This document shows positions 1 to 20,000 of a stretch of 20,000 nt of DNA, piece after piece (positions within the stretch are counted from its first letter, which is position 1; every line of letters starts with the position of its first letter). The stretch lies in the IMG/VR virus record IMGVR_UViG_3300042507_002727; one strand, 5' to 3'. Made by a program: the position numbers and the translations under genes. The notes beneath the pieces are model-generated. The model made no database searches. It was not told the DNA's origin and worked only from the letters and a program-made list of their open reading frames with translations. Origin of the DNA: an uncultured virus (IMG/VR IMGVR_UViG_3300042507_002727). Lineage: Duplodnaviria > Heunggongvirae > Uroviricota > Caudoviricetes.

Positions 1-56
1 TCTACGATAAGATGCTCGATGTCAACGCCGAGTTGTCTATCTGCTTGAGTACCCAT
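1..56 (-). CDS. 5' end of a gene running off the window (MGTQADRQLGVDIEHLIV...)
   Basis: ATG at 56-54 overlaps the TAA of the upstream kinase gene (TAATG coupling); the frame stays open to the window edge. Confidence 0.6.
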   Translation of the reverse strand, partial: MGTQADRQLGVDIEHLIV

Positions 57-601
57 TATTTAAATCCTTTCAAAAATTGCTCAACAGAAGGAACGGTGTT
101 TGCAAATCCGCCATTGATGCTGATGTTGATATGAAGCTTGTGCATGCAGGAAGAAACGGTGTATGCTTCGATAAAAGCAGACATCGTTTCATTGTATTCA
201 TGTAGAGATTTCTCAAGACTATCGCCGTCGTCACGAGCAGCGATAGCTTCAGGATCATCAGTCAGAAGAATGAGAGCTGCTTCTGGATAATTACGAAGAT
301 ACCGATAGTCCAACTCATAGATATCAGCTGGGTTTGCACCACGATACTTCTCGCCATAGACAGCCGCGCCAAGGTGAAAGCGGTCGAAGATCACATCATA
401 GAAGTAGTCGTCAACGAGCATCTGACTCGATTGAAACAACGACTCGTAGTGTTTAATTTCCCATGCATTTGGGTCCTCTACCTTAGGAGGAGAAGACGAG
501 TGATGCACGAGAATGTTTGGCGATGTAAAGTGTCGCTTACGTAGATGTTCAACGAGCGTTGACTTACCACAGCGATCCATACCTTCAACGATGAGTAGCA
601 T
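56..601 (-). CDS. P-loop nucleotide monophosphate kinase (thymidylate kinase-like)
   Basis: N-terminal IVEGMDRCGKST Walker A and IFDRFH (DR motif of dTMP kinases); GGAGG RBS. Confidence 0.8.
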   Translation of the reverse strand: MLLIVEGMDRCGKSTLVEHLRKRHFTSPNILVHHSSSPPKVEDPNAWEIKHYESLFQSSQMLVDDYFYDVIFDRFHLGAAVYGEKYRGANPADIYELDYRYLRNYPEAALILLTDDPEAIAARDDGDSLEKSLHEYNETMSAFIEAYTVSSCMHKLHINISINGGFANTVPSVEQFLKGFK

Positions 602-609
602 TATACCTC

Positions 610-1074
610 CTATTTTAGTTGTTTTGAGAAAGGAAGATTGTGTAGTTCACTTTCACTAAGATATCGACTAGTAAGATTTTGTTCTATAGTGCGATTTACT
701 TCTACTTCACCGTTAATAATATCACCAGTCAAAGGACATGTCAATGATATTGGCATCTTAGGAGCAGCAACAGCATAAATGTCAATCTTAGACTCTCCAA
801 GTTCCTTCATCACTCTAAGAATACGTCTATTTGTTGCATCACCACGTTTACTCGCGCCACCTTTATACTTATCAACACGACCGTACCACCCACGAGAACC
901 ACCGGCAATGCCGATCTTCATTAAGCGACCTTTTACATACATAAAGTAAACGATGTTGCCCATGTCACGAAAGTTAGACCACGTCTTATCAGTAACATAA
1001 TCTATCTCTGTTTCCGTGACATTGAAATGCCCGATATATTCAGCCGTTTTCGCGAGTTCAGAAATTGACTTCAT
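610..1074 (-). CDS. putative GIY-YIG-like nuclease
   Basis: IVYFMYVKGRLMKIGIAG...R..Y pattern resembles the degenerate GIY/YIG hairpin plus Arg helix; late Glu (IEQ) and Gln. Confidence 0.45.
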   Translation of the reverse strand: MKSISELAKTAEYIGHFNVTETEIDYVTDKTWSNFRDMGNIVYFMYVKGRLMKIGIAGGSRGWYGRVDKYKGGASKRGDATNRRILRVMKELGESKIDIYAVAAPKMPISLTCPLTGDIINGEVEVNRTIEQNLTSRYLSESELHNLPFSKQLK

Positions 1075-1586
1075 TTGGTTTTCCTATGTTTTACGAAGTT
1101 TTTATACACGATTGGTTCTGGATGTACTTTGATACCAACTGCACTATAACGATCACCATTTTCCGGCATCATTCTTTGATAGCCAGCTTCGTTTAGCATC
1201 TTATCTTCTTCTTTAGTTACGAAGACGATGCGATTATGCTTACTTAAGAAATCATAGATCGATTTCTCGTCAGTGCACTCCTCTACCATCTTTTGAATGA
1301 GTATGTTTAGAGGAACGACGTGTTCATGAATACCAAACTTCTTTAAAGCATCGCCACCAGCTGGCTTGCCAAGAGACTCCCACTTCTCTTTAAATCTTTC
1401 GGACATATAGGCGAAGTCAGGACTATCAATGCCTTTATCGATCCCGAGTCTTTCGTGAGTAGCTGCATTGTAAACATTGCAGAAAATGTATCTCATGGAT
1501 CGAGTATCGTTAGAATTGTATTTTGCTCCTGAACGTATGTCGTTCAGGAGCAACTTGATCATTGTAAGATTTGTTTCTAAAGTCAT
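1071..1586 (-). CDS. hypothetical protein with HNH-like HEHVVP motif
   Basis: 171-aa ORF coupled to both neighbours; IHEHVVP and VTKEED motifs. Confidence 0.55.
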   Translation of the reverse strand: MTLETNLTMIKLLLNDIRSGAKYNSNDTRSMRYIFCNVYNAATHERLGIDKGIDSPDFAYMSERFKEKWESLGKPAGGDALKKFGIHEHVVPLNILIQKMVEECTDEKSIYDFLSKHNRIVFVTKEEDKMLNEAGYQRMMPENGDRYSAVGIKVHPEPIVYKNFVKHRKTK

Positions 1587-1831
1587 TATCGGTATCGAGT
1601 GTATACATAGACGTCAGCAGACGTGGCGTAAGGAAGAGGAAGCGAGTCATTGTAGCGACGAACTCCGCGACGATGACCGCGACCCTGCAGCTTGACATAC
1701 TGAGTGGTACCGAAAGCAGTGTTACCAAGCTTGACGACGGTACGCAGACCGTCAACAGCGGCTTGGTCCTCAGGAGCAACTTGGCCGTTAACCATACGAA
1801 CAGTGAAGCGATAAGCAGAAGTGCGAGTCAT
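1586..1831 (-). CDS. hypothetical small early protein
   Basis: 81-aa ORF, AAGGA RBS, own sigma70-like promoter at 1861-1889. Confidence 0.75.
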   Translation of the reverse strand: MTRTSAYRFTVRMVNGQVAPEDQAAVDGLRTVVKLGNTAFGTTQYVKLQGRGHRRGVRRYNDSLPLPYATSADVYVYTRYR

Positions 1832-1860
1832 AGGATGGTTCCTTTCCTTTTCCTATTGTC

Positions 1861-1889
1861 AATCTATACTGATTCTAAACGAATGTCAA
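1861..1889 (-). promoter_or_regulatory. early sigma70-type promoter with GAATCAG spacer motif
   Basis: TTGACA-ttcgtttagaatcagta(17)-TAGATT on the minus strand. Confidence 0.75.
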
Positions 1890-1892
1890 TAG

Positions 1893-2063
1893 TTAAGAAG
1901 CGAAGTTGCGGTCCTGAAGACCAACTTTTTTCGCACCCTTTGCCCAGGCGCCCGACTTACCGCGCCAGGTCTTAAACCGCTTGCGAGACGGCGAGAGAAC
2001 TTTTACCTCACCGCCGTTAGCGGCGAAATTTGCGACGAGCTTTGCGATGTCAGTTTTAGTCAT
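1893..2063 (-). CDS. small basic hypothetical protein, 56 aa (MTKTDIAKLVANFAANGGEVKVLSPSRKRFKTWRGKSGAWAKGAKKVGLQDRNFAS), not in the ORF track
   Basis: Manual translation; GAGGAG RBS and own promoter at 2090-2118. Confidence 0.75.
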   Translation of the reverse strand: MTKTDIAKLVANFAANGGEVKVLSPSRKRFKTWRGKSGAWAKGAKKVGLQDRNFAS

Positions 2064-2089
2064 AGTTGTTCTCCTCTCGTTATAGATAT

Positions 2090-2118
2090 AGAATATCTGA
2101 TTCGGGAGGAGATGTCAA
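2090..2118 (-). promoter_or_regulatory. early sigma70-type promoter with GAATCAG spacer motif
   Basis: TTGACA-tctcctcccgaatcaga(17)-TATTCT on the minus strand. Confidence 0.7.
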
Positions 2119-2121
2119 CCA

Positions 2122-2538
2122 TTAAATGAGAACATTTGGAAGGTGGCCATGATTTCCTTCATGAGATGGAGCTTGCCAACCCTCAGGCTTGAGCAGATCC
2201 GGCAATCCAAAAGGATTCGGGCGCCCAGGCTTGACACCAGGAGACTTAGACATGTTTGCTTCGTATACTTTATCCCAAGCAGCCTTTGCATCAACACCAA
2301 ACACGTCGAGAGTACCGAGTGCAAAGACAACGAGATCGATGAGACCGTCGACTACCTCTTCAGAATCTTTTGCGGCGTATGCAGCGACCGTTTCGTCAAG
2401 TTCTTCCTTGCACATAGAGAGACGGAACTCAAGATACTTGTCCATCAGATCTTTGTCGTGCTTGTTCTTTTCGAACCACTCGTGCACTCCAAACTTGTTG
2501 TGCATCATATACATGTCATGGATAAGGTCAGCTGACAT
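2122..2538 (-). CDS. MazG-like / PRA-PH family nucleoside triphosphate pyrophosphohydrolase
   Basis: EELDE...EEVVDGLIDLVVFALG acidic motifs, ANMSK and LLKPEGWQAP C-terminal motif. Confidence 0.8.
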   Translation of the reverse strand: MSADLIHDMYMMHNKFGVHEWFEKNKHDKDLMDKYLEFRLSMCKEELDETVAAYAAKDSEEVVDGLIDLVVFALGTLDVFGVDAKAAWDKVYEANMSKSPGVKPGRPNPFGLPDLLKPEGWQAPSHEGNHGHLPNVLI

Positions 2539-2731
2539 ATTTAACTCCTTCAGATTTCAAACAGGCTTCGATAGAAGTGATCTCATCTTTAATTGATAGC
2601 TTAATTCGCTTTTGAGTGTTGATCATTTCTTCAGGAGCTTTCTCTCCTTCCAATGCTTCAACCAAGTTATGTACTGCAGTATGCTTTTCTTTTAGAGACG
2701 CTAGTCTTTCTAGTCTGGTCTTTGGATCCAT
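2528..2731 (-). CDS. DUF465/YdcH-like small coiled-coil protein
   Basis: L..KH......V........KRIKLSIKDEI pattern; GGAG RBS; promoter at 2762-2789. Confidence 0.65.
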   Translation of the reverse strand: MDPKTRLERLASLKEKHTAVHNLVEALEGEKAPEEMINTQKRIKLSIKDEITSIEACLKSEGVKYVS

Positions 2732-2761
2732 TCTAATCTCCCCCTTGTTAGTTGATAATTC

Positions 2762-2789
2762 TTTATACCATAATATTTCAAAATGTCAA
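2762..2789 (-). promoter_or_regulatory. sigma70-type promoter
   Basis: TTGACA-16 nt-TATAAA with TGn extension, minus strand. Confidence 0.6.
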
Positions 2790-5318
2790 TCACATAAAAA
2801 ACGATTCGAGACTCGCAACCTTCTTGGATCTCCAACCGATCGCTTCAAGAATGCTTTCGATAGGTCCCAAGAAAACTTTTTCAAACTGAGTGTTATAGTC
2901 AATGTACTTGTCCACGTTGAGTTCCTTTGGAAGAACGTTAGGAAACGAGATTACATTTTCTTTAATCGGGTTTGGTATATTGAGATACACGATCTTAATC
3001 TTGTCACCACCACGGATCAGCTGATACCTATTCTCTAGCTTGTTTTCCTTCAAAGCTTTGTTGTATAGGATCGAACCACGAACGTGCATTGGGCAACCTC
3101 TTTTGTAGTCATTGCCTACCATGTACTTTTCAATATCGTCGGTACCAGAGATCTTTGCGATGTCTTCAGCCGGAAGATTAAAGAACTCTTCTCGGAAATC
3201 TTCGATGAAGATTTGCACGTCGGACTCTGAGCCGTTCATAATCACCTCGAACGACTTTTTCATCTTCTCACGGCAAACTTCAGGAGTCGACGAACGAACC
3301 GACTCGATACCGGTAACACTGATCTTTGGCTTTGCGTAGTGAACACCTTCAGAGTTGAGAACGTTCATAATGTATCGCTTTTTGGCGACGAACACAGACT
3401 TATCTGTAATCTTTTCGCGTTTCATAACCATCGCGTTACGGCAAGCACCCATCTTTTTTGCGAGGTTCTCGTATCCGAGAGCGATGACCGCCTCGAGCTT
3501 TTCCTTACATACGTTGTCAAGGAATTCTTCACCGGTCTTTCGATCGATGTCTGTTGTTCCGAACACTGCCTGGATAAGAGGACCAAAGTTCACGTAGATG
3601 GAGTCGGTATCGATATAGACGATGTAGTCTACATCGGTCGTCTTTAGTACTTTATTGAGATATTTGTTGACAGATTTTTCGGCATAACGAATTGACAGTT
3701 GACCTGAAGTGGTAATCGCTTCTGCCATCTCGCCGATATAGTAAAGGAAGTAGACGTTTGCGGTCGCACCATATAGAGAGTTCATAGCAATCTTAATCGC
3801 CATCTGAGAGTTATGCAGCTGAGTCATCTGCTTCTTCAGATCCTTCTTTTTGTCCGGATCCTTCTCGTTTTCCATGGCTTGTTCAACAGCAAGCATTTCT
3901 TTCTTGATCTTTGAACGATTGCCATAGTACTCGTCAATGATCTCAGGAATTACACCTTTTACTTTATTGGTAAAGCAGACGCCATTTGCGCATGCAGAAT
4001 ATTCGGTGTCTGTGTTTTCAAACTGATCGTTAAGAACCATGTCTTGTGTAACATAGACTCTCTTATCTTGCATATGAGTCTCAGGCGACATATTATACTG
4101 AAGCATCAGATGCGGATACAGAGAGTTAAGGTCGAACGATACGATCCACTTATGCATACCGACCTTTGGATCCTTCACGTAACCACCGACGAGATCCTTT
4201 CCACGATCACCAGGACCACCCTTGATCTGCGGAACACGATTGTCTCGAATAAGTCGACGATACAGAGTGGTTTCCCAGATACCAACGGTGCCGAAGGCAT
4301 CGCTGAAGTTAACGCCGCCGCCATATGCGACAGTCATAACGAGAGCGAGAAGAGCCGTTTCGTCTTCGAACTGTTGAATGAGCCATGTATCCTTGAGGTT
4401 ATAGTCGAGATACAGTTGCGGGTTTTGATCGTATAGAGCCGTAAGGTTACCATACTCGGAATAATCCAGCTTCTTTTCGCCAAGGATAACGTGAGCGATA
4501 TGATCGAGTTTGTAGGACTCTTGAGGACCATACTTATAACCGAACTTCTTAAACGCGTCCATATAGTCAATCACGGTCATACCAGAGATTGCATATGTTG
4601 ACTGTGGCTTGCCAAAGATCTCTCGAGTATTCTTACGAATGGATCCCCACGGCGACAGCTTCTTTGCAGTATCCTCGCCAAACAGACGAATGATACGAGT
4701 TACGATGTACATAATGTCAAAGTACTCAACGTTCCAACCGGTTACAACATCGGGATAGTCGTTCTGCCAGATCTGCATGAACCTACGAAGCAGAGCCTGC
4801 TCAGTGTCAAACTTCATGAACTGAATGTTTTCTGGATCGATCTTAAGAAGAGTCTTGCTCTTATCATAATCTTTACGACCGAGCAGATGATACGTATCAG
4901 ACTTAGACGATTTAATCGCGATCGAGGTAATCTCTTTATCGGCTTCATCGATGTTGGCATAACCGTCTCGAATATCAACTTCGATGTCGAACGAAAAGAT
5001 GTTAATCTTTTTCATATCGAACTGAATGTTGTCAGGATATTGTTCTTGAATAAACTGAGTTACGTAGTTTGTGTTGCCGTGGATCTCAAGGCCACGAACG
5101 TCTTTGTGGCGTTCAATAAACTCTTTTGCTTCAGCCATCGAGTCACAGACTCGCGGACCAAGTGGCCGATCACCAATCAGCGACTTATATGCGCCGTCCT
5201 TGGATGGAAGAAAGAGCGTTGGACGATACTGATGGCGTCGCATGAACTGCTTTCCATCTTCATATCCACGCCAGAGAATTGTATTGCCGTATCGTTCAAC
5301 GTTCGTATAGAAATTCAT
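2790..5318 (-). CDS. 43: family B DNA polymerase (T4 gp43-like)
   Basis: Exonuclease motifs FDIE, GWNVEYFD, YNLKD; polymerase motifs DLNSLYP, KIAMNSLYG, YIDTDS, KKRY; C-terminal clamp-binding SLESFF. Confidence 0.97.
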   Translation of the reverse strand: MNFYTNVERYGNTILWRGYEDGKQFMRRHQYRPTLFLPSKDGAYKSLIGDRPLGPRVCDSMAEAKEFIERHKDVRGLEIHGNTNYVTQFIQEQYPDNIQFDMKKINIFSFDIEVDIRDGYANIDEADKEITSIAIKSSKSDTYHLLGRKDYDKSKTLLKIDPENIQFMKFDTEQALLRRFMQIWQNDYPDVVTGWNVEYFDIMYIVTRIIRLFGEDTAKKLSPWGSIRKNTREIFGKPQSTYAISGMTVIDYMDAFKKFGYKYGPQESYKLDHIAHVILGEKKLDYSEYGNLTALYDQNPQLYLDYNLKDTWLIQQFEDETALLALVMTVAYGGGVNFSDAFGTVGIWETTLYRRLIRDNRVPQIKGGPGDRGKDLVGGYVKDPKVGMHKWIVSFDLNSLYPHLMLQYNMSPETHMQDKRVYVTQDMVLNDQFENTDTEYSACANGVCFTNKVKGVIPEIIDEYYGNRSKIKKEMLAVEQAMENEKDPDKKKDLKKQMTQLHNSQMAIKIAMNSLYGATANVYFLYYIGEMAEAITTSGQLSIRYAEKSVNKYLNKVLKTTDVDYIVYIDTDSIYVNFGPLIQAVFGTTDIDRKTGEEFLDNVCKEKLEAVIALGYENLAKKMGACRNAMVMKREKITDKSVFVAKKRYIMNVLNSEGVHYAKPKISVTGIESVRSSTPEVCREKMKKSFEVIMNGSESDVQIFIEDFREEFFNLPAEDIAKISGTDDIEKYMVGNDYKRGCPMHVRGSILYNKALKENKLENRYQLIRGGDKIKIVYLNIPNPIKENVISFPNVLPKELNVDKYIDYNTQFEKVFLGPIESILEAIGWRSKKVASLESFFM

Positions 5319-5539
5319 AGTATACCTTTCAAGTATTCAACAACAAAGTGTTCTGTCGGTTGGTCAGATCTTTGTATCATTTTTCCATCATACACCATAA
5401 CTTGATATTTGTCAACCAACTTAACTACAGTTATGCGAGAGTCGCTTCGAAAAAAATCCATGGCATCACCAGTTTCTTTGCGAAAATGAGAGTCATATGC
5501 GTATCCTTTCTCTCCGAGGAATGCGTTTACTTCTTTCAA
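5315..5539 (-). CDS. hypothetical protein between gp46 and gp43
   Basis: 74-aa ORF with a TTG start after AGGAG; stop overlaps the gp43 ATG. Confidence 0.6.
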   Translation of the reverse strand: MKEVNAFLGEKGYAYDSHFRKETGDAMDFFRSDSRITVVKLVDKYQVMVYDGKMIQRSDQPTEHFVVEYLKGIL

Positions 5540-5548
5540 TCTTTACTC

Positions 5549-7261
5549 CTATGCTGCGATCTGGCTGAAGTTCTTTACCTTTTCAAATTTAATATGCGAG
5601 TCGAACTTTTCTCCAAACTGATCTGACCGGTGAGAGATCACAAAGATGTTATCGTTGTTGTTCAGATTGTGCAGAGTGTCAATTAGATTTTCAACACCGG
5701 CGCCATCCATCGCACCATCCAACGTTTCATCAAGTATCAGCAGGTTCGTTGAGACTGAGTTGCGAAGTTTTGCTACGGCTCGCCACGACAACATGATGGA
5801 CAAAGAAATTCTCAGCTTTTCGCCTTCCGAGAACGAAGCATACGAAAAGGCGTCACGAAAGCGAGACTTAATTACCTCGTTAAAGTTTTCATCAAGATGA
5901 AAGTCAACAAAGAGTTCAAACGCAGACAGATATTTGTTGATGAGTTTGTTCATAACTGGAATGTACTGGCGAATGATACGAGTCTTAATACCGCCGTCCT
6001 TTAGCATTGCTGCAGCTACACCAAGAGTTTCTCTTTCATCAAACAGTTTTGTCTGATCCGCCTGAAGATCCTTCAGACCTTTATTATATTCTTCGAGCTT
6101 GCTTGTGTCAACTTCTTCGACTTCTTTCTCTGCGGCATCGAGGTCATCCTTAAACGATTTAAGAGCATTCATAGACATCTTAATATGAGCTCGGTGTTCG
6201 CCGATCTTTAGGTTGTGCGTTTGAATTGTATCCTCGACCTTTGAGATCTCCTCGACACGAGCTTCGATCTCAGCAATCTTTGCTTCGATCTCTGTAAGAC
6301 CAGTTTCGGCTTCGTTCTTCTTTTGGTTACGGTCAGTGACGATCGTTTCCTTAAAGTCGTGATCGATTCCTTGCTTACACGTCGGGCAGTTGTCATTATC
6401 GTGATAGAAGTTTAGATCCTTGAGATAACCACGAAGAACGCCGTCCAGTTCCTGTCGAATGCTCTTTGTTCTATCGAGTTTCTTCTTCACCGCTGGTTTG
6501 TCCTCGATCGAGGCAATCAAACCACTAATGATCGTTTCGATACCTTCGATATGAATCTTTTCTTCTTCAATACGATCGATATGTTCCTGCATACGTTCAC
6601 GTATCTTGCTAACTTCGCTTTCACGGATCTTACGGATTGAGTCGTTATGTTCGACTGCGGACTCGATCTTTGATTTGATTAGATCAATCTGATAGTTATT
6701 GTCTGTGATCGATTCCTTATTCAGACTTACACGATCCTTTAGAAGAAGGTTCATTGTACTGAACACCTGAATGTCTAGCAGATCCTCAATAATCTCTCTT
6801 CGCTGATAAGCCGGCAGTTCCATAAACGGAACATATGTTGCACTACCAAGGACAACGATCTGATTGAACGACTTGTAGTTTAGACCAAGGATGTTCTGCT
6901 CGAGGTATGCCTGATAGTCACGAGCTGCAGCATCCTGGTTGACGAGTTCACCGTTTCGATAGATCTCAAAGATGTTTGGTTTCATACCACGACGAATTCG
7001 ATAATCGTTGCCGGATACAGTAAAGTCCACTTCAACGACGAGATCTTTTACGTTGATCGTATTAATCAACTGCGGCTTATTGATCTTACGAAACGGTTTT
7101 CCGTATAGAGCAAAGGTAATCGCATCGAGGATAGTACTCTTTCCGCTACCATTCGTTCCGCTCACCAACGTGGTTCTACTCTTATTAAGTTGTATCTCAG
7201 TGAAAACATTCCCGGTCGACAGAATGTTCTTATATCGTATCTTATTAAATTGGATATTCAT
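5549..7261 (-). CDS. 46: recombination endonuclease ATPase subunit (gp46, Rad50/SbcC-like)
   Basis: GTNGSGKST Walker A, coiled coil with CPTC zinc hook, FSEGEK signature, LLILDE Walker B, ISH. Confidence 0.96.
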   Translation of the reverse strand: MNIQFNKIRYKNILSTGNVFTEIQLNKSRTTLVSGTNGSGKSTILDAITFALYGKPFRKINKPQLINTINVKDLVVEVDFTVSGNDYRIRRGMKPNIFEIYRNGELVNQDAAARDYQAYLEQNILGLNYKSFNQIVVLGSATYVPFMELPAYQRREIIEDLLDIQVFSTMNLLLKDRVSLNKESITDNNYQIDLIKSKIESAVEHNDSIRKIRESEVSKIRERMQEHIDRIEEEKIHIEGIETIISGLIASIEDKPAVKKKLDRTKSIRQELDGVLRGYLKDLNFYHDNDNCPTCKQGIDHDFKETIVTDRNQKKNEAETGLTEIEAKIAEIEARVEEISKVEDTIQTHNLKIGEHRAHIKMSMNALKSFKDDLDAAEKEVEEVDTSKLEEYNKGLKDLQADQTKLFDERETLGVAAAMLKDGGIKTRIIRQYIPVMNKLINKYLSAFELFVDFHLDENFNEVIKSRFRDAFSYASFSEGEKLRISLSIMLSWRAVAKLRNSVSTNLLILDETLDGAMDGAGVENLIDTLHNLNNNDNIFVISHRSDQFGEKFDSHIKFEKVKNFSQIAA

Positions 7262-8322
7262 TGTATACTCATTGCCTCAATGTAAAGATCGTCGATAACT
7301 TTCTTAATCTTCTTTTTATCAGTCGTGGTTTCGATTGAATCAATATAGTTATGAAGAATATCCTTCGTGTCTTGCGTTTCGTCAAGTATGTCAGAGACTC
7401 CAGCCGACTCAAGGTTCAGAGAGTCATCGACCGACTTGACATCGGCTGCGCCAGACTCAGACAGCTTGTTGAGAAACATATCGTACAGGTATGAATTGGT
7501 TCGATACTTGACGATCACCTTCACGTATGTATTCTTAAGAACGTCTGTATTGATATTCGCAACATCATCGATAGTCATATCACGATCATCATAGTCTATC
7601 TTATGAAAGATGCGGTTTGGATTTTCAACAAGCGTGATGTCTCGAGTGTTTGCGTCGAACACATGAAAACCACGACGGCCTGCATAATCCGACCAAGTCA
7701 TTTCATACTGTGCGCCAAGGTACTTGATGTTACCATATTCAGACGGATGATGAAAGTGACCGGAGTAGACAGCTTGAAACCGCGTAAACACATCCTTTTT
7801 CAGACCATGATCGCACACCGATCCCTTTAACATCTCGAAACCTTCGATTGCGAAATGGCCGAGTAGTACTTGAGCATTCGTCTTTTCGATAGCTTCGAGA
7901 CAGATGTCCTCATTATCCTTCGTGATCCATGGAACCATCATAAACTGAGTTGAGCCAAATGTCAACTCCTTTGGTTCTTTCTCGTATATATGAAATTTAT
8001 CGTACTCTCGAAGCAGCAGATCCATCGAGTTGACTTCATTTGTATTCGTAAAGTATACACTGTGGTTTCCAACGATCGCATGATACTCGATACCTCGAGC
8101 CCAAAGCTGATTAAAGAAGAACTCCTTGACTCTCTTGAGAGTAACATAATTGATGTACTTTCTACGATCAAACGTGTCACCAAGGTCAAACACGATACGA
8201 ATGCCATGTTCGTCAAGATATGGAAAGAATACTTCACGAAAGAATTTCTCTTGATGGTCTAAAAATACTTGACTATCACCTCTCACACCAAAGTGTGTAT
8301 CATTAATAATTGCAATCTTCAT
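7258..8322 (-). CDS. 47: recombination endonuclease nuclease subunit (gp47, Mre11/SbcD-like)
   Basis: DTHFG, LGDTFD, GNH and SGHFH metallophosphoesterase motifs; adjacent to gp46. Confidence 0.96.
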   Translation of the reverse strand: MKIAIINDTHFGVRGDSQVFLDHQEKFFREVFFPYLDEHGIRIVFDLGDTFDRRKYINYVTLKRVKEFFFNQLWARGIEYHAIVGNHSVYFTNTNEVNSMDLLLREYDKFHIYEKEPKELTFGSTQFMMVPWITKDNEDICLEAIEKTNAQVLLGHFAIEGFEMLKGSVCDHGLKKDVFTRFQAVYSGHFHHPSEYGNIKYLGAQYEMTWSDYAGRRGFHVFDANTRDITLVENPNRIFHKIDYDDRDMTIDDVANINTDVLKNTYVKVIVKYRTNSYLYDMFLNKLSESGAADVKSVDDSLNLESAGVSDILDETQDTKDILHNYIDSIETTTDKKKIKKVIDDLYIEAMSIQ

Positions 8323-8339
8323 TTACGATTTCTTCCCAT

Positions 8340-8858
8340 TCACTTGTCAACGCCGTTAGCTTTTTCTTTACTCTTTGTCAACTTATTTTCAAAATCTTCA
8401 ATGAAAGAATTCATATAGTCAGCACTGGTATTGAGATGCAGCTTTACTTCATCAGACTCATATGTTTCACCGTTCATCATCATGTTATGGGACGATTTAA
8501 AACGAATGTACATCTGCTTCTTTTCTTTTTGAATTCTTCGAAGAAACGCATACCAGATCACCTGAGTAAAGTATGCGAATGGATTTGAAGACTTCATATG
8601 ATCGAAATTGTTGATATACAGCAGACAGTTCTCAATACCGTCCATGATCATATCTTCTTTATATGAATACCCTGAAAAGTTTGGTTTGGTCGCCAATCTC
8701 GTTGCAATCTGATATATGCACTCACCGATGTAGTTTGGAACCTTCGGTATCTCGTCGCCTTGATCTTCAGCCTCTTTGCACTTGTTCTTGTAGTTGATAA
8801 GAGCTTCGAGTAAGTCTTTGTTGTTAACGTAGTTTCTTTTAATTCTTTTTTGTGTCAT
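8340..8858 (-). CDS. 55: late transcription sigma factor (gp55)
   Basis: NYVNNKDL, PNFSGYSYKEDMIMDGIENC, NPFAYFTQ..WYAFLRRIQKEKKQ; synteny with 47/46. Confidence 0.95.
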   Translation of the reverse strand: MTQKRIKRNYVNNKDLLEALINYKNKCKEAEDQGDEIPKVPNYIGECIYQIATRLATKPNFSGYSYKEDMIMDGIENCLLYINNFDHMKSSNPFAYFTQVIWYAFLRRIQKEKKQMYIRFKSSHNMMMNGETYESDEVKLHLNTSADYMNSFIEDFENKLTKSKEKANGVDK

Positions 8859-8890
8859 AAGGAGCCCTTCTTATACTAACGTATTGTTAT

Positions 8891-8918
8891 AATATAAACC
8901 AAAATAGAAAAATGTCAA
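8891..8918 (-). promoter_or_regulatory. sigma70-type promoter for the 55-47-46-43 operon
   Basis: TTGACA-16 nt-TATATT on the minus strand. Confidence 0.6.
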
Positions 8919-8964
8919 CTACTTAGTGACCGATAACTTATTTCGTTATAGATGCATTTTTTGG

Positions 8965-8992
8965 TTGACATTTCCTGTAGAGCTTGTATAAT
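8965..8992 (+). promoter_or_regulatory. sigma70-type promoter pointing antisense into uvsW
   Basis: Perfect TTGACA-16 nt-TATAAT with no sense ORF downstream. Confidence 0.5.
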
Positions 8993-9021
8993 CAGAATTA
9001 ATATTCTGGCAGTTGTGGAAT

Positions 9022-10515
9022 CTACTCCAATGGAATCGTGTAGATCTTAAACTCAAACTGTTCCGATGAGTAGATCTCGATACGACGTCTGAAGTGGTTC
9101 AGAGTATAGTTCGTAAACTCTCCGATAGAGAGATCGTCTGCGATGTCGTAGAGAGTTGCTTTGTCGGATCCGTTTCCTTTTCGCAAGGATCTTCCGATAG
9201 ACTGAAGTACTTTGATCTCTGACTTTGATCCAGATGCAAAGATAACATTGTCCAAACGTTTAATGTTGACACCTGTTGAAAACACTCCGTAGGAGGCAAG
9301 GATGTCATGCTTTTTTTCTGGATCATTCTCGACCAAGTGACGTATAGCTTCACGGTCTTCCCCATCGACTCCACCATATATAAAATGGAGTTCACGATCG
9401 CCTCTGCGAAGCAGAGGCTCGAGGACCTTACCATGTTTTTCGACCAAGTCAAATAGAATAAGATTGTTCTGACCCTTGAGAGACCAGACAAGGTTTCGAA
9501 TGAAAAGATTTCTTTTTTCGTTGGTTATCAGATATTCTCTTTCAGCAGGCCACTTTTTCTGTTTCACCTTTATGGTGTTGAGTGCCTTACGAAACTCTTT
9601 CTTCTTATCCTCTGGGTACTGAAGAACGAGAGCGTTTACCTTAAACTCTGCGACGGTTCCATCGTCTATCAGATCCTTCGTTTTCACGTATCGCTTTATG
9701 CTACCGAAGCAGCCTTCGAGAACAAGGTGGTGAGCTTTACTCTCTGAAGAGATCGTGCCTGTGAACCCGTGACGATATGGAGCATTCGTTAGCTTTTCCA
9801 TGATCGTTGTGAGAGATTTTGCTTGGAACAAATGAGCTTCGTCTCCAAGTACTACACGGAACTGATCAAACCATTCCTTCGGCTGCTTGATGAGCGACTG
9901 CCAAGTACTGATTACGATTGGCGCTACTGTTTCCTTATCAACACCGCCCTGTATCTTGTACACTAACTTAGGATCGCATCCATAGTCAACAAAGTCTCCA
10001 GCCATCTGATGAACGAGAGAAATCGTTGGAACGATAATCAGAGTCCTGTGACCAAAGCACTGATAGTAGTGTTGCTGTATTAAATATATGATGAGTGACT
10101 TACCAGAAGAAGTCGGCGATAACGAAAGCGATCTACGAGATCTGAGAGCATTCACTATGTAGTCGTTCTGATAGTCACGAGGAGAAAACTTTGAGTTGAT
10201 CTCCTTGGCGATTTCGTAACCATAATCATCCGGAATATCTTCCGGCTTGATCATATCATCTGGAGCATCCAGAGTATAGTTACGATCATCGCAAAATTTT
10301 TTGAGGTAGTTGAGTAGTCCCGTGTATAGAACCGGTCTGAGTGGCTGATATAATCTGACGTAGCCGTCCCAGACTCTTGCTTTGAACGCCGGTGAGAATT
10401 GATAGCCTTCTGGGCGAAATGAAAAGTAGTTCATTATCTCCTGACGTATAGCAGGATCTGCGAGCACTTTCATATGCACATCATTAAGACTCTCTACTCT
10501 AACTACGTCACCCAT
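9022..10515 (-). CDS. uvsW: SF2 DNA helicase UvsW
   Basis: PRDYQ, SPTSSGKS, DEAH, GFTGT and QSIGRSLR motifs; start placed at ATG 10515 (MGDVVRV), coupled to the uvsY stop. Confidence 0.95.
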   Translation of the reverse strand: MGDVVRVESLNDVHMKVLADPAIRQEIMNYFSFRPEGYQFSPAFKARVWDGYVRLYQPLRPVLYTGLLNYLKKFCDDRNYTLDAPDDMIKPEDIPDDYGYEIAKEINSKFSPRDYQNDYIVNALRSRRSLSLSPTSSGKSLIIYLIQQHYYQCFGHRTLIIVPTISLVHQMAGDFVDYGCDPKLVYKIQGGVDKETVAPIVISTWQSLIKQPKEWFDQFRVVLGDEAHLFQAKSLTTIMEKLTNAPYRHGFTGTISSESKAHHLVLEGCFGSIKRYVKTKDLIDDGTVAEFKVNALVLQYPEDKKKEFRKALNTIKVKQKKWPAEREYLITNEKRNLFIRNLVWSLKGQNNLILFDLVEKHGKVLEPLLRRGDRELHFIYGGVDGEDREAIRHLVENDPEKKHDILASYGVFSTGVNIKRLDNVIFASGSKSEIKVLQSIGRSLRKGNGSDKATLYDIADDLSIGEFTNYTLNHFRRRIEIYSSEQFEFKIYTIPLE

Positions 10516-10955
10516 TATCCACCGCCAGCTTGAAACTTTGACCAATCTATCATATTCTTAATGATATAATTTCTATTATTTATCTGTCTCACGATGTTTT
10601 CTAGATACTTGGCGTTTTCCTCGTAGAACGAGATCTTAAGACTCAGTTCAATAACTTCTTTGTCGCTCTGAACATATCTCTCCATGTCGTTCTTAAGAAC
10701 CTTAAGTGCAAAAGGTTTCCACCCTCTTTCCTTGAGTTCGAGCTCATCCATACTTCCGCTATAGTATTCGGTCTTCGCCTTCTCGAGTTCGATGAGATCG
10801 GCCTTGAGCTTCTTTATCTTAAGAGCTTCTTTATAGAATAGATTATAGTACTTATTATGAAGCTCAGGAATGCGTGCTGACTCGCGAAATAAATTCGTTT
10901 CGTCAATCTTGCAGTCCTGAGCCCACATCTGATTAATTTTTTCAATGTCCATCAC
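10515..10955 (-). CDS. uvsY: recombination mediator UvsY
   Basis: IPELHNKY, YYSG, IKNMIDWSKFQAG C-terminus; adjacent to uvsW. Confidence 0.92.
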   Translation of the reverse strand: MMDIEKINQMWAQDCKIDETNLFRESARIPELHNKYYNLFYKEALKIKKLKADLIELEKAKTEYYSGSMDELELKERGWKPFALKVLKNDMERYVQSDKEVIELSLKISFYEENAKYLENIVRQINNRNYIIKNMIDWSKFQAGGG

Positions 10956-10981
10956 AGAACTCCATCATACAAATAATTATA

Positions 10982-11010
10982 ACTATATTATAATATTAGG
11001 AAAATGTCAA
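10982..11010 (-). promoter_or_regulatory. sigma70-type promoter for uvsY-uvsW
   Basis: TTGACA-17 nt-TATAGT on the minus strand. Confidence 0.65.
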
Positions 11011-11459
11011 TCGCTTTCTGATTTCAAAAGCTTTTCATAAGCTTCTGAATCAACGACGCCTTCCTTCAGAAGTCTCTCACGATTTACTCTATGCATATCC
11101 TGAACGTTATCCTTTGAGTCTCCAAAGTATGGAACAGCATGGCCTTCTTCAATAAGCATTGAACACGCAGTCTTGTCACCTAGAACGAAGTCACCAAGTA
11201 TTCTTCCAAATTTCTCGTCACTCTTTCCTGGCTTCTGAGTTCTCAGGATAGCAGTTTCACCGAGTATCTCGCCAAGTCTTTTCTTTGCGGCAAGACCAAA
11301 GATCTTTTCGACTTCGTCAGAAGTTCTGCTCTCTGGAGTATCAATACCCATGATGCGAACTCTTTCGTTTCTTAGCCATACACCAAATCCTAGGTCAATG
11401 TCAACATCAACCGTATCCCCGTCGACAACACGGAGAATAGCGCATCTATATTCGTACAT
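11007..11459 (-). CDS. thermonuclease (SNase-like) family nuclease
   Basis: RVVDGDT, RVRIMGIDTPE, KFGRILG and LIEEGHA motifs. Confidence 0.9.
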   Translation of the reverse strand: MYEYRCAILRVVDGDTVDVDIDLGFGVWLRNERVRIMGIDTPESRTSDEVEKIFGLAAKKRLGEILGETAILRTQKPGKSDEKFGRILGDFVLGDKTACSMLIEEGHAVPYFGDSKDNVQDMHRVNRERLLKEGVVDSEAYEKLLKSESD

Positions 11460-11470
11460 TTAAAATTTCC

Positions 11471-11956
11471 TTATAGTTTAGTTATTGTGAAGTTTTTGAA
11501 GGCAAACGTCACCGTAGCTTGTGGATACACAACATCACTCTGAGTTGTGTCAAGCGTAACATCAGATAAACTCACTGGGAAACAGTCTTGAAATTGAATT
11601 TCGATATTCGGATTTTTATGACTGTTCATTATCACGATAGAGATATCAGTAAGTAATCCGTACTCACTATTCTTTAGGTTTTTGAATTGATCATAGTTTT
11701 CTGGAAAGGTTATGCCCTTCATCCAATTGAAAACTTCGATATAGTTGTTCATAGACTCGTCTATGATAAATGCAATGGGTAGATCGCCGAACGTTAGTCT
11801 ATCTCCAGTAATCGGAATAGGCTTAAACGGGTTTGGCTGTTCTATAACTTGTAGAGACAAGGAAGGTATGTTTACTGTCTGTGTAAAGAACTGAACATTC
11901 GGTAGTCTCTTAACTGAGACCACGAACTCAAGTGGAGACATATAATTTGGTATCAT
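11471..11956 (-). CDS. 3: tail completion / tube terminator protein (T4 gp3-like, gp19 fold)
   Basis: NYMSP..F, FFTQTVNIP, FIIDE.M.NY.EVFNWM, F.DCFPVSLS; preceded by a TATAAATA late promoter; located next to uvsY. Confidence 0.8.
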   Translation of the reverse strand: MIPNYMSPLEFVVSVKRLPNVQFFTQTVNIPSLSLQVIEQPNPFKPIPITGDRLTFGDLPIAFIIDESMNNYIEVFNWMKGITFPENYDQFKNLKNSEYGLLTDISIVIMNSHKNPNIEIQFQDCFPVSLSDVTLDTTQSDVVYPQATVTFAFKNFTITKL

Positions 11957-11968
11957 ACCATTTTCCTG

Positions 11969-12020
11969 TTTACATTCTTATAGAATTGGTGTACTATCTA
12001 TTTATAAAGAAGTATAAATA
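11969..12020. promoter_or_regulatory. divergent control region: back-to-back T4 late promoters plus a plus-strand sigma70-like promoter
   Basis: TATAAATA on minus (11999-12006) and plus (12013-12020); TTTACA-17 nt-TACTAT at 11969-11997. Confidence 0.7.
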
Positions 12021-12049
12021 TAAGGTATTAAACGTTAAAGGAATGCGGC

Positions 12050-12133
12050 ATGGTTTACGTAAACAAGTCGTATTTGGCATTTATGTTTGATGATCCCTGC
12101 GATAACTGTACACATTGGTGTGGATTTGTTTAA
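12050..12133 (+). CDS. 27-aa Cys-rich peptide (MVYVNKSYLAFMFDDPCDNCTHWCGFV)
   Basis: AAGGA RBS; TAA overlaps the next ATG (TAATG). Confidence 0.55.
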   Translation: MVYVNKSYLAFMFDDPCDNCTHWCGFV

Positions 12134-12834
12134 TGAAAAAGTACGTATTTGATGTTGATGGAACTCTTACACCGAGCAGATGTAAGATTGACGAAGAATT
12201 CCTCAAGTGGTTCAAAGATTTTTGTATTCGCAATGAAGTGTACTTAGTCACTGGTTCCGATTATGAAAAGACTCAAGAACAGCTAGGAGATGACCTCCTC
12301 AGGTGGCCTATCTTTGTCTATAACTGTTCAGGCAATGATGTATGGGCAAAAGGTAAGAGAATAAGATCTGACGCTTGGAAAGCACCAGAAGAATTGGTGT
12401 CGACTCTTGAGATGTTCTTGGAAAATAGTCGTTTTAAATTAAGAACGGGGAGACATATAGAACATCGTCCTGGTGCGCTTAACTTTAGTATCGTAGGTCG
12501 TAACGCGAGTATGCAAGATCGTCATTCATACGTAGAGTGGGATCAAAAGACCAAAGAGCGCGAAATTCTTGCAAAAAAGATCAACACTTTATTTCCAAAC
12601 TTAACTGCGAGTGTAGGTGGCGAAACTGGTCTTGACATCTATCCAAAAGGAAAGGATAAGTCTCAGATACTGAAAGACTTCGACGAAGAAGATATTATAT
12701 ACTTCTTTGGAGACAGAATGGAACCAACCGGAAACGATTATCCTCTTGGATCGAAACTTAAGAGTCCAAGTAAAGCATTTCACGTAAAAGATTGGCAGCA
12801 TACTTTTGAACTTCTAAAGGAGATTGGCGATTGA
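12133..12834 (+). CDS. HAD-IIB hydrolase, eukaryotic-type phosphomannomutase-like
   Basis: FDVDGTLTPSR, LVTGSD, NFSIVGRNA, GKDK and FFGDRMEPTGNDYP motifs; start placed at ATG 12133. Confidence 0.88.
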   Translation: MKKYVFDVDGTLTPSRCKIDEEFLKWFKDFCIRNEVYLVTGSDYEKTQEQLGDDLLRWPIFVYNCSGNDVWAKGKRIRSDAWKAPEELVSTLEMFLENSRFKLRTGRHIEHRPGALNFSIVGRNASMQDRHSYVEWDQKTKEREILAKKINTLFPNLTASVGGETGLDIYPKGKDKSQILKDFDEEDIIYFFGDRMEPTGNDYPLGSKLKSPSKAFHVKDWQHTFELLKEIGD

Positions 12835-13250
12835 CAATTGGTATCGTAGCTTCTTCGTTTGATCTATTACACGCCGGCCACATAATGATGCTCCGTGAAG
12901 CAAAATCAAAGTGTGATCATCTTATCGCAGCAATACAGACGGATCCTACAGTTGATCGGCCAGAAAAGAATACGCCGGTTCAGACCATCGTAGAGAGATA
13001 CATACAGTTATCAGCAGTCAAGTATGTTGACGAGATCATCGTGTATACTACTGAGCAGGACCTCGAAGATATTCTTGAGATGTATCCTATCGACATTCGA
13101 GTTCTTGGAGAAGAGTATCGTGACAAAGACTTTACTGGTCGCGAGATCTGTAAGAGACGTGGTATCCAACTCTACTTCAACAAGAGAGATCATCGCTTTA
13201 GCTCAAGTGATCTACGAAAAAGAGTTACGAACAAAGAAAAAGACGGTTGA
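12831..13250 (+). CDS. cytidylyltransferase (TagD/RfaE-like)
   Basis: FDLLHAGH (HxGH), AVKYVDE, HRFSSSDLR. Confidence 0.9.
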   Translation: MTIGIVASSFDLLHAGHIMMLREAKSKCDHLIAAIQTDPTVDRPEKNTPVQTIVERYIQLSAVKYVDEIIVYTTEQDLEDILEMYPIDIRVLGEEYRDKDFTGREICKRRGIQLYFNKRDHRFSSSDLRKRVTNKEKDG

Positions 13251-13275
13251 CATTCTTTTAGAATCAGTATAATCT
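13247..13275 (+). promoter_or_regulatory. early sigma70-type promoter with GAATCAG spacer motif
   Basis: TTGACA-ttcttttagaatcagta(17)-TAATCT. Confidence 0.75.
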
Positions 13276-13300
13276 AGAATATATCAAAAGGAGGACTGTG

Positions 13301-13477
13301 ATGGAACCCCGCTTTGTTATCTTTGTAGAAACTGTGACTGGTGAAATTGTTCGAGCCTTTACGTGGTGTCGAGACGAAGCTTCAGGCTTGGCTCGTGCTC
13401 GGAAGGACTGTATTGAATTTGGATATGGCTCACCGACTCGCGTCTGGGCTGAAAAGATTGAGGTTTCAAACAAGTGA
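13301..13477 (+). CDS. 58-aa hypothetical protein (MEPRFVIFVETVTGEIVRAFTWCRDEASGLARARKDCIEFGYGSPTRVWAEKIEVSNK), not in the ORF track
   Basis: AGGAGG RBS, promoter upstream, GTGA overlap with the tilS start. Confidence 0.75.
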   Translation: MEPRFVIFVETVTGEIVRAFTWCRDEASGLARARKDCIEFGYGSPTRVWAEKIEVSNK

Positions 13478-14085
13478 TTCAAATTCAAGGCCCTCTTAAT
13501 CGAGAGGTCTACGTTGCGTGTTCGGGTGGAGTCGACTCAATGGCTGTCGTAGATCTCTTGATGAAGAATCATAAAGTCAACATGTTATTCTTTAATCACG
13601 ACACAGAAACGTCTCGTAGTGCAATAAGTTTTCTTGAAGAAAAATACTATGCAAGCATTTCCTTTGCTGGAACAAAACTCGAAGTAGGTTCTATCAGAGG
13701 TAAGAAAGAACGTTCTGAGTCTTGGGAAGAGTATTGGCGAAATCAAAGATACTCGTGGTTTCATTCTTTCGATGTTCCAGTGATTACAGCTCATCATTTG
13801 GACGATTGCGTAGAGACTTGGATCTGGTCATCGATGCACGGAGAAGGAAAGATCATTCCTTATTCGAACAAGAATGTGATTCGTCCGTTTCGACTGAATC
13901 GCAAGTCTGAGTTTACGAACTGGTGCCGCAACAAAAATGTATCTTGGATCGAAGACTCTTCAAACTCTGATACAAAGTACATGCGAAACTTTATTCGTCA
14001 AGAGATTGTTCCAAAGGCGATGATTGTGAACCCTGGACTGCATAAAGTAATTCGTAAAAAGATTTTGGCAGACACTTCTTTATAA
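13474..14085 (+). CDS. tilS: tRNA(Ile)-lysidine synthetase-like PP-loop ATPase, catalytic domain only
   Basis: ACSGGVDS, R..RY, TAHHLDD..ET, IRP, WIEDSSN....Y.RN.IR motifs. Confidence 0.88.
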   Translation: MIQIQGPLNREVYVACSGGVDSMAVVDLLMKNHKVNMLFFNHDTETSRSAISFLEEKYYASISFAGTKLEVGSIRGKKERSESWEEYWRNQRYSWFHSFDVPVITAHHLDDCVETWIWSSMHGEGKIIPYSNKNVIRPFRLNRKSEFTNWCRNKNVSWIEDSSNSDTKYMRNFIRQEIVPKAMIVNPGLHKVIRKKILADTSL

Positions 14086-14088
14086 ATA
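14081..14088 (+). promoter_or_regulatory. T4-type late promoter
   Basis: TATAAATA just upstream of the glycine-rich gene. Confidence 0.7.
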
Positions 14089-14125
14089 GTTGTGAACCAC
14101 TCATCAACTAGAAAGAATATTCGCC

Positions 14126-15106
14126 GTGCCAGTTAAACCAAGCGGAACTCCTCTAACTACGACAGAGATACAGACAGAATTTGGCGATCCGGCGCCGATT
14201 AGCTTTTCTGAGTACTATGGTTTAGCAAGTGGAATACCATCATCTGGCGCGATACCTATGTCTACCTTTTATGGTAAAACTTTTCTAATAATTGATAGGA
14301 TCACATCTTCTGGAACATGGTCTCCAAGACCAAACTTAGCAAGATTCATACACATATTTGTTGTTGGTGCTGGTGGTTCCGGCGGAATGGCTTGGCCTGC
14401 AAGAAACGTAGGTTTTTTTGGTAATACTGACGGTGTCGCAGGTGGAAGCGGCGGCGGAGCCGGTGGAGTTGCGTATAGTCGCATAACAGGGACAACTACT
14501 GGTTCTGCTACTGTTACTGTTGGAACCGGTGGTACTGGAGTTGGCGTTACTGGTGAAAGAAGTGCCGTAAACGGAAATGCCGGCACGGCATCCAGTTTTA
14601 TAGGACTAGGTTTAAATATGTCCGCGGGCGGTGGAGGTGGTGGACCGGGCGGACAGAACACAGACGGCGGGAATACTAGCCTGACTCGTGTAGGCGGAAC
14701 CGGCGGATCTGCATCCGGCGGTAATCAATCAAACCTCACAGGTGGCTCTGGCGGTGGATTTAGCGTAAGTGGAAGCAACCCACGTACATCTGCGGCTGGT
14801 GGTGGTGCACCGAGATTTTTAACTGCTAATAACGGCACGGCTACAAATTCCACAACAGACGCTACAACGCCGGGCATTAGCGTTTCGTCATACGGCGCAT
14901 ACCCAGCAGTCGCAGCTTATGCAGCCGGTAGATCGCAACCATTCTTAGGATCATCTATCACAGATTTTAATGCATCAGCTGGAGTTAGAGGTGCTGGTTC
15001 GGCAGCTGTAACATATGGCGCTGGAAGCGGTGGCGTGGCAGCAGAAGCTGCAGTTAGGTCTGGCCGCGGTGGCAATGGGGTTATCATAATCGTGTATGAG
15101 GTATAA
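14126..15106 (+). CDS. glycine-rich virion/adhesin-like protein, copy 1
   Basis: N-terminal EIQTEFG..PIS.SEYYG motif, VVGAGGSGG and repeated polyglycine tracts, C-terminal GGNGVIIIVY; late promoter. Confidence 0.7.
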   Translation: MPVKPSGTPLTTTEIQTEFGDPAPISFSEYYGLASGIPSSGAIPMSTFYGKTFLIIDRITSSGTWSPRPNLARFIHIFVVGAGGSGGMAWPARNVGFFGNTDGVAGGSGGGAGGVAYSRITGTTTGSATVTVGTGGTGVGVTGERSAVNGNAGTASSFIGLGLNMSAGGGGGGPGGQNTDGGNTSLTRVGGTGGSASGGNQSNLTGGSGGGFSVSGSNPRTSAAGGGAPRFLTANNGTATNSTTDATTPGISVSSYGAYPAVAAYAAGRSQPFLGSSITDFNASAGVRGAGSAAVTYGAGSGGVAAEAAVRSGRGGNGVIIIVYEV

Positions 15107-15118
15107 TAGGAACCAATC

Positions 15119-15676
15119 ATGAACATCGAACATTTTTACGAAATAAATGAAAGTTTGATCGGTTTAAGCGATCAAGTAAAAAATAGTGTTATTGAACTCG
15201 GGTTTTCTATTCGCGAAACCGGAGAAAGTGTTGCTTTAGTATTGAATTCGTTTGATGCTTTTTCAATGCTTATTGGAAATGTTCCCGAAAAAATACGTAA
15301 TGATTACTTAGACGGAAAATCTACTAAATTTTACGTAGAACTTGAAAGCTTAAATACTGATAAAGTTAGAATATATACTAACTATATTGGCGAAGGCATT
15401 GAACTGATGGGCTATTATGCAGAAAATGGAGTTATATACGAGACAAAAGTTTATCGCTTTACAGACTTAACTACGTCAAGTATAGAGAGATACGATTCTA
15501 ATATGAATTTGATCGACAATAGCGACTTTGACACCGTAGTAGATCTAGATCAATGGACTGGCTCTAGAAGAATAATTGATATATCAATAGAAAACAATTA
15601 TAGAGTTACATGTATAAAAAAGACTCCTAAGAACCAAGTATATCTGTTAGTACGTAACAATGGTGTATCACAATGA
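15119..15676 (+). CDS. acidic hypothetical protein
   Basis: 185-aa AT-rich ORF, AGGA RBS, ATGA overlap with the next gene. Confidence 0.7.
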   Translation: MNIEHFYEINESLIGLSDQVKNSVIELGFSIRETGESVALVLNSFDAFSMLIGNVPEKIRNDYLDGKSTKFYVELESLNTDKVRIYTNYIGEGIELMGYYAENGVIYETKVYRFTDLTTSSIERYDSNMNLIDNSDFDTVVDLDQWTGSRRIIDISIENNYRVTCIKKTPKNQVYLLVRNNGVSQ

Positions 15677-16653
15677 CGATTAAATCAAGCGGAAGTCCTC
15701 TAAATCTATTGGAGATACAAACCGAATTTGGTGGCGCAACTCCAATTTCTTTGAATGAATATTATGGTTTAGCAAGTGGGATCCCTGCAAGCGGTCAGAT
15801 ATCTATCAATGACTTTTATGGTAAAACTTTTCTAGTATATGACAGGATCACTAGTAATAGGACTTGGACTCCTAGAAAGAATCTAGCAAGATTCATACAC
15901 ATATTCGTCGTCGGCGCTGGTGGTTCCGGCGGAATGGGTTGGCCTGCAAGAAACGTTGGTACTTATGGTAACACGGACGGTGTTGCTGGCGGTGGAGGTG
16001 GAGGCGCAGGAGGTATGTCATATAGTATCATAGCAGGAACAACTACTGGCTCTGCTACTGTTACTGTTGGAACCGGTGGAGCTGGAGTTGGGGTGACGGC
16101 TGAGCAAAGAGCTATAAGCGGAAACGCTGGTACTGCATCTAGTTTTGTAGGATTTAGTTTAAATATGTCTGCTGCTGGTGGTGGAGGTGGTCAAGGTGCT
16201 CAGAGTACAAACGGTGGGAGTACTGCAGTGACTGGAGTAGGCGGGGCCGGGGGCTCTGCTTCTGGCGGAAATCAATCAAATCTTACTGGTGGCGCTGGTG
16301 GAGGATTTAGCGTAAGTGGAAGCAACCCACGTACATCTGCGGCTGGTGGTGGTGCACCAAGATTTTTAAGTGCTCACAGTGGAACTGCGGCGAGTTCTAC
16401 TACAGACTCTATAACTGCTGGCATAAAAGTTTCGTTGTATGGCTCTTATCCTGCGGTTGCAACTTACGCTAACAATAGGTCTCAATCATTTTTAGGATCG
16501 TCAGTTACAGATTTTAATGCATCAGATGGAGTTAGGGGTGCTGGTTCGGCAGCTGTAACATACGGTGGTGGAAGCGGTGGTGCATGTGCTGAATCTGCTA
16601 TTACATCTGGCCGCGGTGGCAATGGTGTTGTCTATATAGTTTATGAAGTATAA
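15673..16653 (+). CDS. glycine-rich virion/adhesin-like protein, copy 2
   Basis: Colinear paralog of 14126-15106 with the same 326-aa length. Confidence 0.7.
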   Translation: MTIKSSGSPLNLLEIQTEFGGATPISLNEYYGLASGIPASGQISINDFYGKTFLVYDRITSNRTWTPRKNLARFIHIFVVGAGGSGGMGWPARNVGTYGNTDGVAGGGGGGAGGMSYSIIAGTTTGSATVTVGTGGAGVGVTAEQRAISGNAGTASSFVGFSLNMSAAGGGGGQGAQSTNGGSTAVTGVGGAGGSASGGNQSNLTGGAGGGFSVSGSNPRTSAAGGGAPRFLSAHSGTAASSTTDSITAGIKVSLYGSYPAVATYANNRSQSFLGSSVTDFNASDGVRGAGSAAVTYGGGSGGACAESAITSGRGGNGVVYIVYEV

Positions 16654-16656
16654 ATA
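16649..16656 (+). promoter_or_regulatory. T4-type late promoter
   Basis: TATAAATA overlapping the stop of copy 2. Confidence 0.55.
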
Positions 16657-16680
16657 GTTTTTTGAAATGGAGACATTTAA

Positions 16681-16953
16681 ATGATAATAGAATCTATATT
16701 GTCAAGTGGCGGAACACATTCCTGCGAAAAATTCGAAGGTATCTATCATATAGAAGAAAACTACTACCTTCTTAAATCATACTTTATTAGCGACAGAAAA
16801 GAATCAAAGTGCCAGTGGCACATTGCGAAGACTGTAGACGAAGGACAGACGTTTGTCATTGTTCATCGCCTTGGCTCTTCTGAAATCTACGACGAAGACA
16901 CGTCTCTTCCATCTTTCAAGTCTTCTGCTCTAGGTTTCTACAAAAAAATCTAA
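16681..16953 (+). CDS. hypothetical protein
   Basis: 90-aa ORF with GGAG RBS. Confidence 0.65.
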   Translation: MIIESILSSGGTHSCEKFEGIYHIEENYYLLKSYFISDRKESKCQWHIAKTVDEGQTFVIVHRLGSSEIYDEDTSLPSFKSSALGFYKKI

Positions 16954-16971
16954 AACTACATCATATTTCTA

Positions 16972-17000
16972 TTTACATCTGTAGAGAATCAGTTTATACT
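16972..17000 (+). promoter_or_regulatory. early sigma70-type promoter for the ncRNA-TROVE unit
   Basis: TTTACA-tctgtagagaatcagtt(17)-TATACT. Confidence 0.7.
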
Positions 17001-17026
17001 GTATTTACGATGTGAACGAAGCAATA

Positions 17027-17104
17027 TAGGATCGTTACAGCATCTTAAAGCTCATTAGAGCATTTGACTTGTAATCAAAAGGAAAGCCGCAAGGCGCGAT
17101 CCTG
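17027..17104 (+). ncRNA. tRNA-mimic / Y-RNA-like element 1 (anticodon UGU)
   Basis: Closing stem AGGATCG/CGATCCT, TTACAGCA, D-like GCTC/GAGC, arm TTTGA-CTTGTAA-TCAAA, GCC-GCAA-GGC hairpin. Confidence 0.7.
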
Positions 17105-17124
17105 ACTATTAAACTATGAAACCA

Positions 17125-17215
17125 TAGGTTGGTTTCAGCAAAAAATAAAACCGGGAATGGTTCCCAATTTGTCTTATAAACAAACTTAACGGTTCTAATC
17201 CGTAAATCCAACCTG
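17125..17215 (+). ncRNA. tRNA-mimic / Y-RNA-like element 2 (anticodon UAU)
   Basis: Closing stem AGGTTGG/CCAACCT, TTTCAGCA, D-like GGGAA-TGG-TTCCC, arm TTTGT-CTTATAA-ACAAA, T-like ACGG-TTCTAAT-CCGT. Confidence 0.7.
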
Positions 17216-17228
17216 AAAGGAATACACT

Positions 17229-18656
17229 ATGTCATTCGTTAATGCAGTTCAGAAATCCAAGAACAAAGCAGTCGCTCGTACCGCGAATGGTATGAAGGCT
17301 CGTGCTACTTCACAGTCGCCAGTTCTGGATCTATTCGGTCTTATCGGTTCCGCTCGTGGTACTGATATCACCAAGCAATTCACCGCTTCTCTCGTAGAGA
17401 ATGCCGATCTTACTCTGCGTATGCTGCAGTGGGCTCGTGACATTCGTGAGGGCGCAGGCGAACGTGCTACCTTCCGTAATCTACTCTCTGCGCTAGAGGC
17501 TACCGACCCAACTCTTGCCGGAAAGCTGATGCACAAAATCCCAGCACTTGGTCGTTGGGATGACCTCTTTGCCTACAAGAACCCGATCAACCGCAATCAG
17601 GCTTTCGCTCTGATTGCAGAGGCTCTTGAAGCAAAGAATGGTCTGGCAGCAAAGTGGATGCCACGTAAAGGTCCGGTCGCAGTCGAACTGACTCGATACC
17701 TCGGTCTGTCTCCTAAGGCATACCGTAAGCTCATTGTCGGTTTGACCAATGTCGTTGAGACTCAGATGTGTGCTAAGGAATGGGAAGCTATCAACTTCTC
17801 GCACGTTCCTTCTGTCGCGTCTGCTCGTTATCAGAAAGCTTTCGGTCGTAATGCAAAAGAGTCCTACTCTGCTTACATTGCGGAACTGAAGAAGCCTGTT
17901 GCTGAGCGTTCAGATCCTAAAGTCAAGATCAACGCTTCTGCGGTTTATCCGTATGATGTTGTGAAGTCTGTCGTGAAGGGTAATGCGGCTGTTGCTGATG
18001 AACAGTGGAAGGCTATGCCTAACTACATCGGCGATGCAAAGGTTCTGCCTATGGTCGACGTCTCCGGCTCGATGGGTTCGCTGTGGTACACCTACAGCCA
18101 ACTGCAGCCAATCGACATTGCTGTTTCTCTTGGCCTTTATTGCGCTAGCAAGAACACCGGAGACTTCAAGGATCTGTTCCTGACCTTCTCTGGTAAGCCT
18201 AAGATGGAACACCTGAAAGGTACTCTGTCTCAGAAGATGACTCAGATGACAAAAGCTCACTGGGAAATGAACACCAACCTGCACGCAGCATTCGATGAGA
18301 TCCTCAAGATCGCTGTTAAGGGCAATGTGTCTCAGGAAGATATGCCTGACATGCTGCTCATCCTTTCGGACATGCAGTTCGATGCTTGCACTCGCTACGA
18401 TGACTCTGCAATGCAGATGATCAAGCGTAAGTACAAGGAAGCAGGCTACGATGTTCCAAAGATCGTCTTTTGGAACCTGTCCATGTACGGTAAGGAAAAC
18501 GGTAACACTCCAGTTAAGTTCGACAAGAACGGTACTGCGCATGTTTCTGGTTTCTCTCCTTCCATCATGAAGCATGTTCTCGCAAACGACCTCGAGGAGT
18601 TTACTCCATACAATGTTATGTTGAAGACTCTGATGAGCGATCGTTATGCCTACTAA
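17229..18656 (+). CDS. TROVE/Ro60-like RNA-binding protein with vWA domain (DUF2828-type)
   Basis: RDIREGAGER, GRWDDL, LAAKWMPR, VPSVA helical region; MIDAS DVSGSM, T, LILSDMQFD, IVFWNL, SGFSP; strongly biased codon usage. Confidence 0.85.
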   Translation: MSFVNAVQKSKNKAVARTANGMKARATSQSPVLDLFGLIGSARGTDITKQFTASLVENADLTLRMLQWARDIREGAGERATFRNLLSALEATDPTLAGKLMHKIPALGRWDDLFAYKNPINRNQAFALIAEALEAKNGLAAKWMPRKGPVAVELTRYLGLSPKAYRKLIVGLTNVVETQMCAKEWEAINFSHVPSVASARYQKAFGRNAKESYSAYIAELKKPVAERSDPKVKINASAVYPYDVVKSVVKGNAAVADEQWKAMPNYIGDAKVLPMVDVSGSMGSLWYTYSQLQPIDIAVSLGLYCASKNTGDFKDLFLTFSGKPKMEHLKGTLSQKMTQMTKAHWEMNTNLHAAFDEILKIAVKGNVSQEDMPDMLLILSDMQFDACTRYDDSAMQMIKRKYKEAGYDVPKIVFWNLSMYGKENGNTPVKFDKNGTAHVSGFSPSIMKHVLANDLEEFTPYNVMLKTLMSDRYAY

Positions 18657-18659
18657 TCG

Positions 18660-18679
18660 GTTAGGCCTTCGGGCCTAAC
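18660..18679 (+). terminator. cUUCGg tetraloop hairpin after the TROVE gene (weak terminator or processing/stability hairpin)
   Basis: GTTAGGCC-TTCG-GGCCTAAC with only a poor U tract. Confidence 0.6.
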
Positions 18680-18690
18680 TTCCTCAATTT

Positions 18691-18791
18691 GGATCGTTGC
18701 AGCAAAAAATTAGCTAGTGCAACGGTAGCACACTTTCCTTCTAAGAAAGAGTTCCGGGTTCGATTCCTGGGCAAAATAAAAAGCGATCCTG
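18691..18791 (+). ncRNA. tRNA-mimic / Y-RNA-like element 3 (anticodon UCU)
   Basis: Closing stem GGATCG/CGATCC, TTGCAGCA, D arm GTGC-AACGGTA-GCAC, arm CTTTC-CTTCTAA-GAAAG, T arm CCGGG-TTCGATT-CCTGG; only 2 bp of acceptor stem, no CCA. Confidence 0.75.
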
Positions 18792-18822
18792 TAAAATAAT
18801 TTGAAATAACTCAACTTTTTTG

Positions 18823-18852
18823 TTGACATTCGTAGAATACAATGTATAAATA
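18823..18852 (+). promoter_or_regulatory. overlapping sigma70-type and late promoter for the tRNA cluster leader
   Basis: TTGACA-16 nt-TATAAA; the -10 lies within TATAAATA (18845-18852). Confidence 0.7.
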
Positions 18853-18883
18853 TATCTAACAGAACTAAAGGAACTCGCACTAA

Positions 18884-18970
18884 ATGATTCGCCAACCGCA
18901 ACCTCAAATGAATAATAAGCGCCAGGTATTTACCTGCGAATATATTCGTATGTGCGAGGGTTCTATATAA
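18884..18970 (+). CDS. putative attenuator leader peptide, 28 aa (MIRQPQPQMNNKRQVFTCEYIRMCEGSI)
   Basis: AAAGGA RBS; lies between the promoter and the terminator preceding the tRNAs. Confidence 0.6.
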   Translation: MIRQPQPQMNNKRQVFTCEYIRMCEGSI

Positions 18971-18998
18971 GGATATTAAATATCATACCTTATCAAAG

Positions 18999-19031
18999 AA
19001 CCCTCCAGATGAAAGTCTAGGAGGGTTTTTT
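18999..19031 (+). terminator. intrinsic terminator immediately upstream of tRNA-Cys (attenuator 3:4 hairpin)
   Basis: AACCCTCC-AGAT-GAAA-GTCT-A-GGAGGGTT followed by a T run. Confidence 0.8.
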
Positions 19032-19036
19032 AATAT

Positions 19037-19118
19037 GGTGTGTGGCCCGGATGGTAAGGGGATGGATTGCAAATCCATAGCACGAAAGTAGTCAGTTCGA
19101 TTCTGACACACACCTCCA
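19037..19118 (+). tRNA. tRNA-Cys(GCA)
   Basis: Acceptor GGTGTGT/ACACACC, U73-CCA, arm ATGGA-TTGCAAA-TCCAT, T arm GTCAG-TTCGATT-CTGAC; 12-nt variable region. Confidence 0.9.
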
Positions 19119-19124
19119 GAATAC

Positions 19125-19196
19125 GGTGACACGTTGCGGTAACGACTTGGGTCTCATAAGCCCGAAGAGATGGTTCGAGTCCATCTGGCACCACCA
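19125..19196 (+). tRNA. tRNA with CAU anticodon (Met or Ile2), atypical D arm
   Basis: Loop CTCATAA, T arm GATGG-TTCGAGT-CCATC, ACCA end; one A/G mismatch in the acceptor stem. Confidence 0.8.
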
Positions 19197-19208
19197 AGAA
19201 AAAAGTTG

Positions 19209-19237
19209 TTGACATTCATCTAGAATCAGTTTAGATA
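19209..19237 (+). promoter_or_regulatory. early sigma70-type promoter with GAATCAG spacer motif
   Basis: TTGACA-ttcatctagaatcagtt(17)-TAGATA. Confidence 0.7.
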
Positions 19238-19334
19238 TGAGTTGACGGCGGAAGAAAGACAAAATCAATCTTCCAGTTCTTTGAAAATTTAAACTTTGTC
19301 CTAGCGTAAGCGATGATGGACTGGAAACAGATTT

Positions 19335-19440
19335 ACTCTGTTTTCAACTAGGGTTCGCGGTTCGATTCCGTGCTGGGCTTCGCGGGCCCGGGTTGCTGCA
19401 GCAGATAGTCATGGATGACGACCCTAGTTGAAAACAGAGT
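19335..19440 (+). ncRNA. circularly permuted tRNA-like RNA (YrlA-like topology)
   Basis: Perfect 20-bp terminal stem enclosing a T arm (CGCGG-TTCGATT-CCGTG), a GC-rich hairpin and a D-like arm (TA-GTCA-TGGA-TGAC). Confidence 0.65.
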
Positions 19441-19442
19441 TT

Positions 19443-19517
19443 TGGGAAGTAGTTCAGCGGCAGAATAACTGACTTTGAATCAGCAGGCCGGTGGTTCGAA
19501 TCCACCCTTCCCAACCA
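19443..19517 (+). tRNA. tRNA-Gln(UUG)
   Basis: Acceptor TGGGAAG/CTTCCCA, loop CTTTGAA, GGTTCGAATCC, CCA. Confidence 0.93.
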
Positions 19518-19525
19518 ATAATCAT

Positions 19526-19603
19526 CTGGGTGTAGCTCAGTCTGCGTAGAGTGCTTGCCTTGGAAGCAAGAAGTCGCTGGTTCGAATCCAGTCATCCAGA
19601 CCA
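19526..19603 (+). tRNA. tRNA-Pro(UGG)
   Basis: Acceptor CTGGGTG/CATCCAG, arm CTTGC-CTTGGAA-GCAAG, GGTTCGAATCC, ACCA. Confidence 0.93.
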
Positions 19604-19613
19604 AAAATACCTG

Positions 19614-19642
19614 TTGACATTCATTTAGAATCAGTATATTCT
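19614..19642 (+). promoter_or_regulatory. early sigma70-type promoter with GAATCAG spacer motif
   Basis: TTGACA-ttcatttagaatcagta(17)-TATTCT. Confidence 0.75.
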
Positions 19643-19665
19643 GATAATACGAAAAGGAAAAAGAA

Positions 19666-19815
19666 ATGAAACGAAAACATAAGGACCTACCGAAGGCACG
19701 AAACCCATTCGTCCTTCATCTTTCCAAACGTCTTTCGGGCGCACACGGAAAGACTAAAAAAGCGGAACGCCGTAGTGATAAGATGGCGTTGAAGCAGGAA
19801 TGGACGGTTAGCTGA
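19666..19815 (+). CDS. 49-aa basic protein (MKRKHKDLPKARNPFVLHLSKRLSGAHGKTKKAERRSDKMALKQEWTVS), possible ribosome-rescue-factor-like
   Basis: Own promoter, AAGGA RBS; stop codon lies inside tRNA-Lys. Confidence 0.65.
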   Translation: MKRKHKDLPKARNPFVLHLSKRLSGAHGKTKKAERRSDKMALKQEWTVS

Positions 19816-19878
19816 GTTGGTTTAGCGGCGGGCTTTTAATCCGCGTCAACCAGGGTTCGAATCCCTGACCGTTCACCA
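19802..19878 (+). tRNA. tRNA-Lys(UUU)
   Basis: Acceptor GGACGGT/ACCGTTC, arm GCGGG-CTTTTAA-TCCGC, T arm CAGGG-TTCGAAT-CCCTG, ACCA. Confidence 0.93.
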
Positions 19879-19888
19879 TTACTTTGAT

Positions 19889-19980
19889 GATGCACCGAGG
19901 GCGATTGGTACCAGCCCTTTCCTTGGTGGAAGCCTGCCGTTGAGGTGGGTGGGAGAGTTTCGATACCTCCACGGTGTATC
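19889..19980 (+). ncRNA. tRNA-like cloverleaf RNA without a canonical anticodon loop or CCA
   Basis: 9-bp closing stem GATGCACCG/CGGTGTATC with four internal hairpins, the last containing TTCGAT. Confidence 0.5.
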
Positions 19981-20000
19981 TTCTAAGTAATAGGAGTAAA

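Follow-up and report, generated by a model that had tools for sequence, protein, structure and literature searches.

Why would a phage place a strong intrinsic terminator directly upstream of a tRNA gene that has no promoter of its own? This question is raised by a short module within the 20,000-nucleotide stretch of DNA analysed here (the window), which is part of the record of an uncultured virus (218 kb, 41.9% GC) and which a search of sequencing runs found in lake-water metagenome DNA runs. A first-pass annotation, made from the letters of the window, had seen in the module a leader-peptide attenuator that gates the phage's tRNA cluster. We followed up this proposal computationally, and we put the probability that the module is a ribosome-dependent transcription attenuator heading the phage's cluster of tRNAs and small RNAs at roughly 0.55, a reading that comes from sequence comparison and modelled RNA folding.

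Architecture of the locus

The features described here lie on the + strand. Around the module, their order is a gene for a DUF2828/DUF7788 protein, tRNA-Arg, the module itself, tRNA-Cys, tRNA-CAU and a second promoter. The module opens with P1, a sigma-70-type promoter (18823..18851) in which TTGACA (18823-18828) and a TATAAAT-type -10 element (18845-18851) flank a spacer of 16-17 nt. An SD motif, AAGGAA (18868-18873), leads a 28-codon ORF (MIRQPQPQMNNKRQVFTCEYIRMCEGSI; ORF call at 18884-18970), which is followed by an intrinsic terminator (18995..19031) composed of a hairpin (18995-19025) and a tract of six U residues (19026-19031). The 5' arm of this hairpin holds what we call segment 3 (AGAACCCUC, 18997-19005); the 3' arm is segment 4. 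Five nucleotides past the terminator begins tRNA-Cys (GCA), an 82-nt gene with a long extra arm (19037..19118), and after it comes a 72-nt tRNA-CAU, either Met or Ile2 (19125..19196), which was called by ARAGORN and scores 28.8 against a gathering threshold of 29 with the Rfam tRNA model. A second, ordinary tRNA-CAU is present further along (L190, 1085-1161). The promoter, ORF, terminator and tRNA-Cys were all found where the first-pass annotation had put them.

The terminator hairpin is predicted to be very stable (-20.9 kcal/mol, z -5.6), and none of 200 shuffled sequences folded as well; for the leader RNA as a whole the predicted energy is -52.8 kcal/mol (z -5.5), again matched by none of 200 shuffles. 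A consensus terminator scan did not list the 18995-19031 hairpin, and we assume that its loop and stem layout lies outside the rules of the scan. An independent promoter for tRNA-Cys was looked for in the window, and the interval between the terminator and the gene contains no promoter-like site. A promoterless tRNA-Cys behind a strong terminator depends on read-through; judged from the sequence, the functional case for regulation is built mainly on this apparent need. What the module could gate is confined to the stretch between its terminator and the next promoter, in the window tRNA-Cys and tRNA-CAU; the claim that it gates the phage tRNA cluster goes too far, as the rest of the cluster has its own promoters at 19209 and 19614. 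Contigs from four metatranscriptome runs cover the tRNAs and one promoter flank; none spans 18866-19036, and they are uninformative either way.

The promoters at 19209 and 19614 resemble P1. Their common form, TTGACAttc..tagaatcag..TATA, recurs across the tRNA cluster, in the window at 18823, 19209 and 19614 and in L190 at 2195, 3557 and 7234 (minus strand); over the next 10 kb the pattern is matched five times, where 0.34 matches would be expected. Behind the second promoter stand a structured tRNA-like RNA, tRNA-Gln and tRNA-Pro. The structured RNA (19240-19442; -71.6 kcal/mol, z -4.3) consists of a 21-bp terminal stem around a T-arm-like hairpin (GGTTCGATTCC) and other small hairpins, matches no Rfam family, and is kept in relatives, usually just 3' of the module (at about 290-445 in L005 and from about 1610 in L023). 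We take it to recall the bacterial YrlA-type Y RNAs, which are partners of Ro60, and a Ro/TROVE-like gene lies nearby. This is the DUF2828/DUF7788 gene (17229-18656), whose 475-residue product belongs to PHROG 850, labelled 'RNA-binding protein' in PHROGs. Proteins of this kind are common in large phages, with 711 matching phage records, all below 60% identity; the closest cultured relatives of the Ro-like protein reach at most 47%.

The third promoter precedes a basic 49-codon ORF (19666-19815) that runs into tRNA-Lys, an arrangement seen likewise in L005 from position 1171. In the window and in one relative, the stop codon of this ORF lies inside the D-arm of the tRNA, such that the message would be stop-less once the tRNA was excised. 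An ArfA-like identity for the ORF was considered and dropped, as no family matched. Downstream of tRNA-Lys, the interval 19879-19990 has conserved flanks (tttgatgat...tgtatcttctaagtaat) shared with L005 and L007, complementary ends, and no called ORF or tRNA; it may be another small structured RNA. A more distant relative (L012, 1631-2096) carries, near its Ro-like gene, a gene resembling tmRNA and also a tRNA that has the anticodon CTA and is called as tRNA-Pyl by ARAGORN.

The module in related phages

Variants of the module were gathered from IMG/VR and from metagenome contigs by four search routes: the Ro-like protein served as an anchor; BLAST was run inside the records of the loci so found; a pattern described the upper terminator stem; and a second pattern described the conserved tRNA-like RNA downstream, an anchor that leaves the tested pairings unconstrained. 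After removal of duplicates, 33 distinct variants were available from related phage contigs. All are uncultured and mutually related, and by eye they make up roughly nine lineages. The metagenome scan matched 77 stretches: 32 carried the module according to an nhmmer profile, 42 were unrelated AT-rich sequence, and three were true loci with no module in reach, one of which has only 129 nt of upstream sequence. A blastn search of public phage genomes gave no match to 18660-19220, and with this result and the low identities of the Ro-like protein there was no cultured relative to rely on. In most relatives the neighbouring gene encodes a Dps-like protein rather than a Ro-like one. The Dps-like gene was tried as an anchor and abandoned; among the 53 of 55 loci inspected, only the query's own record carries the module. 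The module is also single: nhmmer found no second copy in the 218-kb genome, and none was seen by eye in the following 2.1 kb of the tRNA cluster.

How well are the parts kept? A TTGACA-type -35 and a TATAAAT-type -10 element precede the modules of most relatives, lineage G005 being without them. A conserved leader ORF was sought and found: in every one of the 33 variants an ATG opens a reading frame of 19-38 codons, and 32 of them have an SD-like motif. The terminator is clearly supported; 97.5% of its cells across the 33 variants are paired, six of its 12 pairs change on both sides, and none of 500 shuffles reaches this level. It was also the only structure that RNAalifold returned for 21 of the 33 full-length variants; a hairpin predicted within the ORF of the window (18908..18949, in the minimum-free-energy structures) is absent from this family consensus. 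G005 has a different terminator. The distance from the stop codon to the terminator is 23-30 nt in every variant, so that a terminating ribosome would free segment 3 and not cover it.

Downstream of the terminator, tRNA-Cys(GCA) begins 5-25 nt past the stem in 24 of the 33 variants. By eye, these genes fall into length classes of 76, 78 and 82 nt with differing opening sequences; the link to Cys has thus outlasted turnover of the tRNA gene itself. One variant, G001, has an odd CAU tRNA directly after the terminator (by eye), and in variants with no adjacent tRNA, a tRNA-Cys and/or the 72-nt tRNA-CAU often stands a few hundred bases on, past the next promoter. Some lineages have the module with no tRNA attached to it: in eight of the 33 variants, a promoter-like hexamer lies directly (within 26 nt) after the terminator. 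This last arrangement is what one would expect of a self-contained small gene or RNA unit with an ordinary leaky terminator, the tRNAs being supplied by constitutive leak-through. We consider such a unit unlikely. A tRNA-Cys that is conserved, promoterless and placed 5-25 nt behind a terminator of -20 kcal/mol would need more than incidental leak.

The same explanation is favoured by fragments of the peptide that, by eye, are shared between clades, such as F-x-[CG]-E-Y-I-R and Y-R-F-[IT]-M-R. Against this, the peptide has no match in Pfam, PHROGs or NCBIfam and is weakly constrained: the periodicity of substitutions is slight (47, 43 and 54 variable sites at the three positions of the codon), with pN/pS mostly between 0.35 and 0.9. 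Such a picture is expected if it is more important that the leader is translated than which peptide results. Within the family the ORF does look translated. In 14 representatives, shuffled leader ORFs remain open in only 8-28% of trials, and both other frames are closed in 12. ATG triplets within the ORFs are concentrated in frame (29, compared with 8 and 2 in the other frames), a 3.4-fold excess over nucleotide shuffles (8.6 ± 2.9), of which none in 4000 reached 29.

These features also bear on a different sort of switch, in which a protein (e.g., the Ro/TROVE-like neighbour) or an RNA such as a tRNA would bind the leader, the ORF being incidental. The surroundings lend this idea some appeal: the module adjoins the 'RNA-binding protein' gene in the window, its leader RNA is highly structured, and, of the 35 true loci in the metagenome scan, 32 have it upstream of the conserved tRNA-like RNA. 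Yet an incidental ORF would not account for the conservation of the ORF, of its SD motif and of the position of its stop codon in the antiterminator described below, or for an enrichment of ATG that is specific to the reading frame. The neighbour in most relatives is Dps-like, and an Rfam search of 18000-20000 at E values up to 1 returned only tRNA matches and three sub-threshold chance (miRNA) hits, with no leader family and no T-box. We regard a factor-dependent switch as improbable.

Alternative pairings of the leader RNA

The 5' arm of the terminator has a second potential partner. Segment 2 (GUGCGAGGGUUCU, 18952..18964), formed by the final codons of the ORF, can pair with segment 3, and in predicted folds a small hairpin at the stop codon (ATAAGG/CCTTAT, 18967..18993) sits inside this 2:3 helix. 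The resulting antiterminator hairpin (18953-19008) comprises the end of the ORF, the stop-codon hairpin (and hence the stop codon) and the 5' arm of the terminator. When the alternative structures were folded, the antiterminator came to -20.7 kcal/mol (z -5.4), essentially the energy of the terminator. The individual pairings that the first-pass annotation had named (CTCGCAC/GTGCGAG, GAGGGTTCT/AGAACCCTC and ATAAGG/CCTTAT) do exist. Its further statement that the helices are mutually exclusive stands for 2:3 and 3:4 but not for 1:2 and 2:3, which share only three nucleotides (GAG), such that a shortened 1:2 helix can coexist with 2:3.

We examined the 2:3 pairing variant by variant. In a search that extended from 35 nt before the ATG up to the terminator, the 5' arm of the terminator found its best partner in the last part of the ORF in all 13 of the variants first collected, the site ending 3-10 nt ahead of the stop codon. 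This site beat 95% of 300 dinucleotide shuffles in nine of the 13, the numbers of shuffles as good being 0, 14, 5, 6, 153, 2, 34, 21, 2, 8, 0, 25 and 12; the value of 153 belongs to G005, whose pairing is at chance level. Between lineages, segments 2 and 3 change in match, from GAGGGTTCT/AGAACCCTC to GAGGGTTT/AAACCCTC and AGGGTTTG/CAAACCCT, with GAGGGC/GCCCTC and GAGGGG/CCCCTC as further lineage-specific pairs. At pair 32:81 of alignment A1, seven sequences have C:G and six have U:A, while segment 4 stays U there. Furthermore, one large subfamily keeps the GAGGG core although its ORF reads these letters in a different frame (AUG AGG GGG vs. GAG GGU), which suggests that the RNA, and not the peptide, is what is constrained.

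Formal testing of this co-variation gave a divided result. Column by column on a MAFFT alignment, 66.9% of 2:3 cells are paired, a value that 317 of 500 shuffles matched, and the covariation score is ordinary (reached by 201 of 500). However, the GGG:CCC core of the helix is invariant and its register moves by a column or two from one subfamily to the next, and for these reasons the support for 2:3 rests on register-free tests, in which the duplex energy of segment 2 with its own segment 3 was compared with the energies obtained with the segments 3 of other lineages. These tests were devised after the data had been seen and replaced the column-wise test. The cognate duplex beat the mean of the non-cognate duplexes in 32 of 33 variants, G005 being the exception. 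Permutation of partners gave p=0.002 with 14 lineage representatives and p=0.012 with ten representatives that included G005. A control segment of the ORF, used as the negative control, gave p=0.50; the terminator, as the positive control, was equalled in none of 20,000 permutations. Compensatory change in relatives, which had been named as a check on the proposal, is thus seen in the register-free test, whereas the column-wise test does not rise above the shuffles. The family has a conserved 2:3 pairing that excludes the terminator, as an attenuator would, with the qualification that G005 lacks it and that the MAFFT column-wise test was negative.

In a self-contained unit with a leaky terminator, this complementarity could serve transcript stability or the translation of the ORF itself, or it could be a by-product of two SD-like sequences of the GGAGG type. 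The negative column-wise result is on the side of that explanation, as is G005, which keeps the ORF but not the pairing. So too is the behaviour of the full-length RNA, which at equilibrium always prefers the terminator (P 0.88-1.00). On the other hand, the 2:3 helix can exist only briefly, while transcription is under way, and its co-variation with the arm of its own terminator (p=0.002) is hard to explain otherwise.

As the terminator wins at equilibrium, regulation of any kind must be kinetic, which is also the way in which classical attenuators work. We therefore modelled the nascent RNA, that is, the transcript up to the terminator loop, before the 3' arm has been made. Transcription start sites and ribosome footprints were assumed in these calculations, the footprint size being taken from general knowledge; a terminating ribosome was represented by blocking positions -15 to +14 around the stop codon. 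With no ribosome present, the predicted probability of 2:3 was 0.63-0.86 in 11 of 13 variants, and the same 11, whose nascent minimum-free-energy structures contain 2:3, are also predicted to form the enclosed hairpin. In the remaining two, G005 and G002, nascent 2:3 is predicted only when the 5' region is blocked, as by a modelled ribosome at the start codon. With a ribosome at the stop codon, the probability fell to at most 0.01 in all 13. At the assumed footprint size, a terminating ribosome would mask segment 2 but not segment 3.

The third helix of the trp/his scheme fared less well. Segment 1 (18861..18880) consists of two blocks, AGAACU (18861-66) and CUCGCAC (18874-80), that flank the SD motif; it pairs with 18952-18964 both when the transcript is folded up to 18966, where 13 pairs form in two blocks, and when it is folded at full length. 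With segment 3 added, a shortened 1:2 helix is predicted to persist beside 2:3. In individual variants, the 1:2 duplex is no better than in shuffles (23 to 251 of 300 as good), the cognate-partner signal is weak (p=0.026), and the predicted occupancy in nascent RNA is 0-0.26. Where a best site was found, it mostly overlaps the spacer between SD and AUG together with the start codon, and an initiating ribosome and 1:2 would accordingly exclude each other. Of the 1:2 / 2:3 / 3:4 logic that had been proposed, 2:3 and 3:4 are retained; 1:2 is at most a putative anti-antiterminator in the family. If 1:2 is left out, the default in the absence of a ribosome is read-through, unlike in the trp model.

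Proposed mechanism and relation to known attenuators

How might these parts work together? What the analysis shows directly is which parts are present, that they are conserved and that segment 2 co-varies with segment 3; from this we infer a role for the ribosome and, with it, a direction of the response and any codon specificity. RNA polymerase would start at P1 and transcribe the short leader ORF. Segment 2 and the stop-codon hairpin could then pair with segment 3 in an antiterminator as stable as the terminator. A ribosome that promptly reached the stop codon would cover segment 2, the terminator would form, and transcription would end near 19031. With no ribosome on the leader, or with one that came late or had stalled at a more upstream position, the antiterminator would form first, allowing read-through into tRNA-Cys and tRNA-CAU. 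Slow translation of the leader would thus yield more of both tRNAs.

What would such a leader sense? The first-pass annotation had described the peptide as rich in amino acids of the downstream tRNAs. The counts are as given for the window (Gln x4, Pro x2, Met x3, Cys x2, Lys x1), but across the family Gln, Pro and Lys are not enriched, Cys codons are about as common as base composition would lead one to expect, and only Met stands out. Relative to the phage proteome (0.81% Cys, 2.24% Met), 14 representative peptides contain 4.9 times as much Cys and 3.2 times as much internal Met, Gln (1.5x), Pro (1.2x) and Lys (0.9x) being ordinary; relative to nucleotide shuffles, Met is the only codon class that is clearly enriched, and its in-frame codons are scattered. 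Sensing through Cys codons was considered and dropped, as their total (16) is close to that of shuffled leader nucleotides (13.3; P=0.25) and TGY triplets have no frame preference (16/14/8). At least one Cys is present in 13 of the 14 representative peptides, against 8.8 expected (P=0.015, uncorrected for shared ancestry). Runs of regulatory codons are absent from all of the leader peptides, and codons for a sensed amino acid are not clustered. The final AUA codon, to which attention had been drawn, is present in the window but is the last sense codon in only two of the 14 representatives; moreover, a ribosome on it would cover segment 2 and so favour termination rather than read-through. The sensed signal may be a particular codon or translation in general.

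That the module acts as a translation-stress sensor for tRNA supply, as the first-pass annotation had it, is plausible. A more specific version, which we consider unlikely, is a self-correcting supply loop: slow decoding would open the terminator and the phage would produce its own tRNA-Cys and tRNA-CAU as they were needed, the in-frame Met codons and the single, near-universal Cys serving as the sensing positions. In such a loop, the attenuation of a tRNA gene would be controlled by translation itself. The trigger could be, for example, loss of host tRNA during infection or cleavage by anticodon-nuclease defences. Both host tRNA loss in infection and tRNA-cleaving defences are subjects of current work. 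If the attenuator reading is true, phage tRNA genes would be more than a constitutive supplement to codon usage, their supply following the state of the host's translation apparatus.

Attenuation need not be the only output of the module. A strong promoter and an efficient terminator would give an abundant, stable RNA of about 175 nt, and this terminated leader RNA, or the peptide, might act in trans, attenuation being secondary or additional. Such an activity would be compatible with the attenuator reading and has a reported precedent in the RNA (rnTrpL) and peptide (peTrpL) of the rhizobial trp attenuator (PMC6614838, PMC7298713). We think it improbable here: no target was identified, and the genome contains nothing else similar to this single-copy module.

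Leader-peptide attenuation is a textbook means of controlling genes for amino-acid biosynthesis. With the trp, his, leu, thr, pheA and ilv attenuators of E. coli and Salmonella, the module shares a promoter and a short, SD-led leader ORF upstream of the genes thought to be regulated; an intrinsic terminator between the two, opposed by an antiterminator; downstream genes that need read-through; and a stop codon so positioned that a terminating ribosome masks segment 2. It differs from them in having no runs of regulatory codons and in its 1:2 helix, which is weak and overlaps the SD motif and AUG instead of lying in the ORF, such that the predicted default in the absence of a ribosome is read-through and not super-attenuation. 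It is also carried by a phage, has tRNA genes and not biosynthetic enzymes as its output, and matches no Rfam leader family.

Other leaders offer closer parallels in some respects. Stall-sensing leaders of inducible resistance genes that act by transcription attenuation, such as mef(E)/mel (PMC4335068), likewise have a short ORF with no codon runs, on which slowing of the ribosome is believed to release an antiterminator; they sense drug-bound ribosomes through specific nascent peptides. The phage leader, by comparison, has no evident arrest motif, its peptide is weakly constrained, and its output is tRNA. The cysteine-responsive polycysteine short ORFs of mycobacteria, which are leaderless and have consecutive Cys codons, resemble the module in that a short upstream ORF is proposed to report Cys decoding to what lies downstream (bioRxiv 10.1101/834739). 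In the phage, by contrast, 13 of 14 representatives have one or two scattered Cys codons, in a total that base composition predicts. The literature searched, represented by excerpts, gave no account of leader-peptide attenuation before tRNA genes or in phage tRNA clusters. Thus, the mechanism proposed here, ribosome-mediated attenuation, is a known one, and what is probably new is its setting in a phage, its tRNA output, the absence of codon runs and the weak 1:2 helix.

What the first reader, a model, noticed from the sequence alone, without database searches (positions are those of the whole stretch)
19614..19878. Basic micro-protein whose stop codon is inside tRNA-Lys: non-stop mRNA by tRNA processing (ArfA-like logic)
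Seen: the ORF 19666-19815 has its own promoter and RBS. It is Lys/Arg-rich with RNP..L and GAHGKTKK motifs, and its last 14 nt, including the TGA, are the first 14 nt of tRNA-Lys (starts 19802). Established: RNase P cleaves at the tRNA 5' end. ArfA/BrfA-type rescue factors are short basic proteins made from deliberately non-stop mRNAs, so they accumulate only when tmRNA tagging is limiting. Inference: tRNA maturation truncates this mRNA before its stop, making it a candidate phage ribosome-rescue factor controlled by tmRNA status. Homology to ArfA is not demonstrated.
Basis: partly seen in the sequence, partly recalled or inferred. Interest (0 to 1): 0.78.

Follow-up and report, generated by a model that had tools for sequence, protein, structure and literature searches.

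The report
Stop-less small phage gene abutting tRNA-Lys
A tiny, strongly basic phage protein gene has no stop codon of its own and runs straight into a tRNA-Lys gene, and its many relatives show the same design with tRNAs or long hairpins, as bacteria do for their back-up ribosome-rescue factors.

Summary
ORF 19666-19815 (49 aa) has a promoter and a Shine-Dalgarno site. Its TGA lies 12-14 nt inside tRNA-Lys(UUU), which starts at 19802.

It is a real gene: dN/dS is 0.04-0.28, and a profile finds 936 cluster representatives. No Pfam, NCBIfam, PHROGs or PDB match was found.

The missing stop is a family trait. In 21 of 29 related viral loci the stop lies inside tRNA-Lys(UUU). In a GC-rich metagenome clade the frame reads through the whole tRNA. 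Among 68 distinct members, 29 have no stop before a sense tRNA. Several bacterial members without a tRNA carry long hairpins at the same place, like the arfA hairpin, which the same script recovers. About a third have ordinary stops.

ArfA homology is rejected (hhalign probability about 0.1%). A rescue function is inferred by analogy only.

Best reading (0.4): RNase P leaves a stop-less message, so the yield depends on host trans-translation, and the roughly 45-aa product acts on ribosomes as an ArfA/BrfA analogue. Rivals are tight packing, a tRNA-Lys-linked role, and self-limitation.

This scan found the same family before on other DNA (e1-6017385, e1-6068930).

The parts
19614..19642 (+). 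sigma-70-type promoter, TTGACA (19614-19619), 17-nt spacer, TATTCT (19637-19642); part of a 37-nt element found 12 times in the phage genome
   Evidence: 10 of 12 matches; 12 copies, each followed by an SD and a start codon; BLAST copies in the own genome
19654..19658 (+). Shine-Dalgarno-like AAGGA, 7 nt upstream of the ATG
   Evidence: read; the same AAGGAA-type leader follows the other 11 promoter copies
19666..19815 (+). 49-codon ORF of a basic small protein; the stop TGA at 19813-19815 lies inside the tRNA
   Evidence: homologs; purifying selection
19666..19800 (+). the 45 codons upstream of the tRNA: the conserved module, and the predicted product of the processed stop-less mRNA
   Evidence: alignment (conservation stops at about residue 45); junction table
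19801..19802 (+). predicted RNase P cleavage site (U at -1, G+1 of the tRNA). Cleavage would end the mRNA one nt after codon 45
   Evidence: tRNA 5' end; the cleavage is inferred from the established action of RNase P and was not measured
19802..19878 (+). tRNA-Lys(UUU), CCA encoded; its positions 12-14 supply the ORF's TGA
19878..19991 (+). conserved 19-bp closing stem (two U-U mismatches) around a hypervariable interior, directly after the tRNA; part of the conserved ORF-tRNA-stem module in relatives; function unknown
   Evidence: 16 distinct copies; compensatory changes in L014; no Rfam match

Best explanation
This is a real, conserved gene for a basic peptide of about 45 residues that is built without a stop codon of its own. 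It is transcribed from a repeated early-type phage promoter together with tRNA-Lys(UUU). RNase P cuts at the tRNA 5' end (19801|19802) and leaves an mRNA that ends one nt after codon 45. Ribosomes therefore run to the 3' end. When host trans-translation (tmRNA-SmpB) has spare capacity, the peptide is tagged and degraded. When that capacity is exhausted, as may happen late in infection or under RNA-cleaving defence, the untagged peptide accumulates. By analogy with ArfA and BrfA, the only known proteins made this way on purpose, the peptide most likely acts on ribosomes with an empty mRNA channel as a back-up rescue or release-assisting factor. It is an analogue of ArfA, not a homolog. Shown here: the gene, its promoter and SD site, its conservation, the family-wide lack of a stop before a tRNA or hairpin, and the lack of ArfA homology. 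Inferred: cleavage in vivo, tagging, and the rescue activity.
For: Geometry. Real gene: dN/dS is 0.04-0.28 in the 11 pairs for which it could be computed, and differences at codon positions 1/2/3 are 1417/1314/3147. There are 29 viral loci, 31 protein clusters and 936 representatives at E<=1e-3. The stop-less design is conserved. The stop lies inside tRNA-Lys(UUU) in 21 of 29 viral loci, with overlaps of 10, 14, 15 or 24 nt, so the junction has been remade several times. In 21 of 51 metagenome loci tRNA-Lys(UUU) starts 40-43 nt after the GxHxK motif and the frame reads 80-233 nt through it. Further lineages are L115/L116 and L112. The census finds 29 of 68 distinct peptides with no stop before a sense tRNA. 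Of 166 family proteins, 32 have C-tails that are translated sense tRNAs. Conservation ends at the tRNA boundary and the tails are unrelated. A second device sits at the same place: members without a tRNA (L026, L027, L063, L074, L085, L090, L091, L093, L094) have long hairpins (dG -33 to -69, z -3.8 to -7.1 for most) starting right after the module, with the stop inside or downstream. Five of these nine (L063, L085, L090, L093, L094) had at least one neighbouring ORF with an ordinary bacterial Pfam family, L091's only neighbour hit was a metallo-beta-lactamase-fold protein, and L026, L027 and L074 were not put to that scan; L026 and L027 come from the viral collection. The same script recovers the known arfA hairpin at nt 135-218 of the E. 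coli CDS. In this phage's tRNA island, three other real-looking ORFs keep their own stops 1-2 nt before tRNAs; only this ORF does not. BrfA and ArfA are made from stop-less mRNAs and arose independently (PMC6881298, passages read).
Against: There is no sequence or profile similarity to ArfA and no PDB relative. About a third of distinct members have ordinary stops with no tRNA or strong hairpin, for example L032, L034, L038, L042, L043, L049, L076, L077, L083, L088 and L113. L095-L098 have their own stop 159-165 nt before tRNA-Lys. In the window's clade a stop is available 14 nt into the tRNA, so unprocessed transcripts could give a normally terminated 49-mer. ORF/tRNA overlaps are common in phage tRNA islands according to earlier notes of this scan. 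Many of the counted loci are close relatives, so the counts are not independent events. I count about 8-10 separate lineages by eye. No transcript ends could be read, because only contigs from RNA libraries were available.
Confidence: 0.4

Rival explanations
1. The overlap is a by-product of tight packing. An ordinary small phage protein of unknown function sits against a tRNA, uses the stop that conserved tRNA nucleotides supply, and is translated from unprocessed transcripts. The overlap has no regulatory meaning.
For: Three other ORFs in this island end 1-2 nt before tRNAs, so packing is tight. Earlier notes of this scan report many ORF/tRNA overlaps in phage tRNA islands and judged most of them packing (not rechecked here). 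About a third of family members have ordinary stops. Contigs from RNA libraries bridge the ORF/tRNA boundary (records 7 and 11), although they may be DNA.
Against: The stop-less state persists across lineages with different junctions (overlaps of 10, 14, 15, 24 and 80-233 nt). In the GC-rich clade no usable stop exists within the tRNA. Cellular members, where packing is not an issue, carry long hairpins at the same place. Conservation stops exactly at the tRNA edge.
Confidence: 0.2
2. The protein works with or for tRNA-Lys(UUU). It might protect or assist the phage's replacement tRNA-Lys against anticodon nucleases of the PrrC type, or couple translation of a Lys-rich leader to maturation of that tRNA. 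The shared transcript would then reflect a functional pair.
For: The sense tRNA that the ORF runs into is Lys(UUU) in 26 of 29 distinct cases. It is also the best match for 21 of 32 translated tails. L095-L098 keep tRNA-Lys(UUU) 159-165 nt downstream even with their own stop. The pair stays together while upstream neighbours change (tRNA-Pro, Cys, Met, Thr). The role of PrrC is recalled knowledge and comes from no call.
Against: Cellular members have no adjacent tRNA. Some members run into tRNA-Phe or tRNA-Pro, or precede tRNA-Gln. Lys codons in the ORF are split evenly between AAA and AAG (read), and the peptide is conserved well beyond its lysines, which does not fit a mere leader.
Confidence: 0.2
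3. The gene limits its own product or acts as a decoy. The stop-less design keeps a potentially harmful basic peptide at a very low, rapidly degraded level, or it loads the host tmRNA/ClpXP system with substrate. The peptide would not be a rescue factor.
For: The structural evidence for a stop-less message is the same. It is driven by one of 12 copies of a strong-looking promoter.
Against: A decoy would not need sequence conserved over 936 clusters with invariant R, H, K and R positions. Cellular members have no obvious reason to titrate their own tmRNA.
Confidence: 0.15

Closest known systems
ArfA (alternative ribosome-rescue factor A, Pfam PF03889; E. coli yhdL)
   Same: It is a small basic protein whose conserved part is followed by an unconserved tail. 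The coding region contains an RNA-processing element before or at the stop, so the active product comes from a stop-less mRNA. The long hairpins in family members without a tRNA resemble the arfA hairpin in size and position.
   Different: There is no homology: no PF03889 match at E<=10 and an hhalign probability of about 0.1%. The family lacks the KGKGSY motif and has RNPFV and GAHGKTKKAxRR instead. In phages the truncating device is a tRNA (RNase P), not an RNase III hairpin. Rescue activity is untested.
BrfA (B. subtilis release-factor-dependent rescue factor; PMC6881298)
   Same: It is made from a stop-less mRNA because a terminator lies inside the ORF, and it is regulated negatively by trans-translation. 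It arose independently of ArfA, which shows that this design recurs (passages read).
   Different: BrfA has 71 codons with an intrinsic terminator. No BrfA sequence was compared here, so homology was not tested.
Same-orientation CDS/t(m)RNA gene overlaps predicted to give non-stop mRNAs (Hudson, Lau and Williams 2014, PMC4131195; smpB-ssrA in Carsonella)
   Same: The CDS lies upstream of a valid tRNA and overlaps it in the same orientation, so maturation should remove the stop. The idea is already in print (passages read).
   Different: That survey counted only Pfam-positive bacterial CDSs and found such overlaps rare (about 1 in 15,000 mRNAs), covering few evolutionary events. Here the overlap is a conserved trait of one unnamed family, mostly in phages, and hairpins can take its place.
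ORFs ending inside tRNAs in phage tRNA islands (T4 segB; T5 hegC and hegD), as reported in earlier notes of this scan
   Same: A phage ORF takes its stop from the next tRNA.
   Different: Those are homing-nuclease genes and the overlaps were judged unstable packing effects (not rechecked here, papers not read). This ORF is a conserved non-nuclease peptide whose stop-less state is kept across lineages.
Pfam DUF7230 (PF23876)
   Same: It is a short family of unknown function. One of 146 family members matches it at E 9.3e-4, and one Atlas cluster near the query has 16% of members with it.
   Different: The window's protein does not match it at E<=10. The model also finds nothing in 4 related phage records at E<=1. 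It is at most a distant relative.

Membership tests
ArfA (PF03889) | Sequence match to the family model | tested here: not met
   There is no Pfam match at E<=10 for the protein. PF03889 finds nothing in the whole phage record at E<=10, while the control finds E. coli arfA.
ArfA (PF03889) | Profile-profile similarity to an ArfA alignment | tested here: not met
   hhalign of A1 (26 sequences) and A2 (146 sequences) against the ArfA alignment A4 (12 sequences, mostly enterobacterial) gives probabilities of 0.07% and 0.12%.
ArfA (PF03889) | Invariant KGKGS(Y) motif | tested here: not met
   The motif is invariant in A4 and absent from the 26-sequence family alignment, which has GAHGKTKK at the comparable place.
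ArfA/BrfA-type regulation (works-like test, not membership) | The coding region is interrupted by an RNA-processing or termination element before its stop codon | tested here: met
   The window has the tRNA 5' end 12 nt before the stop. In the family, 29 of 68 distinct members have no stop before a sense tRNA, and at least 9 have a long hairpin with the stop inside or beyond it. About a third do not show this.
ArfA/BrfA-type regulation (works-like test, not membership) | The product is SsrA-tagged and accumulates only when trans-translation is limiting | not testable with these tools
   This needs expression in wild type and in ssrA/smpB mutants. Only contigs from RNA libraries were available.
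Release-factor-dependent rescue factors | Binds the empty mRNA channel and recruits RF2 or RF1 for stop-independent release | not testable with these tools
   This needs in vitro release assays or cryo-EM.
BrfA | Sequence similarity to BrfA | not tested
No PDB chain matched the family profile at E<=10; whether the library holds BrfA was not checked.
CDS/tRNA same-orientation overlap (Hudson et al. 2014 class) | The CDS is upstream of a valid tRNA on the same strand, with its stop inside the tRNA | tested here: met
   The tRNA scores 56.1 bits against Rfam RF00005.
Pfam DUF7230 (PF23876) | Match to the family model above its cut-off (27 bits) | tested here: not met
   One search finds none at E<=10. 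One search finds 1 of 146 members at E 9.3e-4. One search finds 0 of 4 related phage records at E<=1.

The most novel reading that the evidence does not exclude
The family would be a new, independently evolved class of ribosome-rescue factor, widespread in phages and present in some bacteria. Its synthesis would be gated by trans-translation through at least two interchangeable mRNA-truncating devices: a sense tRNA cut by RNase P, or an arfA-like long hairpin. A possible third is an antisense tRNA. In phages it would be welded to a replacement tRNA-Lys(UUU). The two together would form a counter-measure to host attacks that cleave tRNA-Lys or mRNA and jam ribosomes: the tRNA restores decoding and the peptide frees stalled ribosomes.
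Probability: 0.25. Interest if true: 0.9.

Novelty: new variant of a known kind. Interest (0 to 1): 0.7.

Why it matters
Only a few back-up ribosome-rescue factors are known (ArfA, ArfB, ArfT, BrfA), and many bacteria that survive without tmRNA have none of them. I found no phage-encoded factor of the ArfA type in two full-text searches. Here an unnamed family of 936 clusters carries the one regulatory signature that so far marks such factors, and it does so with different devices in different lineages. That gives a concrete candidate which can be tested with a synthetic 45-mer and standard E. coli genetics. If the family turns out not to be a rescue factor, it is still the clearest case so far of tRNA maturation used as a conserved way to make a stop-less message.

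Tried and rejected
1. ArfA homology was rejected.

2. The family profile against PDB sequences found 0 matches at E<=10.

3. PHROGs and NCBIfam gave 0 matches for the protein. NCBIfam gave 0 of 146 for family members.

4. Cultured phages gave no megablast match. tblastn gave only 6 records, all at E>=4.

5. Complex prediction of the 45-mer with E. coli RF2 gave no verdict: score 0.00 in both runs and the controls were not folded. The peptide's own fold was under pLDDT 50 in at least one run. This is evidence neither for nor against binding.

6. A phage tmRNA or an ArfB-like protein was sought in the phage record. No RF-1 domain was found at E<=0.01. The only tmRNA-model hits were below threshold, in the tRNA island.

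7. The genome-contig scan used too narrow a pattern. It returned one true MAG locus and one false hit.

8. I first dismissed the 8 hits among 401 Pseudomonadota genomes. That was a mistake. hmmsearch shows that L041-L046 are true divergent members.

9. Poly(A) completion of a UAA after RNase P cleavage, as in mitochondria, fits the window (GAA-U|). It does not fit L024, L033, L035 or the clade with C at -1, so I dropped it as a general rule.

10. RNA evidence is weak. Contigs from four metatranscriptome runs cover parts of 19433-19967, including the ORF at 97-98% identity (records 6 and 13), and bridge the ORF/tRNA edge (records 7 and 11). Contigs show no ends, and DNA may be present in such libraries.

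11. The viral scan with P0042 found nothing, and the scan with A3 found one locus.

12. The first hairpin census missed L026 and L027 because of its step size. I corrected this with whole-region folds and local folding.

Full report
**What is there.** The window lies on the minus strand of a 217,966-bp virus record that is judged complete. The record carries T4-type replication genes: a family B polymerase, a UvsW-like helicase and an SMC/Rad50-like ATPase. It has 32 tRNA genes. The ORF at 19666-19815 encodes 49 residues. tRNA-Lys(UUU) starts at 19802 (Rfam 56.1 bits). So 45 codons and one nucleotide lie before the tRNA, and the TGA occupies tRNA positions 12-14.

A TTGACA-17-TATTCT site lies at 19614-19642, and no terminator-like site lies in 19400-20000. 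AAGGA sits 7 nt before the ATG. The promoter belongs to a 37-nt element with 12 copies in the genome. Each copy is followed by the same kind of leader and a start codon. The phage therefore treats this ORF like its other promoter-driven protein genes.

**Is it a gene?** Yes.
- Relatives were found in 29 IMG/VR loci at 55-100% identity.
- They were also found in 31 protein clusters.
- A profile of 26 sequences finds 936 cluster representatives at E<=1e-3 among 1.84 billion proteins, 39 of them at E<=1e-10.
- Across 17 aligned loci, differences at codon positions 1, 2 and 3 number 1417, 1314 and 3147. dN/dS is 0.04-0.28 in the 11 listed pairs where dS could be computed; in the other listed pairs dS was saturated.
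- The conserved core runs from a Lys-rich N-terminus through (P)RNPFV to (S/A)GAHGK(T/S)xKAxRRxxK, and it fades at about residue 45.
- Nothing in Pfam, PHROGs, NCBIfam or the PDB sequences matches.
- DUF7230 is at most a distant lead: 1 of 146 members at E 9.3e-4, 16% of one Atlas cluster, and 0 of 4 related phage records.

**The missing stop is a family trait.**

*Viral loci.* The stop lies inside tRNA-Lys(UUU) in 21 of the 29 loci. The overlap is 14 nt in 16 loci, 15 nt in 2, 10 nt in 2 and 24 nt in 1. One locus stops 4 nt before tRNA-Gln, and 7 have no tRNA just downstream. The different overlaps and reading phases show that the junction has changed while the stop-less state was kept.

*Metagenome loci.* In a more distant, GC-rich subfamily (51 loci), tRNA-Lys(UUU) starts 40-43 nt after the GxHxK motif in 21 loci. 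The frame has no stop there and reads 80-233 nt through the tRNA and beyond. Three further loci run into tRNA-Phe or tRNA-Pro. Two more lineages came from another scan: L115/L116 with a 10-nt overlap, and L112, from a 382-kb record, which reads through.

*Protein tails.* Of 166 family proteins with the motif, 32 have C-terminal tails that are translations of sense tRNA genes. A further 55 are too short to tell, and 79 gave no match.

*Census.* I classified 68 distinct peptides:

| State | Number |
|---|---|
| No stop before a sense tRNA (26 Lys-UUU, 2 Phe, 1 Pro) | 29 |
| Own stop with a sense tRNA downstream | 5 |
| Runs into an antisense tRNA-Arg(CCU) | 3 |
| Long hairpin with the stop inside or after it | 13 |
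| Hairpin after the stop | 2 |
| Ordinary stop | 15 |
| Runs off its contig | 1 |

That script missed the hairpins of L026 and L027, and it also counted some weak structures. After whole-region folds and local folding, I accept 9 clear hairpin cases: L026, L027, L063, L074, L085, L090, L091, L093 and L094. About a third of members keep plain stops. Many loci are close relatives, so these counts are not independent events. I see about 8-10 separate tRNA-abutting lineages.

**Hairpins replace the tRNA in cellular members.** Seven hairpin loci (L063, L079, L082, L085, L090, L093, L094) had at least one flanking ORF that matched an ordinary bacterial Pfam family. Examples are an RF3-like GTPase beside L063, a Glu/Gln-tRNA synthetase C-terminus, methylglyoxal synthase, a citrate transporter, an M20 peptidase and short-chain dehydrogenases; in L085 the only hit was an LTXXQ-family protein. 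L091's only neighbour hit was a metallo-beta-lactamase-fold protein, and L088, which has an ordinary stop, lies beside an EAL-GGDEF protein and an ABC ATPase.

Divergent members also occur in 8 of 401 sampled Pseudomonadota genomes at E<=0.001. Six of these look convincing on inspection. I had first misjudged them.

In the 9 clear cases a long, nearly perfect stem starts within about 0-60 nt of the end of the conserved module. These stems have 16-20 contiguous pairs or more, dG from -33 to -69 kcal/mol, and z from -3.8 to -7.1 for most. The stop lies in the apical part (L026, L027, L093, L094), in the 3' arm (L085), just after the stem (L063), or well beyond it (L074, L090, L091). None is followed by a T-run.

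The same script run on E. coli arfA recovers the hairpin at nt 135-218 of its 219-nt CDS, with dG -37. I recall from the literature that this is the RNase III site which makes arfA mRNA stop-less. Hudson et al. cite that work.

**What it is not.** It is not an ArfA homolog. PF03889 finds nothing in the protein or in the whole phage record. Profile-profile comparison with an ArfA alignment gives probabilities of 0.07% and 0.12%. BrfA could not be compared.

**Most likely mechanism.** Established knowledge says that RNase P cuts precisely at the tRNA 5' end. Here U stands at -1 and G at +1. Cleavage would leave a message ending one nt after codon 45. Ribosomes would reach that end and would need tmRNA-SmpB, which tags the peptide for degradation, or a back-up factor.

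ArfA and BrfA are the known proteins made deliberately in this way, and they evolved independently (PMC6881298). The idea that CDS/tRNA overlaps give non-stop messages is in print, where such overlaps are described as rare in bacteria (PMC4131195).

The family adds three things: an unnamed, widespread peptide; two interchangeable truncating devices at one position; and a mainly phage distribution. The peptide is small and basic, has a Gly-rich basic C-terminal half, and gave a low-confidence fold. That is compatible with a factor that probes the empty mRNA channel, but it is analogy only. My confidence in the whole chain is 0.4. It is higher, about 0.6, for "built to give a stop-less message" alone.

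**Rivals.**
- *Tight packing (0.2).* It fits the island's habit of ORFs that end 1-2 nt before tRNAs and the earlier notes of this scan. It does not fit the read-through clade or the cellular hairpins.
- *A tRNA-Lys(UUU)-linked role (0.2).* It fits the striking fidelity to that one tRNA. It does not fit the cellular members without a tRNA.
- *Self-limitation or a tmRNA decoy (0.15).* It shares the structural evidence but does not explain the conserved sequence.

**Other checks.** The phage record has no RF-1-domain protein and no tmRNA above threshold. The DNA occurs in at least 14 lake-water metagenome runs. Contigs from RNA libraries cover the ORF and bridge the tRNA edge, but they cannot show ends or prove transcription. 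Two literature searches found no phage-encoded ArfA-type factor and no description of this family. I saw only listings and abstracts there, apart from the two papers of which I read passages.

**Earlier notes of this scan.** Notes e1-6017385 and e1-6068930 describe what appears to be the same family on other DNA and reach the same reading. I did not use them as evidence. I re-derived the tRNA and hairpin patterns independently here.

Noticed in passing
window 19878-19991 (also L009-L037, L112, L115 and L116 just after tRNA-Lys(UUU)): A conserved RNA element follows the tRNA directly. Its invariant ends, AUUACUUUGAUGAUACACU and AGUGUAUCUUCUAAGUAAU, pair into a 19-bp stem with two U-U mismatches. 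The stem encloses a hypervariable interior of 45-80 nt. There are 16 distinct copies, and L014 shows two compensatory changes. There is no Rfam match. It could be an RNase III-type processing stem, a small RNA with a variable part, or the inverted ends of a small mobile element.
   Followed up: partly
window 17229-18656 (+): A 475-aa protein with DUF2828 and DUF7788 domains (E 4.6e-20 and 5.2e-49) lies directly upstream of the tRNA island. From memory, this architecture resembles Ro60-like TROVE plus vWA proteins that bind structured small RNAs. That link was not tested.
   Followed up: no
G000:C1:55646-55723 (minus strand; outside the window): ARAGORN calls a tRNA with anticodon CUA (labelled Pyl), which would be a possible amber suppressor, in the phage's tRNA island. 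I did not check whether the phage recodes TAG.
   Followed up: no
whole record G000 (12 sites; window copies at 1889 on the minus strand, 13247 and 19614): A 37-nt promoter element, TTGACATTCnTTTAGAATCAGTnTAttCTnATAAT, occurs 12 times. Each copy is followed by a near-identical leader (TAAGGAACGAAAGGAA) and a start codon. This looks like a phage-specific early promoter-leader cassette.
   Followed up: partly
L056 and L057 (about 590-860 in L056); L052 and L053: At the position of tRNA-Lys, the L056/L057 relatives carry an insertion of about 210 nt inside what translates like a tRNA. It contains a 37-bp hairpin with dG -69.7. This may be an intron or insertion in the tRNA. L052 and L053 appear to have a shortened tRNA remnant. 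ARAGORN calls no tRNA in either case.
   Followed up: no
L075, L081, L084 (and the same tail in L099): In these members the ORF runs into a convergent tRNA-Arg(CCU) gene, so the 3' part of the message is antisense to a tRNA. This may be a third way to truncate or pair the mRNA, or it may be chance.
   Followed up: no
L063:1358-2581 (+): One hairpin-type bacterial member lies directly upstream of an RF3-like translational GTPase (GTP_EFTU E 1.1e-56, weak RF3_C). This is a single case of a neighbour linked to translation termination.
   Followed up: no
G000 island, 391-543 nt beyond the window's end (+ orientation; reverse-complement record coordinates 150250-150402): A 50-aa ORF (MTVEERLAKLEAII...) ends 1 nt before tRNA-Lys(CUU). 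ORFs of 77 and about 300 aa end 1 nt before two tRNA-Ser genes. These keep their own stops, unlike the ORF studied here.
   Followed up: partly
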